A stretch of DNA of 64,000 nt from Candidatus Saccharimonadales bacterium (GTDB taxonomy: Bacteria; Patescibacteriota; Saccharimonadia; Saccharimonadales; EFPC-124): contig DASTDY010000058.1 in the NCBI GenBank assembly GCA_035710125.1, forward strand, positions 704-64,703, in the 5' to 3' direction. This document shows, piece after piece, positions 1 to 64,000 of this stretch. How positions within the stretch are numbered: the stretch's first letter is position 1; each line of letters opens with the position of its first letter. The notes beneath the pieces were generated by a model. The model ran no database searches, was not told where the DNA came from, and saw only the letters and a program-made list of their open reading frames with translations. A program made the translations under genes and the position numbers.

Positions 1-1
1 T

Positions 2-190
2 ATTGCCCTTGGTGCTTTTTTTGCAATTCTTCCCGATATTTTATGGGTTTACTACTATACCCATAACCGTCCGGCGTGGTGGTTCTTTAGGTTCCACAGC
101 AAAATCCAGTGGTTTGAACGGCCCGAGGGTGCAATCGTAGAGGTTAGCTACACCTTTTTTATTGCGCTGGTTACCATTGCCCTACAATAA
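2..190 (+). CDS. membrane protein, C-terminal fragment (5' end outside window)
   Basis: The frame is open from the window edge to TAA at 188-190. The tail is hydrophobic (IALGAFFAILPDILWVYYY...TFFIALVTIALQ). No family recognised. Confidence 0.35.
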   Translation: MALGAFFAILPDILWVYYYTHNRPAWWFFRFHSKIQWFERPEGAIVEVSYTFFIALVTIALQ

Positions 191-217
191 ACAGACGTGT
201 CTACGTAGGGCAGAGAC

Positions 218-1843
218 CTATATCACTCTGAATACTTCTTCGATAGTCGTTTGACCGGCACACGCCTTTAAAATACCGTCTTGCAGCAGCGTTACCATGC
301 CCTGTGCTTTTGCTGTTTGCTCTATTGCGTCGGCGTTTACGTCGGCAATCTCGCCACGTAAAAATTTTTGTATAGAATCTGTAATGACCATTTGCTCCAT
401 AATGACCAATCGGCCGCTATAACCAAATGGCACGTCGGCAGATGTGCCAGGCTTGTATAATTGCAGCGTATCAATATTTGGCGCAGTTACGCCTTTGGGT
501 AAGTCTTTTAAGATGTTCGCTATGTAGTTTTTAGTCGCGTTGTCTGGGGTGTAGGCTTGCTTTGTGGCGTCGTCTAGCCTGCGAACCAAGCGCTGGGCAA
601 TGACTAGCCTAATTGCGCTCGAGAAAATCGGATTTTGGCCAATCATGTCTATCATACGGCTAAACGCAAATGACGCGTTTGTAGCATGGAATGTAGATAG
701 CACTAAATGCCCTGTAATCGAAGCCTGAATTGCAGTCCGCGCTGTATCTACGTCGCGGATTTCGCCAACCATCACAATATCTGGGTCCAGGCGCAGCACG
801 GCGCGGAGTTTTTCGGCAAAGCTATCGCCTGCTTGTGTATTAACGGGGATTTGGCTAATGCCTGGTACGGCTAGCTCAACAGGGTCTTCGAGCGTTAAAA
901 TCTTACGGCCAGGGTCGTTTAACGTATTAATGATGCTATAAAGTGTCGTAGATTTACCAGACCCAGTTGGCCCTACAACAATAACCATGCCATGGGGGTG
1001 CTTTATAATCTCATCTATATTAACTTGCTGCTCTTGGCTTAAGCCCAGCGAATCAAGATTGAGCAGCTTAGGGTCAAAGTTAAACAAGCGTACCACAACA
1101 TCTTGGCCGTACACCGTAGGTACCGACTCTATACGCATGTTAAGCAGGCTTGTGGTACCATCTGCCTTGCGGATCTCTTGCTGCATGTGGCCCGTCTGGG
1201 CTGTCGTGGCGGCGGTGCTTATATTACCGCGCGAGGCAACACTCGCCAATAACACCCTATATTTATCGTGTGTAAGTGTGGCAATTGGGTGCAGCGCGCC
1301 GTCTATGCGGAACCGGATCCGCACTGAATCTAATTGGTTCTCTAGGTGGATGTCTGAGGCTGTGAGCTTGTCGGCCTGGGTTATAAGATAATTCAGGATA
1401 TCGTCTGAGCGGACTGTGGCCAATGTTTTAGACACTTCGTCTATGGTGTCGCTGTCGCCCTCTTTGGCGATTTTTACATCTTGGTACTGGACTTTTTTTG
1501 GAGGATCATAGCGCAGCATGAGCTCTCGGAAGCCTTCGTCGGATATAATCATAAAGCGCACCACGCGGTTCCGGTAGCGTTCGCGCAGTTCACGCAGCAG
1601 CGGTTGCGGCGTAGACACCGTAATCGCAATTATAAACGGCTCACTTTCTGCGCCACTGCTTAGCGGAATAATTTTACCTTGGCGCATCTCTTGCAAAGAG
1701 AACAACCCAGGCCATAACGGCAGCGTTTTGGCAGCTGTGCGAGTATCAAAATATTGCAAGCCGAGCAGCAATGCGCGCTTTTGGGTGTTTTGTTCTTCTT
1801 GGTCGCGAAAACGCTGACTATCGTCCAAACTAGCCATTAGCAT
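218..1843 (-). CDS. pilB: type IV pilus / type II secretion assembly ATPase (GspE/PilB family)
   Basis: Walker A GPTGSGKST, Walker B region DPDIVMVGEIRD and His box LVLSTFHAT. Start trimmed to the Met at 1843 (MLMASLDD) because the ORF-track start overlaps the divergent gene. Confidence 0.85.
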   Translation of the reverse strand: MLMASLDDSQRFRDQEEQNTQKRALLLGLQYFDTRTAAKTLPLWPGLFSLQEMRQGKIIPLSSGAESEPFIIAITVSTPQPLLRELRERYRNRVVRFMIISDEGFRELMLRYDPPKKVQYQDVKIAKEGDSDTIDEVSKTLATVRSDDILNYLITQADKLTASDIHLENQLDSVRIRFRIDGALHPIATLTHDKYRVLLASVASRGNISTAATTAQTGHMQQEIRKADGTTSLLNMRIESVPTVYGQDVVVRLFNFDPKLLNLDSLGLSQEQQVNIDEIIKHPHGMVIVVGPTGSGKSTTLYSIINTLNDPGRKILTLEDPVELAVPGISQIPVNTQAGDSFAEKLRAVLRLDPDIVMVGEIRDVDTARTAIQASITGHLVLSTFHATNASFAFSRMIDMIGQNPIFSSAIRLVIAQRLVRRLDDATKQAYTPDNATKNYIANILKDLPKGVTAPNIDTLQLYKPGTSADVPFGYSGRLVIMEQMVITDSIQKFLRGEIADVNADAIEQTAKAQGMVTLLQDGILKACAGQTTIEEVFRVI

Positions 1844-1878
1844 TATTGTACTGCAAAGTACCGTCGTATAGTAAGAAT

Positions 1879-2373
1879 ATGTCAATAATCGTGATTGCCC
1901 ATAATATTAGAAGTACCCATAACGTGGGGTCTATTCTGCGCACTGCCGATGGTTTTGGGGTTAAAAGAGTGTTTTTAACAGGCTACACCCCTTACCCGAC
2001 GCAGCCAGACGATACACGTCTGCCGCATATCCGCAACAAAATTACCAACCAAATCCATAAAACCGCGCTAGGCGCAGAACAAACTGTGCCGGTTACCTAT
2101 AGCCAAGATGTTCTGGGAATTCTGACCGCACTAAAACAACAAGGGTACCGGTTGGTTGCGTTAGAACAAGGCGCCAAGGCGGTACCGTTGCCACAGCTAC
2201 GCCCCGCACAACATGTCGCGCTTTTGTTGGGCGAAGAAGTACATGGCATTAACCCTGACCTACAAAAGCTGTGCGACACCATCACAGAAATACCAATGGC
2301 GGGCAAAAAAGAATCATTTAATGTAAGTGTGGCTACTGGCATTGCCTTATACCAACTTGCGAACCATCCATAA
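1879..2373 (+). CDS. SpoU/TrmH-family RNA 2'-O-methyltransferase
   Basis: IVIAHNIRSTHNVGSILRTADGFG and EIPMAGKKESFNVSVATGIALY match SpoU motifs. Start placed at ATG 1879 (MSIIVIA). Confidence 0.8.
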   Translation: MSIIVIAHNIRSTHNVGSILRTADGFGVKRVFLTGYTPYPTQPDDTRLPHIRNKITNQIHKTALGAEQTVPVTYSQDVLGILTALKQQGYRLVALEQGAKAVPLPQLRPAQHVALLLGEEVHGINPDLQKLCDTITEIPMAGKKESFNVSVATGIALYQLANHP

Positions 2374-2386
2374 ATACGACATAATA

Positions 2387-3445
2387 ATGAAAGCGATGCC
2401 ACAAAAAACAAAAGTTTCAGCCAAAAACCATCCAACAAAAAAACGGCAACATTTGCGACCGCTCCATATGATGCGGCTTTATGGTTTCGGCGCGCTTATG
2501 GCCAGCCTAATAGCGATCCATTTTATTGCAGCTCTGCAAGCAAATGCCGTCCGCCCAACTCAGCCCCAGAGCGAGGTACTTGCCTATGCTACCTCTATAA
2601 ATGTGGATGATTTACTCGCCGCAACTAACCAATCCCGCGCGAGCAACGGGCTCGCGGCACTTACGCTGAACGCCAAACTGAATAGCGGCGCACAGGCAAA
2701 AGCAAACGACATGATTGCCAAAAATTACTGGAGCCACAACAGCCCAGATGGCACGCAACCTTGGGCATTTTTTGTGGGTGCAGGCTATAACTATGTGCGG
2801 GCAGGCGAAAACCTGGCCTACGGATTCGACACGAGTAGCGGCGTACAGACAGGCTGGATGAACAGCGCTGGCCACCGCGCGAATGTATTGGGCAATTTTG
2901 CAGACGTAGGGTTTGGCATTGCAAACGGCCCAAATTACCAAGGCGGACCGAATACCGTGGTTGTTGCGTTTTACGCAACAGCACAGACAACGCCCGCTCC
3001 TGCCCCTGCCGTGGCGCCTGCCGCCCCAGCGCAGGCACCACCAGCGCCAAAACCCGCGGTTGTGCCACAACCACCAGCTGCGCCACCCGCCCCCGCCCCA
3101 ACACCGCCCGCACCTGAACCAGTAAAACCCGAAGTCCCGCAAGAACAGCCTCTAAACAGCAACCAAAACGAGTCCCAGTCACAACCAAAAGAACCGCCGC
3201 AAGATCCCAAACAGGTCACTACACTCGAGACGGTCTTAAACGGCCAAACTTCATGGCCAACATTCGCCAGCCTAGGGGCGGTTGGCATAACATCTGTAGG
3301 GATCGCTGGAACACACCTGCAACTTATTCGGCGCGGCTGGCGGCAAAGCAGGCATTACATTCTATTGCACCCAGCATTAGACACAGCAGTGCTCGCGGCG
3401 ATTACTGCGGCAATCCTTACCTCTGCGTCTGGTTTTATAAAATAA
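2387..3445 (+). CDS. secreted CAP/SCP (PR-1-like, YkwD-type) domain protein with Pro/Ala-rich linker and C-terminal membrane segments
   Basis: N-terminal TM/signal (LYGFGALMASLIAIHFIAAL). CAP core NYWSHNSPDG...GENLAYGF...GWMNSAGHRANVL. PAPAPAVAPAAPAQAPPAP linker, then hydrophobic C-terminus. Start at MKAMPQK (2387). Confidence 0.7.
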   Translation: MKAMPQKTKVSAKNHPTKKRQHLRPLHMMRLYGFGALMASLIAIHFIAALQANAVRPTQPQSEVLAYATSINVDDLLAATNQSRASNGLAALTLNAKLNSGAQAKANDMIAKNYWSHNSPDGTQPWAFFVGAGYNYVRAGENLAYGFDTSSGVQTGWMNSAGHRANVLGNFADVGFGIANGPNYQGGPNTVVVAFYATAQTTPAPAPAVAPAAPAQAPPAPKPAVVPQPPAAPPAPAPTPPAPEPVKPEVPQEQPLNSNQNESQSQPKEPPQDPKQVTTLETVLNGQTSWPTFASLGAVGITSVGIAGTHLQLIRRGWRQSRHYILLHPALDTAVLAAITAAILTSASGFIK

Positions 3446-3497
3446 TACATAGACACCGCATGCCAGGCCGCATTTTGCTGCGACAGGTACAGAGGCG

Positions 3498-6400
3498 CTA
3501 TTGAAGCGCCACGCACTCGGCGCCGAGCAACCCAGCGACCGCTGTTTGCAAATCGTTATGCGGGTCTATGGTAAACGGCAAACGCATTGCCGACTTCTTT
3601 TCGGCTCCAAGCACCAATACCACCTCGTGATCGCCTGGATAATTGTTAAAGGTTTGCTTTAGTTTTAAAAGCGCATCGTGGTCATCGGGGTCTTTTACGT
3701 GCACAAACAACCGCGGGCGGGGCGGGGCTGCCTCTGGCGGCTTAGGGTTAGCTTGCGCCTGGTACACTGGCTCTACCGGCTTATATACCACTTTTTTACC
3801 GCCATCGTTGGCCTGGGTTGCCATATTTTTACCCCCAGCTTGTGGCACCTTCATGTTTTTGCCAGTTGATTTGTAATTTTCTAGTTCTTCAGGGGTCACA
3901 ATAGTAATGGTGTCGGCTATTATTTTTATGTCGTCGGTTGTCTTGCCGTCGCGGTCTTTGGCATTCACCTTACCCTTTACCTTAATAACTGTATCTTGCA
4001 GAAGCTTTTCGCCGATTTCTTCGTAGGTTTTCGGAAAAACAATAACTTCCATTTCGCCAGATTTGTCTTCCATTTTTACAAAGGCCATTTTAGTGCCGCT
4101 TTTGGTTAAAATGCTACGGGATTCTAAAATAATACCACCGACTGTTGCTGGTTTGTTGTCCATTTCTTTTGCGAGTTGGGCAATTGGTAGGGTCTGCTCT
4201 GTAAAATAGGCGTCGTACTTATCGAGCGGATGTGCGCTTAGGTACAACCCTAACAATTCGCGTTCCCAAAGCAGCATTTCGTGCTCTTTTACCCTGGTAG
4301 GCGCAGACTCTAGCTTAAGCGGGGCAACCATAGAATCGAGCAAATTACCAAATAGGTCGGTCTGGCCAGTCGCTGCATCTTTTTGCACCTTGCTGGCATA
4401 AGATAAAATAGTGTCGAGGTTAAATAATAGGTCGCTGCGCTCACCCATGGAGTCGAACGCACCAGCCTTGATAAGGCTTTCTAGGTTTTTGCGGTTTACA
4501 ATGCGCACGTTCACACGCTTTAAAAAGTCTTCGAGGCTCTCGAATTGCTTTTCTTGTCGGGCACGCAAGATTTCTTCTACGGCATTGGTGCCCACGTTCT
4601 TTACTGCATTAAGGCCAAAACGAATCCGGTTAGAGTCTGGAACCACGGCAAACTCTGCGAACGACTGGTTGATGTCTGGGTTGCTCACCGCAAGGCCCAT
4701 GTGCCGGCATTCGGCGATTTCTATAGCTAAACGGTCGGTGTCGTCTTGGTCGCTGGTCATAAGCGCCGCCATAAATGCCGCCGGAAAGTGCGCCTTTAGG
4801 TAGGCAGTCCAGTAAGAGGTCATACCATAGCACGCAGAGTGCGACTTGTTAAAACAGTAGTCGGCAAACCCGAGCAGGTCTTTCCAGAATTTCTCTATCA
4901 CCTGCTTTGGCACGCCATTTTTTACTGCGCCGTCAATAAACTTAACCTGCATTTTCTCCATGACGTCGAGCTTTTTTTTACCGATGGCCTTACGCAGCGT
5001 ATCGGCCTCTCCGCCGGTAAACCCACACACATCGCGCGAAATCTGCATCACTTGTTCTTGGTACACCAACACGCCAAAAGTATTGCCAAGCGCTGATTCC
5101 ATTAACGGGTGGGCGTAACTAACTTTCTCTAACCCGTTTTTGCGCTTAATAAAGCTATCTGTCAGGCCAGCCGAGAGTGGCCCTGGGCGGTACAGCGCAC
5201 CCATGGCGATCACGTCGTCGAACAAGGTTGGCTTTAGCTCACGCAAATAGCGCTTCATACCGGCAGATTCAAACTGGAACACGCCGGTGGTGTCGCCCCG
5301 GCCAAGCAGCTCGAAGGTTTTTTTATCGTCGAGTGGGATCGTACTAAGGTCTATATCGACATCATGCACCTTTTTTATTATGCGCATAGCATTCTTAATA
5401 ATGGTAAGGTTGCTGAGGCCCAAAAAGTCCATTTTAAGTAGGCCAAGCTCCTCTATCTGGCCCATCGGAAACTGCGTAGACACCACGCCTTTTTGCGCCA
5501 TTTCTAGCGGCACATACTGCACGAGCTCACCTGGCGCAATCACCACGCCACAGGCATGCACGCCGTGGCTGCGGATGGTACCTTCTAGCCTCATTGCAAG
5601 GTCGATCACTTTTTTAGACGTTGGGTTACCTTCGTACTCTGCCTTAAGGTCGGGGTCTTTTTGGATCGATATTTTTAGGGGAATATGCCTACCCTGGATT
5701 GGCTGCGGGATCAGCTTAGCAAGGCGGTCTGCATCGCCATACGGCACCTCAAGCACACGGGCAACATCGCGCACAGCCGCCCGGGCCGCCATTTTGCCGA
5801 ACGTCACAATATTAGATACGCGGTCGGAGCCGTATTTATCGGCGCAATATTGGATAACTTCGTCGCGGCGAGTGTCGGCTATGTCTACGTCTATGTCGGG
5901 CATGCTAATACGGTCGGGATTTAGGAAACGCTCGAATAACAGGCCGTATGTTAATGGGTCTAGATCGGTAATCCTGAGCGCATACGCAATAATTGAGCCA
6001 GCAGCCGAGCCTCGCCCCGGGCCAAAAATAATTCCTTGGTCTTTGCCCCAGTTTATAAAATCCTGCACGATTAACATGTAGCCGTTAAAGCCCATGCCGT
6101 CGATCACGCGTAGCTCATAGTCGGTGCGCTCAAGCACCTGTTGGTCAACCATGTCTCGCACCTCTTGGATAGTCATGGTTGCAGCTTTAGCGCGTTCAAC
6201 CTGGGCGTACCGCTCGGCGAGCCCTTGGAACACGAGCTTATCTAAAAAGGTCTTTTCGGTCTCGCCGTCTGGCACGGGGAACTTTGGAATTAGTATGCCA
6301 CCCAGCTCTAGCTTAACGTCGCAACGGTCGGCGATTTCTTTAGTGTGCGCAATAACCTCGGGGTACTCTTTGCCCCACCTGGAGATTATTTCTTGGGGGG

Positions 6401-7181
6401 ACTCTACGTAAAGGTCGAAATCTTTTAAAGAGAACCTGTCTTGGTCGCTCACAAATGCGCCAGTTTGCACACATAGCAAAATTTCGTGGGCGTCTTTGTC
6501 TGAATCAGATGCATAATGCGCATCGCAGGTCACAACCACCTTAATGTCTAAGTCCTGCGCAAGTTTGATAAGTTTTTTGTTTACCCGTACTTGTTCTTCC
6601 CATTTATGGGTATGCTCGGGGTGGCCATGGTCTTGGATTTCTATGTAATAGCGATCGCCGAACACCTCTTTATACCACTTTGCTGCTTCGTATGCTTTGG
6701 CGTCTTGGTCGTTGCGGAGGTTTTCGCCCACCTCGCCACCAATGCATCCAGACAAACAAATAAGCCCTTCGCTGTGTTTTTTTAGCAAGTCGCGGTCTAT
6801 GCGTGGCTTGTAATAGTAGCCATCTAGGTTGGCAGTTGTAGAAAGCCGCATAAGGTTTTGATACCCTTGGTTGTTCATGGCAAGCAAAATAAGGTGGTAG
6901 CGAAACTTATCTTTTACGGGATCTTTATCTTTTAAAGATCGGGGCGCCATGTAGGTTTCTATACCTATGATTGGTTTTATGCCGCGGGCGTGCGCTTCTT
7001 TATAAAATTCAATCGCACCACTAAGGGTGCCGTGGTCGGTTATAGCCACGGCCTCCATGCCTAACTCTTTTACGCGGTCCAGCATTTCGGGCACTTTTTG
7101 CAGGCCATCAAGCACACTGTAGTGTGTGTGGTTATGCAAATGCACGTAATCACTAGGCTGGAGCGCCTTTTGGTCCGTCAC
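3498..7181 (-). CDS. dnaE: DNA polymerase III alpha subunit
   Basis: 1227 aa with GTG start. PHP domain HLHNHTHYSVLDG, polymerase core (GPGRGSAAGS, PDIDVD, FNKSH) and OB fold, followed by an extra low-complexity linker and small C-terminal domain. Confidence 0.95.
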   Translation of the reverse strand: MTDQKALQPSDYVHLHNHTHYSVLDGLQKVPEMLDRVKELGMEAVAITDHGTLSGAIEFYKEAHARGIKPIIGIETYMAPRSLKDKDPVKDKFRYHLILLAMNNQGYQNLMRLSTTANLDGYYYKPRIDRDLLKKHSEGLICLSGCIGGEVGENLRNDQDAKAYEAAKWYKEVFGDRYYIEIQDHGHPEHTHKWEEQVRVNKKLIKLAQDLDIKVVVTCDAHYASDSDKDAHEILLCVQTGAFVSDQDRFSLKDFDLYVESPQEIISRWGKEYPEVIAHTKEIADRCDVKLELGGILIPKFPVPDGETEKTFLDKLVFQGLAERYAQVERAKAATMTIQEVRDMVDQQVLERTDYELRVIDGMGFNGYMLIVQDFINWGKDQGIIFGPGRGSAAGSIIAYALRITDLDPLTYGLLFERFLNPDRISMPDIDVDIADTRRDEVIQYCADKYGSDRVSNIVTFGKMAARAAVRDVARVLEVPYGDADRLAKLIPQPIQGRHIPLKISIQKDPDLKAEYEGNPTSKKVIDLAMRLEGTIRSHGVHACGVVIAPGELVQYVPLEMAQKGVVSTQFPMGQIEELGLLKMDFLGLSNLTIIKNAMRIIKKVHDVDIDLSTIPLDDKKTFELLGRGDTTGVFQFESAGMKRYLRELKPTLFDDVIAMGALYRPGPLSAGLTDSFIKRKNGLEKVSYAHPLMESALGNTFGVLVYQEQVMQISRDVCGFTGGEADTLRKAIGKKKLDVMEKMQVKFIDGAVKNGVPKQVIEKFWKDLLGFADYCFNKSHSACYGMTSYWTAYLKAHFPAAFMAALMTSDQDDTDRLAIEIAECRHMGLAVSNPDINQSFAEFAVVPDSNRIRFGLNAVKNVGTNAVEEILRARQEKQFESLEDFLKRVNVRIVNRKNLESLIKAGAFDSMGERSDLLFNLDTILSYASKVQKDAATGQTDLFGNLLDSMVAPLKLESAPTRVKEHEMLLWERELLGLYLSAHPLDKYDAYFTEQTLPIAQLAKEMDNKPATVGGIILESRSILTKSGTKMAFVKMEDKSGEMEVIVFPKTYEEIGEKLLQDTVIKVKGKVNAKDRDGKTTDDIKIIADTITIVTPEELENYKSTGKNMKVPQAGGKNMATQANDGGKKVVYKPVEPVYQAQANPKPPEAAPPRPRLFVHVKDPDDHDALLKLKQTFNNYPGDHEVVLVLGAEKKSAMRLPFTIDPHNDLQTAVAGLLGAECVALQ

Positions 7182-7208
7182 GTTTCTACCCCTCTCGTCT
7201 TAGCTACT

Positions 7209-7217
7209 ATTATAGCA
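7209..7217 (-). promoter_or_regulatory. extended -10 box TGCTATAAT upstream of dnaE
   Basis: The minus strand reads TGCTATAAT about 28 nt upstream of the dnaE GTG, with SD GAGAGGGG in between. The same motif recurs at other gene starts in the window. Confidence 0.4.
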
Positions 7218-7284
7218 TTAGCATTGGGGGAATCTTTGTAGTGAAGTTGTCGACATAATTGTAAGTAAGAGGCGCGGATACCTC

Positions 7285-7722
7285 TTAGTTGGCGTGATGT
7301 TTTAGATAAACAGCAATTAGGTGTGCACGACTGCGGCAACCGCTTTTGGCGTAAATCTGTTCAATGTGATAGCCAACATTCGAAACACTGAAGAACATGC
7401 GAAAGGCAATTTGCGTAGAAGACAAGCCTTCCAGCGCTACGTAGCGAACAATTCGCATCTGATCTTCGGTGATTCCGTCCAATCTTTCTTTAGGAGGGCC
7501 GAGTTCATGGATCGTTGCCTTTATGGCGTCTTCAATGTTATCTACCTTTAATCTCCTGAAGATGGTCTTAAGTCGGTTATCCACCGGACGTGCCGAGTTC
7601 TTCCCAAGAAGTTTGCGGGCAATTTCGGCACTTGTTTCCCCTTTCGCTTTGGCAGAAAGAATCTGCAATTGCAATGTAGTCAGAACAATACCCACAGCTG
7701 CCCCTACCAGATATCCGCGCAC
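7285..7722 (-). CDS. transcription regulator with two tandem LuxR/GerE-type HTH modules, no receiver domain
   Basis: Module 1: LTTLQLQILSAKAKGETSAEIARKL...VDNRLKTIFRRLKV. Module 2: ITEDQMRIVRYVALEGLSSTQIAFRMFFSVSNVGYHIEQIYAKSG. Confidence 0.55.
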   Translation of the reverse strand: MRGYLVGAAVGIVLTTLQLQILSAKAKGETSAEIARKLLGKNSARPVDNRLKTIFRRLKVDNIEDAIKATIHELGPPKERLDGITEDQMRIVRYVALEGLSSTQIAFRMFFSVSNVGYHIEQIYAKSGCRSRAHLIAVYLKHHAN

Positions 7723-7803
7723 CTAAAGGATAAGCTAGAATCGTAAAGCGGGCAAGTTGCCCAGCAATACTCCCGCTGCGTGCACTCCGAGCATTTTGGT
7801 GAA

Positions 7804-9081
7804 CTATAAGGCCTTACCAATAGGGTCTTGAGGTGTCGTAGGTGGCACGTTTGGCGTACCTTTGGGTGTGTGTTTATGCTTGCGCCACCAGTAATAAAAA
7901 CCGCCGCTGGCTAAGCCCAACAACGCTAAACCACCGATCACCCCTACATACCATGGCGTGTCCGAACGTGTAGTTGACGTAGTTGGATTCTGGGGCGCCT
8001 CTGCTGTGGCAGCCACAGTAAAGGCAAGTACATTCTTTCGCTCCGAAGTCTTATTTGTAGCCGGATCAGTGATTTCGGCCTCGACATGGTGGTCGCCCGC
8101 AGGCAAATCTTTTACCTCGTATGACCAGTTCCCGTCTTTATCTGCGGTAACTTCGGCTGTTTTGGGCTCTGAAAATATATATAATTTTACTATCCCATTT
8201 GGCACCGTCTTACCACTTAGCAACAAAGGTTTATTGGCCGGCACGGTTATTGGTTTTTGGGCGTCAACTGTTTCACCAGAAACAGTAACAGCCGCCAGGG
8301 TAGGTTCCGTCGGATTGGCAGCCTGAGGCGTCTGCGCTGGTGAAGTAGTCGTTGGGGTGCCCGTGGTGGTACGAGGCGTTGTTGTAGTGGCGGTTGGAGC
8401 TGGGCTCGCAACCGTTTTTTTATCGAAGCGGGCAACCGCTGTCTCTGAGGCATTAACGCCGTTCACCGTGCCACTACATGTTGCAGAAGTGTTTAGTGCA
8501 TCCGCTCCCTTGCCGACTAAGTCGCATATTGTCCCGCTTGTTTCCCATCCTACAAATACAGAGTCTGCGGCTGGGGCGGCAGTGAATGTGTATCCTTGGC
8601 TTCTTCCCAGGCTGTGCGAACAGTCACCCCCACAACTAACGCCTGTACCTGTAACCGTACCCGACCCAGAACCGCTTTTGGTTATATTTGTGGCTATTGT
8701 GCCGTATAACCACGTAGCCATAAGGTAATTTCCGCTCGGCCTATATCCTATATTGTAGCTACAAGTAGTGCCGGAGTAGCTTGCAGCTGCCGACTCATTA
8801 CACGCCTGACCGCTGTTAGAACTCCAACTCACAAACTGTTTGGCCGGATCTGTGGTTGTAGCAGTAAGGGTAATAGTGCTGCCATCCGGAAAATTCTCTT
8901 GGCAGTCACTACCACAGTTAATCCCTGCGGGGCTGCTCGTTACAACGCCGCCCGCAGAGCCCGTTAGCGTAAATGTATACGTAGGCCCAGCCTGCGCAGT
9001 GTGCAGGCTAAGAAAAACGCTTAAGAGCCCTGCTATCAATACCAGGCAACTAACACCCCCGACAAAATGATGACTACCCAT
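7804..9081 (-). CDS. cell-surface protein: signal peptide, InlB-B-repeat-like Cys-containing domains, Thr/Pro linker, Ig-like domain, C-terminal TM anchor
   Basis: Signal LVLIAGLLSVFLSLHTAQA. Repeats GGVVTSSPAGINCGSDCQENFPDGSTITLTA...FVSWS and GTVTGTGVSCGGDCSHSL...FVGWE. Linker PTATTTTPRTTTGTPTTTSPAQTP. Ig-like TADKDGNWSYEVKDLPAGDHHVEAEITD. TM WYVGVIGGLALLGLASGGFYYWW followed by RKHKH. Confidence 0.7.
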   Translation of the reverse strand: MGSHHFVGGVSCLVLIAGLLSVFLSLHTAQAGPTYTFTLTGSAGGVVTSSPAGINCGSDCQENFPDGSTITLTATTTDPAKQFVSWSSNSGQACNESAAASYSGTTCSYNIGYRPSGNYLMATWLYGTIATNITKSGSGSGTVTGTGVSCGGDCSHSLGRSQGYTFTAAPAADSVFVGWETSGTICDLVGKGADALNTSATCSGTVNGVNASETAVARFDKKTVASPAPTATTTTPRTTTGTPTTTSPAQTPQAANPTEPTLAAVTVSGETVDAQKPITVPANKPLLLSGKTVPNGIVKLYIFSEPKTAEVTADKDGNWSYEVKDLPAGDHHVEAEITDPATNKTSERKNVLAFTVAATAEAPQNPTTSTTRSDTPWYVGVIGGLALLGLASGGFYYWWRKHKHTPKGTPNVPPTTPQDPIGKAL

Positions 9082-9226
9082 ATATCCCCTTATGCTTTTA
9101 ACTTAAGGTATCATAACCTGCCTCAACCGAGAAGACTCACTGCTGTTCTTACAATTTCTAAATTCGACACAGGCATATGCCCAAGAGGTTACCTGGCTGT
9201 TAAGCCACCTATTGCACCTACCTAGC

Positions 9227-9421
9227 CTAAACAGGGACACCCCATCCCGTAAAAGTTGTTTCGGCAGTTACTGGTGTGAGCACTTCAAAATATACAGTCG
9301 CAACCTGAGCATCGGGCGTGAGGTTAGCGGCGACTTCCACGTAGGTAGTGGCATTCTGCACAGATGCCGTGGTTGTATCGAGCACCTCTACATACGTTGT
9401 TGCGCTGCGCGAGTCAGCCAT
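9227..9421 (-). CDS. 64-aa repeat protein, last gene of the tail-fibre-like module
   Basis: Its ATG overlaps the upstream stop (TAATG at 9419-9423). Contains three copies of a heptad-like unit: ATTYVEV, ATTYVEV, ATVYFEV. Confidence 0.45.
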   Translation of the reverse strand: MADSRSATTYVEVLDTTTASVQNATTYVEVAANLTPDAQVATVYFEVLTPVTAETTFTGWGVPV

Positions 9422-10425
9422 TAGGCAACCTCCATGCCCGCTTCCATGCCATTTACTACAGTGTCTGTCCAAGCAGTTGAAGTGTTCGGATTAGTATCGT
9501 AGACATCGCTGTAGGGCACATACGAGGTACCTAGCGCACGAGTCGTCCCATAATAAAGCGTACTATTTATGAGCAACGCTGATTTGGCATTGCCGGTGCT
9601 GGCATCGCTTTTTGCCCCAATAAAATTATTCTGCACACCAAATATTTGCGTAACAGAAGGTAAGTCGGCGAGCACGTAGGTATCACGCTGGCCAACGGTC
9701 GGCGACCCAACATAGTCGGTAGTCGAGAACGGTTTTTCATCAACTAGCTGGAAGTTATCCACCTGGTTACCATCAGACCCCGTGAGTTGTGAATAGGTAC
9801 CGTTATTACTAGGCGAAAGGGCATGGATCCTGATATCCCCTAAGAACGTAGTATTGGAACTACCAGTGGAGTTAAGCACATACACGTCGTCAAAGCGCGC
9901 CGAAGAACCACTCGTTGACGTAATAAGTGCCACTTGATCAATGTTAGTACTTGTACCACCGTTTTTGGTATCGCCAGTAAAATCAATTTCGTTTGTCGTA
10001 GCACCATTTAGACGTACTTTTACAGTACCGCCCGAGTCCGCAACGGTTGCTTGCACTTCAAGATAATTCCATGTTAAAGGAGGAATGATTGTGGTTCCCC
10101 TAGCTAAGCTCGTACCAGCACCCGCCAACCCTCTGCGCGCATCAATGACACCCCCAGCGGTGCGCATAATACTAAGATGGGTCGTTGTCCCTGCATCGCC
10201 ACGAAAAGCAACACCACATTCACCTGCGGAAGAATAAAATGCAACACCTATTGTCACCTGCGCCGAGGGAGTTATTGAACGTGCCGCCGCGTCAGAAGTA
10301 CCTACCACGGCCACCATACCAGTCCCAAAACGAGTGGTCGACGAAGAGACAGAGGTAAAGCTACCAGGGATCCACTTTGTTGCTATGTCGCCGGCATCAA
10401 AACTATCCAAAAATAATAATGCCAT
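9421..10425 (-). CDS. tail-fibre-associated jelly-roll-like protein, paralogue B (function unknown)
   Basis: 334 aa. Starts directly after the stop of paralogue A. Shares MALLF[LM]D.FDAGD, QATVADSGGT.KVRLNGA.TNEIDFTGDTKNGGTST and TGSDGNQVDN.QLVDE blocks with 10426-11427. Confidence 0.6.
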   Translation of the reverse strand: MALLFLDSFDAGDIATKWIPGSFTSVSSSTTRFGTGMVAVVGTSDAAARSITPSAQVTIGVAFYSSAGECGVAFRGDAGTTTHLSIMRTAGGVIDARRGLAGAGTSLARGTTIIPPLTWNYLEVQATVADSGGTVKVRLNGATTNEIDFTGDTKNGGTSTNIDQVALITSTSGSSARFDDVYVLNSTGSSNTTFLGDIRIHALSPSNNGTYSQLTGSDGNQVDNFQLVDEKPFSTTDYVGSPTVGQRDTYVLADLPSVTQIFGVQNNFIGAKSDASTGNAKSALLINSTLYYGTTRALGTSYVPYSDVYDTNPNTSTAWTDTVVNGMEAGMEVA

Positions 10426-11427
10426 CTACACTACCTCCATTCCACCCTCAAGATTACTTATTTCAGACGACGTCCAGGGGAGTGATGTCACCGGACTGTT
10501 TTCATACATATCAGAATAGGTCTGCGCACTTGTCCCTAGAGACACTGGGGCACCGTAATACACAGATCCATTTGAACGTAGTGCAAATTTTATTGCCCTG
10601 GTCCCCGCTGTATTTTTTAAACTCATCACATTGCTCTGGATACCAAATATTTGATGGTACCCGTTTGGTAGGTTATCTAGCAAATATGTATCGCGTTGAC
10701 CAGATGTAGATGAGCCTACATAATCAGCCGTGCTATACGGTAGCTCATCGACAAGTTGATAATTGTCAACCTGATTACCGTCCGAGCCGGTGAACTGCGA
10801 GCTTGAACCATTACCATTCGGAGTTAATGTGTGAACTTGCACCGCACCTAAAAATGTAACATTATTCGTACCTATCGAATTAAGCGCATACATATTATCG
10901 ATCCGGTTGTTCGATGAGCCATTATCGATCCGAATAGCGTCTATAAGCGTACTAGTACCGCCGTTTTTAGTATCGCCAGTAAAATCAATTTCATTTGTCG
11001 ATGCGCCATTTAGGCGAACTTTTATGGTACCCCCCGAATCAGCCACAGTTGCTTGCATTTCTATGTAGTACCATGTACCCGCGCTTAACACTGTGGTGCC
11101 GGTTGCAAGTATTGTCCCACCCCTCCTAATTTCAAGGAGACCCGAAGAGTTATTGCGCATTACATTCGCATGCAATATTGTCCCGCCATCGGCCATAAAA
11201 TATACAGTTATTCTACTCGCGCTTACTACAGGCTGATAAGCCAAACCTACTGTTACCTGCGCTGATGGAGTAATTGGACGATAGATATCGGCAGAGGAGC
11301 TTAGCTCGACAGAGCGGCCCGAACCATAGGGCGTTATAGTGCTAGAGGTAACAATAGACGATGAAGCTGCACTCCACTTAACTAACACGTCCCCAGCATC
11401 GAACCCGTCCATGAATAATAACGCCAC
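10426..11427 (-). CDS. tail-fibre-associated jelly-roll-like protein, paralogue A (function unknown)
   Basis: 333 aa, separated by 1 nt from the upstream tail-fibre-like gene. Roughly half the residues are identical to paralogue B by eye. Confidence 0.6.
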   Translation of the reverse strand: MALLFMDGFDAGDVLVKWSAASSSIVTSSTITPYGSGRSVELSSSADIYRPITPSAQVTVGLAYQPVVSASRITVYFMADGGTILHANVMRNNSSGLLEIRRGGTILATGTTVLSAGTWYYIEMQATVADSGGTIKVRLNGASTNEIDFTGDTKNGGTSTLIDAIRIDNGSSNNRIDNMYALNSIGTNNVTFLGAVQVHTLTPNGNGSSSQFTGSDGNQVDNYQLVDELPYSTADYVGSSTSGQRDTYLLDNLPNGYHQIFGIQSNVMSLKNTAGTRAIKFALRSNGSVYYGAPVSLGTSAQTYSDMYENSPVTSLPWTSSEISNLEGGMEVV

Positions 11428-11428
11428 G

Positions 11429-12430
11429 TTATAGCACCTCTACTTGCACGGTAAGACTACTGCCCGCTACAGTACTTCCCGTTTGATCAATATCAACGGT
11501 TAAGTAGGAACCATCTGCCACTGTTGTTATATCCATGTTCGTTACCTTGCCCGAGGTGTTCGTAGAAGCAGCAATAGTAGGGCGGTTCGCCTGGTTAGTA
11601 AAAATTGTCGTACCATTAACGTTTACGTCTATTAAAATCGAAGCGCCAGTTGGTGCGGTACCCACACTAGCCCGTACACCCTGAATCGTCCAGGAAGAAC
11701 CCGAATCATTGTAAAGTCGGTGTGTGCCGCCCGCCGCCGACAGAGTACCTGTGTTCGAGAAAACATGCGTACGGGTAACAGTAGTACTCGGTAATTGGCC
11801 AGATGGCACTTTACCGCCCGAATCTAGCGACGCATACCCATTCGCTACCCCTTTATTGGCGGTCGCTTCTTTTGAGGCTAAATCTGAAACTAAGTTAGCA
11901 ACGGCAGACTCCGGAAACGCACCAGACGGCACAACCGGCGCTACGGTAAACGTTTTGGTGCCTCCAATGCTTTGGCTAGATGTAAGGTCGACAAAATTTT
12001 GTGTAGTAGACCCTGTACCTCCTTGGTCTACAGGCAGGGCACTTATTAGGTGTGTCGCAACAACAGTGGGCGCCGCGGCAGTTCCACCTAGGTCGTTCGT
12101 TAGTTGTACTGCACCCTTGGTACTCCCTGACGCATCGGGCGCAGTTGAAGATGTGGCCGCAATAGTAACATCCACCTTATTCCCAGGCGAATCATCTGCT
12201 GTGGTTATAGTGACATTGCTGCCTTCTATAAAATTAATGCGTTTGCGCGTGCCACTTAGAGTATCAGCTCGTGCAACCTCGATCTTTTGTACAGAAACAT
12301 CATTAGTGATAGCGCCGTTGACCGCCGAGCTTTTAAGAGCGCCATCATTTTCGTGGGATTGCGAAAGAAAGTCATTAAGCACAACACCCCAGGTATTTTC
12401 ATCGGCACCTATTGTTGGTAGTCTGCTCAT
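11429..12430 (-). CDS. phage tail-fibre / minor-tail-like protein
   Basis: Motifs LPTIGADENTWGVVLNDFL, KGAVQLTNDLGGTAAAPTV, LPVDQGGTGSTT and ANGYASLDSGGKVPSGQLP are typical of tail-fibre proteins of phages of Gram-positive/actinobacterial hosts. A 190-nt AT-rich region lies upstream. Confidence 0.7.
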   Translation of the reverse strand: MSRLPTIGADENTWGVVLNDFLSQSHENDGALKSSAVNGAITNDVSVQKIEVARADTLSGTRKRINFIEGSNVTITTADDSPGNKVDVTIAATSSTAPDASGSTKGAVQLTNDLGGTAAAPTVVATHLISALPVDQGGTGSTTQNFVDLTSSQSIGGTKTFTVAPVVPSGAFPESAVANLVSDLASKEATANKGVANGYASLDSGGKVPSGQLPSTTVTRTHVFSNTGTLSAAGGTHRLYNDSGSSWTIQGVRASVGTAPTGASILIDVNVNGTTIFTNQANRPTIAASTNTSGKVTNMDITTVADGSYLTVDIDQTGSTVAGSSLTVQVEVL

Positions 12431-12623
12431 ACATTTACTTCATTTGTTAGACCTATCTCATAAAACAGGTAATAATCATGACAGCTAGGTCTTACTGCTA
12501 TTACTAATAATTATAAGGTAATGGTTATAAAATGTAGTAACTTTATTTAAGTAAATGATGCCAAAAGTTAAATAACTATCATTTTATAGAGGCCAGTTCT
12601 ACAAGGTTAGCCTAAACCAACAG

Positions 12624-12902
12624 CTACTTACCGCGTCGCTCCAGCGACTGTTGCACAGCAGATGTAATACCGTCTAAAAAAGGTACAAATTGCAACGCAG
12701 AGAGTACCCAAAGCAGCAATGCAACGATCAAGGTGCCGCCAATAACGCTCCCGGCACCAAAAAATAGGCCACGCCAAAAGTTCATTACATAAAGCTGGTT
12801 GCGATGCTTGTAGTAATCGTCGAACAAATCCTCTAGGACCGCACGCGGCGCTCCTTTTATTTGAGAATCTTTTATATCTTTGGCGATTTTTTTAACGCCC
12901 AT
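12624..12902 (-). CDS. small membrane protein
   Basis: 92 aa with a hydrophobic core FWRGLFFGAGSVIGGTLIVALLLWVLSAL. Family not confidently recognised. Confidence 0.5.
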   Translation of the reverse strand: MGVKKIAKDIKDSQIKGAPRAVLEDLFDDYYKHRNQLYVMNFWRGLFFGAGSVIGGTLIVALLLWVLSALQFVPFLDGITSAVQQSLERRGK

Positions 12903-12914
12903 TAACCTACTCGT

Positions 12915-13253
12915 TTAATGCTTTCTGGCTTCTTCTTTGGCACGACGCTTAGTGTCTTCGGTTGCCTCTTCGGTGCGGCCTCGGAGTTCGTCGGCTTTGT
13001 GCTTTGCGTTGCTTGCAAGTGCTTCTGCTTTCTCTTTAAGGTCTTCGGCGCGGTCTTTGGCGTCACCAACAACTTTATCGGTACGCTTTTTTAGCTCCTC
13101 GGCCTTACGTGAGGCATCTTTTTTGGCAGCCTCTGCCTTTGTTTTTAGTTCGGCGCGAGTATCTTTACCGCTTTTAGGCGCAGTAAGCAGTCCAGTAACA
13201 ACACCGGCTACTGCCCCAATAATCAAACCAAGGCCAAATCGCTTTTTAGACAT
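12915..13253 (-). CDS. YtxH-domain protein (general-stress-type, coiled-coil)
   Basis: N-terminus GLGLIIGAVAGVVTGLLTAPKSGKDTR followed by a Lys/Glu/Ala-rich helix. Confidence 0.7.
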   Translation of the reverse strand: MSKKRFGLGLIIGAVAGVVTGLLTAPKSGKDTRAELKTKAEAAKKDASRKAEELKKRTDKVVGDAKDRAEDLKEKAEALASNAKHKADELRGRTEEATEDTKRRAKEEARKH

Positions 13254-13255
13254 AT

Positions 13256-13522
13256 TTATTTCTCCTTTTCGTCTTTATTACGGCGCTTCATAAATCCTTG
13301 CAGTGTCTCCATAACAAAACGCGAAATCATAGCAGGCGCAGCAGTCTTGCCAATAAGGGACGCGATGTTTTCAAAATGCGACACAGTGCGTTGGGCAGCC
13401 TCTGTTACCGCTTTAATGCGCTTGGCAATAATTATCAGGTAAACAACTAGGACAATAGCTAGCAGTAAAAATATACCCAGAGCTGTCGATAAAAACACAA
13501 CTAGTATTTCAGTAGACGTCAT
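13256..13522 (-). CDS. DUF948-like small membrane protein
   Basis: A single N-terminal TM followed by a helical tail. Placed next to the YtxH gene, as in Firmicutes stress clusters. Confidence 0.45.
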   Translation of the reverse strand: MTSTEILVVFLSTALGIFLLLAIVLVVYLIIIAKRIKAVTEAAQRTVSHFENIASLIGKTAAPAMISRFVMETLQGFMKRRNKDEKEK

Positions 13523-13582
13523 AAGAAATCCGGTTCCTGTTTATTTATTTTTAGTATAACAGAAACACTAAGGATACAAAGC

Positions 13583-13840
13583 TTACGGTTTTGAGCCTTT
13601 AAATAATCGGGTGACTCCAAGCAGAACCACCGAACCAACAACGGCTACAAACAAGCTCCATAAATTGAAACCTGTCACGTCGGAGCCGCCAATAAGGCTA
13701 AACAAGAAACCACCAAGTAACCCGCCGATTATTCCTACTGCAATGTTTGCGCCAAGCCCCATAGATTCATCGCGGCCAGTCAAAATAGAAGCAATCCAAC
13801 CTGCAATGCCGCCTAAAACGATCCAACCAAATATCCCCAT
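13583..13840 (-). CDS. GlsB/YeaQ/YmgE-family (transglycosylase-associated) stress membrane protein
   Basis: MGIFGWIVLGGIAGWIASILTGR...GIIGGLLGGFLFSLIGG is the family signature. SD AAGGGGG lies upstream. Confidence 0.8.
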   Translation of the reverse strand: MGIFGWIVLGGIAGWIASILTGRDESMGLGANIAVGIIGGLLGGFLFSLIGGSDVTGFNLWSLFVAVVGSVVLLGVTRLFKGSKP

Positions 13841-13915
13841 ATTCCCCCTTTGCCTTTATGTTTATATGATACACTCAGGCTTCGTATAGAATAGGAGATT
13901 TCTTACAAGTTTTAA

Positions 13916-14812
13916 CTATTCGCAAATGGCCTTTTTAAGATGCTCACGGAACGCCTCGCCGATGTCCTCGCGGCGAAGGGCAAAATCTACTACTGTCTTC
14001 ATGTACTCTAGCTTATCGCCGGCGTCATAGTAACGCCCGTTAGTGATTTCGGCAGCAATCAATCGTTTGCCGTCATCCAACATTATTTTTAGCGCATCGT
14101 TATAATATAACTCTGCGCCCTCTTCCATGCTGTTTTGGGCTTTGTGCAGATAGCTAAAAATGTCTGGTGTAAGCAAAAAACCGCTCACAGTTGCCAGGTT
14201 GGATGGCGCTTTGTCTTTGCCTGGCTTTTCTATAACAGCCGTGCAGTCAATGACACCTGGCTCTAGCTGGGTGCCGGCTGCGAAACCATAGCGCGCATAA
14301 TCAGCATCTGATTTTGCTTGGATACCTGCAAGCACCGGCGCGTTGTACTTGGCATACAGATCTATAATTTGCTGGAACCGTGATGGTGTGGCGTCGATAA
14401 AATCGTCGCTCCAGGTGTAAATAAATGGTTCATCGCCTATCAAGTGCTCTACATTCAACAATGGCGTACCGTTGCCATAGGGCCCTTTTTGGCGCACGTA
14501 TACAAAATTTGCCATTTGGGACACCTGATCCACCATTTTAAGCAATGGTTCTTTTTTAGGCCCGCCCATTTTTAGGTTGGCCACTAAGTCGGCAGTTGGT
14601 GCGTCAAAATGGTCTTCTATGGCCCGCTTGGCTTGGCCGGTCACAATAATGATGTCTTTGATTCCGACAGACACGAGTTCTTCTACCACATGCTGGATAA
14701 TTGGTTTGTCTACCAATGGCAGCATCTCTTTAGGCATTGCTTTGGTCTGAGGCAAAAAACGAGTTCCGAAGCCAGCGGCAGCTATGACGGCCTTTGTTGG
14801 TAATTTGGTCAT
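13916..14812 (-). CDS. galU: UTP--glucose-1-phosphate uridylyltransferase
   Basis: KAVIAAAGFGTRFLPQTKAMPKEMLPLVDKPIIQHVVEE is the nucleotidyltransferase signature. 298 aa. Confidence 0.9.
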   Translation of the reverse strand: MTKLPTKAVIAAAGFGTRFLPQTKAMPKEMLPLVDKPIIQHVVEELVSVGIKDIIIVTGQAKRAIEDHFDAPTADLVANLKMGGPKKEPLLKMVDQVSQMANFVYVRQKGPYGNGTPLLNVEHLIGDEPFIYTWSDDFIDATPSRFQQIIDLYAKYNAPVLAGIQAKSDADYARYGFAAGTQLEPGVIDCTAVIEKPGKDKAPSNLATVSGFLLTPDIFSYLHKAQNSMEEGAELYYNDALKIMLDDGKRLIAAEITNGRYYDAGDKLEYMKTVVDFALRREDIGEAFREHLKKAICE

Positions 14813-14843
14813 TTGTATATACTCCCTTTCTTTCGGAATGTGC

Positions 14844-16325
14844 TTACTGCACCCCGAGTTGTTTACGAATTATCTCGCTTAATTTGGCGGGGTTCGCCTT
14901 GCCTTTACTAGCCTTCATGGCCTGGCCCACCAAAAAACCAATCGCTTTCATTTCTCCTTTTATTACATCTTGCACCGCTTTCTGGTTTGCAGGTTCAGCT
15001 AGTACACCCGTAATGATTGCGTCTATGGCTTCTAGGTTATTTTCTTGTACAAAGCCTAATTCCTCGGCGAAATTTTTTACATTTGCGTCAGGCTTATGGC
15101 GGAGCGCGGCAAGCAGCGCATCGGCATTATTGGAATTTAGCTCGCCCGCTTTGCGCATTGCAAACACCTGTGCAAAGGCCTGTGCACTGGCTAACTTGCC
15201 GGCGTCTTTGCCTTCTTTTACAACAGATTCTACGTACGCAACATCGCGGTTTGCAATGTAGTTTGCAGCGAATACGGCGGCTTTAGGGTCATCTTGCGAA
15301 AGCACGGTCTGTACATACGTGGTACCGGTTAGGGCATCCCGTAAAATAAGGGTTTCGGCCGTTTTTTGGTCGATACCCTTGGCCTGGATTTCGGCCCTCA
15401 GCTCTGGGGGCAATTTAGGCATGTCCGCTTTAATACTTTCTATTTGGGCGGGAGTAAGTTCAACCGGGGGCACATCGGGTTCCGGAAAATACCTATAATC
15501 TTGTGCGTCTTCCTTGCTGCGCTGCGAAGTAGTCTTTTGTTTGGCTTCGTTCCAACCCCGTGTTTCTTGCACGACTTGTTCGCCTTTTTCGAGCAACTCA
15601 ATCTGCCGCGAAATCTCGTATTCAACAGCCCGTTCGACTGCGCGGAACGAGTTAAGGTTCTTGGTTTCTGTGCGTGTGCCCAGTGTAGCTGCACCTTTTT
15701 TAGCCACCGACACATTTACATCAAAACGCATGTTACCACGCGACAGGTCACCGAGTGTGACTCCGGCGTATTTCATGAGCAAATACAGCTCTTGCGCGTA
15801 CGATTTTGCTTGCAGTGCACTGTGCATATCTGGCTGGCTCACAATTTCGAGCAACGGCGTGCCTGCACGGTTAAAATCAACCAATGAATAGTCAGCCCCC
15901 GCTGGATGCGTTGACTTGCCGGCGTCTTCTTCTAGGTGGGCGTGGTGGATCCGTACTTTGAGTAAATCGTCACCCACCGGCACGCTAATCTCGCCAGCAA
16001 GCACAATTGGCCGGTCGAGCTGGGTGATCTGATAGCCTTTTGGTAAATCGGGATAAAAATAATGCTTGCGGTCAAAACTACTCACCAGGGCAATCTGGGC
16101 ATTCATAGCAAGCCCAGCGCGCACTGCTAAATCTAAGGCTTTTTTGTTAAGGACCGGCAGAGTTCCTGGCAGGCCAAAACAAAGTGGCGAGGTGACACTG
16201 TTTGGTGCTTTGTCTCGATCGTCGTTATCTACACCAGCAAACAGTTTAGTCTTAGTATTAAACTGAACATGGCATTCGATACCGATTGTTGGTTCATACG
16301 TGGCGGCTACTTCTTTACTAACCAT
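14844..16325 (-). CDS. gatB: Asp/Glu-tRNA(Asn/Gln) amidotransferase subunit B
   Basis: YEPTIGIECHVQFNTKTKLF, HHAHLEEDAGK and a C-terminal YqeY-like tail. Its ATG overlaps the upstream stop (TAATG at 16323-16327). Confidence 0.95.
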   Translation of the reverse strand: MVSKEVAATYEPTIGIECHVQFNTKTKLFAGVDNDDRDKAPNSVTSPLCFGLPGTLPVLNKKALDLAVRAGLAMNAQIALVSSFDRKHYFYPDLPKGYQITQLDRPIVLAGEISVPVGDDLLKVRIHHAHLEEDAGKSTHPAGADYSLVDFNRAGTPLLEIVSQPDMHSALQAKSYAQELYLLMKYAGVTLGDLSRGNMRFDVNVSVAKKGAATLGTRTETKNLNSFRAVERAVEYEISRQIELLEKGEQVVQETRGWNEAKQKTTSQRSKEDAQDYRYFPEPDVPPVELTPAQIESIKADMPKLPPELRAEIQAKGIDQKTAETLILRDALTGTTYVQTVLSQDDPKAAVFAANYIANRDVAYVESVVKEGKDAGKLASAQAFAQVFAMRKAGELNSNNADALLAALRHKPDANVKNFAEELGFVQENNLEAIDAIITGVLAEPANQKAVQDVIKGEMKAIGFLVGQAMKASKGKANPAKLSEIIRKQLGVQ

Positions 16326-16741
16326 TACATCGCTCCCAAATCTCTTAGGCCCGCCCTAAAACCACGCAAAGCTTGGTCGACTGAATACGCATTAAGCGGT
16401 ACATTTTGTTCGTGCGCTAGGCGGTTACGGAGTTTGTGTGCTTCCCACACGGCATTATTGTTCATAAAACTACCACGGGCGTTTTTAAGACGGTCGCCCA
16501 TTGTTTGGCCCGGGATCCCCCGATTTTTAAGCGCATGGTCGAGCAGTTTGTCTGCTTCAAAAATAGCTAACTGCCACCCTGCACTGCCCTGCGACTTAAA
16601 CGACTCAATCTTTTGCCATTGCTTTTTAAAGTATTCGTGGTCCAAACCGCTCCGGCGCTTGTTAAGCCCCCCGATGAGTGCAAAAAGCACCACAGCAACA
16701 ATAAGTACAACGGCGAGCATGACTAATGGCAGGTTATCCAC
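16325..16741 (-). CDS. membrane-anchored DUF4145/HEPN-like protein inserted between gatA and gatB
   Basis: N-terminal TM LPLVMLAVVLIVAVVLFALIGGL, then a helical domain ending AVWEAHKLRNRLAHE (Rx4H). Overlaps gatA by 8 nt and gatB by 1 nt. Confidence 0.5.
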   Translation of the reverse strand: MDNLPLVMLAVVLIVAVVLFALIGGLNKRRSGLDHEYFKKQWQKIESFKSQGSAGWQLAIFEADKLLDHALKNRGIPGQTMGDRLKNARGSFMNNNAVWEAHKLRNRLAHEQNVPLNAYSVDQALRGFRAGLRDLGAM

Positions 16742-18149
16742 GAACAGGTCCTTTCTCTAGTTGTTCGGCTACATCAAATAAAAGGCTGTCGCTTTTTTGA
16801 GCGCCAATAAGCTGTAGGCCGATTGGTAATTTCTTAGCATCTTCGCCCGCAGGCACGCTAAACGCGGGTAGTCCGGCTAGGCTTGCGGCCACCGTCATAA
16901 CATCTGCTAAATACATTTGGAGCGGGTCAGCTGTGTGCTCGCCTAGCTTAAAGGCTGTCGTAGGCGCAACCGGGCCAATCAGCACATCGTACCCTTCGTT
17001 AAAAACGGCCGCAAACTCGTTAATAAGTTTAGTCCGCACGGTTTGCGCCTTGCGGTAGTAGGCATCTATGAAACCACTGCTTAGCACGTACGTGCCTATT
17101 AAAATCCGGCGCTTGTTCTCGGCATTAAAACCTTGGTCGCGGGTTTTTCCATAAATATCTTGTAGGTCTTTTGCGTCGCTCGCGCTAAAGCCAAACTTTA
17201 TGCCGTCGTACCTACCGAGGTTGCTACTGATTTCTGCCGGCACAACAATATAATAAATTGCGAGCGCAGCCTCTACCGTAGGAACGCTTACGTCTTCTAC
17301 GGTGTGGCCGAGTGCACGAAGTTCTTCTGCCTTTTTGATTACTGCTTCTTTTACCTCTGGCTGAACGGCGTCGGTCATGTATTCTTTAATGATACCAATT
17401 TTTAGAGGTTCGCCGTGTGCCACCGCCGGCAAGCCCTTGCCAGGGAGCGTGGTGCTGTCTAGCGGATCCTGGCCAGCAATTATATGTGTAACTTGCCGCG
17501 CGTCTTCAACGCAGCTTGCCAATGGGCCAATTACATCTGTACTGCTCGCCATGGCGACTACTCCAAACCGAGAGACCGTGCCGTATGTAGGCTTAATACC
17601 CACCACGCCGCAAAAACTCGCAGGCTGGCGGATAGATCCACCTGTGTCACTGCCCAACGCAAAAGGTACAATCCCGAGCGCAACCACCGCGGCAGAGCCA
17701 CCCGAGCTACCGCCAGGCACCCGTGTCGCATCGTGCGGGTTCTTTGTGGCGCCAAAATCGCTATTTTCTGTACTGCCACCATGCGCAAATGCATCTAGGT
17801 TAGCTTTTGCCACCACGATAGCACCCTCGGCCTCGAGCTTCTGCACGGCAGTCGACTGATACGGAGCCTCAAACCCTCTTAAAATGTTACTTGCGGCAGT
17901 TGTTTCGCCACCAAACACCAAAAAATTATCTTTTACAATAAATGGTACGCCGGCTAGCTCGCCTACAGGTTCACCTGCCTTTATTTTGGCATCGATAATA
18001 TCTGCGCGTGCAAGCGCCGCATCCGTAAGTACACTTAAGGTAGCGTTGTATTCTTTTGCGTCGGCGATTTTTTGCAACGTTTCTTCTATAACAGCGCGGA
18101 CTGTGCGACCTTTAGCAATCTGGGCTTTAATATCAGCAATCGTAATCAT
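16734..18149 (-). CDS. gatA: Glu-tRNA(Gln) amidotransferase subunit A
   Basis: Amidase signature GGSSGGSAAVVA...GSDTGGSIRQPASFCG. 471 aa. Confidence 0.95.
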   Translation of the reverse strand: MITIADIKAQIAKGRTVRAVIEETLQKIADAKEYNATLSVLTDAALARADIIDAKIKAGEPVGELAGVPFIVKDNFLVFGGETTAASNILRGFEAPYQSTAVQKLEAEGAIVVAKANLDAFAHGGSTENSDFGATKNPHDATRVPGGSSGGSAAVVALGIVPFALGSDTGGSIRQPASFCGVVGIKPTYGTVSRFGVVAMASSTDVIGPLASCVEDARQVTHIIAGQDPLDSTTLPGKGLPAVAHGEPLKIGIIKEYMTDAVQPEVKEAVIKKAEELRALGHTVEDVSVPTVEAALAIYYIVVPAEISSNLGRYDGIKFGFSASDAKDLQDIYGKTRDQGFNAENKRRILIGTYVLSSGFIDAYYRKAQTVRTKLINEFAAVFNEGYDVLIGPVAPTTAFKLGEHTADPLQMYLADVMTVAASLAGLPAFSVPAGEDAKKLPIGLQLIGAQKSDSLLFDVAEQLEKGPVRG

Positions 18150-18439
18150 AGTACCTTCGGAACCTCAATGTAGCCGCCAGCGTGAGTATGTGGTGCGTTT
18201 TTTAAGAGTGAATCGCGCGAGGTGCCATAGTTAATAATTGCGTCATCGCGCGATACATTCTTTAAGCCTGTTACCTGGTAGGTGGGCTCGAGGCCGGTTG
18301 TATCAATGGCCTCGAGCTTTTGCACATACCCTAAAATCGTCCCAAGCTCTTTAGTAAGTTGAGTTGCCTCTTGATCAGTTATGGCAATTTTGGCCAACGA
18401 CGCCACGTATCTGACGTCTTTAAGAGTAATGTCGTTCAT
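18146..18439 (-). CDS. gatC: Asp/Glu-tRNA amidotransferase subunit C
   Basis: 97 aa. VRYVASLAKIAITDQEATQLTKELGTILGYVQKLEAIDT. Overlaps gatA by 4 nt. Confidence 0.9.
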   Translation of the reverse strand: MNDITLKDVRYVASLAKIAITDQEATQLTKELGTILGYVQKLEAIDTTGLEPTYQVTGLKNVSRDDAIINYGTSRDSLLKNAPHTHAGGYIEVPKVL

Positions 18440-18478
18440 TGCCTTTCGAGTATACCAAAGAGTGGTTATATTTAGCAG

Positions 18479-19321
18479 CTAATAGTTGTTGAGAATATCT
18501 TTAAGCTCTTCTGCAGATGGTGCGCCTTGTTGTGGCATATTCTGCAAGAAGTCGTCGCCACCGCCACCGGCACCAGGCATAGTTGGCACTGTGGAGCCAG
18601 GGTAACCGCCAGGGTTCTCAATGGTCTCGGGTTTCTTATGGAATGTAATGACTGAACCAACAAACAGGGCAACTGCCAAAAGAAGGCCAAGAACAGCTAC
18701 GCCTAGATCATACATTTTGCCCATGTCTTTACCTTTTGCAAGCTTAAAGAGGTAGAATGCTGAACAGCTTACAATGATTGTCACGCCGACCAAAGGCAAG
18801 AATTCGTTAATGTACACTTGGCCCACATTTACATTCTCGACGCCAATCAAAGCGAGCGAGGTGAGCACAATAGTCAATAGCTGAACAACCAGGCCAACCT
18901 TAATAGCAACCAATACGCCTAAAGTAGTGTAAATCGGAGCCTTGTACGCAATCCTACTGGTATATTCAGGACGTTTTGCAATTTCGGCACGAGTACGGCG
19001 GCCGAGCAACGCCATAAGAGGTACAAGCACAACTAGCGCTGCGACCATACCAACAGCCATTGTCGCCTCTAGCCAAGGAATGTTTGAACCCATAATTGGA
19101 CTTGCTGCGCCCATAGCAAGCGGCGAAGCCATAGAAGACCCGCCAGACCACAAGCTAATAAGTGATAGCGAGCCAGTCGCAATCAAAAGAGTCACTACCA
19201 ACACAAGAAGCATGTAGCCGATGTGCTCGAGCGTTAAAAAGGTTGCCCCGTTCAGCTCGCGCTTAAAAAACGAGCCTCCTGCCGATACCGGCGCTGTCTT
19301 TACTATTTTATCTTCTGCCAT
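18479..19321 (-). CDS. multi-pass membrane protein with Gly/Pro-rich C-terminal tail
   Basis: 280 aa, about 6 hydrophobic segments, tail GGYPGSTVPTMPGAGGGGDDFLQNMPQQGAPSAEELKDILNNY. Confidence 0.55.
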   Translation of the reverse strand: MAEDKIVKTAPVSAGGSFFKRELNGATFLTLEHIGYMLLVLVVTLLIATGSLSLISLWSGGSSMASPLAMGAASPIMGSNIPWLEATMAVGMVAALVVLVPLMALLGRRTRAEIAKRPEYTSRIAYKAPIYTTLGVLVAIKVGLVVQLLTIVLTSLALIGVENVNVGQVYINEFLPLVGVTIIVSCSAFYLFKLAKGKDMGKMYDLGVAVLGLLLAVALFVGSVITFHKKPETIENPGGYPGSTVPTMPGAGGGGDDFLQNMPQQGAPSAEELKDILNNY

Positions 19322-19357
19322 ATTGTTCCCTCTCTGTTAACTTTTTTAAGTATACCA

Positions 19358-20101
19358 CTAGTAGTTGTACATGTCGTAATAAGGGTCGCTGCTGTATGGA
19401 TCGCTGTATGGATCCGACATAGGCGCCTGGATTGGTGGTGTTTTCTTGGTTGGTTCACTCGTTTTACCTTGGGCAACCGACGACCACGCGTATGTTATGC
19501 CTGCGAGTAAAACGGTAGCTACTGCGACTCCCCACAGACATAGGCGAATGTGTTTGCGGCGCTCAGGCTTCGCCATGACAACGAACATACCAAGCAAGGT
19601 TAGTACAGTCCAAAGCACAGCCGGTAAGCTGGTGCTTATAAGTACATGCCCAACCGAACCTGAATTAGTAATAGCCGCTGCGATTGGCACGTATATTGCA
19701 ACCGCCAGGGTAATGATTGCTTGTAGGCCACTCAAAACCAGCCAAAAGCTCCTAAAACCTTGCGCTCCACCTCGTGGCATTTCGCCCTTATAGGTAGTAG
19801 TGAGTTCACCGTTAGTACGGCTCCATAAAACGGCCGTTACTGGCATAGAGATTAACGACAAAATTGCCACCCATAGCACCACGAGCGATGTCGGGAAAAA
19901 GCTCTCTGATCCGCCGCTTGCCATTAAACCAGTGAGCACGCTCACGAGCCACATAAGGCTCCCGAGCACAATGGTGAGGCCGATCAAAAATATACTGTAT
20001 TCGGCAACAAATGCATTGCTTGTGCGCGCAAGATTTAACTTAAACTTGGAACCTGCAGGTGTTTGCGGCGAAACAGCTGGTTGGGTTTGGTCTGTATCCA
20101 T
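19358..20101 (-). CDS. multi-pass membrane protein with Tyr/Asp/Pro-rich C-terminal tail
   Basis: 247 aa. Architecture resembles the neighbouring gene. Tail MSDPYSDPYSSDPYYDMYNY. Confidence 0.55.
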   Translation of the reverse strand: MDTDQTQPAVSPQTPAGSKFKLNLARTSNAFVAEYSIFLIGLTIVLGSLMWLVSVLTGLMASGGSESFFPTSLVVLWVAILSLISMPVTAVLWSRTNGELTTTYKGEMPRGGAQGFRSFWLVLSGLQAIITLAVAIYVPIAAAITNSGSVGHVLISTSLPAVLWTVLTLLGMFVVMAKPERRKHIRLCLWGVAVATVLLAGITYAWSSVAQGKTSEPTKKTPPIQAPMSDPYSDPYSSDPYYDMYNY

Positions 20102-20154
20102 AAAACCTTCCTTTTAATTGTTTTTATTATAAGCCTGATGGCCTAAAAAACACA

Positions 20155-22119
20155 TCACTTTTTGCTTTTTAGTTCGGCAATGAGGTCGCGCAGCTCCGCC
20201 GCGGTTTCAAACTGAAGGTTTGCGCTGGCAAGCTCCATCTCGGCGGTTAGGTCTTTTATAACGCGGGCGTATTCCTCTTTTGGAATCTTATTAATATCGC
20301 GCTTGACCATTTCAGCCTCTTTAGGAATGATCGCCCGCAAGCCCTCGTCTATTGCCTTTTTAACACCTGTTGGCACAATGTTGTGCTCTTTATTGTAGGC
20401 TTCTTGAATTGCACGCCGGCGCGTGGTCTCATCGAGCGTAAGCTGCATGCTTTTTGTAACCGAATCTGCATACATTATTACGCGCCCTTCTTGGTGGCGG
20501 GCTGCACGGCCCACAGTTTGGATAAGCGCGCTTGCTGAACGCAAAAATCCTTCTTTATCGGCATCCATGATTGCTACTAAGCTTACTTCTGGCAAATCTA
20601 GACCTTCCCGCAACAGGTTAATGCCTACCAATACGTCGTACACACCTAGCCGCAGATCGCGCAGAATGTCGGTACGATCCAGCGTATCGACATCTGAATG
20701 CAAATACGCAGTCTTAATGTTTAGGTCTGTAAGATACTCTGTAAGGTCTTCTGCCATGCGCTTAGTGAGCGTGGTTACAAGCACGCGCTGGTTCTTTTTT
20801 GTGGTCTCGCGGATCTCGGCAATTAGGTCGTCTACCTGGCCTCCAGTTGGCCGGATTTCTATAGGCGGATCGAGCAGCCCAGTGGGGCGGATCACCTGTT
20901 GGGCAGGGGCGGGGCTGCGGCTTAGCTCGTACTCGCCAGGGGTAGCGCTGACATAAATTACTTGGTTTACGTGGCGCTCGAATTCGGTAAATGTAAGCGG
21001 CCGGTTGTCGAGCGCGCTTGGCAAACGAAAACCATGCTCCACTAAAATTTCTTTACGGGCGCGGTCGCCGTTGTACATGCCGCGTACTTGCGGCAAAGTC
21101 ATGTGTGATTCGTCTACAAAAAGCAAAAAATCGTCCGGAAAATAGTCGAGCAGAGTTGCGGGCTGTTCGCCAGGCTGACGGTTAGTGAGGTACCGGCTGT
21201 AGTTTTCGATACCTTTTACAAAACCGGTTTCTTCGAGCATTTCTAGGTCGAACTTAGTGCGTTGTCCAAGACGCTGTGCCTCTAGCAGCTTATTGTTTTG
21301 CTCGAACCATTTTACGCGCTGTTCGGACTCCTCGCGGATTTTCTCTATTGCTTGGGCTAGTTTTTCGCGCGGCGTTACATAGTGCGAGCCAGGGAAAACC
21401 GTTACGACGTCCATGTCTTTTAAGATCTCACCGGTAAGGGGGTCTATGTGGGTGATACGCTCTACTTCGTCGCCAAAAAATTCTACGCGGTAAGCAGTTT
21501 CGGAACCGGCCGGAAAAATATCTACCACATCGCCGCGCACGCGGAAAGTACTGCGGTGAAAGTCTATATCGTTGCGCTGGTATTGGATATCACTCAGCCA
21601 CCGCAAAAGCTTATCTTGCTGGCGGCGTTCGCCCTTTTTAATGGTGATTGCCATCTGGCCGTAATCATCTACCGAGCCAATACCGTAAATGCAGCTCACA
21701 CTGGCAACAATGATTGTATCGCGGTTGGTAAGCAGCGAGCTGGTTGCGGCATGGCGAAGGCGGTCGATTTCTTCGTTGATTTTACTGTCTTTTTCTATAT
21801 ATACGTCAGAGCTGGCGATGTAGGCTTCTGGTTGGTAGTAATCGAAATAGCTAACAAAGTAATGCACTTGTGCATCAGGAAAAAACTGCTTGAACTCACT
21901 ATAAAGCTGCGCTGCAAGGGTTTTGTTGTGGCACAACACTAATGTAGGCACTTGCCGCTTGGCAATGATATTTGCCATGGTGAATGTCTTGCCAGATCCT
22001 GTTACACCAAGCAATGTCTGTTCGCGCTCACCTTTGTCTAGCCCATCTACTAGCTGCGCAATTGCAGTGGGCTGGTCGCCAGTTGGTTCATATTTGGTAA
22101 CTAATTTAAATTGGGACAT
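20155..22119 (-). CDS. uvrB: excinuclease ABC subunit B
   Basis: [26 protein letters not shown], Walker A GVTGSGKT, helicase motifs and a C-terminal UVR domain (FETAAELRD). Start set at ATG 22119. The 159 upstream codons of the ORF-track entry run into the GC-rich island and are not UvrB-like. Confidence 0.93.
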
Positions 22120-22126
22120 CTTTTTA

Positions 22127-22135
22127 ATTGTAGCA
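22127..22135 (-). promoter_or_regulatory. extended -10 box TGCTACAAT, 7 nt upstream of the uvrB ATG (leaderless-type promoter)
   Basis: The minus strand reads TGCTACAAT-taaaaag-ATG. No SD is possible in 7 nt. Confidence 0.45.
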
Positions 22136-22180
22136 GAGTTCGGGTAACCAATAATGAGACCGGCATCTTTGTGGGGAGTA

Positions 22181-22208
22181 TTGACATTTTGTTTAAATGT
22201 AGTATGGT
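22181..22208 (+). promoter_or_regulatory. putative promoter of GC-rich cassette 1
   Basis: TTGACA (22181-22186), 16 nt, then TATGGT (22203-22208). This places the TSS downstream of ATG 22204 and so favours the GTG 22243 start. Confidence 0.35.
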
Positions 22209-22242
22209 GGGTACACCATCCATCGATTGTTTGGAGTTGCTC

Positions 22243-22740
22243 GTGAGCAGGGAAAACAGCGCCGAACTGGCTACTGTCGCAGGGCCGGTCATCGGGCAGG
22301 TCAACAAGGACGCCACAGCAAAAACCCGCAAGACACGGATCCGCAGAACACTGATCTGCATCGTCCTCGTGGCTGTCGTGGCCATCCTCACGTACATGGT
22401 CAAGATCGCGATCGACGCCGAGAACAACGCGAAGGCCAGCAAGATCGCTGCCGTGCAGAAGTTCGGCGATGACCGCGGCTGGAAGCACACTGGGCTGTGG
22501 GACATCAACAGCGACAACACCGTGATCGGCCAGGTTTCCCTGGGCAGGTGCGTCTACGACGTCAGAGCCCAGGCCGACCGGCCGGCCGAACTGCAAGTGA
22601 CTCTGACCTCCAGCGAAAGCCCCCAGAGCCAGGCCTTCTGGACGTTCCAGATCGCCAAGCTGACCGCAGACGACGTGAAGGCCAGAGCCGACGATTACGG
22701 CGTGACTCGCTGCTTCTACGCCAAGAAGCCCAAGTCCTGA
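22243..22740 (+). CDS. orphan GC-rich ORF 1: single-pass membrane protein (165 aa), unknown function
   Basis: GGAG at 22233-22236 lies 6 nt before GTG 22243 (alternative ATG at 22204). Codons overwhelmingly end in [21 protein letters not shown] follows a basic stretch KTRKTRIRR. About 110 aa lie C-terminal to the TM. No recognisable domain. Confidence 0.6.
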
Positions 22741-22754
22741 CCATCGTGGTGGCA

Positions 22755-22782
22755 GGGCGGCGTCGTACCCTCGACGCCGCCC
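22755..22782 (+). terminator. GC-only hairpin after cassette 1 (11-bp perfect stem, no U tract)
   Basis: GGGCGGCGTCG-taccct-CGACGCCGCCC. A second small hairpin TCGCC-aagcca-GGCGA plus TTTTTT follows at about 22799-22820. Confidence 0.55.
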
Positions 22783-22821
22783 GCACCCTCAAGTATAGTC
22801 GCCAAGCCAGGCGATTTTTTG

Positions 22822-23424
22822 TTACCCGCGCGGCGCTTTTTTAGGGCGTTTCTCGAGACTTTCTATATCTTTCTTGAAATCGCCGTATTCTTTATCTAGA
22901 AAGGCAACAACCTGTTTCACTATGCGTTCGGGGTCGGTGTCGTAAATTATCTTGGTACCTGCGGGCGAGGGTAAACGGTCCATAATTGTTGGTATAAAAT
23001 CGGCTAACCCGCCACTACCCAGCAGTACCGCGCAAAACTTGTGGCTTTCTATTGCCGTAGCAAATTCGTGAAGGCTGCCCATGCGTCCACCAACTGTTAT
23101 TAATGCATCGCTGGAGCGGACCAAATACACATCGCGGCCAACGTAATCCATATTTGTAAAGTTAATGTAATCGAACTCTTTTACCGGCAGCCGGTATGAT
23201 TTTATATGCTCGCGGATTGTAGACGCAGGCGAAAACCCAATAGATAACCCACCGTTGTCTTTTGCACCTCGTGCTGCGTACTGCGGCAAGCCAACCGTTG
23301 CGCCAGTTGTTAAGGTGTGGCCACTTTTAGCAATCGCAGCACCCAGGGCATACGCAAGCAGACTAGAAGTCTCTACAGTTTCACCGGCCGCTGCGCCGGA
23401 AACGCATATCTGGTATTTGCTCAT
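22822..23424 (-). CDS. TIGR00725 / LOG (SLOG-superfamily) Rossmann-fold protein
   Basis: ICVSGAAAG...TGATVGLPQYAARGA...ALITVGGRMGSLHEFATA resembles LOG/TIGR00725 proteins. Start at MSKYQI (23424), 8 nt after the upstream stop. Confidence 0.55.
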   Translation of the reverse strand: MSKYQICVSGAAAGETVETSSLLAYALGAAIAKSGHTLTTGATVGLPQYAARGAKDNGGLSIGFSPASTIREHIKSYRLPVKEFDYINFTNMDYVGRDVYLVRSSDALITVGGRMGSLHEFATAIESHKFCAVLLGSGGLADFIPTIMDRLPSPAGTKIIYDTDPERIVKQVVAFLDKEYGDFKKDIESLEKRPKKAPRG

Positions 23425-23431
23425 GCTTATA

Positions 23432-24670
23432 CTATACTTTACTGAGTCTTTCGGGGGCAATCATATCGTTGTCGAGCTGTTTTAAAATTTGGTCTTGCAG
23501 GGTTTTTTGCCCCATGTAACGCATAAAAATTTCGTTCCACAGGCTTTCTCTAAAATGATAGATTGTGCGCTGTTCGTACGGGGTGTCGTTGCAGTAGCTG
23601 GCGGCGACATCCATCATGTTGAACGGCAGGGGGCGGTTTTCGAACATTAACCCAACATAATCAAGGTCGCGCCAAAACCCTAGTTCTGGGTCGATTTTAT
23701 ACAGTACTTCTTCGGCCCGACGCCAGTGCAGATCTTCGGGTTGAACGTGAGGTTCAAAGATTTCTGGGTGAGGCTCGTTTTCTAGCTTGCCAAAGTAGCG
23801 TTGGATAACGCGCCAATGTATGTGATTGCCAGCCATGATTGGCCCTAGGTCGGGGTCGGCAATTAAGGTATTGGCGAGCACTTCGCCAAAATTCTTTTTG
23901 ACCTGTTGCAACTTAAAGAAGGCGCTATATAAACGGATTTCATTGATGTAATGGAACAATAGCGACATTGCCCAAATAGTTATACCTGGCAACGTTTTTG
24001 CTTTAACCGGCAACATTAAAATAACGCCTAATTCTTTTAGGTGGGTTATGTTGTGACGTTTTTTATGAATAAAACTTTCGGCAATGTCGCCCCAGCGTTC
24101 GTGTGGCATGATTACGATTTCGATCTGTCTAATTTCAAAATCGCTGGGCTTGAGTTTTTTGTAAGCTTGGTTGAAGGCGTTCAGCCAATCTGGTGCTTCG
24201 GCAAAACGCAGCGCACCGTAAATTTCGGCTAAGTTTTCGCGTTTTAGCATGCTATCTACCGATCGGTACCCCAAGCGCTTCATGATATTTTTGGGCGGCA
24301 TGGCACGAAGCATATCTTTTGCCACGCTTTTTTTAAGTACCCAACAGTCGCGGGGGGTTTTTACTTTTGCGGCAGCAGCTTTCATGAGCGGCAATAATTC
24401 TTGCACACTCATGTTGTAGCTGCCGCCGATGCTTTTCGCTAGGTGTGCATCGTGCTCTTTTACTTTGGCGTTGAGCGCGTGATACAACTCGGGTCCTGTA
24501 GTGTCTTTCTCGTCTAAGCCTAGAGCCCTCATGGCGGCCGTTGCTTTTTGGTGGATGTCGCCAACTAACTTAGCATCGGCACCAGGTTGGTGGCTCGCCT
24601 TTTCTAGTTGTTCGAGCGCAGTCGTAAATAAGGGCTCTTTTGCATCTAATAAATCACGAAGGAATGACAT
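23432..24670 (-). CDS. conserved-looking hypothetical protein (412 aa)
   Basis: Long ORF with native codon usage and no recognised motif. Promoter TGCTACTAT lies 6 nt upstream of its ATG. Confidence 0.6.
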   Translation of the reverse strand: MSFLRDLLDAKEPLFTTALEQLEKASHQPGADAKLVGDIHQKATAAMRALGLDEKDTTGPELYHALNAKVKEHDAHLAKSIGGSYNMSVQELLPLMKAAAAKVKTPRDCWVLKKSVAKDMLRAMPPKNIMKRLGYRSVDSMLKRENLAEIYGALRFAEAPDWLNAFNQAYKKLKPSDFEIRQIEIVIMPHERWGDIAESFIHKKRHNITHLKELGVILMLPVKAKTLPGITIWAMSLLFHYINEIRLYSAFFKLQQVKKNFGEVLANTLIADPDLGPIMAGNHIHWRVIQRYFGKLENEPHPEIFEPHVQPEDLHWRRAEEVLYKIDPELGFWRDLDYVGLMFENRPLPFNMMDVAASYCNDTPYEQRTIYHFRESLWNEIFMRYMGQKTLQDQILKQLDNDMIAPERLSKV

Positions 24671-24676
24671 GACTTT

Positions 24677-24685
24677 ATAGTAGCA
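24677..24685 (-). promoter_or_regulatory. extended -10 box TGCTACTAT, 6 nt upstream of ATG 24670 (leaderless-type)
   Basis: The minus strand reads TGCTACTAT-aaagtc-ATG. Confidence 0.4.
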
Positions 24686-24706
24686 TAAGCTTTATTCGGC
24701 CTGCTA

Positions 24707-24735
24707 TTGCGCAAAGACGCTTTTTATGATAAGAT
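24707..24735 (+). promoter_or_regulatory. putative promoter of GC-rich cassette 2
   Basis: TTGCGC (24707-24712), 17 nt, then TGA-TAAGAT (extended -10, 24727-24735). Confidence 0.35.
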
Positions 24736-24782
24736 ATTTTTATTCGCCCAAACCTGGGTGATGTGCCAAAGGAGTGATTAAA

Positions 24783-25280
24783 ATGCCCAGTGCCATGTTG
24801 GAGCTTCAGAAGATGCTCCAAGAAAACTTCCAGAATCATGTCCTGGTAAAACAGGGTAACGACTGGAACGTATGGTTTACTGGCGAAGACTGGCAGAAAA
24901 GCGAGGCTGAAGTAGCTGAGCTCGACAGGCGGGAGAAGGAAGATCCCTTCGACTTCGTTGAGCGCTCCTTCAAAATCGCCCGTGTGGTAGCCGAGCCCGA
25001 CGGTGCAATTAGCCGTTTCGACCTGGCCTACCACAACGAAGCGCAGCGTTCGTCCCTGACGGTCATACCTGGCCTAAAGGCGTTCCTGCGAGCGCTCGAA
25101 CTGGTGTGGGCTTTTACGCCCGCCGACGACGCCGACGTTAACGTGCGCTTTGGGTGCATGGTTGACGCAGTGGTACTCGCGTATGATCCGAGACACTACT
25201 GGAGCGGCGAGCGCTATCCTGTACGCGTGGGGCGTTTTACGCACGACCCCAAGCGTGACGTGCTCACGCACCGCGTATAA
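24783..25280 (+). CDS. orphan GC-rich ORF 2 (165 aa), soluble, unknown function
   Basis: AAGGAG at 24769-24774 lies 8 nt before ATG 24783. Composition is G/C-biased relative to the flanks. No TM and no recognised motif. Confidence 0.55.
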   Translation: MPSAMLELQKMLQENFQNHVLVKQGNDWNVWFTGEDWQKSEAEVAELDRREKEDPFDFVERSFKIARVVAEPDGAISRFDLAYHNEAQRSSLTVIPGLKAFLRALELVWAFTPADDADVNVRFGCMVDAVVLAYDPRHYWSGERYPVRVGRFTHDPKRDVLTHRV

Positions 25281-25466
25281 GGATTAACCTGCCAGATTCA
25301 AAGCCGTAACTCGCTTGAGCATTACCTCTGATAGGCGTTTTCTGGTTGGAGCATGACTTGATAGACCTATGCATCACCACTGGCTGCTTTACGCTGCGTA
25401 CGAGCTTTTTGAGTTGTATTTTCACGAATACCGCAAGAGTTCACGCCTGGCGTGAGCACTTTGCGG

Positions 25467-25497
25467 GGCGCCTACACCAGGCGCCTCTTTCATTTTA
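25467..25497. terminator. hairpin between convergent cassette 2 and the pfkB-family gene
   Basis: GGCGCCT-acacc-AGGCGCC followed by tctttcatttta on the + strand. It is preceded by the palindrome TCACGCC-t-GGCGTGA (25441-25455). Confidence 0.4.
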
Positions 25498-26463
25498 TAG
25501 ATCTTCTATTTTAAGCGGCATGTCATGCAGTGGGGCGCCTTTGTGTAAAATGCCGACTGTTGCGCCAATGTGCTGCACAACAGAGGTAGAGTTAGCGCTC
25601 GCAAATGTCACTGCGTCTGCCAGGCTTTTGCCCTGGGCGTACATTGCTACAAATCCAGAGCCAAAGGCGTCACCTGCACCGAGCCGGCTCACCACTTTTA
25701 CGTCTTTATACATGCCTGCAACTACCAGTTGCTTGCCATCGGTCGCCCACGCGCCTTTTGGCCCATCAGACAGTACGACCGTTTCTGTGATATTCGCAGC
25801 GCGACGGATAAGCTCTTCGTTGGTTTTGCCGTCTACAATTTGCTGCATTTCTTCTTTGTTCATAAGTAGCACAGAAACATCGTCGAGCAGCGTGCGTAAT
25901 TTATCGCGCTCGGCAAGCTCACGGCCAGAAGGGTTAATGGCAACTTTGGTGCCATTTTTGGCAGCGATTGTAATGATCTTTTCGAGCAGGCGCATCGAAT
26001 CTACAGAAGACACGTACAGCCAGTCAGCCTCCGCGACGGCTTCTAGCGTAATATCTGAACCGTCGGCGCGCAGCTTGGAGCCATGGTAGGTTAAAATGGT
26101 CCGTTCGCCACCTGGAGCCAAAAGCACGGTGCTGTAGCTTGTGCGGTACGCCGGCGACTGCCGCACATATTGGCTATTAATACCCTCTTGGTCGAGTGTT
26201 TGCAGCACAACTTCGCCCGCTGGTTCAGTGCCCACAACGCCCATAAAATAACTGTGTAAACCTTGGCGTGCAAAGGTGGTCGCCGCGTTGAGAGCATTGC
26301 CACCAGTTGCAAACACAATGTCTTGCAAACTTAGTTTTGCGCCGAGTGGCAGGTGTTCGTACTCCACGCCCTTATCCCGCACAGGCTCGAACGCTGAGCC
26401 ACCAAGCAAAAAAACATCTTGCGTGGCTTTGCCAATCGAAAGCACCTTTATGTTCTTTGCCAT
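25495..26463 (-). CDS. PfkB-family carbohydrate/sugar-phosphate kinase
   Basis: Ribokinase-like fold motifs ATGGNALNAA and RLGAGDAFGSGFVA. Its start overlaps the stop of the aldolase gene (1 nt). Confidence 0.8.
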   Translation of the reverse strand: MAKNIKVLSIGKATQDVFLLGGSAFEPVRDKGVEYEHLPLGAKLSLQDIVFATGGNALNAATTFARQGLHSYFMGVVGTEPAGEVVLQTLDQEGINSQYVRQSPAYRTSYSTVLLAPGGERTILTYHGSKLRADGSDITLEAVAEADWLYVSSVDSMRLLEKIITIAAKNGTKVAINPSGRELAERDKLRTLLDDVSVLLMNKEEMQQIVDGKTNEELIRRAANITETVVLSDGPKGAWATDGKQLVVAGMYKDVKVVSRLGAGDAFGSGFVAMYAQGKSLADAVTFASANSTSVVQHIGATVGILHKGAPLHDMPLKIEDL

Positions 26464-27374
26464 TACACAACTGCCTTGCCAGCCGAACCGAATGTTTCGA
26501 TTTTTTCTTCTACCACATCTTGGACTGCCTGGTACACGGTGGGCATAAGTTTTACCACGGCATACTCGTGAGGGTTGTCAGCCAGAACCTTTTCTAGCGT
26601 AGTGCGGAATGTATACCGCATATCAGAATTTATATTAATTTTGCTCACGCCAATTTTGGCCGCTTCCTTAAAATAGTGGCCAGGGGTGCCGCTACCGCCA
26701 TGCAAGCTTATTTGGCACTGCAGGACATCACGGATTTGCTGCAAGAGCTCTAGGTCGAGTTGTTTAGGCACCGGATACTTGCCATGCAAGTTGCCAACGG
26801 CAACCGCAAAGGTATCTATGCCCGTGGCATCTACAAACTGCTTAGCACTTTGGGGTGTGCTAAAGGTTTTCTTTATTTCTTCGTAGTCGATTTTTTCTTC
26901 GTGCAGGTTAGAACTACCGCCAAAATAGTGCGGCTCGCTCTCTACTTGGGCGCCGGTGAATTTTGCATACTCAACGACCTCGCGGGTCGCATCAATAATA
27001 TGTTGGTCGGTGGCATTGTGTTCTGCCTGGCTTACATCTATATGGATAAACTCAAAACCGGCGTCAACCGCCCGCTTGGCATCTTCAACGCTAGGGCTAT
27101 GGTCTAGGTTTATATACATCTCTATACCATATTCGCGTTTGTAGTTGTCTACCATGTCGCGGATGTTGTCGAGGCCGATCGCCTTTACCTCACCGTCACT
27201 TACTTCTACTAAAACTGGCGCGTGCTGGCTTTGCGCGCCACGGCATACCGCAATAAGTGTTTCTTGGTTGTCTATATTAAATGCCCCGACCGCAAAATGT
27301 TGCTGCCGGCTGCGCTGCATTAGATGGCGCGCCCGAATGCAATTGTCCCTTATTTGCCTAATTGTTAAGCCCAT
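26463..27374 (-). CDS. fba: class II fructose/tagatose-bisphosphate aldolase
   Basis: FAVGAFNIDNQETL, NLDHS, HIDVS, SLHGGSGTP and KININSD match class II aldolases. Confidence 0.88.
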   Translation of the reverse strand: MGLTIRQIRDNCIRARHLMQRSRQQHFAVGAFNIDNQETLIAVCRGAQSQHAPVLVEVSDGEVKAIGLDNIRDMVDNYKREYGIEMYINLDHSPSVEDAKRAVDAGFEFIHIDVSQAEHNATDQHIIDATREVVEYAKFTGAQVESEPHYFGGSSNLHEEKIDYEEIKKTFSTPQSAKQFVDATGIDTFAVAVGNLHGKYPVPKQLDLELLQQIRDVLQCQISLHGGSGTPGHYFKEAAKIGVSKININSDMRYTFRTTLEKVLADNPHEYAVVKLMPTVYQAVQDVVEEKIETFGSAGKAVV

Positions 27375-27384
27375 GTCTTGCCCC

Positions 27385-28026
27385 TTATTTTTCTGTTTTT
27401 ACTATAAAACTACCCACTTGTGTAGAAAACTCGGCTTTTTTAGATTCCCACGCATCTTGCTGACACCAAAAACCTGCTATCGCCACAGACTGTCCGAATC
27501 GTTTGTAGGCGACCAATTGCTTTTGCGCCTTATACGGTACGCCAGGGGTGTTGACTGTTTGGTCGGCGACGATTGTCTTGAATGTGTAGGTTTGTTGCTG
27601 GTTTTCGTCTTTTATTTTTATGTCATCACTATCTTGGGTCGAGGTTGTCGTTGTGCCATAAGCCTGGTTTAGCTTAGTGAACTCTACCGCGCTGTCTTTA
27701 AGAGGCACACCTGCCTGGATAGGTGCAGCATGGGTTACAAATCCACATCCATGCGCGCCGTCATAGTAATACGTGGTGTTGCCAGACGTTGTGTTCTGAT
27801 CGCGCTTTGTAAAACCCGCTAAATCCACGGGCACAAAGCTTACCTTTTTTACCGAATCTGTGCCATCGCCAATTGGCACCGTAAAAATGGTACTGCCTGC
27901 CGGCTTAGTAACCAACCACACACCAACACCCACAGCAACTACCAAAAATATTGCAGACAAAATAAGGATAACCACGAGCGGCTTGTGGCCTCGGACAGTC
28001 TGCGGTGAATCTTGGTTGCCTTGCAT
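27385..28026 (-). CDS. membrane-anchored extracytoplasmic hypothetical protein
   Basis: N-terminal TM PLVVILILSAIFLVVAVGVGVWLV, then a 170-aa domain with no recognised motif. Embedded in the sugar-phosphate operon. Confidence 0.55.
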   Translation of the reverse strand: MQGNQDSPQTVRGHKPLVVILILSAIFLVVAVGVGVWLVTKPAGSTIFTVPIGDGTDSVKKVSFVPVDLAGFTKRDQNTTSGNTTYYYDGAHGCGFVTHAAPIQAGVPLKDSAVEFTKLNQAYGTTTTSTQDSDDIKIKDENQQQTYTFKTIVADQTVNTPGVPYKAQKQLVAYKRFGQSVAIAGFWCQQDAWESKKAEFSTQVGSFIVKTEK

Positions 28027-28039
28027 GTAGAGCCCCTTT

Positions 28040-29026
28040 TTAGCGATGGTACTGAGGCGTGTGCGAGATCCACTCGTGCGCCTGGGTTGCGATGTGCTCG
28101 CCAGTCAACCCAAAGTGATCGAGCAGCTGGTTTGGGTCGCCAGACTCACCAAAACGGTCGTACATACCTAGGCGTAAGACCGGCATTGGGAGCTGTTCGG
28201 AGAGTAGTTCTGAGATAGCACCGCCAAAACCCCCTGCAACCTGGGCTTCTTCTACGGTAATAACGCGGCCGCTTTTATGGGCGCTGTATAAAATTGTTTC
28301 TACATCGAGCGGTTTAATTGTTGGCACATGCACTACTTGTACGCTTACATTTGATAGCGCGAGTAATTTTGCCGCCACAAGCGCCTGGTACGTCATGGTG
28401 CCGGTTGCCATGATTGTGAGGTCTGTACCCTCATGCAGTACGTAGGCCTTGCCAATCTCGAATGGCGCATCGGCAGTGGTAAATACCGGTGAATCAGCAC
28501 GCGACAAACGCAAATAGCTTGGTTTGTTGTTAGTGGCGATTGCAAGCGTAGCTTTTTCTGCCTCTACGCTGTCACCAGGGGCAACCACAATCATGTTGGG
28601 CAGCGAACGCATAAGCGCAATATCTTCTAGCATTTGATGCGTTGCACCGTCTGGCCCAACGCTTACGCCTGCATGGGAGCCTACTACTTTTACTGGCCGG
28701 TCATTCAAACATATGGTCGTGCGGATTTGCTCCCAACATCGGCCAGGGCAAAATGCTGCATAGCTACTTACAAACGGGACTTTCCCCATAGCAGCCATAC
28801 CGCTGCCCACGGTCACTAAGTTTTGCTCGGCGACACCAACATCAATAAACCGTTCGGGGAACGCTTCTGCAAAATGGGAAATCTGGGTCGATTCGGTTAA
28901 ATCAGCGCAAATGGCAACTACGTCTGGGTTTTGCTGGCCTGCTTTTAATAAACCGCGGCCGAAACCTTTGCGGTTTGACTCTTGCTTAATGTCTGCGGCG
29001 CCAATGTTATCTACAATATGCATCAC
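28040..29026 (-). CDS. transketolase, C-terminal (pyrimidine-binding) subunit
   Basis: FIDVGVAEQNLVTVGSGMA and GPDGATHQMLEDIALMRSLPN. Split transketolase; overlaps the N-terminal subunit gene by 4 nt. Confidence 0.9.
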   Translation of the reverse strand: MMHIVDNIGAADIKQESNRKGFGRGLLKAGQQNPDVVAICADLTESTQISHFAEAFPERFIDVGVAEQNLVTVGSGMAAMGKVPFVSSYAAFCPGRCWEQIRTTICLNDRPVKVVGSHAGVSVGPDGATHQMLEDIALMRSLPNMIVVAPGDSVEAEKATLAIATNNKPSYLRLSRADSPVFTTADAPFEIGKAYVLHEGTDLTIMATGTMTYQALVAAKLLALSNVSVQVVHVPTIKPLDVETILYSAHKSGRVITVEEAQVAGGFGGAISELLSEQLPMPVLRLGMYDRFGESGDPNQLLDHFGLTGEHIATQAHEWISHTPQYHR

Positions 29027-29877
29027 TCGTGCTCCCCGCTGATTTTGCCGTTTAAGCTGCGCAGCTTTTTAAGCGCATCTTTGGCTTCCTTGGCGTTATG
29101 CATCATGCCGTGCCAGTGGTAGTCGTATTCCATAAACGGCACGCCCTTGCCTGGGATTGTGTGGGCAATAATGACACTGGGACGCTCTACAACGGCGCGG
29201 GCCATGCTGCAGGCATCTATGATGCTTTCTATATTATGGCCGTCTATCTCTTGTACATGCCAGCCAAAGGCCTCCCATTTGTCACGCAAGTTCTCGAGCG
29301 GCATTATGGTTTCGGTATTGCCGTCTATTTGGATATTGTTACGGTCAACAATAGCGATTAAATTATGCAGTTTGTACTTGGCGGCGAACATCACGCCCTC
29401 CCAGTAGTTGCCTTCGTTCATTTCTCCGTCGCTGGTTATGCAATATACAAACCGGTGCTTGTCGCCATTTATTTGCAGTGCCTTGGCCATACCTGCCGAT
29501 TGGCTTAAACCGCTACCCAATGGACCAGAGGTTGTCTCCATACCTGGCAATTTAAGGCGCTCTGGGTGGCCTTGTAGCCGGCTGCCGAGTTTGCGTAATG
29601 TCTTGAGCTCTGCCTTAGGAAAATACCCAGCGTGCGCCATGGTGACATACCGCACAGGAACGGTGTGGCCATTGCTTAAAATTAGGATGTCGCGATCTGG
29701 CAGGTCAGGGTTTTTAGGATCGTGGTTCAAGATATGAAAATACAGGGCGGTAAAAATATCTGCCAAGTCTAGCGGACCAGCTGTGTGGCCGCTGCCAGCC
29801 ACTTCAAGCATTTTAATAATATCAATGCGAATTTCGTTGGCTTTGCTCTCTAGTTGTGGAATTGTAAGACGCATCAT
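29023..29877 (-). CDS. transketolase, N-terminal (TPP-binding) subunit
   Basis: GSGHTAGPLDLADIFTALYF, SNGH and CITSDGEMNEGNYWE. Confidence 0.9.
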   Translation of the reverse strand: MMRLTIPQLESKANEIRIDIIKMLEVAGSGHTAGPLDLADIFTALYFHILNHDPKNPDLPDRDILILSNGHTVPVRYVTMAHAGYFPKAELKTLRKLGSRLQGHPERLKLPGMETTSGPLGSGLSQSAGMAKALQINGDKHRFVYCITSDGEMNEGNYWEGVMFAAKYKLHNLIAIVDRNNIQIDGNTETIMPLENLRDKWEAFGWHVQEIDGHNIESIIDACSMARAVVERPSVIIAHTIPGKGVPFMEYDYHWHGMMHNAKEAKDALKKLRSLNGKISGEHE

Positions 29878-29900
29878 ATTGGTTATGATTATACCAGCTT

Positions 29901-30542
29901 TTAGTCTTGGCTACGCGCGCCAAGTTCTTTTAATTGGTTGAAGGCCGCTTTAGGATCTTCGGCGCGCTGGATAAACCCGCCAGCGTTGAGAACATCGATA
30001 CCGCCAAGCGCTAACTGGGCGGCGTTATCTGCGTTTACACCACCATCCCAGCCGATTTCGGCAGTCGGGTTAATTGCTTTAATTTGTGCGACCTTTTTTA
30101 GCAGGTCTAGGTCGGCCATGCCGCCAAAATGGCCAAGATCGCCACTAAAAATGAGCACGTGGTCGGCCTCGGCAATTATTTGGTGCGCAGCTTGCGGCGG
30201 AGTTTGCTGCAATAATGCAACACCGGTGCGGATTCCCAGCGCCCGCAACTGCAAAATCATACTAGTTAGATTGCCCTGGGATTCGGCGTGCACAATAACC
30301 AATTGCGGGTTCAGGCTTACGACCGTCTCTAGGTGTACCGTGGGATCTTTTAGCATGAGGTGCAAGTCGGCCACAATGCCTTCTGGCCAATAGGCCTGCA
30401 CGGGATTAATCATTTTTACAGGCGAAAACTGGCCGTCGCTAAAATCTATATGGACTCGCTTAGCAAATGGAGCAACGCGAGCCATCTGCTCGCGGTAGGC
30501 GTGGGCGTCTGCAGCTGTAACGCAGGGGACAATTTGCGCCAT
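29901..30542 (-). CDS. rpe: ribulose-phosphate 3-epimerase-like protein
   Basis: TIM-barrel motifs VHIDFSDGQF, DLHLM, VHAES and GWDGGV. Lies between rpiB and tkt. Confidence 0.7.
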   Translation of the reverse strand: MAQIVPCVTAADAHAYREQMARVAPFAKRVHIDFSDGQFSPVKMINPVQAYWPEGIVADLHLMLKDPTVHLETVVSLNPQLVIVHAESQGNLTSMILQLRALGIRTGVALLQQTPPQAAHQIIAEADHVLIFSGDLGHFGGMADLDLLKKVAQIKAINPTAEIGWDGGVNADNAAQLALGGIDVLNAGGFIQRAEDPKAAFNQLKELGARSQD

Positions 30543-30997
30543 TAGCCGTAGATCTCCTCTATTTCACGCAAACGGCGGACGTGGCGTTCGGCCTTAGAGA
30601 AGGGCGTTTTGAGCCAGAGGTCGATTATGTCGAACGCCTGTTGTTCGTTATCGTCAAAGACGCGCGCAGGCAGCGCCAGCACATTTGCATCGTTATCGTT
30701 GCGTGACATTTTGGCTTCGGTTTCGTCGGCCACCACCACAGCGCGGATACCACGCACGCGGTTGGCGGCGATTGCCATGCCTTGGCCTCCGCCGCATAGC
30801 AGGATCGCGCGGGGGTCGTCATCGGTACTGCCCAAAACTTTAGTAGCTGCTAAAAAGGCAAACTGGGGATAGTCGTCAGCGGGGTCGAGCACCGTATTGC
30901 CCACATCTTCTACTTTAAAACCGTTTTTAAGCAAATGCGCCTCTACCTTTTCTTTAAGGTGGAATCCAGCATGGTCAGAGCCAAGGAACACTATCAT
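30542..30997 (-). CDS. rpiB: ribose-5-phosphate isomerase B
   Basis: MIVFLGSDHAGFHLK...CGGGQGMAIAANR is the RpiB/LacAB signature. Confidence 0.9.
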   Translation of the reverse strand: MIVFLGSDHAGFHLKEKVEAHLLKNGFKVEDVGNTVLDPADDYPQFAFLAATKVLGSTDDDPRAILLCGGGQGMAIAANRVRGIRAVVVADETEAKMSRNDNDANVLALPARVFDDNEQQAFDIIDLWLKTPFSKAERHVRRLREIEEIYG

Positions 30998-32010
30998 TTT
31001 TGCAGCGCCTTACCAACATCTGCAACCAACTCTACAAGGCGGTTGCTATAGCCCCATTCGTTATCGTACCAGGCAACTACGCGTAGCATGTTGCCGCCTA
31101 CGACTGCCGTTAGTTTAAGGTCAACGATTGCCGAATGGCTGTTGCCTTTAAAATCGCTGCTTACCAGCTCTTCGTCGGTAACGGCTAAAATCCCTTGGTA
31201 ATAAGGCTCTTTGGCTGCTTTTGTAAAGGCGGCATTTACTTCTTCTGCGGTGACATCGCGCTTAGTTATAAAGGTGGTGTCGGCCAAGCTAACAACAGGG
31301 GTGGGAACGCGAATGCTTAGCCCGCCAAACACTCCTTCGAGCGCAGGCAAGGCTTTTGCCGCTGCAATGCTCGCGCCTGTGGTTGTTGGCACAATATTTT
31401 CGGCGGCTGCACGTGCTTCGCGTAGGTCTTTTGCCGGTGCATCTTGCAAGCGCTGGCTTGCGGTGTAGCTGTGCACGGTGGTCATCATGGCTTTCTCTAC
31501 GCCAAAATTGCTTTCTACGACTGCAGCGACCGGTGTAATACAGTTAGTTGTGCAACTCGCGTTGCTTATAACATCGGTGGCGTTTTCTATTTTGTCTTCG
31601 TTTACCCCGAGCACAATGGTATCGGCACCGCTCCCTTTGGCAGGGGCGCTAATGACCACTTTTTTTGCACCAGCTGGGTGGATATGCGCCTTGGCTTTTG
31701 CTGGATCGGTAAAAAAGCCGGTGCATTCAAGCACTACGTCTACGCCATGGGCACCCCAAGGGAGTGCTGCGGGGTCTTTTTCTGCTAATACTTTAATATG
31801 GACACCGTTAACAGTAATACCGGCTTCGTCGGAAGTAACACTATGTTGGTACGATCCGTATGAAGAGTCGTACTTTAGTAGATGGGCCAGCGTTTTTGTA
31901 TCTGTTAGGTCATTTATGGCGACGATTTCAATATCGCTACGGTCGAACGCGATTTTAAACGCGCTCCGCCCTATCCGACCAAACCCGTTGATTGCAACCC
32001 GAGTTTTCAC
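30994..32010 (-). CDS. gap: type I glyceraldehyde-3-phosphate dehydrogenase
   Basis: GTG start. AINGFGRIGR and the catalytic SNASCTTNC. 338 aa. Confidence 0.95.
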   Translation of the reverse strand: MKTRVAINGFGRIGRSAFKIAFDRSDIEIVAINDLTDTKTLAHLLKYDSSYGSYQHSVTSDEAGITVNGVHIKVLAEKDPAALPWGAHGVDVVLECTGFFTDPAKAKAHIHPAGAKKVVISAPAKGSGADTIVLGVNEDKIENATDVISNASCTTNCITPVAAVVESNFGVEKAMMTTVHSYTASQRLQDAPAKDLREARAAAENIVPTTTGASIAAAKALPALEGVFGGLSIRVPTPVVSLADTTFITKRDVTAEEVNAAFTKAAKEPYYQGILAVTDEELVSSDFKGNSHSAIVDLKLTAVVGGNMLRVVAWYDNEWGYSNRLVELVADVGKALQK

Positions 32011-32091
32011 CCTTCACCCCCACTTCTTTCTTTAAGCGTTAGCTTTGTTCAGGTCTATTGTAGTAAAAGCGTGGCCGGTGCGCAATGTTCA

Positions 32092-32120
32092 TTGAAAAAA
32101 ACTTAGTTAGGTTTTAAAAT
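32092..32120 (+). promoter_or_regulatory. putative promoter of GC-rich cassette 3a
   Basis: TTGAAA (32092-32097), 17 nt, then TAAAAT (32115-32120). Confidence 0.35.
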
Positions 32121-32149
32121 TATTTCACACAGCAAAGTAAGGAGTCTAG

Positions 32150-32557
32150 TTGCGCATTCACACTGGCCCGATCCAAACGAATTCGGACCAACAGAATCAG
32201 CTCGACGCGTTTTGGCTCGCTGCCACCATGGAGAACGACGCGAAGATCCTCTTGGAGGTCAAGCGAGCAACACGGCTCGTCCCACGGTCGTTCACCCTAC
32301 AGCTCAATGGGCGCACCGTTGCATGTACGTTGCAGCGGTTTGTGCTTGAAGAGCAGAACATCATCTTGGCGACTATTCCGCCAGTCGAAACCGAACGAGT
32401 ATGGCCACGCGACATCCCCCAGCCTTGCGTGGTGATGTTCACTCGCATCGGAAGCGAACGCTGGCAAGCTGCAGAGTTTATCGTGAGGCTCACCGGCGGG
32501 CCACTCACCAAGATACAGCTACTCTCGCTCATGTTGGGCGAACCAACATCCCGATGA
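32150..32557 (+). CDS. orphan GC-rich ORF 3a (135 aa), unknown function
   Basis: AAGGAG at 32139-32144 lies 5 nt before TTG 32150. Codons are G/C-ending biased. No recognised motif. Contains GSERWQAAEF, resembling the G.ERW.VV block of 3b/3c. Confidence 0.5.
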   Translation: MRIHTGPIQTNSDQQNQLDAFWLAATMENDAKILLEVKRATRLVPRSFTLQLNGRTVACTLQRFVLEEQNIILATIPPVETERVWPRDIPQPCVVMFTRIGSERWQAAEFIVRLTGGPLTKIQLLSLMLGEPTSR

Positions 32558-32633
32558 ACAGGGAGCACAACAAGCACGGGTGACGGCCCGACCTTGCTGG
32601 CCCCTGCCGATGGAACTGCTGATGTAGCCGCGT

Positions 32634-32664
32634 GTCGCCGCCCGAAACCAACTCGGGCGGCGAC
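32634..32664 (+). terminator. GC-only hairpin after ORF 3a (12-bp perfect stem)
   Basis: GTCGCCGCCCGA-aaccaac-TCGGGCGGCGAC with no U tract, followed by an abrupt switch to AT-rich DNA. Confidence 0.5.
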
Positions 32665-32715
32665 TGCCCACTCTAATTTATTAGTGTTTATGGCTTAAAC
32701 ACACTTTTTAAAAAA

Positions 32716-32789
32716 TTGCAAAGCGTACAATTTTATTTTATTATTTATTAGCAAATCGACCCCGCTTTGCAAAACCACGATGCTATAAG
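32716..32789 (+). promoter_or_regulatory. AT-rich promoter region for ORFs 3b-3c with a 10-bp inverted repeat
   Basis: Candidate 1: TTGCAA (32716), 17 nt, TATTAT (32739). Candidate 2: TGCTATAAG (32781-32789), only 5 nt before GTG 32795, which resembles the native TGCTAYAAT leaderless layout. The inverted repeat TTGCAAAGCG (32716-32725) / CGCTTTGCAA (32763-32772) brackets the region. Confidence 0.35.
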
Positions 32790-32794
32790 GACTT

Positions 32795-33271
32795 GTGTTG
32801 GACAAGCTGAGTGACAACACCGACTCCACTCCGTTGCACTTTCGGGTTGCGCCTCCGGAATACCTGAAGGTTGTGAAGATCGAAGAGGTCAAGTGGCCGG
32901 TAGACCAGACGGCGCTGCAAGCGGCGCAAAATGCGTTCGCCGACCACCTGAAAGAAATGGTCAACCCCATCGGCGAAGAAGCGGTCATCCCACCGGTTGT
33001 GATCGATGGGCGGGAGTGGCAGGTGGTAAGCCTGATCGCCCGTGAGATCTTCTTGGCGACTGTGCTTCGGCACGGTGCCGAGTATCTCATGGTCGACCAA
33101 GAATGCTCAAGCAGCATGCACGTCAGGTTCGGCGCTGAAGCCCACGGCTACTCCAGTGTTCCTACGCCTGGCCGTGAACCTGCCGACGCAACCGACTTGC
33201 AACAGGCAGCTGCAATCCACGAGCTGCAAATGGCGACCGCCACCTACAAGATGATGGAGTTCTGGTCGTAA
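32795..33271 (+). CDS. orphan GC-rich ORF 3b (158 aa), unknown function
   Basis: GTG start. G/C-ending codons. Block DGREWQVVSLIAREIFLATVLRHGAEYLMV...FGAEA parallels ORF 3c. Confidence 0.5.
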   Translation: MLDKLSDNTDSTPLHFRVAPPEYLKVVKIEEVKWPVDQTALQAAQNAFADHLKEMVNPIGEEAVIPPVVIDGREWQVVSLIAREIFLATVLRHGAEYLMVDQECSSSMHVRFGAEAHGYSSVPTPGREPADATDLQQAAAIHELQMATATYKMMEFWS

Positions 33272-33314
33272 CGGGTAGCACTGCTATCAATATCCGCAAC
33301 GCCAAGGGAGAAAC

Positions 33315-33725
33315 GTGTCTACCCCTCCGCCCCACCGGTCGGTCGTCCACACCGAGCTGTTCGAGGTGAACATCGACCCAGAAGTCGTGAAAAAGGCGAG
33401 AGGCCTCTTCTTGTTGGGGCAGTACGCACAGGACGTCCACGAGGCATCACTGGACATCGGCTCCAACACCTTCAGGCTTGGTGGCGAACGTTGGGAGGTA
33501 GTGGCCACCGAAGACCTCGGTCTGACACTCCTGATGTCCGAAGCACGGTACATGCTGGTTTCTACCGTGACCGTGCTGCCTGCCTACCCCCTGGTGGAAT
33601 TCGCCGAAAAGGCCGACTGGTCTGAATCCGGCGCGTTTGTCTCGGCTCAGGCAGAGCAGCGAAGGGCGGCCATGAACAGGCTCCAACCCATGCTACGAAA
33701 GCTTGAGCGTCGGCACCGGGCCTAG
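33315..33725 (+). CDS. orphan GC-rich ORF 3c (136 aa), probable distant paralogue of 3b
   Basis: AAGGGAG lies 4 nt before GTG 33315. Block GGERWEVVATEDLGLTLLMSEARYMLV...FAEKA. Basic C-terminal helix RRAAMNRLQPMLRKLERRHRA. Confidence 0.5.
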   Translation: MSTPPPHRSVVHTELFEVNIDPEVVKKARGLFLLGQYAQDVHEASLDIGSNTFRLGGERWEVVATEDLGLTLLMSEARYMLVSTVTVLPAYPLVEFAEKADWSESGAFVSAQAEQRRAAMNRLQPMLRKLERRHRA

Positions 33726-33745
33726 CCCCAAGCGCACGTGGAATC

Positions 33746-33785
33746 AGGGCGCTGTCAGAGTACAACTTTTGGCAGCGCCCTTTTT
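33746..33785 (+). terminator. rho-independent terminator after ORF 3c, convergent with ppa
   Basis: AGGGCGCTG-(18-nt loop)-CAGCGCCCT followed by TTTTT. Confidence 0.55.
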
Positions 33786-33831
33786 CGCGCCAAAAACACC
33801 GCCTTTTGCGACGGCGCTTTTGTTGTTAGCT

Positions 33832-34362
33832 TTATTTGTTATTCCAACGCTCGACGCATTCGGCAATAATAGCCTTTGCGGCAGCAATGTCGCCCCAACC
33901 CTGCACCTTTGTAACGCCTGGCTTTTTAAGGTCTTTGTAGTGGTTAAAATGAAATTCTACTTTTTGTTTCCAGCGGTCGCCTAGGTCGTCGAGGGTTTTA
34001 ATTGCATCGCCAGTGTTGCGGTCGTCGGCGGGCACAACAACAATTTTGTGGTCCATCTCACCATCGTCTTCAAAATTCATAACACCTAAAATACGGGCTT
34101 CGAGCCAAACGCCAGTCGGCAGTGGCTCTTCGGTCACAATAAGGGTATCTAGCTCATCACCGTCGCCGTCTAGGGTTTGAGGGATAAACCCATAACTGCA
34201 AGGTTTTGCAAAAATTGCAGGTTCTACGCGGTCGAGCATAAATGCGGCGCGGCCACGATCCCATTCAATTTTAAGCATTGATCCCTGAGGGATTTCTACA
34301 ACTGTGTTTACCAGGCCATTTGCGGTGTCGCCTGGGGTGAGGACTTGGTTAAAGTCAGCCAT
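33832..34362 (-). CDS. ppa: inorganic pyrophosphatase (family I)
   Basis: VVEIPQGS..K.E, DGDELDTLIV and DDGEMDHKIVVVPADD are family I PPase signatures. Confidence 0.92.
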   Translation of the reverse strand: MADFNQVLTPGDTANGLVNTVVEIPQGSMLKIEWDRGRAAFMLDRVEPAIFAKPCSYGFIPQTLDGDGDELDTLIVTEEPLPTGVWLEARILGVMNFEDDGEMDHKIVVVPADDRNTGDAIKTLDDLGDRWKQKVEFHFNHYKDLKKPGVTKVQGWGDIAAAKAIIAECVERWNNK

Positions 34363-34463
34363 GATGGTTCCTTGATTACTTCGCCACTATTGTAACAGAT
34401 TGTACTTGTAAGCGAAGATTTTTTACCAACCACGACTCGCACAACTTGTAGTAAAATAAGCAT

Positions 34464-35150
34464 ATGCAAATTATCGGCCATCGGGGTGCGGCAGGCCTGG
34501 CGCTCGAGAATACTCTGGCCAGTTTTAAAGCCGCAATAAACGCTGGCGTGGACTGGATTGAGTTCGACGTGAGGGCTACGTCTGACGGGCGCGTTGTAGT
34601 AAGCCACGACGCCCACACCCTGCGCACCGGCCACCGCCCTAAACTCATTTCACGCAATACGTATGCGACGTTGCGCAATATTAATTTAAAAGGCGGGCAC
34701 ACAATCCCGACTATTGCAGAAGCCTTTAATGCGATCGGCCGGCAGGCAAAAATTAATGTCGAAATTAAAACGCCTGGATGCGCCGAAGCAGTCGTGCAAA
34801 ACATTGAACGCATGGTTAAAAATGGTGCGAGTTACTCTGATTTTATGGTGAGTTCATTTAAAGTACCCCGCCTCCGCGAGGTGCATAGATTAAACAGTAA
34901 GATTGCCCTGGCACTATTGCATGGCACCCGCCCCTATAAGTTCTTAAAGTTGAAGGGCTTGCGCGTGCAGGCTGTGGGATTTTCGGGCAAACGGTTGCCA
35001 GACAAAGCAATCCACCAAGCCGAACTGCGCGAACTTATGGTATACGTGTACACTATTAACACCTTAAAAAGCGCACAAAAATTCCAGGAACGAGGCGTTC
35101 AGGCCATAGTAACCAACCGGCCTGACCTTTTGCAGCAATTGCGAGACTAA
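34464..35150 (+). CDS. glycerophosphodiester phosphodiesterase
   Basis: MQIIGHRGAAGLALENTLASFKAAINAGVDWIEFDVRATSDGRVVVSHD is the GDPD signature. Confidence 0.85.
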   Translation: MQIIGHRGAAGLALENTLASFKAAINAGVDWIEFDVRATSDGRVVVSHDAHTLRTGHRPKLISRNTYATLRNINLKGGHTIPTIAEAFNAIGRQAKINVEIKTPGCAEAVVQNIERMVKNGASYSDFMVSSFKVPRLREVHRLNSKIALALLHGTRPYKFLKLKGLRVQAVGFSGKRLPDKAIHQAELRELMVYVYTINTLKSAQKFQERGVQAIVTNRPDLLQQLRD

Positions 35151-35155
35151 GATTT

Positions 35156-36106
35156 TTAGGCTTTTTTTATGCCTCGCTCTTGGTCTTGCAGATATTCGCG
35201 GATTTTTAACGCGGCCGTTGCACCCTCGCCAACGGCGCTCGCGATTTGCATAGTCGCCCCGCTTCGCACGTCGCCACTGGCAAATACGCCTGGTATGTTG
35301 GTTTGCAGATTGGAGTCTGTGACAATAAACCCATCTTTGTCTAACTGAACGCCACTATCCTTTAAAAAACCGGTATTTGGCAATAGGCCAACAAACACAA
35401 ATACGCCGTCTACCGCTAATTGTGCTGGTTCGCCATTTTGCGTAACGCGGACAGAGGTAACTTTGTTGTCGGCGCCGACTATCTCGTCTGTGGTAGTGTT
35501 GAGGTGAACAGTCACTTTGCCGGCTTTTACCTGCTTGTCTAGCTCATGCCGTAGGACTTCCGACGCGCGGATCTTGCTCCGCACCAAAAGGTCTATGTGC
35601 GCGGCAAACCTAAGCAAAAAAAGCGTTTCTTGCACGGCCGAGTTGCCACCACCCACTACTGCGAGTTTTTTATCGCGATAAAATGCACCGTCGCACGTAG
35701 CACAGTAATGTACGCCACGGCCGTAATATTCTGATTCGCCTTTAACGCCGATTTTCTTGTAATCGGAACCGGTAGCAATAAGCACTGTTTTTGCGAATAG
35801 AGTTCCGTCAGTTGTTTCTACCCGCTTAAGCGCGCCTTCGTCTACAATATTGCTTACTTCGCCTAGTCTTATATCGGCGCCAAAACGGTTTGCCTGGCCT
35901 TCTAACGCCTGCGCCAACTCAAGGCCACCAATACCTTTTACAAAGCCAGGGTAGTTGTCTACCCAATCAGTTATTGCGGCAAGGCCGCCGATCACGCCTT
36001 TTTCGTATAAAACGGTATCTATGTCTTCGCGGGTGGTGTACACTGCTGCAGCGAGCGCAGACGGGCCTGCACCAATCATAATTACGTCGTGTTGTTCACT
36101 TGCCAT
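35156..36106 (-). CDS. trxB: thioredoxin-disulfide reductase
   Basis: GAGPSALAAAVY, redox CATCDG, GGGNSAVQE and SGDV. Confidence 0.92.
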   Translation of the reverse strand: MASEQHDVIMIGAGPSALAAAVYTTREDIDTVLYEKGVIGGLAAITDWVDNYPGFVKGIGGLELAQALEGQANRFGADIRLGEVSNIVDEGALKRVETTDGTLFAKTVLIATGSDYKKIGVKGESEYYGRGVHYCATCDGAFYRDKKLAVVGGGNSAVQETLFLLRFAAHIDLLVRSKIRASEVLRHELDKQVKAGKVTVHLNTTTDEIVGADNKVTSVRVTQNGEPAQLAVDGVFVFVGLLPNTGFLKDSGVQLDKDGFIVTDSNLQTNIPGVFASGDVRSGATMQIASAVGEGATAALKIREYLQDQERGIKKA

Positions 36107-36375
36107 TATGCCAACCCCTGGACCGCTGCTGTTAATTTAGCCGGATTCCACCCGACAGTAATATTTTTAGGAATAGATTCGTCTTCTGGGTCTTCTACCA
36201 CCACCACCGGCACGGTCATTGCACCGCTCATTTCTATGACTTTTTGGCGGACCTCGCTTGGTTCGTGGTCCATGTTTACCACGCTAAACGGCACACCTTT
36301 GCCGGTCAGGAATTTTTTAACCATTTCGCAATACGCGCAGGTTGTTGTTGTGTATATTGTTACTGTTTTTTTCAT
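36106..36375 (-). CDS. glutaredoxin/NrdH-like small redoxin
   Basis: MKKTVTIYTTTTCAYCEMVKKFL (CxxC). Start at Met 36375 with GGAGGGGGA upstream. Its stop overlaps the trxB start. Confidence 0.75.
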   Translation of the reverse strand: MKKTVTIYTTTTCAYCEMVKKFLTGKGVPFSVVNMDHEPSEVRQKVIEMSGAMTVPVVVVEDPEDESIPKNITVGWNPAKLTAAVQGLA

Positions 36376-36458
36376 TGCACCTTCCCCCTCCAAGAGACTG
36401 TTCCTAGTATATATAGCGTAATAATGCTTATGCAAGACGCTATATGTTGTACTTTGTA

Positions 36459-36995
36459 CTATTCAGTAGGATTTATAGCCAAAAGCTCGACCTCGAACAC
36501 AAGGTCGGTATTTGGTGGGATACCTATGCTACCTTCGGTGCCATACGCGAGTGCTGCGGGAATGACCAAACGGCGCTGGCCACCAACCTGCATACCCGGA
36601 ATCCCTTGCTGCCAACCAGGGATAACTTGCGCCAAAGAAAACGAAATTGGCTCACCATTTTCATAACTGCTATCAAACTTTGCGCCGGTCTGGGCAATAG
36701 TGCCCTTATAGTGTACCTGGACCGTGTCGCCTGGCTGCACGGCAGGGCCGGTGCCAACCTTAGAATCGGTAATGGTGAGCTTGTCTACCTTACCCTCTAC
36801 TTTAAACGCAGTTGGGTCAATTTTTTGCTTTTTTTGGGCGTCTGCCGATGCTTTCTCGAGCGCCTGCGTTTGCGGGTCTTTATTCTGATCTTGGTTAATA
36901 ATCATAATAAAGTATGAACCAACAAACCCAACGGTCATAACAAACACAATTATTAAAATAATTGCGCGGGTTGATTTTTTAGTCTTGTATTCCAT
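36459..36995 (-). CDS. membrane-anchored FKBP-type peptidyl-prolyl isomerase
   Basis: N-terminal TM, then GDTVQVHYKGT...FDSSY...F.LAQVIPGWQQGIPGMQVGGQRRLVIPAALAYG. Confidence 0.88.
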   Translation of the reverse strand: MEYKTKKSTRAIILIIVFVMTVGFVGSYFIMIINQDQNKDPQTQALEKASADAQKKQKIDPTAFKVEGKVDKLTITDSKVGTGPAVQPGDTVQVHYKGTIAQTGAKFDSSYENGEPISFSLAQVIPGWQQGIPGMQVGGQRRLVIPAALAYGTEGSIGIPPNTDLVFEVELLAINPTE

Positions 36996-37027
36996 GTGGT
37001 TATCCCCTCTGTAATTTACTGGTTTTG

Positions 37028-39487
37028 CTACACGCGTTCGGTGTCTATCGCAGCGGTAACTGATTGCACCATGACATCTAAAATACTGCCGGCTTCGTCG
37101 CGCGTGAGCGTACGGTCGGCGTGCTGCAAGGTTATGCGGAAGGTTATTTGCTTGTGGGTAGTGTCGTCTTGGCGCTGGTAAATATCGAGCGGTTCAATGC
37201 TCACGTGTAGGCGTTCGTCGCCTACAAATGCGCTACGGACCAACGCCTCGAGATCAGCATACAAAATCGAGGCAGCGACCCTAAGACAAACATCTTGCTC
37301 AACACTCGGAAAACGCAAGAGTGGCTGGTACTGCGTGGGGTTTTGGTGTTTTAACACCCGCTCTAAATCTATCTCAAAACCAGCCGCGTAATCTGGCAAT
37401 TTTAGATTTTTACGGGTTTTGGCGCTATACTCCCCAATAAAGCCCACAAAGTCATCGCCTACCTGTACGTAGCCGGCGCGTTTTGACTCGAACGGCGCAA
37501 ACACTTGGCGGCCGATCTCCCACTTGGGCGCATCACTCGCGGGCACAATAGAATACGGGACATGCAGCGCGCCTAACACAAACCGCAAATAATGCGCGGC
37601 GCGGTAGTAGGCCGCACCAGCTTGGTCGGCTTGCGATGCGAACACAAAGGCCAAGGTCTGGTACTCACGCGGAAGCCCATCGCAGTCTACGTCGGTCTTA
37701 ATATGGATTTTATTCAGCTCAAACAATGCGTGCTGCGTAAAGCCAGCCTTAATGTTTGGATGCACCTTTTCGAGCAGGCTAGGCGTAAGGCTTAGGCGGT
37801 AATGCTGTAAATCGGGGCTAAGCGCGTTACGGATTGCGAATGCGTGCTCTGGGTTCTGGCCGACATCTTTTAGCAGTTTAGCCGACACGAACGAGTATGT
37901 TTGTAGCTCGTTCGCACCCGCGCTAGCTAGCAGCGTGCGGATGCGATGCTTTAGGTTATCTATTAACGGTGATTTTGCCGCCTTGGTTGGCCGAGTCGGC
38001 AGCCCGTGCGGAAGGTTATCGTAACCATTGAGGCGGCCGATTTCTTCTACAAGGTCTTCAGGAATTTCTAAATCGGTGCGCCAAAACGGCGGTACTACCA
38101 CAAGCTCATCGCCACGTACCTCTACCCTGCATTCTACATTGGTAAGCGTTGTGGCCATGTGTTCGGCACTGTACGACGATCCAAGCCGCGAATTAATAAA
38201 TTCGCTGGTAGTCACAATAGGTGTGGGCGAGAATCCTTTAGGGAATATGTCGGTCACATCACTTGCCACACGCGCACCGCCGAGCACAAGCTCTTGCACT
38301 GCCTTTGCCAACACAGGCAGGCACTGCGCAGGGCTCTGGCCTTTACTGTACCGAGTGACTGCATCTGTAAAGATGCCGTGCGCCATGCTTGTGCGACGGA
38401 TTGTAAACATATCAAACGTTGCGCACTCTAAAATAATGCGCGTGGTGGTAGGGTTGATTTCGCTATTTGAGGCGCCCATCATACCCCCAAGGCCAATTAT
38501 TTGGTCTTTGCTAGCAATGAGCATCGCGTCTTTGTGCGGCGTAATTGTCTTACCGTCGAGCAAAGTAACTTGTTCGTTTATTTTTGGCTTGCGCACGGTA
38601 ATATCGGCATGGTTTTTGCTGCCGGCTATTTTATCGAAGTCGAATGCGTGCATTGGCTGGCCAGTGAGCAACATGTAAAAATTAGTAATGTCTACTACAT
38701 TATTTATAGGCCTCACCCCAAGCCGCTGAAGATAGCTTTGCAGCCAAAGTGGGCTCGGACCAATTTGTATGTGGTCGAGCGCAACCGCCATGTAGCGCGG
38801 CACAAGCTCGGGGATCTCGTTGGTAACAGACAGCGTGAGCGTGGGGTTATCGGCTATAGGCATGGCTGCATCTTGCATGTACCAATCCGGACTGCTAAAT
38901 GGCAAGCCTTGGATCCCTGCAATCTCACGCGCAACGCCTATATTGCCAAAACCATCCGGGCGGTGCGTAAACATTTTGTTTTCGATATCTATAATTGTAT
39001 CGTTTAGATTGTATGCGTCGGCCAGCAAGGTACCGGCTGGCGCGTTGGTATCGAGCACCGCAACCTTTTGATGGTCGTCGTTTAAGCCCAGCTCTTTGCC
39101 AGAGCCAAACATGCCGTTGCTCATCTCGCCGCGCAAAGGCCGCGCTTCCATAACGACCGGCGCATCTGTGCCATATGTCATAGGAACAGTTTGACCAGGC
39201 GCAATCCAGCCTACTTTGTCGCCCACTTGCAGCGTTGTATCGCCAGACACCACCTGCATGTTTTTTTGGCCATCCCACAACTGGTAAATACTCAATTTAT
39301 CGGCGTTGGGGTGCGGAGCAGCATGGGAGATTTCGACCACTTGTATACCTTGGTACTTTGGCGCAAGGTCTCTAACTTCTTCTACCGCACCAAGTTGCCT
39401 GCCGATTTTTGCCACTAACTCATCAGACGACAGCGACCATTGCCCGCCGTCCGAGTATGCTTTCATTAAAGAAACAGAAACTTTCAT
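37028..39487 (-). CDS. pheT: phenylalanine--tRNA ligase beta subunit
   Basis: 819 aa with tRNA-binding, B3/4, B5 and C-terminal anticodon-binding-like regions. Lies directly downstream of pheS with a 1-nt overlap. Confidence 0.92.
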   Translation of the reverse strand: MKVSVSLMKAYSDGGQWSLSSDELVAKIGRQLGAVEEVRDLAPKYQGIQVVEISHAAPHPNADKLSIYQLWDGQKNMQVVSGDTTLQVGDKVGWIAPGQTVPMTYGTDAPVVMEARPLRGEMSNGMFGSGKELGLNDDHQKVAVLDTNAPAGTLLADAYNLNDTIIDIENKMFTHRPDGFGNIGVAREIAGIQGLPFSSPDWYMQDAAMPIADNPTLTLSVTNEIPELVPRYMAVALDHIQIGPSPLWLQSYLQRLGVRPINNVVDITNFYMLLTGQPMHAFDFDKIAGSKNHADITVRKPKINEQVTLLDGKTITPHKDAMLIASKDQIIGLGGMMGASNSEINPTTTRIILECATFDMFTIRRTSMAHGIFTDAVTRYSKGQSPAQCLPVLAKAVQELVLGGARVASDVTDIFPKGFSPTPIVTTSEFINSRLGSSYSAEHMATTLTNVECRVEVRGDELVVVPPFWRTDLEIPEDLVEEIGRLNGYDNLPHGLPTRPTKAAKSPLIDNLKHRIRTLLASAGANELQTYSFVSAKLLKDVGQNPEHAFAIRNALSPDLQHYRLSLTPSLLEKVHPNIKAGFTQHALFELNKIHIKTDVDCDGLPREYQTLAFVFASQADQAGAAYYRAAHYLRFVLGALHVPYSIVPASDAPKWEIGRQVFAPFESKRAGYVQVGDDFVGFIGEYSAKTRKNLKLPDYAAGFEIDLERVLKHQNPTQYQPLLRFPSVEQDVCLRVAASILYADLEALVRSAFVGDERLHVSIEPLDIYQRQDDTTHKQITFRITLQHADRTLTRDEAGSILDVMVQSVTAAIDTERV

Positions 39488-40500
39488 TACTTAAACTGCC
39501 TTAAAAATTGTAATTTGCCCGCCTGGAAATGGCGGATGTCTTCTATGCCGTATTTCATCATAACCAACCTATCGAGACCGAGCCCCCATGCGAAACCAGA
39601 ATACTCATTGGGGTCGATGCCGCCTTCGCGCAGTACATTTGGGTGGATCATGCCGCAGCCCAAAAGCTCGATCCAACCCTCGTACTTGCAGGTCATGCAG
39701 CCTTTTTCGTGGCAGAACGGGCAGCTAATTGCATACTCGAACCCGGGCTCAACAAACGGAAAATACGCCGGCTGTATGCGGAATTTCAGCTGGGTTTGGT
39801 AGTATTCCTCTAAAAATGCCTGCAAGGTTGCGAGTAAGTGGCCAACATTTATATTTTTGTCTACATACACGCCTTCGATTTGGTTTAGGGTGTGTTCGTG
39901 CTTGGCATCGAGGTCTTCGTTGCGGAACACGCGGCCAATAATAACGGTGCGGATTGGCATTTTGCCCCTTTTAAGCACACGGTTTTGCATGGTGCTGGTG
40001 TGGGCGGGCGCAATGAGGCCTTCTTGCGTTACAAAGGTGTCGTAATCATCGCGGGCTGGGTGGCCTTGGGGAAAGTTAAGCGCCTCGAACATGTGGTAGT
40101 CGTCGTCTAGCTGTCGCGAGTCTATGCAGGCAAAGCCCATACGCGCAAAAATATCAGCCACCACCTGGCGTTCTGTGCTTAAGGGGTGGACACTGCCGGT
40201 TTCTGGACCAAAAAGCGATGGCCTAAGCGCAGGTGCAACGTTAACGTCGAACGGCGCGGTCGGGTCAATGGGCACCACGGCTGCATTCGCAAGCGTAGCC
40301 TCGTAACCGTCCACCATAGCCTGAAGCTCTTCGCGCAAATCGTTAATTGCCTGGCCGTACGCAGGCCGGTCGGCATTGGGCACATGTTTTATACCAGCAT
40401 AGAGCGCCTTAAGCTCGGGCGCTTTTAAAATGTCACGTTTATCGGTAAGTTCGGCAAATCGCTCTTTAAGAGCGTGGGCCGCAAGGGACACATCTTTCAT
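39487..40500 (-). CDS. pheS: phenylalanine--tRNA ligase alpha subunit
   Basis: Class II motifs HPARDDYDTF, RVFRNE and FAWGLGLDRLVM. Confidence 0.95.
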   Translation of the reverse strand: MKDVSLAAHALKERFAELTDKRDILKAPELKALYAGIKHVPNADRPAYGQAINDLREELQAMVDGYEATLANAAVVPIDPTAPFDVNVAPALRPSLFGPETGSVHPLSTERQVVADIFARMGFACIDSRQLDDDYHMFEALNFPQGHPARDDYDTFVTQEGLIAPAHTSTMQNRVLKRGKMPIRTVIIGRVFRNEDLDAKHEHTLNQIEGVYVDKNINVGHLLATLQAFLEEYYQTQLKFRIQPAYFPFVEPGFEYAISCPFCHEKGCMTCKYEGWIELLGCGMIHPNVLREGGIDPNEYSGFAWGLGLDRLVMMKYGIEDIRHFQAGKLQFLRQFK

Positions 40501-40547
40501 CTTGGTATAAGTATAGCGCGAGACTATACAAAAAGCACTACTGGCGC

Positions 40548-40784
40548 TTAGCTGCCATTAAAAATAAAGACCACGAATACAGCCAACGCAACCACCACCA
40601 TAGTAATAACACCTACCCAAAAGACAGACCGGCCAGTGGCTTCTTGTGAGTCTTCTAAAATAACATTGCCTGGTTTTGGGGCTTTTATGCCGCCTTCGCC
40701 CGATTGGGATCGCGCCAGCAGATCACCGGCAATTTTTTCTTGTAAATGAGTTCGTTGTTCGGTTTGCTTTAAAAATAGTGCCAT
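40548..40784 (-). CDS. small C-terminally anchored membrane protein
   Basis: 78 aa with TM FWVGVITMVVVALAVFVVFIF. Confidence 0.45.
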   Translation of the reverse strand: MALFLKQTEQRTHLQEKIAGDLLARSQSGEGGIKAPKPGNVILEDSQEATGRSVFWVGVITMVVVALAVFVVFIFNGS

Positions 40785-40858
40785 GTCGTATGTTAGTGTA
40801 ACATGCCATTTTGGCCAATGGGTGTTGCATTTTATACGTTTTGCGAAGCGACTACTGT

Positions 40859-40888
40859 TTGAACGGGAGAAAAGGCTTATGGTATACT
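40859..40888 (+). promoter_or_regulatory. putative promoter of the aquaporin gene
   Basis: TTGAAC (40859-40864), 18 nt including TGG, then TATACT (40883-40888). AGGAGG SD precedes ATG 40917. Confidence 0.4.
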
Positions 40889-40916
40889 TTGTCGCATAAC
40901 AACACTAGGAGGAACC

Positions 40917-41726
40917 ATGCCCAAAACCAAAGCTTCCGCTAAGTCAAAACCGTCTGGCAAGTCAACACCAAGCCAGGCGCATACTGCCACAAAGCATCAG
41001 TCGGCCCCTAAAAGAATTGGCACGGCACGCTCCTTTTTGGAGCGTTTTAACACGAATATCGCGATTGGCTCACTTTTTGCCGAACTTGTAGGCACGTTTG
41101 GCCTTACGGCACTTGTCCTTAGCACAAACGGCAACCCTGTTGTTGCAGCAGTTGCTGTTATGATTTTTGTGATTGTATTCGGCAAGCTCTCCGGCGCCCA
41201 TATTAACCCAGCCGTTACTATTGCCTTACTCACAGTCCGACGCATATCAGCCTTACGCGGGGCAGGATACATTGTTGCCCAGTTAATAGGGTCTATGCTT
41301 GCACTAATTGTGATTGCTCAGTTTGCGAGTGCCGCCCCGCCTGTAGTAAACCCCGAGACAGACCAGCTTATTACCCGTAGCGTATTTGAAGTCCCTGCGC
41401 TGGTTGGCACCTGGACCCCATTCTTTGCAGAAATGCTAGGGTCGCTCATTTTAGGGCTTGGTATTGCAGCTGTAACTTTTGTAAAACGCGAAGGTTTGGA
41501 GTCTGGCTTTGCCGTAGGTGGCGCGCTCATGCTAGGGCTTTTCTTGGCAATGCAAGGCTCGGCGGCCGTACTTAACCCTGCAGTTGCACTTGGCTTAGAT
41601 GCCTTTACCTCTGATTTGTGGACATACTCTGTGTATGCGTTCGCACCAGTCATTGGCGTTACCGCCGGTGTGATGCTGTTCCGTTTGCTGCAATTAGACG
41701 TTAAAGAAGAGACAAAATCGGCGTAA
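40917..41726 (+). CDS. MIP-family channel (aquaporin/glycerol facilitator) with Lys/Ser-rich N-terminal extension
   Basis: Two NPA boxes (SGAHINPAVT and AVLNPAVALG) and six hydrophobic segments. Confidence 0.88.
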   Translation: MPKTKASAKSKPSGKSTPSQAHTATKHQSAPKRIGTARSFLERFNTNIAIGSLFAELVGTFGLTALVLSTNGNPVVAAVAVMIFVIVFGKLSGAHINPAVTIALLTVRRISALRGAGYIVAQLIGSMLALIVIAQFASAAPPVVNPETDQLITRSVFEVPALVGTWTPFFAEMLGSLILGLGIAAVTFVKREGLESGFAVGGALMLGLFLAMQGSAAVLNPAVALGLDAFTSDLWTYSVYAFAPVIGVTAGVMLFRLLQLDVKEETKSA

Positions 41727-41775
41727 CACTTATTCGCCGCAAAAGATCAGCCCGCACTGTGAAGGGCTGATTTTT

Positions 41776-42864
41776 TTAATCCGCAAGTTGCGGCCGGTCT
41801 ACTGTGAGAGGCTCGATAGCTGGTGTGGTGGCCGAGATTTTTACCACATCTTTGTCTACTTTTTTAAGCTCTTTATGGGCAGTATTAAAATGGTTAACCG
41901 TGGTGCTTAAACTGCTGCCTAACTTTTGCATGTAGGTATCATACGCTTGAAGGTGCTGACTGAGCTGGCCTACCCGCACCTGGATCTCTTTAGCCTGCTC
42001 TTCTATCTGTAGACTCCGCAAGCCTTGCAACACCGTTTGCAAATACGCCATAAAAGAGGTTGGCGACACAATGATGACCCGCTTGTCTCGAAAGGCATAT
42101 TCTATAAGGTCACGCGAGCTTGTGCCTGTAGTGCCCACCTTGTTAATCAGCAGGTCGTAGTACACGGCTTCGCTCGGTATGAACATAAACGCAAAATCCA
42201 TGGTGCTCTCAGATTCGCGGATATACTTACTAGTTTCGTCTATACGTGTCTTAAGGTCTTGCTTTAATTGTTTTGCCAATATTTCGCGCCGTGTTTTGTC
42301 TTTTTCTTCTATAAGCCGGTTGTAATTTTCTAGGCTAAATTTAGAATCTATAGGTAAAATTTTATTTTTTTCTAAAAATATTACTGCGTCTACAGTTTCG
42401 CCGTCGTTAAACTTATATTGCAGTTGGAACCTCGACGGCGGCAGCACGTTCATAAGCACAGTTTGCAAATAGTATTCGCCAAGCACACCGCGCTGCTTAG
42501 GATTTTGCAGCACATTCTGTAATAATTTAAGCTCATCGGCAACGTCTACAACGCGCCGGTTCGTTTCGTCAAGTTTTGCCAGGCGCTCTGTAACATCTGT
42601 AATCAGCTTTGTGCTAGCCGAAAACTGTTTCATTATTGATTCGCGCATAAGCTCTTGGTTCTTGTCTAGCCGATCCGTAAGATGTGACTGTAGCCCCTCT
42701 TTTAACGCACCAATGCCCTCGTTTAACGCCAACAAGTCTTGTTTGAGCAAATGGGTTGCCGTATTATCACGCAGGTCGCGCATCCGTTGGTTAAATAAAT
42801 AAATGACCAGGCCAAAACCAATCAGCACGACGGCAAGGATAATAATAAGTACAGTTGTTGACAT
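41776..42864 (-). CDS. rmuC: DNA recombination protein RmuC
   Basis: N-terminal TM, coiled coil, then the RmuC core LQNPKQRGVLGEYYL...DAVIFL...IPIDSKFSLE. Confidence 0.85.
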   Translation of the reverse strand: MSTTVLIIILAVVLIGFGLVIYLFNQRMRDLRDNTATHLLKQDLLALNEGIGALKEGLQSHLTDRLDKNQELMRESIMKQFSASTKLITDVTERLAKLDETNRRVVDVADELKLLQNVLQNPKQRGVLGEYYLQTVLMNVLPPSRFQLQYKFNDGETVDAVIFLEKNKILPIDSKFSLENYNRLIEEKDKTRREILAKQLKQDLKTRIDETSKYIRESESTMDFAFMFIPSEAVYYDLLINKVGTTGTSSRDLIEYAFRDKRVIIVSPTSFMAYLQTVLQGLRSLQIEEQAKEIQVRVGQLSQHLQAYDTYMQKLGSSLSTTVNHFNTAHKELKKVDKDVVKISATTPAIEPLTVDRPQLAD

Positions 42865-42885
42865 ACACCCTCTCTTAAAAACTTT

Positions 42886-43380
42886 TTACGCAACTAACGA
42901 CCAACACACCAAGGCGGTGGCACCTGCCGAAAGTACAATACTAAGCGGAAAATGCCTAAGCCGCAGCAACCAGTAGAATAACAGGTACAAAACCGCTGTC
43001 AGTGCCATAGAGAACGCAAAATACTCCACGACATGTCCAGATAGCGGGTCTACAAATTTCTTAAATCCCCACATTGCAATTGTGGCTGCAAGGATTAGCG
43101 GCAAAGGACGGAACACCCCCCAGCTTGCAAAAATAGCGACCACAACCATACCTACAATAATTGCGGCAATGTGGTATGCAACCACGCCACCCGAGGAGCA
43201 TACACTAAAGTCCTGGCCGGCATTGCAAAAAACTGATGCAATTATGCCGTTTGCAATCGCCAAACCAAGCAGTGGCACCAGACCGCCAGCTATAAGGCCG
43301 GTAATAAACACGCGAATAATCTCTGCACGAGGCGCATGCATGTACGGTTTAAGTTGGGGCGATGCCTGAACGTCTGTCAT
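42886..43380 (-). CDS. multi-pass membrane protein
   Basis: 164 aa, 4-5 hydrophobic segments, no recognised motif. Confidence 0.5.
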   Translation of the reverse strand: MTDVQASPQLKPYMHAPRAEIIRVFITGLIAGGLVPLLGLAIANGIIASVFCNAGQDFSVCSSGGVVAYHIAAIIVGMVVVAIFASWGVFRPLPLILAATIAMWGFKKFVDPLSGHVVEYFAFSMALTAVLYLLFYWLLRLRHFPLSIVLSAGATALVCWSLVA

Positions 43381-43445
43381 ACCAAACCTCTTTGGAGTAT
43401 TGCAATCTTACTTTTTACTAGTATAGCAAGTTTATTCTACAGCCG

Positions 43446-43928
43446 CTACTTCTTGGTTTTGAGTGAGTAAAACGACTTGCCATAAACCAATACCGCCGCC
43501 AAGAGTGCGCAAGCTAATCCTCCTAAGACATCAGCAGGCGTATGCACCAACGCGACAACTCGCCCAAAAGCGACCGCACAACTCATTACAAGCAGTGCTA
43601 CTGCAAGGCGCTTGTTGCGTGTACTGGCCCACACAACAAAGGTTATTACAAAAACAAGCAATGCATGGTCCGACGGGAACCCTGGATTATTTAAATACGC
43701 CGCACCAGCCGACACGCCAAGCTGCTCAAACGGCCGCTGGCCATCCTGGAACAACAAACTTGCAATGCTAGCAAATAACAACGCTAAAAGCCCTGTAAAA
43801 ACGCCGCGGGCAATGTACATAACCCGCGTAGAAGCAGGCAGCCGTAGCATTGCAATTGCGCCAACAAGGACGATCGGCACAACAAGCGCATCGGCAATAA
43901 GCCGTACAAAAATGTCTGACACTGACAT
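43446..43928 (-). CDS. PAP2-family phosphatase (undecaprenyl-diphosphatase-like)
   Basis: PSDH and GRVVALVHTPADVLGG resemble PAP2 motifs C2/C3. Membrane-embedded. Confidence 0.65.
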   Translation of the reverse strand: MSVSDIFVRLIADALVVPIVLVGAIAMLRLPASTRVMYIARGVFTGLLALLFASIASLLFQDGQRPFEQLGVSAGAAYLNNPGFPSDHALLVFVITFVVWASTRNKRLAVALLVMSCAVAFGRVVALVHTPADVLGGLACALLAAVLVYGKSFYSLKTKK

Positions 43929-43949
43929 ACACCCTAAGCATACCGTATA

Positions 43950-44846
43950 ATGATTAAAATGATAAAATACGGATTAATCGCACTAAAACGTCTTTTAGTG
44001 CTGGCATTAGTTGCAGGCCTCACCTGGTTTACAGTGTTCGAGTTCTTTCCTTTAGTAGACGCGCGCCTGCCATTTTTGGTCGCCGTTATTATTACATACG
44101 CATTCTTGGCTTATGTTGCAATCCCCACTCTGCTACGAGTCAGGCACCTTATCCAACCACCCAACCACGTTCCTACCCGCACCATAGCCGCCGATGGTTG
44201 GGCAGTGGATGCGATCAATATAGTAGTACTCGCTCGCAACGAAAAAGAGTTCACTTGGGCTATGCAAAAGGCCGGATGGCTACTTGCCGACGCCCCAACA
44301 TTCAAAAATAGGCTAAAAATTGTCTGGGCAATCGTGTTTAACCAGCCCTACCCTAACGCGCCATTTGGCAATTATTACGTGTTTGGCCGTAAGCAAGACC
44401 TGGGGTTCCAGATACCGATTGGCAACAGCCCGCGGCATAGGCATCATGTTAGGTTTTGGAGACTTGGCACTACATTGCTCGACGACGAACACGAACACCA
44501 TGGTTTCTGGCGTAAATTGCTGCGACGCTTTATTCAAAGAGAAAAAGAAATCTGGGTTGGCGCCGCTATTTTAGACAAGGGGTTAAATGTGCGTCTGCGC
44601 AACTTCCAACTTGACCATGGGATCCACGAAGACACATCGCTAGAGCGTGATTTTGTAACACAATCCCTGCGTGAGGCGCGCGTGCTCAGGGACAGCATAA
44701 ATATTAAGGCCGGAGAACCACTCCATACCAGACACCAAGGCCTGGGCGAAAAAATTATTGCAGACGGGTATGTGACGCTTTGCGAACTAAAAAGACAAAT
44801 ACTGCCCCCAGGCACCAAGGCCCAGAGGCAGCAAAAAATACGATAA
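43950..44846 (+). CDS. LssY C-terminal-domain-like membrane protein
   Basis: Two N-terminal TMs, then a domain with NAPFGNYYVFGRKQDLGFQIPIGNSPRHRHHVRFW. Divergent from the PAP2 gene, a pairing/fusion known for LssY-like proteins. Confidence 0.45.
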   Translation: MIKMIKYGLIALKRLLVLALVAGLTWFTVFEFFPLVDARLPFLVAVIITYAFLAYVAIPTLLRVRHLIQPPNHVPTRTIAADGWAVDAINIVVLARNEKEFTWAMQKAGWLLADAPTFKNRLKIVWAIVFNQPYPNAPFGNYYVFGRKQDLGFQIPIGNSPRHRHHVRFWRLGTTLLDDEHEHHGFWRKLLRRFIQREKEIWVGAAILDKGLNVRLRNFQLDHGIHEDTSLERDFVTQSLREARVLRDSINIKAGEPLHTRHQGLGEKIIADGYVTLCELKRQILPPGTKAQRQQKIR

Positions 44847-44857
44847 GACGATATCTC

Positions 44858-45301
44858 TTATACAGATTCTGATCGTGCCAAGTGGCGCAATACTGTAAAG
44901 TATGCGTTCATATCTTTGGCGCTAATGCCATCGTAAAGGTGGTCATTTTGGCGCGCTTTTAAGTCGGCTTCTATTGCGCCGACTTTTGGAGCGAACTCAG
45001 GGCTTAAGCGGACAAGCTTTGCGCGATTGTCTTGACCGTGGCCAGCGCGTGCGACGAATCCTTTTGCTTCGAGCACGTTTACGCTTGTAGTAATGAACGC
45101 CAACGATGTATCGAGGGCGTGGGCTAGGTCAGAGATTCGCACACCTTGTTCGCCGGCATCGGCAACCAAGCCAATAATCGACCACTGCATCATGGTGATG
45201 CCATGGTCTTTAAGCGACTCGGTTAAATGCGCTTTGATTGCACGGTGCGCGCGTGATTGCAGCACAACGTCATTGTAGGTGTTTGACTCTTTAATATTCA
45301 T
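44858..45301 (-). CDS. MarR-family transcriptional regulator
   Basis: Winged-helix core ITMMQWSIIGLVADAGEQGVRISDLAHALDTSLAFITTSVNVLEAKGFVAR...DNRAKLVRL. Confidence 0.85.
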   Translation of the reverse strand: MNIKESNTYNDVVLQSRAHRAIKAHLTESLKDHGITMMQWSIIGLVADAGEQGVRISDLAHALDTSLAFITTSVNVLEAKGFVARAGHGQDNRAKLVRLSPEFAPKVGAIEADLKARQNDHLYDGISAKDMNAYFTVLRHLARSESV

Positions 45302-45331
45302 CGTCTGGACACTATAGAAAACCTTAGTTGG

Positions 45332-45354
45332 TTTCGCAACCCCTTTTTGCGAAA
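45332..45354. promoter_or_regulatory. palindromic operator candidate in the marR / small-secreted-gene intergenic region
   Basis: TTTCGCAA-cccctt-TTGCGAAA. A third half-site TTTCGCAA at 45444-45451 overlaps a -35-like TTCGCA, 17 nt before TATACT (45469-45474). That box lies 6 nt from ATG 45481. Confidence 0.4.
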
Positions 45355-45480
45355 AAACTACACATATTGTATGTATAACAGAGGTAAAGTTTTTTTAATA
45401 ATTTTTTAACTTTCCTGCTTTTATAATGCTACTATTGTCACGTTTTCGCAACACAAAGATGAACATGCTATACTAAATGC

Positions 45481-45855
45481 ATGGATAAACGTCGTCTTGT
45501 ACTCGCCTGTGCAGTCATTACGTTAGTTACAATTTGTATTATTACCGCAGTTATTTTTGCCATGAGCCGGCGCGAACCACCATCTGCCACACCGCCGTCC
45601 CCTATCACAGCTACTGGCAATCTGGTGTGCCTGCCGCACAAAAACGTGGCTCCTGGCCAACCGCAAACGTTGGAATGCGCGATTGGGCTCAAAGCGCAAG
45701 ATGGCAATTTTTATGGACTTAGTGGTCTTTCGCAACAAGACAGCACAACAGACTTCTCTAAAACTGTAAATGTAAGCGGTACCCTGGTTCCACCTGAAGC
45801 CAATAACAAGTACGATATCCGTGGCACAATTAAAGTAAATACGTTCGTAAAATAA
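45481..45855 (+). CDS. small secreted/membrane-anchored protein
   Basis: 124 aa. N-terminal TM LVLACAVITLVTICIITAVIFAM, two Cys, no recognised family. Confidence 0.5.
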   Translation: MDKRRLVLACAVITLVTICIITAVIFAMSRREPPSATPPSPITATGNLVCLPHKNVAPGQPQTLECAIGLKAQDGNFYGLSGLSQQDSTTDFSKTVNVSGTLVPPEANNKYDIRGTIKVNTFVK

Positions 45856-45870
45856 CTATATTCAGGCAGA

Positions 45871-46773
45871 CTAGTGCCGGCCGGTCAGCACGTCGGCAAG
45901 CACATGCGGGTCGGCATAGCGAAACACAATTTTGTATATTGCCTGTGCAACTGGATAACGACTTAAGTCCACGTTTTTTTGCAGTTCGTGGAGCGTGACT
46001 AGGCCCTCGCTTTTAATATGTTCGTCGGCGATGCGTTCGGCTAACGATTTACCAATGCGGTAATTAAAAGATTCCTCGCTAAAACCTGTGGCTAAAAGAT
46101 CACCTAAACCCGCCAGGCCTTCTGCCGTAAGCGGCTGGGCATGCATGTCTGACAGCATTCGCTTTACCTCTGCCAAAACTAGCACTACCATTTTACCTTT
46201 TGCATTCAACCCTAAGCCCAGGCCATCGATAAGGCCAAACCCAATGGCATACACGTTTTTAAGCACCGACGCCAACGCAACACCATGGGTATCTGCTGAA
46301 TATTCTAAATACAAATTTGCAGCCGCAAAATGATCGTAGAATACGCTGAACCACTTACGGTTAGAAAGCGCAAGTACGGCGTAAGAGGGGCGGCTGCGTT
46401 CGATCTCTCCTGCAATCATTGGACCGTACATGACACCAATGTCGTAATGCTCCGGCAGCTTGTCGCGCAAAACTTGGTCCATAGTTACGAAGCCAGGCTC
46501 AACACCTTTGGCACATGTTACAACCACCCGCGGTTCGTGGGGGTGGGCCGCCTTGCGGAGTTGTTTGGCTACGTCGTTCACTGCCCAAGATGGTACACAC
46601 ACCAACAAAATTTGGCAGATTCGTACAAGGTCTTCTATGCTGCCGGTGGTAGTTCTAGTGGGGTCGCGGTCGTAATACAACACTTGCAAATGAGATTTGG
46701 TTAAAGCATTGCCGAGCGCCTTGCCAAGCTCGCCTGCGCCAATTATTCCTACCTGGCTCAAAATGTTTTCCAT
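45871..46773 (-). CDS. gpsA: NAD(P)H-dependent glycerol-3-phosphate dehydrogenase
   Basis: IIGAGELGKALGNAL Rossmann motif and the GpsA-like core. Start moved to ATG 46773 (MENIL) because the first ATG (46782) lies inside the TGCTACAAT -10 box. Confidence 0.8.
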   Translation of the reverse strand: MENILSQVGIIGAGELGKALGNALTKSHLQVLYYDRDPTRTTTGSIEDLVRICQILLVCVPSWAVNDVAKQLRKAAHPHEPRVVVTCAKGVEPGFVTMDQVLRDKLPEHYDIGVMYGPMIAGEIERSRPSYAVLALSNRKWFSVFYDHFAAANLYLEYSADTHGVALASVLKNVYAIGFGLIDGLGLGLNAKGKMVVLVLAEVKRMLSDMHAQPLTAEGLAGLGDLLATGFSEESFNYRIGKSLAERIADEHIKSEGLVTLHELQKNVDLSRYPVAQAIYKIVFRYADPHVLADVLTGRH

Positions 46774-46780
46774 TGCTAGC

Positions 46781-46789
46781 ATTGTAGCA
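46781..46789 (-). promoter_or_regulatory. extended -10 box TGCTACAAT, 7 nt upstream of gpsA ATG 46773 (leaderless-type)
   Basis: The minus strand reads TGCTACAAT-gctagca-ATG. Confidence 0.4.
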
Positions 46790-46899
46790 AAAATAAGGGT
46801 AAGCAGTAAGAAGAATGTGATTTTACAGTTGTTAAGTAAATATGGCTGTGTTTAAATGGATCGCGGTAATGTTGACTCACTTCAGGAGGTGAAGGCCAA

Positions 46900-47550
46900 A
46901 TGCTCTCCTCTGGGACCAAAGAGCTGATCCATGGCTTCAGTCCGGTGCCAGCGCTGGTGGCTTACGGCGTATTGACGCTGGAACCCACGGTGGAGCGGAT
47001 GCTCCAAACCCACGCCAAGAGGTACCAACGGGGCGAGGAGTACGCGCCGCACAACCACGCTCTGGCTGTGGTGAAGGGCTGGACAGAGGCGCTGCTGGAC
47101 GACAGCTCCGAACCGCAGCCGGCAGCCGGGTACGCGCAGCACGAACGAACTGGCGTGAACGCCAGGCCGGACCTGCTGTACATGGTGGGCGCAATGCTCA
47201 CCACGTTCTGGGTGCAGCACTCGACCGAGTGTGGCAACCTGATCTCGCAGGGCGCCATGGCCGAGATCGAGAACGCGTTCTTCCGTGCGTCGTACGCCTA
47301 CGGCGTGGGCGTCGAGCTGATCGAGAACATCTCTTGGCCGTCACACCAGGCGGCCGTGAGCATGTTCATGCACACGATCATCGTTGCCAGAGGCACCGAC
47401 GAGTCCTACGCCCATGCGGTGGACTTCTGGCAGAGGATCGTGGAGCCGATCGGTGGGGCGGACCTGAAGTCAACCGTCGCTGAGATGCTCGACCATCTGA
47501 CGCCCAGGCACGTGTCCGATCTGTTCCTGAGCGCCAAGGACGCCAGCTGA
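46900..47550 (+). CDS. orphan GC-rich ORF 4 (216 aa), soluble, unknown function
   Basis: AGGAGG lies 10 nt upstream of ATG 46900. Upstream are TTGTTA (46829) and TGT-TTAAAT (46849-46857). Nearly all codons end in G/C. No recognised motif. Confidence 0.6.
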   Translation: MLSSGTKELIHGFSPVPALVAYGVLTLEPTVERMLQTHAKRYQRGEEYAPHNHALAVVKGWTEALLDDSSEPQPAAGYAQHERTGVNARPDLLYMVGAMLTTFWVQHSTECGNLISQGAMAEIENAFFRASYAYGVGVELIENISWPSHQAAVSMFMHTIIVARGTDESYAHAVDFWQRIVEPIGGADLKSTVAEMLDHLTPRHVSDLFLSAKDAS

Positions 47551-47554
47551 TACC

Positions 47555-47589
47555 CCGCGCCAGTCTGCAACCCATGCAGGCTGGCGCGG
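47555..47589 (+). terminator. GC-rich hairpin after cassette 4 (9-bp perfect stem)
   Basis: CCGCGCCAG-(17 nt)-CTGGCGCGG, 5 nt after the stop codon, with no U tract. Confidence 0.45.
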
Positions 47590-47617
47590 CAGTCTAAAAT
47601 TATTTGCCTATGCACCT

Positions 47618-48964
47618 CTATTTTTTATGTAACGAGAACCGCTCGTAATGCACTTGCCCGTCTGGCACGCCTAGCTCTTTTAGTGCTTGCTTTACGCCAG
47701 CCATCATAGGTGGTGGGCCGCATAAAAATACATCTCGCTCTGCAATATCGGGCACTAAACGTGCAATCCGCTCTTTGTCTATATAGCCTTGTTCTTTTGA
47801 TTTTTCTTCGCTCAGTACAGTATAAATTGGCATTTGGATACGCTCGCCGAACTGCGTAAGCTCAGATAGCAAGGCTGTATCGGCGGCTGTCCTATTGCCA
47901 TACAGCAGCACGGCGCTATTTTTGCCGCCGGCTTCTGCCCGCTCTTCGATCATAGCCCTAAGCGGCGTAATACCGATGCCACCTGCGATATAAGCAACCT
48001 TGCTTTTTACTTGTTTCTCGTGGGTGAATGCCCCATGAGGCCCGCTCACCACAACCGGTGTACCAGGCGCAAGGCTTGGGATACCATTCGTAAAATCGCC
48101 AAGTGCGCGAACAGTTAACCGAATATGGTCGCTACTTGGCAACGCCGACAACGAAAATGGATGCTCCTGCCAGAACCTATGCTTATCTAAAAAGCGCACC
48201 ATCACAAACTGGCCGCCTTTGGCTGTAAAGCGCTGTAGATTTTTACCGCTAATGTACACGGAATTAGCAGTCGGCGTTTCGGCCACTACTTTTTGCACAG
48301 TAAAATGGTGCCACCAAAATAGCCACAGTGGGCGGCCGAACCGCCACACTAGCATATTAACCGCTGTAAATACATACAGAGCCATCCAATAAATAGCAAA
48401 TGTGGGGTTGATTAGAAAATCGGAGCCATTGGCGAATTGATGGAACGGTACCAGAATAATGGCCGCATAATTAAGCATATGCACCGCATACCACAGCTCA
48501 AACCGTAACCGTGCTACCACCATAACAATAGATGTCACTGCAGTTGCAATAAACAATATCTCGGCAATCACTGCGAGCCACACATAAGGCAGGCCGAGCA
48601 CTTGCTGTGCGCCTTCGGGCAGGACGCCTCCAGTGAGCAGTGTGCGCGTTATAACCATCAACGACGAATGCAGCAATATTAAAGCCAGCACTGCAATGCC
48701 GTTACGCCTATGAAAAATAGCCAGCCTATCCAAGCCAAAAATCGGCTCTAACCACCCCGCCCGTCCCATGAGCACAAACTGGGTGAGCGCACAAAATGTA
48801 GCAAGCAAGCCGAATAGCCGCGCCAAGGCGTGCCCTACGGCTACAATATCGCCGCTTGCCAGCTCCCCCGTTGCGCCGCTCACCCAAAAACCAGTAATTA
48901 CTGCACCATTAAGTGCCCAAAAGGCCCAGGCTAACTGCTTTTTTATGGTACTACTGCGTGCCAT
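47618..48964 (-). CDS. ferric-reductase-like transmembrane domain fused to FAD/NAD(P)H-binding domain (NOX/FRE-type oxidoreductase)
   Basis: Six TM segments containing several His residues; heme-ligand positions were not assigned. HPFSLSA (FAD-binding), GGIGITPL and CGPPPM (NAD-binding). Confidence 0.75.
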   Translation of the reverse strand: MARSSTIKKQLAWAFWALNGAVITGFWVSGATGELASGDIVAVGHALARLFGLLATFCALTQFVLMGRAGWLEPIFGLDRLAIFHRRNGIAVLALILLHSSLMVITRTLLTGGVLPEGAQQVLGLPYVWLAVIAEILFIATAVTSIVMVVARLRFELWYAVHMLNYAAIILVPFHQFANGSDFLINPTFAIYWMALYVFTAVNMLVWRFGRPLWLFWWHHFTVQKVVAETPTANSVYISGKNLQRFTAKGGQFVMVRFLDKHRFWQEHPFSLSALPSSDHIRLTVRALGDFTNGIPSLAPGTPVVVSGPHGAFTHEKQVKSKVAYIAGGIGITPLRAMIEERAEAGGKNSAVLLYGNRTAADTALLSELTQFGERIQMPIYTVLSEEKSKEQGYIDKERIARLVPDIAERDVFLCGPPPMMAGVKQALKELGVPDGQVHYERFSLHKK

Positions 48965-48965
48965 G

Positions 48966-49385
48966 TTAATCGACTACTTGCACGGTGCCGCGCATAAATT
49001 GCTTGTGGGGCGTGCAAAGGTAATCGAATGTGCCGGTCTCGGTGAATGTATGGCTCACTGTGCCTCCTCGGCCAAACGTTGAAGCGGTAACTGGCAGACC
49101 GCCGGTATTGCCAGCATCAGTAGCTACAACATTGTGCGGCACGGTGTCTTGGTTTACCCACGTGACTTTTGTACCCTTTTTAATCTTTACTTTTGCTGGG
49201 CTGTAAGAAAGGTCATGCATGGCAATCTCTACTTCTTTTTTGTCGGTTGCATCGGTAAATTCTGCCGAAGGCGTGGTTATAGGCGTGTTTGTTTGCTTAT
49301 TGTTGCTAAGCACCACCCATACTCCAATACCTAAGATCACCACAACGCTGACAACGATAATCCAGATAATAGATGTTTTTCGCAT
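48966..49385 (-). CDS. membrane-anchored cupredoxin (plastocyanin/amicyanin-like type-1 copper protein)
   Basis: N-terminal TM. Ligand pattern VPHNVV ... YLCTPHKQFMRG (His, Cys-x2-His-x3-Met). Confidence 0.8.
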   Translation of the reverse strand: MRKTSIIWIIVVSVVVILGIGVWVVLSNNKQTNTPITTPSAEFTDATDKKEVEIAMHDLSYSPAKVKIKKGTKVTWVNQDTVPHNVVATDAGNTGGLPVTASTFGRGGTVSHTFTETGTFDYLCTPHKQFMRGTVQVVD

Positions 49386-49388
49386 GGC

Positions 49389-50549
49389 CTACGCCTTTTT
49401 ATCTGCTTTTTTAGGGAATAGCCGCACACCGATCGCAACAATTGTCGCGCCCAGCCCCATTAAGACAGCAAAGAACACTACGAATCCGCCAATAAACGGA
49501 ACTAATCCAAGCAACGACAGAACAAGTAGTCCCAAGAATAAACTCACTACACGACGGCCGCGTGATGGCCAATGGAGTTTTTCTACGATCACCCAACCAA
49601 GCCCGTAACCAGCGACTGCAAGTGCGCCAATGAGACAAATGGTAAGCATTAAAGCCAAAATAATTGCGAGCGGCAGTCCAAACAAGCTGGCAAACAACAA
49701 CACAATAAGCGCTGGCACGAGCAAAATACTTGCGGCTCCGCCCGTTGCTGAGGCTATTGGCCTCTTGCGGAACACAGCTGCCACAGCGTCGAATCCGCGA
49801 GGAGCAAGGGCAATTGCAGCAACACCAATCATAAACATTGCGATTAAGCCGTAAAATGCACCCCAAATCATGGCGGCTGTTTTGTTTGCGGGCCCGTTAT
49901 CTGTTGTTTGTGTATATTTAGTCTCGCCTTGTACTACTGCACCATCTGCCATTGTTGCCGGCGTGCTACCGCTGTAAGTCAGGTTACCTTGCACTATAAG
50001 CTTGGAGTCTAGGTTTAAGGTGCTAAATTCACCATCTACGTTGCGCCCTACATTGCCGGCTAGCCTCATTGCCACTGCGTTGCCCAGGATATCCCGCCCA
50101 ACACTACCATCTACAACAGTGCGGCTAGACGCAAATGTAAAATCGCGGCCAATTTTACTGTCTTGCTTTACATTTATGTTTTCTGCAAAAACAGTCGCGC
50201 TACCGCCCACGCTTGCGGCAACCTCAACGTCTACACCGGCTACACGGACATCGCCCATGACATTACCGTCGATATGTACGATCTGGCCGGCGCATATTAC
50301 ATCGCCCTCAACCGTGCCAGTTATATTTACGTTTTGGCCAGCGCAAAATAAATCGCCCTTGACCGTGCCTGCGACTGTCACTGTGTTGCCAGCAATGTAA
50401 AGTGAATTGTTTGTTGAATCACCAGCAGCTAGCGATGGCGTGTCACCGCCTCTTACATCTGTTGCGTGCGTCACGCCAATCCATGCAAAGCTAATTAATG
50501 CCCCTAAACCTACAATGAGTCCGATCGAGAGAAGTGCCCTTCGTTTCAT
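49389..50549 (-). CDS. bactofilin-like beta-helix repeat protein with C-terminal multi-TM domain
   Basis: Signal peptide. Repeats such as GTVKGDLFCAGQNVNITGTVEGDVICAGQIVHIDGNVMGDVRVAG. Four C-terminal hydrophobic segments. Confidence 0.6.
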   Translation of the reverse strand: MKRRALLSIGLIVGLGALISFAWIGVTHATDVRGGDTPSLAAGDSTNNSLYIAGNTVTVAGTVKGDLFCAGQNVNITGTVEGDVICAGQIVHIDGNVMGDVRVAGVDVEVAASVGGSATVFAENINVKQDSKIGRDFTFASSRTVVDGSVGRDILGNAVAMRLAGNVGRNVDGEFSTLNLDSKLIVQGNLTYSGSTPATMADGAVVQGETKYTQTTDNGPANKTAAMIWGAFYGLIAMFMIGVAAIALAPRGFDAVAAVFRKRPIASATGGAASILLVPALIVLLFASLFGLPLAIILALMLTICLIGALAVAGYGLGWVIVEKLHWPSRGRRVVSLFLGLLVLSLLGLVPFIGGFVVFFAVLMGLGATIVAIGVRLFPKKADKKA

Positions 50550-50585
50550 ACCCGCTCCTTAAAGTTAGTTTTATTATACGTGTGG

Positions 50586-51389
50586 TTACGATTTTGCAAC
50601 AGCCCGTTGGCGAACTGCTTCGTATAAAAGCAGGGCGGCAGAGGTTGCAACATTCAAAGAGTTTACTTTGCCGGCCATAGGTATACGGACTCTTGTGTCG
50701 GCCTCGCCAAGCCACGCATCGGAATGGCCGTACTTTTCTGAGCCAACAGTGAGCGCCACTCCACCAGTGAGGTCGGGGGTAGTAAACAGCGTATCAGTAT
50801 CTGGGGTAGAGGCAATAACTGCAATTTTATTGCGCCGCAACCAGGCGAGGGCCTCTTGCGGCGAGGCATTGGCAACCGGCACCGCAAACACTGCCCCTTT
50901 GCTGGCACGGATAACATTAGGGTTACCCCAGTCGGTTACCGCCGACACGCTAATAACGGCGTCTGCTCCAGCGGCGTCGGCAGTGCGGAGCATTGCGCCT
51001 AGGTTGCCTGGCTTTTCTACAGACTCACAAATTAAAATAAACGGATTTGGCTTTAATGCTAGGTTTTGCAGATCGGTTTTTGGCGCAGGAACAATTGCCA
51101 ACCAGCCATCGGGCCCTTCGCGATACGCGACCTTTTCAAATACTGGCCTACTGCATTCTACTGCCTCTACTCCGTCGGCAGTTAGCCGTGCGAGTAGCTT
51201 GGTTTGATCTGTACCACCCATTAGTTCTGGGCAATAGTACAGTGTTTTTATGCGTACACCGGCATCGAGCGCACATAATAATTCTTCAAAACCATCTACG
51301 AGCGTTAAGCCAGATTGTTCTCGTTCCCGCCGCTGACGCAATGACAACAAAAATTTTACTGCCGGATTTTGTTTACTTGTGATTATCAT
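50586..51389 (-). CDS. TrmH/SpoU-family rRNA/tRNA methyltransferase (RlmB-like)
   Basis: N-terminal substrate-binding region plus SpoU motifs VEKPGNLGAMLRTADAAG and IPMAGKVNSLNVATSAALLLYE. Confidence 0.85.
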   Translation of the reverse strand: MIITSKQNPAVKFLLSLRQRREREQSGLTLVDGFEELLCALDAGVRIKTLYYCPELMGGTDQTKLLARLTADGVEAVECSRPVFEKVAYREGPDGWLAIVPAPKTDLQNLALKPNPFILICESVEKPGNLGAMLRTADAAGADAVISVSAVTDWGNPNVIRASKGAVFAVPVANASPQEALAWLRRNKIAVIASTPDTDTLFTTPDLTGGVALTVGSEKYGHSDAWLGEADTRVRIPMAGKVNSLNVATSAALLLYEAVRQRAVAKS

Positions 51390-51410
51390 ATGGATACGAT
51401 TTTACCTTAG

Positions 51411-52424
51411 TCAGTCGCGTGTTGCCACCGCATATATAACATCTTGTAGACGTTGCCAAAGGTTAGGGTCGGCGCTTTGCAGCGCTAACTCTTGCGTGCC
51501 GAACGCAACACCTCGCCAACTAAAATTATGCGAACCGGTAAGCGCAACTTTAGCGCCATCGGGCATATCGAACAGCATGCACTTGGCATGTATCTTCTGC
51601 GTGCCTTCATATAGATTTGGCACATGCGTCACCCAGTTGTCCCATTGTTGGGCAACATCTGCCATGGTTACTCCTAAATGCCAAGGGGGTACAAAGTAAC
51701 AATCGGCCTTCTTTTGCTTGAGAATTTCTGCCAACCGGCCTGTCGGGCACATAAGCGACAAGTACTGCACAGATCTGGCCTGTTCTGCCAAATGACACGC
51801 CTGCGAGTAAATAATAGATTCGCCAGGAATGCCTGCATCGAACAAAAGCGTATTTTTTGCATCTAGCTTTTGCGTAGAATTATGCAAAGGATCAGAGTGC
51901 AAAAGCACTTTTGTAAGCACGGCAGCTATATGGGCGCTTTGTGTGTATAGCATGTAATCTATGTTGTCGAATGAAGAGTCGTCCAAATTTATGCCGCCAA
52001 AACTAAACACGTGGTCATCAACAATTGCGGCTTTGGCATGAAACCGGCCTTTGTATGGGATTACTCCTAGTGGTTTAGTCCAATGCACAGCACCGCCCAG
52101 CCGTTGGATATCACTGCAGAACTCGAGCGTACGCCTACATTCTTCTTTAAAAGTGCCAATTGGAACGTGTTCGGGCCGGCTTGCATCATGTAAACCGTAC
52201 GGGTCGGCAATTATATCTACCATTACACCTCGGCGTGCGGCCGCCATAACTGCGTCTAAGATTTGAGCCATGGCTGATCCAGTGCGGAGTACCAACGCCG
52301 CCAAAATAATTGATTTTTTGGCATTCTTAATGTGCCGTGCTAGCACTTGTGGATATTCTGACGCGGCAATAACGCGGAATGGCGCGCCAGACTTACTAGA
52401 ATCCGCCGCCATAACCGCCGCCAT
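51411..52424 (-). CDS. phospholipase D-superfamily protein with two HKD motifs
   Basis: FHAKAAIVDDHVFSFGGINL and IHAKCMLFD...VALTGSHNFS. The start is ambiguous (TTG 52439, ATG 52424 or ATG 52412), and every option overlaps the upstream gene. Confidence 0.75.
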   Translation of the reverse strand: MAAVMAADSSKSGAPFRVIAASEYPQVLARHIKNAKKSIILAALVLRTGSAMAQILDAVMAAARRGVMVDIIADPYGLHDASRPEHVPIGTFKEECRRTLEFCSDIQRLGGAVHWTKPLGVIPYKGRFHAKAAIVDDHVFSFGGINLDDSSFDNIDYMLYTQSAHIAAVLTKVLLHSDPLHNSTQKLDAKNTLLFDAGIPGESIIYSQACHLAEQARSVQYLSLMCPTGRLAEILKQKKADCYFVPPWHLGVTMADVAQQWDNWVTHVPNLYEGTQKIHAKCMLFDMPDGAKVALTGSHNFSWRGVAFGTQELALQSADPNLWQRLQDVIYAVATRD

Positions 52425-54219
52425 AACCTCTAAAGACAATCGACGGCTTATGGTAGTCGGTAACTTTGAGCGACTTTTGCGTATCTGTTGCCTGCGCCGG
52501 AATTATGTACAGCTCACTCCCCTTTTGCGACGCCAAAAGGTAGTTGTCGGTGTACCAGCCATAGGGGGTAAATTCAGATAATGAGGCAAGCTCTTTGCCG
52601 TTCCCGCCCTTAGCGTCGCCTACTAAAAGCGTATTTTTGCCGTCCCGAGGCTCATACCAAAACGTTTTTTGGCCAGATGGCGAAAGCAAAAACGTAGGGT
52701 AGTACTGGTTAAAGTCTTCGCTCTTGATGTTTGTGTTTTCCGTAATTGCGTCGTCCTCGTATTCATAGTAGTGGTACTTGCCTTCGGGCGAGTTGTATAC
52801 GGCAAAATAAATCTCATCGGCCTTATACGGCACTGCGTTGTTTATAAAATGGTTTGCGTCGAACGCTTTTAGCACCTTTTTGCCTGCACCGCTGGGTTGC
52901 AACGACACAATAGACATAGGTTTATTGTTTGCATATCCGCTCCAGCTTTTAACGAATACAATCACACCCTTTGAGTCTATGATATAAATATTGCTGAACT
53001 CCTCGCGCCTGTAATCGAAAGAACCCGTTCCTTCTGCCTGCGTCTCGTCTATAACTGCAAGCTTGTTAGTGTCGGCATCGAATGTCTTAAGCGCGGTTGC
53101 CTTTGGCTGCCAAGGCTTTAGCCCTAAGCGGTCAACCTTGTACACAAACGAGTGGTTGTGCCAGCCTACCAACGAGAAGTCGGCATTTCCTTCATCTACA
53201 ACACTGGTTTGGTTGTTAGAAGTGTTAATGAGGTATAATTTTGGTTTTTCGCTGTCACGACGCGCCTTTAAAAGCAAGAATTTCCAATCGCGTGAGGCTA
53301 GCAGAATGGTGCCACCTTCTTCTTCTTTGCCAGTGCCAGCGACCACCACTTGGGCATCTGAGCCATCAAGGTTAGCTTTCATTACATTGATCTTGCCAGT
53401 ACGCTTGCTTAAGAAGTACAGCGTACCACTAGGGGTTAGCGCAAAATCATTTTTACTGTCTTTTTGCTCAATAACCGTTACTTCAGCTTCTTGCGCATTA
53501 AACCCGTCGGCGGTAAATGTTGCCTTTACAGTGGCACTCTCTGCCGGCACTACCAAGGTTGCCTCGCCAGCGTTATCTGTTATCGCACTGGTGTCGGCTA
53601 CTTTAATTGCAACCTTTTGAAGCGGCTCACCAGAGATTTTATTCTTAACTGTTACTGGAACTTGCCTGCCCGTTGCCTCAATTTTTACTTGGCCTGCGTC
53701 TGCGTTACTCAGAATGGGTACTGTAATGGCCTGCTCTACACTCTTAAAATATTTCTTCTTAATCGCCAACTGGTAATTGCCGACTGCCACATTGCGGAGC
53801 GTGGCTTTACCTTGGTCGTCTGTGTAACCCGTTACCCCCGGCAGGCTTACTTCGGCATCAGAGACCGGTTTGCCTGTTTTGCTATCTATTACCGTAACTG
53901 AAAGGTCTTTACGTATAAATGACCCTAAAATGCCGTAACGAGTAAACGGAATGAGCAGCAATACACTAACCAGCACAATAAGTGCACCTGCCCCGAGGGT
54001 AATTTTGCCCTTTTTAGTCTTTAGAAAATCTCGCCACGATCTTTTACCTTCGGTAGACGCAGCTCCACCCAGGCCAGCGCTGCCATTACTGTCATCTTTG
54101 GAGACTACTGGTTTGTGCAGTTCCGGGTTTTCTGCAGCATCTTCTTGCCCTTTAACATTAGTATCGGGCTGAGGCTTGTCTTCGGTATTTGCAGCCTTTG
54201 GCGAATCTTTTTTTGCCAT
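52396..54219 (-). CDS. membrane-anchored protein with carboxypeptidase-regulatory-like Ig domains and a beta-propeller-like C-terminal region
   Basis: TM LGAGALIVLVSVLLLIPF. Repeats VTVIDSKTGKPVSDAEVSL...GKATL and VTVKNKISGEPLQKVAIKV...GEATL. TolB-like repeats. Tail GYGGGYGGGF. Start set at MAKKDSP (54219) with AAAGGAG upstream. Confidence 0.6.
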   Translation of the reverse strand: MAKKDSPKAANTEDKPQPDTNVKGQEDAAENPELHKPVVSKDDSNGSAGLGGAASTEGKRSWRDFLKTKKGKITLGAGALIVLVSVLLLIPFTRYGILGSFIRKDLSVTVIDSKTGKPVSDAEVSLPGVTGYTDDQGKATLRNVAVGNYQLAIKKKYFKSVEQAITVPILSNADAGQVKIEATGRQVPVTVKNKISGEPLQKVAIKVADTSAITDNAGEATLVVPAESATVKATFTADGFNAQEAEVTVIEQKDSKNDFALTPSGTLYFLSKRTGKINVMKANLDGSDAQVVVAGTGKEEEGGTILLASRDWKFLLLKARRDSEKPKLYLINTSNNQTSVVDEGNADFSLVGWHNHSFVYKVDRLGLKPWQPKATALKTFDADTNKLAVIDETQAEGTGSFDYRREEFSNIYIIDSKGVIVFVKSWSGYANNKPMSIVSLQPSGAGKKVLKAFDANHFINNAVPYKADEIYFAVYNSPEGKYHYYEYEDDAITENTNIKSEDFNQYYPTFLLSPSGQKTFWYEPRDGKNTLLVGDAKGGNGKELASLSEFTPYGWYTDNYLLASQKGSELYIIPAQATDTQKSLKVTDYHKPSIVFRGYGGGYGGGF

Positions 54220-54416
54220 TACTTTAGCTCCTTTTGCATTTAGCATAATCGTCTTTGGGGTACAACCGCAACCCTGTTTTTATATCACAAGCATAAGATT
54301 TATATTGAGCTAATGTTTTTGAACAAATCACAAAAATATTAAAAAGTATTGATTTTTGACAAAAAGAGAGTACGATGAAGTAGTTAGTTAAAATAACAAC
54401 ACTAAGGAGTAAGAAA

Positions 54417-54575
54417 GTGTACGTTTTAGGTAACTCTACAAGCGTGCCACCTGTGCTTCCTGACACAAGTGGTAGCATTCTCGCAGTCGTGACTGTTATT
54501 ACTTTAGCGATTGGCGCCGCAGTGATCATTACTACTGCCGCCCGTCAAATCGCCAAAAAGCATTACAGCGCCTAA
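54417..54575 (+). CDS. 52-aa mini-protein consisting essentially of a sortase-type sorting signal
   Basis: AAGGAG (54404-54409) lies 7 nt before GTG 54417. An in-frame TAG at 54381 rules out a longer N-terminus. Sequence: VYVLGNSTSVPPV-LPDTSG-SILAVVTVITLAIGAAVIITTAA-RQIAKKHYSA. The sortase gene lies 80 nt downstream. Absent from the ORF track because it is under 60 aa. Confidence 0.5.
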   Translation: MYVLGNSTSVPPVLPDTSGSILAVVTVITLAIGAAVIITTAARQIAKKHYSA

Positions 54576-54599
54576 GCTGTAAAATCTGTTCGCAAGTAA

Positions 54600-54630
54600 G
54601 GGTATGGTACCTCGGTGCCTGCCCTTTTTT
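54600..54630 (+). terminator. weak hairpin plus T6 between the mini-ORF and the sortase gene (possible attenuator)
   Basis: GGGTA...TGCCC imperfect stem followed by TTTTTT (54625-54630). Confidence 0.25.
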
Positions 54631-54655
54631 GCAACAGACACTTTGAACTAGCATT

Positions 54656-55231
54656 ATGAAAAAGAGCACCGCCATATCACTTTATATAATTGGCACGACA
54701 CTACTCGTTGCGGCCCTTATTTTAGGGGTGCAAACTTTGGGTTGGTTCCGCGCTGCGCCTGCGGTGGTCGCGCTCAATACAACGCCAGTTGCCCAGCCGG
54801 AGCAACCAAAAATTGGCGGTACACCTGTAAGGATCACTGTGCCCTCGCGTAACATTGACCTTACTATTATCCAAGGCTCATTTAACCAACAAACTGGCGA
54901 ATGGACGCTCAGCAACACAAACGCACATTTTGCCACCAACACGTCTGTTGCAAACAACAAAACTGGCAATACGCTCGTGTACGGACACGACACAGTGCAG
55001 GTATTTAAACCTCTGGAGCAGCTTGCGGTTGGCGACGTGGCATATATTTACACTGACAATGGCTACAAGTTTACCTACCGGTTCCGCAGCGCGATAGACG
55101 TGCCTCCAACCGATACGTCAATTTTTAGCTATCAGGGCGCACCCATTTTAACGCTGCAAACTTGCAGCGGCATATTAAGTCAGACCCGCCACCTTATGAC
55201 ATTCGACTTTATCGAGGTACAAAAAATATGA
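54656..55231 (+). CDS. sortase-family transpeptidase
   Basis: N-terminal TM. Catalytic triad context LVYGHD (His), LTLQTCSG (Cys) and QTRHLMTF (Arg). Confidence 0.85.
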   Translation: MKKSTAISLYIIGTTLLVAALILGVQTLGWFRAAPAVVALNTTPVAQPEQPKIGGTPVRITVPSRNIDLTIIQGSFNQQTGEWTLSNTNAHFATNTSVANNKTGNTLVYGHDTVQVFKPLEQLAVGDVAYIYTDNGYKFTYRFRSAIDVPPTDTSIFSYQGAPILTLQTCSGILSQTRHLMTFDFIEVQKI

Positions 55232-56517
55232 ATGACCTTTGGATTTGGCTTTTCTGGCTCTTCACCGTAGCGAGCGTCATGAACACACTACATATTGGTT
55301 TTTACCTAATAAGTGCCAATGTGTACGATATCCGCCAATTTAAACTCGCCAAAAAAAAGCGGCCTCGTGGCACATTGCCGCTCGTCACGGTTGCTATTTC
55401 TGCCCACAACGAAGAAAAGGTGATCATCCGCACGCTTGAGTCGCTATTACGGTCACGCTACCCACATGTGCAGATCTTAATCATGGACGATGCTTCTACC
55501 GACACCACGAGCCAACTCGTAAATAACTTTATTTCTAGCCACCCAAAGGCCGACATAACAATTCGCTACAAAACTAAAAATGTAGGCAAAGGGCGGGCGC
55601 TTAATTCGGCCATGCAGCGCTACGCCAAGGGCGAGTTTATTATGACTCTCGATGCCGACTGTATTTTACACCCAGACGCTATTCGCAATGCTATAAAATA
55701 TTTTGATGACCCAAAAGTAGCAGGCGTTGCTGCCAATGTTAGGATTATCCGTGAACCAGGTGTTATTTCGCTTTTGCAGGTTTTGGAGCATATGATTGGG
55801 TATAGGTCTAAAAAAGCGTATTCCCTCACCAACTCCGAATGCATAGTTGGCGGCGTTGGATCCATGTACCGCAAAAGTGTGCTTAAAACAGTTGGATTTT
55901 ACGATACCGACACACTCACAGAAGACATCGGCCTCAGCATGAAAGTCGCCGCCCAGGGCAACAAAAACTTCCGCCTAGTATACGCAGCCGACGTTGTTGC
56001 AATGACCGAAGGCGTCCCAACTTTTAAAGCACTTGTAAAACAACGCTACCGCTGGAAATACGGCATGCTACAAAACCTTATAAAATATGCGTACCTCATT
56101 GGTAAAACCGACCACAAGTTTACCCGCTCACTCACCTGGTACCGCCTACCAATGGCATTTTTGAGCGAGCTCATGTTGCTACTTGAACCGTTCATTTTAG
56201 GGTATGTGTTGTATGTGAGTTATGTTATGCAGAATCCTGCATCTGTTGTAGGGTCGTACGGGCTCATTACAATTTACTTGTTGCTCAATCTGCTTCCCGA
56301 TGAACATACCGATGCCAAGGGACGTGCCCGTCTACTGCTCAACGCACCAGTTGCCTATTTTATCTTTTACATTATGAACATCGTGCAGTTTACCGCCATT
56401 GTGCGCTGCCTCGCCCACAGCAAAAGCCTGTTTGCTCGCCAAAAACACGTTGGTATCTGGGAATCACCAGAACGCAGCGGCATTGCCAGTATTTCATTTA
56501 AACAAAAGATTGCATAA
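55228..56517 (+). CDS. processive family-2 glycosyltransferase (PgaC/IcaA/cellulose-chitin synthase-like)
   Basis: Its ATG overlaps the sortase stop (ATGA). Motifs DDASTD, LDADC, TEDIGLS and QRYRW, plus N- and C-terminal TM segments. Confidence 0.85.
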   Translation: MNDLWIWLFWLFTVASVMNTLHIGFYLISANVYDIRQFKLAKKKRPRGTLPLVTVAISAHNEEKVIIRTLESLLRSRYPHVQILIMDDASTDTTSQLVNNFISSHPKADITIRYKTKNVGKGRALNSAMQRYAKGEFIMTLDADCILHPDAIRNAIKYFDDPKVAGVAANVRIIREPGVISLLQVLEHMIGYRSKKAYSLTNSECIVGGVGSMYRKSVLKTVGFYDTDTLTEDIGLSMKVAAQGNKNFRLVYAADVVAMTEGVPTFKALVKQRYRWKYGMLQNLIKYAYLIGKTDHKFTRSLTWYRLPMAFLSELMLLLEPFILGYVLYVSYVMQNPASVVGSYGLITIYLLLNLLPDEHTDAKGRARLLLNAPVAYFIFYIMNIVQFTAIVRCLAHSKSLFARQKHVGIWESPERSGIASISFKQKIA

Positions 56518-56528
56518 GGACAATAAAT

Positions 56529-58376
56529 ATGGTAAAGTTAATTCCACTAAAATTACAACACAAGCTCACGTCGGTGACGGGACGCTTTTTACAGATCGGA
56601 TCACAGATGTCATTAAAAAAACTAAGCACTCTTGTAGCCGCGATCGCTGCGAGCGGCCTGCTGCTACTTGGCCAGTCAGCGCCGGCTTTGGCAGCTGCTA
56701 CTTGGCCAGCGCCAGCCGCAGCAATTTCGTTTACGTTTGACGACGGCTTTGCCAGCGTATACACCCAAGCTAAACCAGCCTTAGCCAAGTATGGACTTAA
56801 TGGCACTAGTTATGTTGTAACAGATTGCGTTGGCATGACAAAAACCCCCAACACCTGTCGTGCAGACAACGACAAACCTTACATGACCTGGACGCAGATT
56901 AAGCAACTACAAGCATCAGGCTGGGAGATTGGCTCGCACAGCAAGACCCATCCATACCTTGCCAGTAGCGACGCAGATGATGGCCAACCTAATGTATTAA
57001 CTCCCGCCCAAGTAGAACAAGAGCTGTCACAAAGCAAGGCAGCGCTTGCAGCCCAAGGCATCAACGCTATGAGCTTTGCAAGCCCATATGGTGACTACAA
57101 TAACGCCACACTTGCAAAAATCGCCAAATACTACCAGACTCACCGAGGTTTTGCCGACACCAACAACAACCAATGGCCATTTAACGACTACCTGCTTAAC
57201 AACTTCCCCGTACAAGAAGGCGTGACGGTAGACCAGGTAAAAGCAAAAATCGACGATGCCATTGCTAACAAACGCTGGTTAGTACTGACATTCCATAATA
57301 TTGCTACCTCGCCAAGCACAAACCCAGACGACTACGAATACTCTACAGCCAAACTTGAACAAATCGCAGCCTACGTAAAAAGTAAGCAAAGTGCGGGCCT
57401 CATTAAAAATACATTAGTGAAGAATGGCATCGTAAAAGGCGACACAAACATGTTTGCGAACGGCGGATTTGAATCTGGCATTAGCGGCGGCTGGTCAACA
57501 GACAACACTTCCGTCTTTAAGGCCAACAACGCCGGTAACGGCAACGCTACTGGACCTAACAAATCGGTAGCCGTTACAGCCGGCCCAACAACTGCGCACC
57601 TATATTCGCCAAAAGTAACGGTAAATAGTGCGCAAAGCTACCTTATAAAGAGCTACCTGAATGTGGCCGCCATAAAATCTGGCGAAATCGGCTATTACAT
57701 AGACGAATACGACGCAAGCGGTAATTGGGTGAGCGGGCAATGGAAAAAGGCCGAGAATGCTGCCTTTGTAGAGGGCATTAACTTTAGCTACACCCCAAGT
57801 TCTACCGCAGTAAAACAAGCCCAGTTGCAAATTTACGTTACAGGCAATTCGGGCATAAAAGCGTTTATAGATGGATTCTTCATGTTTGCGCTGAACGGAG
57901 CTACGCCCACACCTGTTACACCAACTAACCTTGTTGCCAACGGCACATTCGACGCTGGTATAAGCGGCGGCTGGTCAACAAACAGCCAATCCACAATTAC
58001 TGCCGACCAAAACAATAACGGCAGCCCTGCTAATCCTGTTAACTCAGTTCGGCTTACCTCTGCCACACAAGAGCGCCATTTGTTTGGCCCAAATGTAGCG
58101 GTGAACTCCGGTAAAAGCTATACTATTGCCAGTTACCTCAGCGTAAAGGCAATCACGGCTGGAGAAATCGGCTATTACATAGACGAATACGACGCAAGCG
58201 GTAATTGGGTGAGTGGCCAATGGAAATCCGGCATCAGCACTGTAGGCGCAAAAGAGCTTAGCTTACAATACAGCCCGAGTTCTACGGCTGTCGCATATGC
58301 AAGCCTGCAAATAATTGTGCCCGCGAATGCAAGCTTGAATGCATACATTGACCACATTCGGTGGTACCAAAACTAG
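56529..58376 (+). CDS. secreted polysaccharide deacetylase (NodB domain) with two C-terminal carbohydrate-binding-like jelly-roll repeats
   Basis: NodB motifs TFDDGF and GSHSKTHP. The signal peptide MSLKKLSTLVAAIAASGLLLLGQSAPALA suggests the real start may be ATG 56607. Two 160-aa repeats (GGFESGISGGWST... / GTFDAGISGGWST...). Confidence 0.8.
   Translation: MVKLIPLKLQHKLTSVTGRFLQIGSQMSLKKLSTLVAAIAASGLLLLGQSAPALAAATWPAPAAAISFTFDDGFASVYTQAKPALAKYGLNGTSYVVTDCVGMTKTPNTCRADNDKPYMTWTQIKQLQASGWEIGSHSKTHPYLASSDADDGQPNVLTPAQVEQELSQSKAALAAQGINAMSFASPYGDYNNATLAKIAKYYQTHRGFADTNNNQWPFNDYLLNNFPVQEGVTVDQVKAKIDDAIANKRWLVLTFHNIATSPSTNPDDYEYSTAKLEQIAAYVKSKQSAGLIKNTLVKNGIVKGDTNMFANGGFESGISGGWSTDNTSVFKANNAGNGNATGPNKSVAVTAGPTTAHLYSPKVTVNSAQSYLIKSYLNVAAIKSGEIGYYIDEYDASGNWVSGQWKKAENAAFVEGINFSYTPSSTAVKQAQLQIYVTGNSGIKAFIDGFFMFALNGATPTPVTPTNLVANGTFDAGISGGWSTNSQSTITADQNNNGSPANPVNSVRLTSATQERHLFGPNVAVNSGKSYTIASYLSVKAITAGEIGYYIDEYDASGNWVSGQWKSGISTVGAKELSLQYSPSSTAVAYASLQIIVPANASLNAYIDHIRWYQN
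57684..58213 (+). repeat. 50-nt perfect direct repeat (57684-57733 and 58164-58213) inside the two diverged C-terminal domains
   Basis: gaaatcggctattacatagacgaatacgacgcaagcggtaattgggtgag occurs twice, exactly 480 nt apart. It encodes the EIGYYIDEYDASGNWVS core of the shared GEIGYYIDEYDASGNWVSGQWK block. Confidence 0.9.
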
Positions 58377-58390
58377 GACTCAGCATTCTT

Positions 58391-58425
58391 ATAAAATAGC
58401 CGGCCGAGAGTGCCGGTTATTTTAT
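58391..58425. terminator. bidirectional rho-independent terminator
   Basis: ATAAAATAgCCGG-ccgagagtg-CCGGtTATTTTAT has A/T-rich arms on both sides and sits 15 nt after the deacetylase stop. Confidence 0.6.
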
Positions 58426-58598
58426 ATTCTTGCCAGCCACAACAAAATAAGCTCAGTGACGGCGACTAACCCAAGCACAATGGCAATAATGACAAAAATA
58501 GCCAGTGTACGAATTTTTGGCTGGCTCATTTCTGCTGACGGTTGAGCCGCTTTTGGGTCAACATCTAAAAAAGTTTGTGGTTTTTGCGGATTGCCCAT
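58422..58598 (-). CDS. possible 58-aa membrane peptide
   Basis: MGNPQKPQTFLDVDPKAAQPSAEMSQPKIRTLAIFVIIAIVLGLVAVTELILLWLARI. One clear TM, no obvious SD. Below the ORF-track size cut-off. Confidence 0.3.
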   Translation of the reverse strand: MGNPQKPQTFLDVDPKAAQPSAEMSQPKIRTLAIFVIIAIVLGLVAVTELILLWLARI

Positions 58599-58638
58599 AG
58601 TGGTATTGTGTATAGGCTGAGGTTGGTTGTCAAGCGAT

Positions 58639-58776
58639 GCAGTTCCCCGGCTGTGCCCTTAGATAATGAGGGTCAAGCGTAGTGCAGCCGAGCATATGAA
58701 TCTGCCTTTTTCTTTGGCAGATTCTTTGCGCGGCGCGTAACGCACTCATTATCTAAGGGCACAGCCGGGGAACTGC
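58639..58776. repeat. 138-nt palindromic element: perfect 32-bp inverted repeat enclosing a 74-nt core with an inner 9-bp hairpin
   Basis: Left arm gcagttccccggctgtgcccttagataatgag (58639-58670) is the exact reverse complement of the right arm (58745-58776). Inner hairpin GAATCTGCC-tttttcttt-GGCAGATTC (58698-58724). The element begins 3 nt downstream of the response-regulator stop codon (58779-58781) on the minus strand. Confidence 0.85.
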
Positions 58777-58778
58777 GA

Positions 58779-59156
58779 CTACTCCAAGGATTTTATAATA
58801 TTCAAAAGATCGTCTAGCACAATCTCTGCTTTGATAACGTAGCCGTCCATATCTTTATGCACCTGCGGACTCACCTTAGAAGCGTCGCCCAAGTTGGTGA
58901 GCATAACAATCTTTGCAAGCGTACAGTTGTATTCTGGGTTGTGGCGCAGAATCTTCAACACCTCAAACCCATCTTTTTTTGGCATCATAACATCAAGAAA
59001 AATGAGGTCTGGCTTGTATTCCTTAGCAACGTCTAACGCTTGGTCTCCATCGTTTGCAATTGCAACCTCGAAACCACTTTGTGTTAAAAAAAGATGATAA
59101 ATTTCTATTAACTGAGCATTATCTTCAACGAGTAATATTTTGCGTAGTCCAGCCAT
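58779..59156 (-). CDS. single-domain (CheY-like) response regulator
   Basis: KILLVEDN...DLIFLDVMMPKKDGFEVL...K: receiver domain only, 125 aa. AGGAGG SD. Overlaps the kinase gene by 32 nt. Confidence 0.9.
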   Translation of the reverse strand: MAGLRKILLVEDNAQLIEIYHLFLTQSGFEVAIANDGDQALDVAKEYKPDLIFLDVMMPKKDGFEVLKILRHNPEYNCTLAKIVMLTNLGDASKVSPQVHKDMDGYVIKAEIVLDDLLNIIKSLE

Positions 59157-61341
59157 GTTGCCTCCTGATTGCTGTTACCTTGGATTGTGGTGCGGACGGC
59201 GTAATTGTATCTGCTTTAGGCAAGGTTATTATAAATGTAGAGCCTTTGCCTTCTTCGGAACTAAACGTAATTGTACCACCTTGCCGCTCGATTAACGATT
59301 TTGCAATGAACAACCCAAGCCCTGTACCGGTACTGCCGCTATCGAGCCCGCCGTGCACGCGGTAAAACTTAGTGAACAAGTTGGACTGCGATTGCTTGGG
59401 AATTCCCACGCCAGTATCTGTAACCTGCACACGGTAGTCTGCGCCTTGGACGCCAAGCAGCACACTCACCTTGCCACCTTCTGGCGTGTATTTTATGGCA
59501 TTCGAGATCAGGTTGTTAATAACCTCGTGCAATGCGATTCTGTCGGCAATGACAAAGCAACCCTCTGTTGCACCCTGATACACGACAGTGATTTTTTTAT
59601 CGCGGGCGCTAAATGTAGCCTCTTCGACCGCTTGCTTAACATCTGCGGCTATGTCTACATTCTCTAAATTAAAGGTGAGCGTGCCACGCTCTATGCGCGT
59701 AACATCAAGCAGGTTATTAATAAGGCCTCCCAACTCTGTAGAGCTTTTTAATGCCTGCTGCAAATATTTTGACGTATCATCGCTTGCAACGCCTTGGCCG
59801 CCTTTAAAAGTAATCAGTTCTAGATATCCGCGGATTGCGGCAAGCGGCGTGCGTAATTCGTGCGCAGCCATAGACACAAAGTCGACTTTCATAGCTTCTA
59901 GCTCTCGGTCTCTTGTTTCGTCATGGATTGTCACAATTGTTTGCGCGGCCTTTTGTTCTTGCTCGCCACTTACCCGTGCCACAATTAATTTAACGTAGCT
60001 GGTGGCGCCGGCAACGTTGGTAAATTCGAGATCTTCGTAGACCGCAGAATTTGCGGGCGCGTAGTCAGCGGTGAATGGCTGCCCTTGTTGTGTCCAGGCA
60101 AAAATGTCGTTAATATTTTTGCCAACCAATTTATCGGAATCGAGCCGGGCCATTTCAGCTGCCGCCTGGTTTACCAAAACAATCATGCCCTGCTTATCGA
60201 TTGCTAAGATACCTTCTTTTGTACTGTTAAGGATAACCTCGAGGCGATTACGTTGGGATTCGATACTGGTCACAAAAGTATCCAGGCTTATGCCCATGGC
60301 GTTAATACTTTCGGCAAGCATACCGATTTCGTCGTTGCGCCGCACAAAAGTCCGGGCCAAAAAGTCGCCTCTACCGATCCGCCTGGCGATTGTAGCAATC
60401 TGCAGTATTGGTTGGGTAAAGAACCTGGTAAGGCCAAGCGCGATTAATACAATCGCGCCAGACGATGTTAATACAATAATAAAAAGTAAGTTCCGTAATT
60501 GGTCGATTTGCGCCAAGGCTTCGGAGGTGTCAATTTTAGCCGCAATCACCCAATCGGCAAAACCAATTGATTTTGCAGCTACCATAACCTGCTTGCCCCG
60601 GTAGTCGGTGAGCTCTTTATAGTCTTGCTGGCCAGCTGGGGCAAAAAGCTGTAGCGAGCTTACATTTGTTTTTTGGGGGGCGTCAGCATCAAAACGCAAA
60701 GGAAACAGGGAGACCACAGTACCATCTTGCGTTTTCTCTGCTACGACCGTTTCTCCAGTGGTGCCTAGGCCAGTATAATCTTGAAGCGCGGCTATAATGT
60801 CGTCTATTCTAAACACCACACTCACCACCCCAGATTCAGTCTTGTTTACATTAACTTTAGCGGTAATATATAGCTTGTCTATGCCGTCACGCTGGTCTTT
60901 GCGTACTCCTGTGCTAATCTCTTGGCCTGCAGCAAGGGCAAAGTCTTGGGGGTCTAGCTGAGTTCCCTCCACATCGCGATTAGTAGATACAATTATCTTA
61001 CCTTTTAGGTCGGCCAGATGGATTGTTTGGATATCTGGGGTAGCAATTTTTTTAGCCAGTAAAATGGCACTTAGCTGTTCCTTTGCCTGTTTGTTCGTAA
61101 GGTACATGCCTAGCGTACGCTGAAGGTCAAACTTGTTAGAAAGCTCAATCGCTTCTTCTTGACGTTTTTGTAGCAAGCCATTTATACGTTGTTCTTGTTT
61201 TATGGCCGTACTTACTAGCTGTTCGGCAGTCTTACGCGTTAGGCCACTACTAATGGTTATGTAGGCAATGGCGCTCACTATTAAAGTGGGCACTAGGCCA
61301 ATTAACAACATAAGAATTGTGAGTTTTATCCTTATGCTCAT
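59125..61341 (-). CDS. sensor histidine kinase (extracytoplasmic Cache-like domain, HAMP, PAS, HisKA, HATPase_c)
   Basis: Two TMs flank an approximately 260-aa periplasmic region. HAMP IGRGDFLARTFVRRNDEIGMLAESINAM. H-box SMAAHELRTPL. N/G boxes NLISNAIKYT, DTGVGI and GTGLGL. Confidence 0.9.
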   Translation of the reverse strand: MSIRIKLTILMLLIGLVPTLIVSAIAYITISSGLTRKTAEQLVSTAIKQEQRINGLLQKRQEEAIELSNKFDLQRTLGMYLTNKQAKEQLSAILLAKKIATPDIQTIHLADLKGKIIVSTNRDVEGTQLDPQDFALAAGQEISTGVRKDQRDGIDKLYITAKVNVNKTESGVVSVVFRIDDIIAALQDYTGLGTTGETVVAEKTQDGTVVSLFPLRFDADAPQKTNVSSLQLFAPAGQQDYKELTDYRGKQVMVAAKSIGFADWVIAAKIDTSEALAQIDQLRNLLFIIVLTSSGAIVLIALGLTRFFTQPILQIATIARRIGRGDFLARTFVRRNDEIGMLAESINAMGISLDTFVTSIESQRNRLEVILNSTKEGILAIDKQGMIVLVNQAAAEMARLDSDKLVGKNINDIFAWTQQGQPFTADYAPANSAVYEDLEFTNVAGATSYVKLIVARVSGEQEQKAAQTIVTIHDETRDRELEAMKVDFVSMAAHELRTPLAAIRGYLELITFKGGQGVASDDTSKYLQQALKSSTELGGLINNLLDVTRIERGTLTFNLENVDIAADVKQAVEEATFSARDKKITVVYQGATEGCFVIADRIALHEVINNLISNAIKYTPEGGKVSVLLGVQGADYRVQVTDTGVGIPKQSQSNLFTKFYRVHGGLDSGSTGTGLGLFIAKSLIERQGGTITFSSEEGKGSTFIITLPKADTITPSAPQSKVTAIRRQHGWTTQNITR

Positions 61342-61347
61342 ACCAGT

Positions 61348-62556
61348 TTACTGTGCCACCAGCTGGAAGGCACCGTCTTTAACTTCAAACAGGTCGTACC
61401 TGTAGTCTCTATTCGTAACTTCACCGTTAGAATCGAACTTTATAAGGCCAGATACTCCCTGAAAACTAATTCCTGGGATTGCTTGCTTGATTTCTTCACC
61501 TGTTGATGCACCCTGCTCGGTTGCAATCTGCAAAAGGTGGATTATGTCGTATGCCTGTGGGGCTGCATATAGCTGTTCTGACTTTTGGTACTCGTTGAGT
61601 AACGACTGCTTGAACGCCTTTGTGCCAGTTGGGAACGACGATATAATAAGGCCTTCAGCGGCAGACATTGCATTATTAATCATGGTGTTGTCGTACATAA
61701 TATCAGCCCCAAATAGTGGCACTGCAAGCCCCGCTTGGCGCGATAACTTGACTACTGCGGTTGCTGTCACTACCGAATTAGGCGCAACAAATACAGCTTG
61801 GGGTTTTGCGGCTTTAAGGTCGTTTATTTGTGCGGTAAGGTCAATAACGTCTGGCTCGGCTGATGCCGTAGCAACCACCTTGCCACCAAGCGCCTCAAAC
61901 TTCTCACGGAAAACCGTGTTCATACCGGTGCCGTACGGTTCGTTAGTGTAAAATACGCCAACGTTCCGTATGCCTCGGTCGTAAATTGACTGCGCCATAA
62001 ATGCTCCCTGAAAATTATCTGGAGGCACAACCCTAAAAAAGTAATCATTCGGAATTGTAAGCGTGGGGCTAGATGCAGACGGACTAATTAACGGCACCCG
62101 TGCATTATTTGCCGCTGGCAGCGCGGCAACAGTAGCGCTAGAGCAACCCTCGCCAATGATTGCCGCCACTTTTTGTTCGATCAGCCGCTTTACTGCTTCG
62201 GCTGCCGATTTTGGATCGCACTTGGAATCTTCTTGGATAATCTCTATGTTGTCGGCGCTGAGTTGTTTTTTGGCGAGCTGCACGCCTTTCATGGCTCCGT
62301 AGCCCATGCTGCTTGAGCCGCCGCTAAATGCCATCATAACCCCAACTTTTATACGAGGTTTTTCAGGTGACCTCGTACTCTGGTAATACATAAATACGCC
62401 ATAGGCGCATACGGCAAGCAACAAAAGCGCAAGTACTGTATTTACAATAAAAATTCGGCTTAGGCCTTTTTTGGGGGGCTGAGGTATGGGCGTTTGGTTG
62501 TCTAGTTCTGGAAACTCAGATAATCGAGCGCTACCGCCTTGTACTTTTAAATCCAT
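61348..62556 (-). CDS. membrane-anchored type-1 periplasmic binding protein (LivJ/Leu-Ile-Val-binding-like)
   Basis: N-terminal TM, then IKVGVMMAFSGGSSSMGYGAMKGVQLA...AAIIGEGCSSATVA. No ABC permease or ATPase nearby. 6 nt upstream of the kinase gene. Confidence 0.75.
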   Translation of the reverse strand: MDLKVQGGSARLSEFPELDNQTPIPQPPKKGLSRIFIVNTVLALLLLAVCAYGVFMYYQSTRSPEKPRIKVGVMMAFSGGSSSMGYGAMKGVQLAKKQLSADNIEIIQEDSKCDPKSAAEAVKRLIEQKVAAIIGEGCSSATVAALPAANNARVPLISPSASSPTLTIPNDYFFRVVPPDNFQGAFMAQSIYDRGIRNVGVFYTNEPYGTGMNTVFREKFEALGGKVVATASAEPDVIDLTAQINDLKAAKPQAVFVAPNSVVTATAVVKLSRQAGLAVPLFGADIMYDNTMINNAMSAAEGLIISSFPTGTKAFKQSLLNEYQKSEQLYAAPQAYDIIHLLQIATEQGASTGEEIKQAIPGISFQGVSGLIKFDSNGEVTNRDYRYDLFEVKDGAFQLVAQ

Positions 62557-62676
62557 TAAAAAATCCTTATGCCTATAAATTACTTATATCATGGTAGACG
62601 CACGGGGGTTCTGTCAAGCTTTAACCGCTACCAACCAGGTTGCCTCACACTACAAAAGAACCATACATGGCTAACA

Positions 62677-63273
62677 TTATAAGATACGATTTCTTTTTTG
62701 GCGCACGCCAATCCGTGTGGCTACCAAAAAATATATCAAGATATTTATAGCTAAAATGTAAATCGGAAATGCGTAGTGTGTAAATTGCCAGGCATGGATT
62801 GTGGTGAGCGTTATGACCATGCTAGAAACGCTCAAAAGGTAAGGCAGTGCTTTCTCTGATTCAGGATTTGCGTAGGCTTTCCGCACCGTTGGGATACCGC
62901 CAAGAATGTCTGCCAAGATACCAAATATTAGCGCCATGATTGGGTCGCTAGTAACTTGCCAAAGTACAATACCGATTGCCGCACTCGCACCACACAGCAC
63001 ATCAAAAAAACCGATGCGCCAGCGGGCTTTTTTTGTAAGTGACACTATAAAAATAAGTAATGGCCCCACGCTTAACGCAAGCGTCACCCAAGCAGTTGGT
63101 TCAATGTGGTTGCCTTGTATTTGTGCCAGGAATGCAATGAGGGGCGCAATACCCCAAAAAAACCAGGTTATTGGGTTAGGCTTGGCTGTGCCCCGAATAG
63201 TTGCCAACAGGTAATCTAACCCCGCAAGTACACGTAGGATTACGGCAAAAATTAAAAACTCTGAACCAAGCAT
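62677..63273 (-). CDS. multi-pass membrane protein
   Basis: 198 aa, 6 hydrophobic segments, no recognised family. Confidence 0.5.
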   Translation of the reverse strand: MLGSEFLIFAVILRVLAGLDYLLATIRGTAKPNPITWFFWGIAPLIAFLAQIQGNHIEPTAWVTLALSVGPLLIFIVSLTKKARWRIGFFDVLCGASAAIGIVLWQVTSDPIMALIFGILADILGGIPTVRKAYANPESEKALPYLLSVSSMVITLTTIHAWQFTHYAFPIYILAINILIYFLVATRIGVRQKRNRIL

Positions 63274-63359
63274 TACGCTCCTCGTTTAAGAGTCAGTGCC
63301 ATTATATCCTTAAATGGCTAGAATGTAAGTGACTATTTTTTGTGGCAAAATTATTTAAT

Positions 63360-63378
63360 ATTGCAACAAATTTGCAAT
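63360..63378. promoter_or_regulatory. palindrome upstream of the metal-binding-protein gene (possible metalloregulator box)
   Basis: ATTGCAA-caaat-TTGCAAT, 29 nt upstream of ATG 63407. Confidence 0.3.
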
Positions 63379-63406
63379 TTATAGCTAGCGAGCCTACACT
63401 TTGGTC

Positions 63407-64000
63407 ATGAAGACATATAAGTTACCCTTGTTAATTCTAATATTTGTGGCGGCCGTACTTAGCATTGTGTATTTTACTACTACTCACAAACAGAGTACTC
63501 AAAAGCTATCGGTAGCGGCCAGCTTTTACCCTTTATACGAGTTCGCCCAACGTGTTGGGGGTGAAAAAATAGAAGTTTCCAACTTAACTCCAGCGGGAGT
63601 TGAGCCTCATGAGTACGAACCCTCTCCGAAAACACTTGCTGACATTCAAAAATCACAACTACTCCTCTTCGTTGGAGGTACATTAGAACCTTGGGCCGAA
63701 AAATTTTTACCGCAATATGGCAATACTGCAGTAAGGGTGGACAGCAACATAGACACCATCCAGACAGATGAAGGTAAAGACCCGCACTTTTGGCTCGACC
63801 CTACATATGCTAAACAGATCGTCTCTACAATCCGCGATGCGCTTGCAAAGGCAGATCCGGCCAACAAAAGCTACTACGAGTACAACGCTGCTTTATATAT
63901 AAGCGAGCTTGATTCGCTCGCAGCCGACTTTGCAAACGGCCTTAAAACCTGCGACCAACGGTTTATAGTTACCTCACATGAAGCCTTTAGCTACGTGGCG
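63407..64000 (+). CDS. metal ABC-transporter substrate-binding protein (ZnuA/TroA-like), 3' end outside window
   Basis: My translation reads MKTYKLPLLILIFVAAVLSIVYF...LSVAASFYPLYEFAQRVGG...PAGVEPHEYEPSP...DPHFWLDP...TSHEAFSY, typical of cluster-9 metal-binding proteins. The frame is open to the window end. Confidence 0.75.
   Translation, partial: MKTYKLPLLILIFVAAVLSIVYFTTTHKQSTQKLSVAASFYPLYEFAQRVGGEKIEVSNLTPAGVEPHEYEPSPKTLADIQKSQLLLFVGGTLEPWAEKFLPQYGNTAVRVDSNIDTIQTDEGKDPHFWLDPTYAKQIVSTIRDALAKADPANKSYYEYNAALYISELDSLAADFANGLKTCDQRFIVTSHEAFSYVA

Follow-up and report, generated by a model that had tools for sequence, protein, structure and literature searches.

A conserved small protein consisting of little more than a sorting signal is a probable substrate of the adjoining sortase in Saccharibacteria

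The features of the locus are compiled in Table 1. Positions refer to the window, i.e. the whole 64-kb stretch of DNA that was analysed. A small gene, termed mini gene in the following, is located directly upstream of a sortase gene, and a terminator-like hairpin lies between the two. A PgaC/IcaA-like family-2 glycosyltransferase (GT2) comes next, and this order of mini gene, hairpin, sortase and GT2 is conserved. In the window a gene for a CE4 polysaccharide deacetylase follows.

Table 1. Genes and sequence elements of the sortase locus with their positions in the window.
Feature	Position	Strand	Remarks
Shine-Dalgarno site AAGGAG	54404..54409	+	7-nt spacer to the GTG start; read directly
Mini gene (candidate sortase substrate), 52 aa	54417..54575	+	TAA 54573-54575; ORF confirmed
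LPDTSG sorting motif, residues 14-19	54456..54473	+	predicted scissile bond between T17 and S18, from established sortase chemistry
Stem-loop with T6, terminator/attenuator-like	54585..54638	+	core 54600-54624; T6 54625-54630
Small membrane-anchored sortase, 191 aa	54656..55231	+	N-terminal TM helix and catalytic domain (residues ~50-191)
PgaC/IcaA-like family-2 glycosyltransferase, 429 aa	55228..56517	+	ATG overlaps sortase stop (ATGA)
Secreted CE4 polysaccharide deacetylase, 615 aa	56529..58376	+	two CBM_4_9 modules

The mini gene starts with GTG (54417-54419). An in-frame TAG is located at 54381-54383, so that a longer form of the ORF is excluded. The start codon, the AAGGAG site 7 nt ahead of it and the upstream stop had all been claimed in an earlier note on this DNA and are borne out by reading the sequence. 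The 170 nt 5' of the gene are AT-rich and intergenic, which together with the stop at 54381 rules out that the mini gene is a piece of a disrupted longer gene. The AT-rich stretch adjoins a divergent gene. The ORF had further been called unannotated. This is wrong for the public records: NCBI holds the identical protein as 'hypothetical protein VFO38_03545' of Candidatus Saccharimonadales. Two homologues with 85% and 79% identity share the synteny.

The mini product (MYVLGNSTSVPPVLPDTSGSILAVVTVITLAIGAAVIITTAARQIAKKHYSA, 52 aa by translation of the window ORF) has the layout MYVLGNSTSVPPV-LPDTSG-(23 hydrophobic residues)-RQIAKKHYSA. It consists of a disordered N-tail (residues 1-13), the motif (14-19), a TM helix (20-42) and a basic tail (43-52). 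AF2 yields a single helix spanning residues 20 to 50 and a disordered N-tail. Like LPXTG anchors, the protein exhibits a hydrophobic segment (20-42) and a positively charged C-terminal tail. The signal peptide and passenger domain of LPXTG-anchored proteins are absent from the window protein, and 13 residues precede the motif. The latter reads LPDTS followed by G, as compared to the LPXTG pentapeptide of the anchor families. The window protein has no match in Pfam and none in NCBIfam, in the latter case even at E<=1.

Orthologous loci were compared in a set of 83 species-level Saccharibacteria loci whose sortases are 35-100% identical to the window sortase. GTDB genomes were scanned for the sortase with a search seeded with a 17-sequence alignment; a GTDB scan with a single sortase protein as query gave no matches. 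An ORF combining LPxT(G/S/A), a TM segment and a basic tail is located directly 5' of the sortase in 78 of the 83 loci. Minis of 51-65 aa are found in 59 loci and long substrates of 175-445 aa in 19. Among the 8458 stop-to-stop ORFs (40 aa or longer) in 796 kb of sequence (window and related loci), 83 carry such a C-terminal signal, and 78 of these directly adjoin a sortase gene on its 5' side. The adjacency of signal ORF and sortase is far above chance. In the 64-kb window the mini ORF is the sole ORF with a sorting signal. As a check it had been proposed to look for the ORF and its motif beside the sortase genes of relatives; ORF and LPxT are conserved across Saccharibacteria, and the observation extends far beyond the one window. 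Complete Saccharibacteria chromosomes with the module include OY970327.1, OY970356.1 and OY970322.1. Moreover, a profile search with the minis against 1.84 billion representatives returned at least 275 clusters (50% identity) with E<=1e-3. The best 150 matches from these clusters are nearly all 48-98 aa long.

Every mini is preceded by a Shine-Dalgarno site, and 46 of the 59 start with MY. The close relatives L001, L002 and L003 share the layout of AAGGAG, 7 nt and GTG with the window, and the other loci have an AGGAG/GGAGG-type site ahead of the MY start. Across the 59 minis M1, L14, P15 and T17 are invariant, i.e. invariance besides Met1 is confined to the L, P and T of the motif, while G33 is at least 90% conserved. 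Comparing the mini genes of the window and L001 reveals 24 synonymous versus 8 nonsynonymous codon changes, with 27 of the 39 differences in third codon positions. The mini gene is under purifying selection. Conservation, Shine-Dalgarno sites and codon statistics rule out a chance ORF or a mis-called start. The number of residues preceding the signal ranges from 11 to 27 across the family; the N-tail has a median length of 18 aa in the family and 13 aa in the window. The basic tail comes in at least three unrelated sequence types among the substrates. The lysine of a GGKGGG stretch is present only in some subfamilies, replaced by Arg in others and missing from the window clade. A pilin-like polymerisation via a conserved Lys is unsupported owing to this patchy distribution.

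The serine in the fifth position of the window motif had raised doubts about cleavage. In the minis this position is occupied by G (51), S (7) or A (1). Besides LPDTS of the window, Ser is found in LPNTS (five minis) and LPTTS (one mini), and long substrates show LPVTS, LPKTS, LPYTS and LPETS. These motifs belong to several separate groups of orthologues and the next residue is always G. The natural G/S/A variation in orthologous substrates eases the concern, although cleavage as such is still a prediction. At E<0.1 the Pfam model Gram_pos_anchor (PF00746) matches 30 of the 59 minis and TIGR01167 matches 23. Interpreting motif, TM helix and basic tail as a tripartite sorting signal is supported by the window ORF and its orthologues.

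In the 19 loci with long forms the slot 5' of the sortase is filled by an ordinary substrate of 175-445 aa with signal peptide and sorting signal, in which L, P and T of LPxT are likewise invariant. Mini and long-substrate sorting signals align in hhalign with a probability of 95.7% (E 8.8e-9); the alignment covers the sorting signal only and not the mini N-tail and the long-form linker. A GGxG ahead of LPxT is seen in both forms, a likeness judged by eye. As long substrates occupy the slot of the mini, the slot seemingly stands for 'substrate of this sortase'. The minis might also be evolutionary remnants, each representing the 3' end of a longer surface-protein gene that is functionless or acts as decoy substrate. 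According to hhalign they do match the C-terminal part of the long substrates. They also share the GGxG with them, and long forms occupy the basal clade of the sortase tree. However, the mini is kept in 59 of 83 loci with its MY start, Shine-Dalgarno site, length of 51-65 aa and synonymous bias, and a relic is not expected to last over a divergence of at least 275 clusters at 50% identity. We thus regard a remnant as scarcely plausible.

The family mean net charge is +0.1 for the N-tail and +3.4 for the C-tail. Kyte-Doolittle hydropathy amounts to 0.74 in the N-tail, as compared to 2.52 in the TM segment (best 19-residue window, family median). The N-tail of the window protein (13 aa) contains N, S, T and PP. 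Based on charge distribution, hydropathy and AF2 model, an N-out/C-in topology is predicted for the mini protein. A helical hairpin with the N-tail as first TM segment is unlikely in view of the median length of 18 aa, the hydropathy of 0.74 and the one helix modelled by AF2. The coat protein of phage Pf3 inserts into the membrane via YidC without a signal peptide. Like the mini, it has a single helix that is preceded by a short, near-uncharged N-tail of ~18 aa and followed by a basic C-tail. The two are not related in sequence and for the mini we infer the route of insertion. A Pf3-like architecture would represent a way for a protein lacking a signal peptide to expose LPxTG on the outside.

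The sortase gene begins at ATG 54656, 80 nt past the mini gene, and its triad (H111, C170, R178) is intact; both had been reported before and are confirmed. All three residues are invariant among 37 sortase homologues. The Pfam model Sortase (PF04203) matches with E=1.4e-18 and 67.2 bits versus a cut-off of 26.6. Using the AF2 model of the sortase (pLDDT 88.7), Foldseek retrieves sortases from four classes (A, C, D and E; E~1e-9, 16-26% identity), many of them with probability 1.0, these classes being about equally distant from the window sortase. The NCBIfam models for sortase classes all stay below their cut-offs (D 35.7/165, C 27.1/160, F 18.3/166, GN 22.8/158). Assigning the window sortase to one class was therefore rejected, since neither sequence nor structure searches discriminate. 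Southlakia epibionticum possesses a dispensable sortase of 199 aa that has neither a mini gene nor a GT2 beside it. Should this enzyme be an orthologue of the window sortase family, the module would not occur throughout the phylum.

The 80-nt spacer between mini gene and sortase folds with -34.4 kcal/mol. The earlier note had mentioned a weak hairpin plus T6: the T6 is present, but the hairpin is not weak, since its z-score is -5.6 and none of 200 shuffled spacers folds as well. It starts ~10 nt past the mini stop codon. Hairpins followed at once by at least 4 T are found in 35 of 53 orthologous spacers compared to 17 of 295 random windows, and the median z of the spacer folds across orthologues is -4.2. 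Hence a terminator-like hairpin between the genes of putative substrate and enzyme is conserved.

The arrangement of a short ORF, a strong terminator-like hairpin and then the enzyme genes would also be in line with a regulatory device, the mini being either a leader peptide which controls the hairpin or the source of a 'C-pep' fragment sensed by a two-component system. Such a membrane fragment remaining after cleavage reportedly acts as a signal in the case of Streptococcus gordonii adhesins. Genes for a response regulator and a histidine kinase are indeed located downstream in the window (58779-61341) and in L002, L003, L004 and L060, but two-component genes (clusters 6 and 7) occur in only about 9-11 of the 83 loci. 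Moreover, leader peptides are not kept as LPxT, TM segment and basic tail down to 35% sortase identity, and a hairpin ~10 nt past the stop codon requires no ribosome-stalling model. A regulatory role is thus very improbable. The other recurring neighbours (clusters 4, 5, 8, 11, 15 and others) are unrelated housekeeping genes, among them a MurA-like EPSP family protein, SHMT, GH10, RNase T and FMN reductase.

Downstream of the sortase, the GT2 matches Pfam Glycos_transf_2 with E=1.4e-31 and, over its full length, TIGR03937 (PgaC_IcaA) with E=2.2e-46 and 158.6 bits versus a cut-off of 422.3. TIGR03111, which describes an XrtG-associated glycosyltransferase, matches with E=1.7e-27. The translation contains the motifs DAD, TED and QRYRW. 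The GT2 adjoins the sortase in 57 of the 59 mini loci. Wherever a GT2 follows downstream on the same strand (68 loci), its start lies between -11 and +8 nt from the sortase stop. On the basis of sequence, the sortase is predicted to be translationally coupled to the PgaC-like glycosyltransferase. The CE4 protein contains Polysacc_deac_1 (PF01522, E=5.9e-20) and CBM_4_9 in two stretches according to Pfam. Its best sequence match in the PDB is BpsB/PgaB, a PNAG deacetylase (E=3.2e-7), whereas the PgaB model reaches 43.8 bits versus a cut-off of 321.9. Of the 59 mini loci, 49 have a CE4 gene no more than 2.5 kb away from the sortase, versus 0 of 19 long-substrate loci, an association that may reflect about two evolutionary transitions only. 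GT2 coupling to the sortase and CE4 travelling with the mini form are the most informative pieces of context and had not been used in the first reading.

PNAG synthases depend on a small membrane protein from the same operon, as is known for IcaAD and PgaCD. The mini, whose gene always adjoins sortase and GT2, might accordingly be a membrane subunit or cofactor, i.e. a partner of the PgaC-like synthase comparable to IcaD or PgaD, or a stabiliser of the sortase similar to SafA (see below). In a variant, the TM-plus-tail fragment remaining after cleavage would be the small partner of the synthase. The mid-helix glycine G33, conserved to at least 90%, would fit such a role. On the other hand, residues other than Met1 are invariant only if they belong to the sortase motif, the basic tail exists in at least three unrelated types and normal long substrates fill the identical slot in 19 loci. 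The intervening terminator suggests an excess over the enzymes and not a 1:1 stoichiometry, and IcaD and PgaD comprise two TM segments and no LPXTG. A subunit role is therefore distinctly unlikely.

Judging from its sequence, the mini peptide is very probably a true sortase substrate. That it is the dedicated, cargo-less substrate of the adjoining small sortase appears probable. The notion of a gene restricted to a sorting signal, without signal peptide, almost without cargo and paired with the adjoining sortase, is supported. Among the roles listed in the earlier note, a peptide attached by the sortase to the wall or to a polymer fits best. Conserved Tyr2 and the GGxG of many relatives fall outside a pure sorting-signal model.

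As a substrate, the mini would be produced and processed as follows. The mini gene would be transcribed from its own promoter, and the hairpin with its T-run would pass only a part of the transcripts into sortase-GT2(-CE4). Such a partial read-through is expected to provide the peptide in excess over the enzymes. The short, almost uncharged N-tail would cross the membrane unaided, with the helix serving as anchor and the basic tail staying in the cytoplasm. LPDTSG would thereby be placed at the outer face of the membrane, and the catalytic domain of the sortase would be located outside, too. By established sortase chemistry, the enzyme (His111/Cys170/Arg178) would cleave the mini after Thr17 and hand the 17-residue peptide MYVLGNSTSVPPVLPDT to an amine of the envelope.

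As acceptor, a peptidoglycan or lipid II amine can be put forward tentatively. An amine on the GT2/CE4 glycan is a somewhat unlikely candidate. A literature search for sugar-amine nucleophiles retrieved nothing directly on the subject. According to a review, SrtA of S. aureus accepts a sugar amine only if it is a -CH2-NH2 group, 6-aminohexoses being the example (PMC9060782), which argues against the C2 amine of glucosamine unless the divergent sortase of the window differs. Unlikely, too, is that the module as a whole performs a sortase-driven peptide-glycan conjugation, either by transferring the LPxT peptide onto CE4-freed amines of a GlcNAc-type polymer or by anchoring a peptide-primed glycan to the wall. 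If true, conjugation would imply that Saccharibacteria make a surface polysaccharide that is decorated with or tethered by a peptide, and both a sortase acceptor and a route of exopolysaccharide fixation not described so far.

By definition, a sortase substrate is a secreted protein which combines a signal peptide with a passenger domain and carries its sorting signal at the C-terminus. Here, a conserved, phylum-wide family is reduced to the sorting signal and a tail of 11-27 residues, in a fixed operon with an unclassified sortase, a PNAG-like synthase and a deacetylase. If the peptide is processed, a short Gly/Ala/Val/Thr-rich peptide would be attached and the sortase would modify the envelope itself, as opposed to displaying a protein. 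The module provides a testable handle on how Saccharibacteria (CPR/Patescibacteria) build their envelope, the surface biology of these bacteria being decisive for their epibiotic life. Furthermore, such a naturally minimal pair of sortase and putative substrate bears on whether sortases use glycan amines in vivo.

With canonical LPXTG signals the mini shares LPxT, the hydrophobic helix of ~23 residues, the basic tail and a sortase gene alongside. Canonical LPXTG proteins possess a signal peptide and a passenger domain, whereas the mini comprises the signal and 11-27 residues. NF058583 (LAXTG_small_WW) is similar in that it is a curated family which groups small proteins by a sortase motif, so that tiny proteins of this type have a precedent in annotation. 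It differs by its LAXTG motif and, judging from the name alone, a WW signature; the window protein does not match it and 2 of the 59 relatives do so weakly (best E 7e-4). The sortase-target pairs of classes B, D and GN resemble the locus in having one sortase beside one target. Known sortase-substrate pairs carry real cargo proteins, unlike the window mini.

SafA of Actinomyces oris and Corynebacterium is a protein of 52 aa encoded downstream of srtA with N-in/C-out topology (PMC9282373). Its exoplasmic FPW motif blocks signal-peptidase cleavage of SrtA, and LPXTG is lacking (PMC9282373). Both are small single-pass membrane proteins of equal length with a genetic link to a sortase, which would speak for a stabilising subunit. 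However, the mini is encoded upstream of the sortase, has the opposite predicted topology (N-out/C-in) and contains LPxT, and the FPW motif was sought in the window mini sequence and is absent. The proposed likeness to a small sortase-adjacent protein of Actinomycetota hence fails beyond size, as position, topology and motif differ.

A literature search retrieved no paper joining Saccharibacteria, sortase and such a peptide, and none in which a sortase is linked to an operon of the PNAG type. Exosortase/PEP-CTERM systems with associated GT2 are comparable in that the window GT2 matches the XrtG-associated TIGR03111. PgaABCD and IcaADBC are reminiscent of the module by the membrane GT2, which aligns with PgaC_IcaA over its full length, a CE4 protein nearest to PgaB/BpsB among PDB entries and a small membrane protein in the operon. 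The window module differs from PNAG/PIA systems by lacking PgaA, PgaD, IcaC and IcaD and by its GT2 score of 158.6 versus the cut-off of 422. It further includes a sortase and an LPxTG peptide, a feature encountered in none of the papers retrieved on these systems.

The mini gene, a short sorting-signal ORF next to the sortase gene, encodes MYVLGNSTSVPPV-LPDTSG-SILAVVTVITLAIGAAVIITTAA-RQIAKKHYSA. Ribosome binding site, GTG start, upstream in-frame stop, ORF and spacing to the sortase were reread from the sequence and are as described in an earlier note (see table). The same note called the ORF unannotated. This applies insofar as it has no name; NCBI has an identical 52-aa protein from a Candidatus Saccharimonadales genome, labelled 'hypothetical protein', so annotation pipelines do call it. 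The mini is the single ORF in the whole 64-kb window with a sorting-signal-like C-terminus, and its protein matches no anchor model.

Coordinates of the mini gene, the sortase module and adjacent features in the window
Feature	Position	Strand	Remarks
Shine-Dalgarno AAGGAG	54404-54409	+	7-nt spacer before GTG start
Mini ORF, 52 codons	GTG 54417, TAA 54573-54575	+	In-frame TAG at 54381
Stem-loop core	54600-54624	+	Followed by T6
Sortase	54656-55231	+	Pfam PF04203, E=1.4e-18; starts 80 nt past mini ORF
ATGA	55228-55231		Sortase stop overlapping GT2 start
Response regulator and histidine kinase	58779-61341	-	Beside the module
616-aa protein	52396-54246	-	Divergent
386-aa protein	49389-50549	-	

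Two homologues close to the mini (85% and 79% identity) keep the order small ORF, sortase, family-2 glycosyltransferase (GT2) and deacetylase. Scanning species-representative genomes with the sortase alignment added 80 Saccharibacteria loci, whose sortases share 35-59% identity with that of the window. The comparison set consists of the window plus 82 loci (796 kb, 8458 ORFs). An LPxT(G/S/A/N) motif followed by a hydrophobic stretch and a basic C-terminus is present in 83 of the 8458 ORFs, and 78 of these 83 are located immediately upstream of a sortase; the conservation in relatives that the earlier note proposed to check is thereby found. Three loci without such an upstream ORF are interrupted by a contig end. 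At one locus (L074:4601-4843, minus strand) a mini gene with LPNTG adjoins the sortase on the opposite strand, a pairing that outlasted a rearrangement.

Minis account for 59 of these ORFs (51-65 aa). They start with ATG (53) or GTG (6), always preceded by an AGGAG/GGAGG-type site, and the gap to the sortase has a median of about 76 nt. MY opens the protein in 46/59 cases, and in 55/59 the second or third residue is Tyr. M1 and the motif residues L, P and T are invariant in the alignment, and a mid-helix Gly is at least 90% conserved. The motif reads LPNTG in 38 minis and LPNTS in 5, while LPDTS is restricted to the window copy. Compared to the related locus L001, the window gene shows 39 nucleotide differences, 27 of them at third codon positions, corresponding to 24 synonymous and 8 nonsynonymous codon changes. 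A search with the mini profile returned 173 proteins at 90% clustering; among 1.84 billion representatives it hit 275 clusters at 50% identity. The sources list them as 'hypothetical protein' or 'LPXTG-motif cell wall-anchored protein'. Nearly all of the best 150 matches are 48-98 aa long and most align from the first residue or close to it, which indicates a distinct small protein family and not any LPXTG tail. The mini is a conserved gene family under selection, not a chance ORF. To regard it as an evolutionary relic is the weaker explanation.

The catalytic triad of the sortase is intact as claimed before, with H111, C170 and R178 invariant in 37 homologues, and the AF2 model (pLDDT 88.7) shows a sortase fold. 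None of the NCBIfam class models fits the enzyme, and solved sortases of classes A, C, D and E all lie at about the same distance from it (16-26% identity).

At 19 loci the gene immediately upstream of the sortase encodes an ordinary-looking substrate of 175-445 aa with a signal peptide (MKKL...A.A) and no match to a Pfam domain. These long forms end in a sorting signal of the same kind as the minis; in an hhalign comparison, 43 columns of the mini alignment match the C-termini of the long forms (probability 95.7%, E 8.8e-9). The mini position is the substrate slot of the sortase, where long and mini forms are equivalent. When the sortases are arranged by neighbour joining, those of the long-form loci form a basal clade and a second clade that sits among the clades of the minis. 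Ser or Ala, with G as the next residue, recurs at the fifth motif position in several distinct groups, among minis as well as long forms. Hence the Ser in LPDTSG, on account of which the earlier note called cleavage unproven, is an ordinary variant within this family of sortases. Nearly all long forms possess a GGxG (GG[KRMQ]G) element 10-30 residues before LPxT, and by eye about 27 minis have it after their initial MY (MYGGKGGG, MYEGGRGAG), while it is missing from the window protein. Tyr2 and the GGxG element are accounted for by no model, including that of a plain sorting signal.

At five loci (L033:1289-4806, L037:1946-4857, L029:4324-9399, L046:4280-9342, L017:4399-9639) the long substrate belongs to three Asn/Ser/Thr-rich paralogues matching no Pfam family: one of ~190 aa without anchor, one of ~716 aa with a C-terminal TM segment and one of ~190 aa with LPxTG. 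The trio may represent an uncharacterised surface-fibre or pilus-like cluster.

The mini N-tail is 11-27 aa long (13 in the window), rich in Gly, Ala, Val and Thr, and has a mean net charge of +0.1 and a hydropathy of 0.74, compared to 2.52 for the helix. The last 14 residues carry +3.4 net charge on average. In the AF2 model (57 sequences) residues 20-50 form one helix behind a disordered N-terminus, and the positive-inside rule predicts an N-out/C-in topology. Pf3 coat protein, which inserts into the membrane without a signal peptide, has the same architecture. With N-out insertion, LPDTSG would come to lie on the outer side of the membrane, beside the catalytic domain of the sortase, which is itself membrane-anchored.

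The hairpin between mini and sortase had been called weak, which understates its long stem: the 80-nt spacer folds with -34.4 kcal/mol (z -5.6). A hairpin directly followed by at least four T occurs in 35/53 orthologous spacers (median -19.9 kcal/mol) versus 17/295 random 80-nt windows. Such a layout is usual for an abundant small product ahead of its enzymes. A leader peptide or a C-peptide signal is a weaker reading of the mini. Downstream, the GT2 start codon lies -11 to +8 nt from the sortase stop in 68/68 loci with a same-strand downstream GT2 (21 loci at -4, 13 at -1), suggesting that both enzymes are made together and perhaps act as a complex.

The GT2 is a multi-pass enzyme with DAD, TED and QRYRW motifs. 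Its alignment to PgaC/IcaA spans the whole protein (E 2.2e-46, under the equivalog cut-off), and an exosortase-associated glycosyltransferase model matches as well. It adjoins the sortase in 57/59 mini loci and 15/19 long-form loci. The secreted CE4 deacetylase after it has two CBM_4_9 modules in the window copy and BpsB/PgaB as best PDB match. A CE4 deacetylase lies within 2.5 kb in 49/59 mini loci and 0/19 long-form loci, an association that, given the sortase tree, may rest on about two transitions.

The remaining neighbours are unrelated housekeeping genes. The response regulator and histidine kinase (neighbour-gene clusters 6 and 7) adjoin the module in the window clade and a few other loci, about 9-11/83 in all and including L002, L003, L004 and L060, and could regulate the locus in these lineages. 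The 616-aa protein is membrane-anchored with two CarboxypepD_reg (prealbumin-like) domains, a beta-propeller-like region and the C-terminus GYGGGYGGGF; it is not kept as a neighbour across the 83 loci. In the 386-aa protein an N-terminal segment resembles a signal sequence, a repeat region is bactofilin-like (Pfam E 3.7e-6, just below cut-off), and several hydrophobic helices form a block at the C-terminus. This is an unusual membrane/extracytoplasmic setting for a bactofilin-type domain.

The core of the earlier note, a gene that is almost a sorting signal alone and is paired with the adjacent sortase, stands with the conserved family and, judged by sequence, extends to a conserved four-gene module. 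Gene, selection, invariant motif, sortase pairing, substrate-slot equivalence and operon structure are observed; the best-supported reading is that the window mini is probably a dedicated, cargo-less sortase substrate. The peptide would be produced in surplus, enter the membrane N-out and be cut by the sortase after Thr17, and the 17-residue peptide would be moved onto an envelope amine. By analogy, peptidoglycan is the default acceptor. The tight coupling of sortase and GT2 together with the CE4 link makes the GT2-product glycan a serious alternative, against which weighs that S. aureus SrtA takes sugar amines only as -CH2-NH2 (PMC9060782).

A literature search turned up no publication that describes a sortase substrate of Saccharibacteria or places a sortase within a PNAG-type operon. 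Southlakia epibionticum has two sortases (SEML1_0327 and SEML1_0711 in the Tn-seq table, PMC10633639), so one Saccharibacterium can hold more than one. Its 448-aa sortase is essential and adjoins a PEGA (prealbumin-like) domain protein (PMC10633639). The 199-aa 'class E sortase' is dispensable, and its disruption confers a growth advantage in co-culture (PMC10633639). Its gene lies between enolase and RNase Y with an upstream gap of only 56 nt (PMC10633639), so that neither a mini gene nor a GT2 adjoins it. If this sortase is an orthologue of the family described here, the module is accessory and lost in Southlakia's oral lineage.

The mini could also be a membrane cofactor similar to IcaD/PgaD or SafA, which is a weaker explanation. 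SafA, the 52-aa sortase-associated factor of Actinomyces oris/Corynebacterium (PMC9282373), shares size and linkage with the mini but differs in all else that was compared, contrary to the proposed positional likeness to small sortase-adjacent proteins of Actinomycetota. As a putative sortase substrate, the mini is built like an LPXTG sorting signal but lacks both defining parts of LPXTG proteins, signal peptide and passenger. The NCBIfam 'LAXTG motif-containing small protein' family, whose model does not match the window protein, likewise comprises tiny sortase-motif proteins and shows that such proteins have already been noticed in other bacteria.

Follow-up and report, generated by a model that had tools for sequence, protein, structure and literature searches.

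Correia elements occur in many copies per genome and carry TA target duplications, REP sequences have a dedicated RAYT transposase, and the template-switch quasi-palindromes described so far mostly have short arms (roughly 5-20 bp) and short spacers. Each of these systems resembles, in part, the palindromic element examined here. The Correia elements of Neisseria (CREE/NEMIS) are alike in being intergenic and co-transcribed, with a length of about 100-155 bp and terminal inverted repeats of about 26 bp, and their long duplexes can be cleaved by RNase III or can alter mRNA stability (PMC2649163, PMC10969869). ERIC/REP-type palindromes offer a parallel in that they are transcribed and imperfect, lie after stop codons, affect mRNA decay and show presence/absence polymorphism (PMC10969869, PMC2229807). 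Quasi-palindromes are imperfect repeats that are made perfect by the copying of one arm onto the other, with multi-base or indel 'compensatory' changes arising in one step and persisting for long periods (PMC7202029, PMC5941160, PMC8794818). The underlying process, template switching, has been demonstrated experimentally at mutational hotspots of E. coli as quasi-palindrome correction (PMC7202029); it has also been invoked to account for perfect inverted repeats that are conserved among Proteobacteria (PMC5941160) and for the origin and upkeep of RNA hairpins (PMC8794818). One such event can fix substitutions, transversion pairs, indels and a perfect long tract; where a hairpin is kept by selection, G.U intermediates are the usual route, and wobbles and bulges are tolerated. 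Rho-independent terminators share with the element a G+C-containing hairpin located right past the last stop codon of an operon and upstream of the next promoter.

The element spans 138 nt (positions 58639-58776, minus strand, within an operon transcription unit) of the 64-kb window, that is, the whole stretch of DNA that was analysed, which comes from an uncultured Saccharimonadales bacterium. A reading made from the sequence alone (hereafter the sequence-only reading) had described it as a 74-nt core closed by a perfect 32-bp inverted repeat, and this architecture was confirmed: the arm GCAGTTCCCCGGCTGTGCCCTTAGATAATGAG at 58639-58670, which is the left arm on the plus strand and the 3' arm in operon sense, is 100% complementary (32/32) to 58745-58776, the right arm on the plus strand and the 5' arm in operon sense; the core that separates the two occupies 58671-58744 (74 nt). 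The inner hairpin reported at the same time is also there, with GAATCTGCC (58698-58706) and GGCAGATTC (58716-58724) forming a perfect 9-bp stem around a 9-nt loop (58698-58724 as a whole). It is followed by TTTG on the plus strand and by ATATGC on the minus strand, so that neither strand offers a usable T-tract. A degenerate palindrome also occupies the middle of the core (13 matches over a 20-nt left segment, p ~0.05), and therefore the whole 138 nt can be described as one three-tier hairpin, composed of an outer perfect 32-bp stem, a decayed middle stem and the inner perfect 9-bp stem. The predicted RNA fold has an energy of -101.4 kcal/mol (z = -14.7) on the operon strand and -100.5 kcal/mol (z = -12.5) on the opposite strand.

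Chance does not account for the 32-bp inverted repeat. Even when as many as 3 mismatches are tolerated, the only matches to the arm in the window are the two arms themselves, with 0 expected from 100 shuffles, and the element is the sole inverted repeat of the window with arms longer than 22 nt as well as the sole perfect one. The GC content of the element is 54%, vs 49% for the window, and its arms are not copies of the flanking sequence. An 8-nt direct repeat, CGCTTGAC in operon sense (minus strand), lies on both sides of the 3' arm, with an outer copy at 58629-58636 and an inner copy at 58672-58679.

On the minus strand the gene order is binding protein, kinase, regulator, 2 nt, element, 40 nt, 58-aa ORF and terminator. 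According to Pfam, the first gene of the operon encodes a periplasmic binding protein (Peripla_BP_6; 61348-62556) and the second a HAMP-PAS histidine kinase of 738 aa (59125-61341), which is 100% identical to NCBI HET9411901.1 and whose homology was used to locate the relatives discussed below. The last gene is a single-domain response regulator of 125 aa (58779-59156), with its stop codon at 58779-58781. The placement of the element 3 nt past this stop, as it had been given, is roughly right, since two bases (58777-58778) intervene and the first base of the element is the third after the stop. On its other side, a promoter-like site, TTGACA-17-CACAAT (58605-58633, minus strand), starts 5 nt past the element and ends 6 nt before the ATG of the small ORF. 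This is the only promoter-like site found by a scan of 58300-59300, and its TTGACA hexamer and 17-nt spacing are kept in three of the related loci (L085, L089 and L090).

The small ORF itself (58422-58598, minus strand), which had been called a possible membrane-peptide gene, proved to be real and conserved: it encodes a 58-aa single-pass membrane peptide, is 64% identical to its counterpart in L085 and corresponds to the NCBI hypothetical protein VFO38_03565. The region upstream of it lacks a Shine-Dalgarno sequence, an arrangement of the leaderless type. Because of this, and because the conserved promoter-like site would put the transcription start at or near the ATG, the small peptide gene is probably expressed from its own leaderless-type transcript. 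It ends at a canonical two-way intrinsic terminator, with stem and T-run (58400-58418), which also ends the convergent gene, a polysaccharide deacetylase. That terminator illustrates what terminators look like in this genome.

The element was compared with the corresponding sites of relatives. Close relatives came from the 90%-identity protein clusters to which the kinase, the regulator and the small ORF belong, which include members from other samples; they comprise L089 (Logan SRR7186533) and L090/L091 (ENA assemblies ERZ27339557 and ERZ27339645). Together with the window they represent three lineages that are about equidistant, with 89-91% nucleotide identity in the flanks, vs ~68% against L085. 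At the same site these lineages carry three different forms: the full 138 nt in the window, a 52-nt hairpin in L089 and a 17-nt one-arm remnant in L090/L091. In L089 the sequence after the TAG of the regulator reads CAA-CAGTGTCCACGGCTGCG-CA-CTCATTATCTGAGG-T-CGTAGCCGTGGACACTG-CA-ATCGCTTGACAACC, where CAGTGTCCACGGCTGCG and CGTAGCCGTGGACACTG are the arms of a 17-pair stem, one pair being G.U, and CTCATTATCTGAGG is the loop (-42.7 kcal/mol, z = -6.8). By homology, the outer 20 nt of the 5' arm of the window (58757-58776) correspond to the L089 5' arm, and the entire 3' arm of the window (58639-58670) corresponds to the L089 loop plus 3' arm, the retained inner part of the 3' arm being oriented alike in both. 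What is missing in L089 is an 86-nt segment (58671-58756, minus strand) made up of the whole core and the 12 innermost nt of the 5' arm, and the breakpoints share a CC microhomology. In L090/L091 the TAG is followed by TA-GCAGTGTCCACGCTGTG-G-TCGCTTGAC, where GCAGTGTCCACGCTGTG is a 17-nt remnant of the 5' arm; there is no 3' arm and no significant fold (z = -0.3). No homologue of the core, absent from both L089 and L090/L091, was found anywhere searched, and no nearby source sequence for it was found in the window or the related loci.

We read the full form as ancestral-like, and those of L089 and L090/L091 as its probable deletion derivatives, because a single deletion at the CC microhomology gives the L089 form, the reverse path needs an improbable insertion and the core has no source nearby. 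The converse polarity, an ancestral L089 form followed by an 86-nt gain in the window, was rejected, because it requires a gained segment whose first 12 nt happen to be perfectly complementary to the loop beside it. Long palindromes are unstable, and the deletion series in L089 and L090/L091 agrees with this property.

More distant relatives lack the element altogether. Kinase homologues at 65-71% identity were traced to their contigs, and the corresponding site is empty. In L002/L003, L004 and L088 the stop codon of the regulator is followed by 8-11 nt and then by a homologous ORF of 60-62 aa, the short spacer being Shine-Dalgarno-like in L002-L004. L085, the closest of the distant relatives, has a 47-nt spacer, TAA-GCATAC-ATTGCTTGACAACC, followed by TTGACA-17-GAAAAT-7-ATG, where the window has TAG-TC-[138 nt]-ATCGCTTGACAACC. 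Homology between the window and L085 picks up again exactly where the inverted repeat ends, and the promoter-like site is older than the insertion. Compared across these loci, the element is a lineage-specific insertion, missing from relatives with ~70% kinase identity, and its presence and absence at the site place the event after the split from those relatives and before the split of the three lineages with ~90% DNA identity.

A long inverted repeat within 350 nt downstream of a homologous regulator was found in 3 of 37 loci, namely the window, L013 and L031, and no significant similarity was detected among the three. The idea of a conserved feature of the operon was rejected on these grounds. 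Two short resemblances, an 8-mer (ACAGCCGG/CCGGCTGT) shared between the arms and the stem of the L086 terminator and the string CAGCCGGG in the arm of L013, were judged to reflect chance or composition.

The arms stay complementary while drifting at a roughly neutral rate. At four-fold sites the window and L089 have diverged by 0.255 (Jukes-Cantor corrected, 0.31), and the 5' arm differs at 5 of 20 positions between the two, which is about the neutral rate. Assuming that the element is older than the window/L089 split, as its common position and homology indicate, the window lineage by itself should have gathered ~10 substitutions over the 64 arm bases, and by a Poisson estimate the chance of zero is ~5e-5; the arms are nonetheless paired at 32 of 32 positions. 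Over the outer 20 pairs, three of the changes that separate the window from L089 appear in mirrored form in the two arms: the indel of a G-C pair, present in L089 and missing in the window; a C-G vs A-T pair, which is a transversion pair; and a T-A vs C-G pair. One further difference is G-C vs G.T. The only unpaired positions in L089 are the outermost pair and those beside the new loop. With the L090 remnant as reference, two of the mirrored changes fall on the window lineage, both of them fully compensated there, and one falls on L089. This covariation pattern comprises three lineages and a handful of sites, and includes a 1-nt gap in the 5' arm that was placed by hand (15/20 matches vs 8/20 ungapped), MAFFT having gapped the 3' arm only.

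Taken together, an account in which the element is an old lineage-specific palindromic insertion, whose drifting arms would have been kept complementary by copying, has in our judgement about an even chance of being correct. On the comparisons above, the palindrome entered the short spacer between the stop codon of the regulator and the promoter of the small peptide gene; hairpin-prone deletions have since taken 86 nt from the L089 form and left no more than 17 nt in L090/L091, and the full-length form has persisted in the lineage of the window. A change in one arm would be copied into the other by replication template switching within the hairpin, a single event of this kind could make a long tract perfect, and selection for the hairpin may add to it. 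The three lineages show what is expected of a quasi-palindrome maintained in this way, with mirrored changes that include an indel and with perfect arms despite drift at the neutral rate. From these three lineages we infer template switching in the hairpin (quasi-palindrome correction) as the best-supported mechanism, with selection on the hairpin as a possible addition. Copying is favoured over selection on the RNA because of the transversion pair, the paired indel and the 0 G.U in 32 pairs, all beside a middle tier that has decayed; these features are predicted by copying and less so by RNA selection (PMC8794818, PMC5941160, PMC7202029). Against this preference, selection on the hairpin, or independent re-copying in each lineage, would yield an identical pattern.

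Transcripts that read through from the operon would fold a hairpin of about -100 kcal/mol, with a 32-bp perfect duplex, 2 nt past the stop codon of the regulator. By analogy with the Correia elements (PMC2649163, PMC10969869), we infer that this RNA is more likely to act as a barrier to exonucleases at the 3' end and/or as a substrate of RNase III than as a terminator. No RNase III gene was seen among the 56 window ORFs scanned. Such a barrier or cleavage would keep the mRNA of the operon apart from a peptide transcript of the leaderless type with its own promoter; the border between two transcription units would then fall at the element, which may also sharpen it.

The strongest competitor gives selection the leading role. 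It holds that the insertion was domesticated as a structural element that terminates the three-gene mRNA (binding protein, kinase and regulator) on its 3' side, where it would stabilise the transcript, offer a processing site to RNase III or serve as an unconventional terminator that insulates the promoter of the small ORF, with selection keeping the arms paired. The mirrored changes do preserve pairing across a neutral divergence of ~0.31, and the sole wobble of L089 is a G.U on the operon strand that would be a C.A on the other. With a stop codon on one side and a -35 hexamer on the other, the element is positioned as a terminator or insulator would be; L013 and L031 bear unrelated long perfect inverted repeats just past the homologous regulator, and the Correia elements of Neisseria are a precedent for the action of RNase III on co-transcribed inverted repeats (PMC2649163, PMC10969869). 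Against this stands the dispensability of the hairpin, which is lost in L090/L091 and truncated in L089 with the flanking genes intact, most relatives never having had the element. In addition, 32 Watson-Crick pairs out of 32 without G.U, a paired indel and a transversion pair are atypical of selection acting on independent mutations, and the RNA fold energies are equal on both strands. Of the earlier suggestion of a structured sRNA or 3'-UTR stabiliser, the part that stands is the indirect support given by the mirrored arm changes, whose types fit DNA-level copying at least as well.

Searches for a known RNA signature also tell against selection on a conventional RNA. The stem, which had been noted as far longer than an intrinsic terminator needs, exceeds that need several times, and it is followed by AUCGCUUGAC on the operon strand and by GACUACUCC on the other, with no U-tract on either strand; because of this missing tract, the element is not a canonical terminator. 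The scan for terminator-like sites returned 58400-58418 (one per strand) and 58319-58334 only. No match to the covariance models of Rfam 15, with E-values up to 10, overlaps 58639-58776, and a known RNA family was rejected accordingly; the elements of L013 and L031 have no Rfam match at the gathering score. On balance we consider a selected hairpin as the principal explanation to be unlikely, although it ranks ahead of the readings that follow.

A second competitor, somewhat less probable still, is a MITE that is mobile or was recently inserted, moved in trans by a transposase encoded elsewhere, the perfection of the arms being a sign of youth. The sequence-only reading had proposed a MITE-like element, and the architecture upholds that description: the element has terminal inverted repeats, perfect over 32 bp, a length (138 bp) under 500 bp and no transposase gene, and it is non-coding, intergenic and stably folded in prediction, with a size and repeat range that match the published description of prokaryotic MITEs (PMC10969869). 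Its lineage-specific insertion, at a site that is empty in more distant relatives, also speaks for it. The remaining properties do not. Inspection of the flanks showed no target-site duplication, in line with what had been observed before: the junctions, ...GTAGTC / element / ATCGCTTGAC... in operon sense, have no direct repeat in common. The self-complementary terminal GC could, on its own, be read as a 2-bp duplication. Target-site duplications can fade in old insertions (PMC10969869). A Pfam scan of 56 window ORFs revealed no transposase or recombinase domain, the arms differ in sequence from lineage to lineage, where transposase-binding ends should be conserved, and the GC content is not AT-rich.

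Further copies were sought widely. An approximate arm search and similarity searches agree with the sequence-only reading that the 64-kb window holds no second copy, and blastn-short and nhmmer over all related loci (1.06 Mb) recovered the L089 homologue only. Exact words, which would miss diverged relatives given the ~25% divergence of the arms between close lineages, gave the same picture: the 20-mer TTCCCCGGCTGTGCCCTTAG has 0 matches in the first of two scans of GTDB species genomes, and an arm 18-mer has 0 matches in viral contigs. In JGI metagenomes the 20-mer has one match, on a TARA contig, which by our own reading falls inside the ORF of an Obg-like GTPase and was judged a chance match and not a second copy. 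A blastn search of the element region against plasmids and phages returned nothing, and the only internal ORF (39/40 aa) has no word match among 5.8 billion predicted proteins. A multi-copy repeat was thus rejected for the window, the related loci and the exact-word scans; a small repeat family elsewhere in the home genome may exist.

The age of the insertion also counts against a mobile MITE. Partly deleted homologues occupy the very same site in lineages whose synonymous-type divergence is ~0.31; by this comparison the insertion is old, shared and eroded by deletion in two lineages, not a fresh transposition, and the perfect arms are not explicable by youth. Presence and absence with respect to the outgroups shows, as far as the compared loci indicate, one ancient insertion and not repeated movement, and a one-step insertion of 138 nt with the repeat ends as transposon ends is weakened by the nested forms of L089 and L090. 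It had been anticipated that a MITE would be unlikely if the element were single-copy and present at the same position in all relatives; it is single-copy in everything searched and sits at the same position in three close lineages, yet the site is empty in distant ones. A recent or active MITE is in our view unlikely, whereas an ancient MITE origin is possible, and the old insertion that we favour may be a dead MITE.

A bolder version of domestication is doubtful to a slightly greater degree. It takes the hairpin to be a domesticated insulator that uncouples the leaderless peptide gene from the two-component operon, through termination without a U-tract or through RNase III processing, the site having independently recruited unrelated long perfect palindromes in at least three lineages (window, L013 and L031). 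If true, this would suggest a recurrent, selected way to build operon boundaries in the reduced genomes of Saccharimonadales.

Very little speaks for an invertible DNA switch, in which site-specific recombination at the 32-bp repeats would invert the 74-bp core and alter the expression of the peptide gene. Characterised inverton segments are, as far as is known, longer than 74 bp. The inverted repeats do bracket a short segment just upstream of the promoter of a gene, and flipping would give the operon strand a weak terminator-like motif, namely the inner hairpin followed by TTTG. The suggestion of a recombination site was nevertheless not borne out: no recombinase domain is encoded in the 56 window ORFs scanned, a scan of the core on both strands found no promoter-like or terminator-like site that could serve as cargo, the orientation is the same in the two lineages that retain the inner 3' arm (L089 and the window), and the arm sequence is not conserved. 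Retron or integron attC readings are presumably unlikely as well, since the arms are perfect and lack what we take to be the R'/R'' motifs, and no reverse transcriptase or integrase was seen among the scanned window ORFs. Least credible of all is an assembly artefact, in which the assembler or chimeric reads would have made the palindrome. The sequence does come from a metagenome-assembled genome. Homologous arms nevertheless occur at this site in independent assemblies of other samples (SRR7186533, ERZ27339557 and ERZ27339645), the arms are not copied from the flanks and the element is internal to a 67-kb contig.

The notable feature of this locus is the series of three lineages in which the arms remain complementary while drifting and the element decays stepwise. 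If the copying account is true, the element would be a natural example, from an uncultured and genome-reduced bacterium, of a long palindrome that has remained perfectly self-complementary over substantial neutral divergence, and it would support replication template switching, and not selection alone, as the maker and keeper of long hairpins. It also calls for caution, as mirrored changes in the arms are not proof of a functional RNA, and perfect arms are not proof of a young transposon. In practical terms the element marks the boundary of an operon and a small-protein gene that is probably transcribed independently, and it does not represent a new kind of system.

The element is of a known general kind (hairpin or MITE-like), with no sequence relatives found beyond the same-site forms, and with its mobility and function unproven. 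Among the described systems, Rho-independent terminators differ from it in form, as the element has no U-tract and a stem several times longer than needed, and canonical T-run terminators occur 200 nt away and in relatives. ERIC/REP-type palindromes, unlike this element, form multi-copy families with a recognisable consensus, neither of which was found here, and no RAYT-type transposase accompanies it among the 56 window ORFs. Correia elements provide what seems the best functional analogy for a 32-bp duplex in an operon transcript; they nevertheless have conserved termini, an IHF site and promoter boxes borne on their ends, whereas this element occupies one locus, has no duplication and non-conserved arms, and shares no sequence similarity with them. 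Compared with quasi-palindromes it is unusual in its 32-bp arms, its 74-nt spacer and a host sequence that is itself an insertion; the quasi-palindrome model nonetheless matches its mirrored substitution and indel pairs and its 32/32 arms.

Upstream of the 58-aa small ORF (58422-58598), a conserved single-pass membrane-peptide gene, the minus strand of the window carries a promoter-like site, TTGACA-17-CACAAT (58605-58633), with the ATG located 6 nt past its end in a leaderless-type layout, and no Shine-Dalgarno sequence precedes the small ORF in the window. The promoter-like arrangement is retained in L085, a more distant relative's locus, as TTGACA-17-GAAAAT-7-ATG (3378-3405), the remainder of the L085 spacer having diverged. 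In other distant relatives (L002-L004) the regulator stop is separated from the small ORF by 9-11 nt, with a Shine-Dalgarno-like sequence in front, and in L088 the distance is 8 nt. Within this one gene family the two expression modes appear to have swapped, one with a leaderless-type promoter and the other with a Shine-Dalgarno-like sequence.

We compared the tract downstream of the element, comprising the small ORF and the promoter spacer (58422-58638), with its counterpart in L089 (5126-5342), a lineage approximately 90% identical at the DNA level that has a 52-nt hairpin at the element site. The promoter spacer is identical at 40 of 40 nt. In the small ORF only 1 of 27 four-fold sites has changed, along with 3 of 58 residues; for the three neighbouring genes, 153 of 578 four-fold sites differ. 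Two readings account for this low divergence of spacer and small ORF: constraint at the nucleotide level, or a tract of recent recombination that stops at the element's edge.

A direct repeat of 8 nt flanks the 3' arm of the element, with one copy on each side (58629-58636 and 58672-58679); read in operon sense it is CGCTTGAC, which includes the -35-like TTGAC. The similarity between the copies reaches CTGCA(C)T(A)CGCTTGAC (p ~0.0125 by shuffling). The repeat may have been left by a template-switch event whose return point was duplicated, or may be due to chance.

Two resemblances to the arms were rejected. A canonical terminator, ACAGCCGG-GAGAA-CCGGCTGT followed by a T-run, stands directly after the regulator in another relative's locus, L086 (5834-5870), where the small ORF is missing; its 8-bp stem words recur in the window's arms in swapped order, which we judged to be a matter of composition or chance. 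The sole metagenome match to an arm 20-mer, on a TARA contig (L001, 9081-9100), is likewise a chance match; it is located inside a 327-aa ORF, which from its sequence we take to resemble an Obg-type GTPase, with no inverted repeat around it.

The minus strand also encodes a 39-codon ORF, MSALRAAQRICQRKRQIHMLGCTTLDPHYLRAQPGNCIA (58630-58749), lying wholly within the element and 9 nt of its flank; it is absent from a collection of 15 billion proteins and has no relatives, and is therefore probably spurious. Elsewhere in the window, three tandem minus-strand ORFs of 333-334 aa (9421-12430) match no Pfam family. With 53% identity between the first two, the set looks like an uncharacterised protein that has expanded locally into paralogues.

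Inverted repeats also occur downstream of the regulator in other Saccharimonadales loci. In L013, from another MAG whose kinase shares 53% identity, the element is 97 nt long (8526-8622), has perfect 26-bp arms around a 45-nt core and starts 29 nt past the stop of the orthologous regulator; its sequence is not significantly similar to that of the element in the window. In L031, a composite imperfect palindrome of ~450 nt (7946-8401; arms ~80% complementary), with a nested perfect 22-bp inverted repeat (7989-8010/8083-8104), lies downstream of the regulator from a related two-component system. Across ~1.05 Mb, five inverted repeats were found that are perfect over at least 18 bp and have long spacers (45-172 nt), four of them just downstream of this regulator family.
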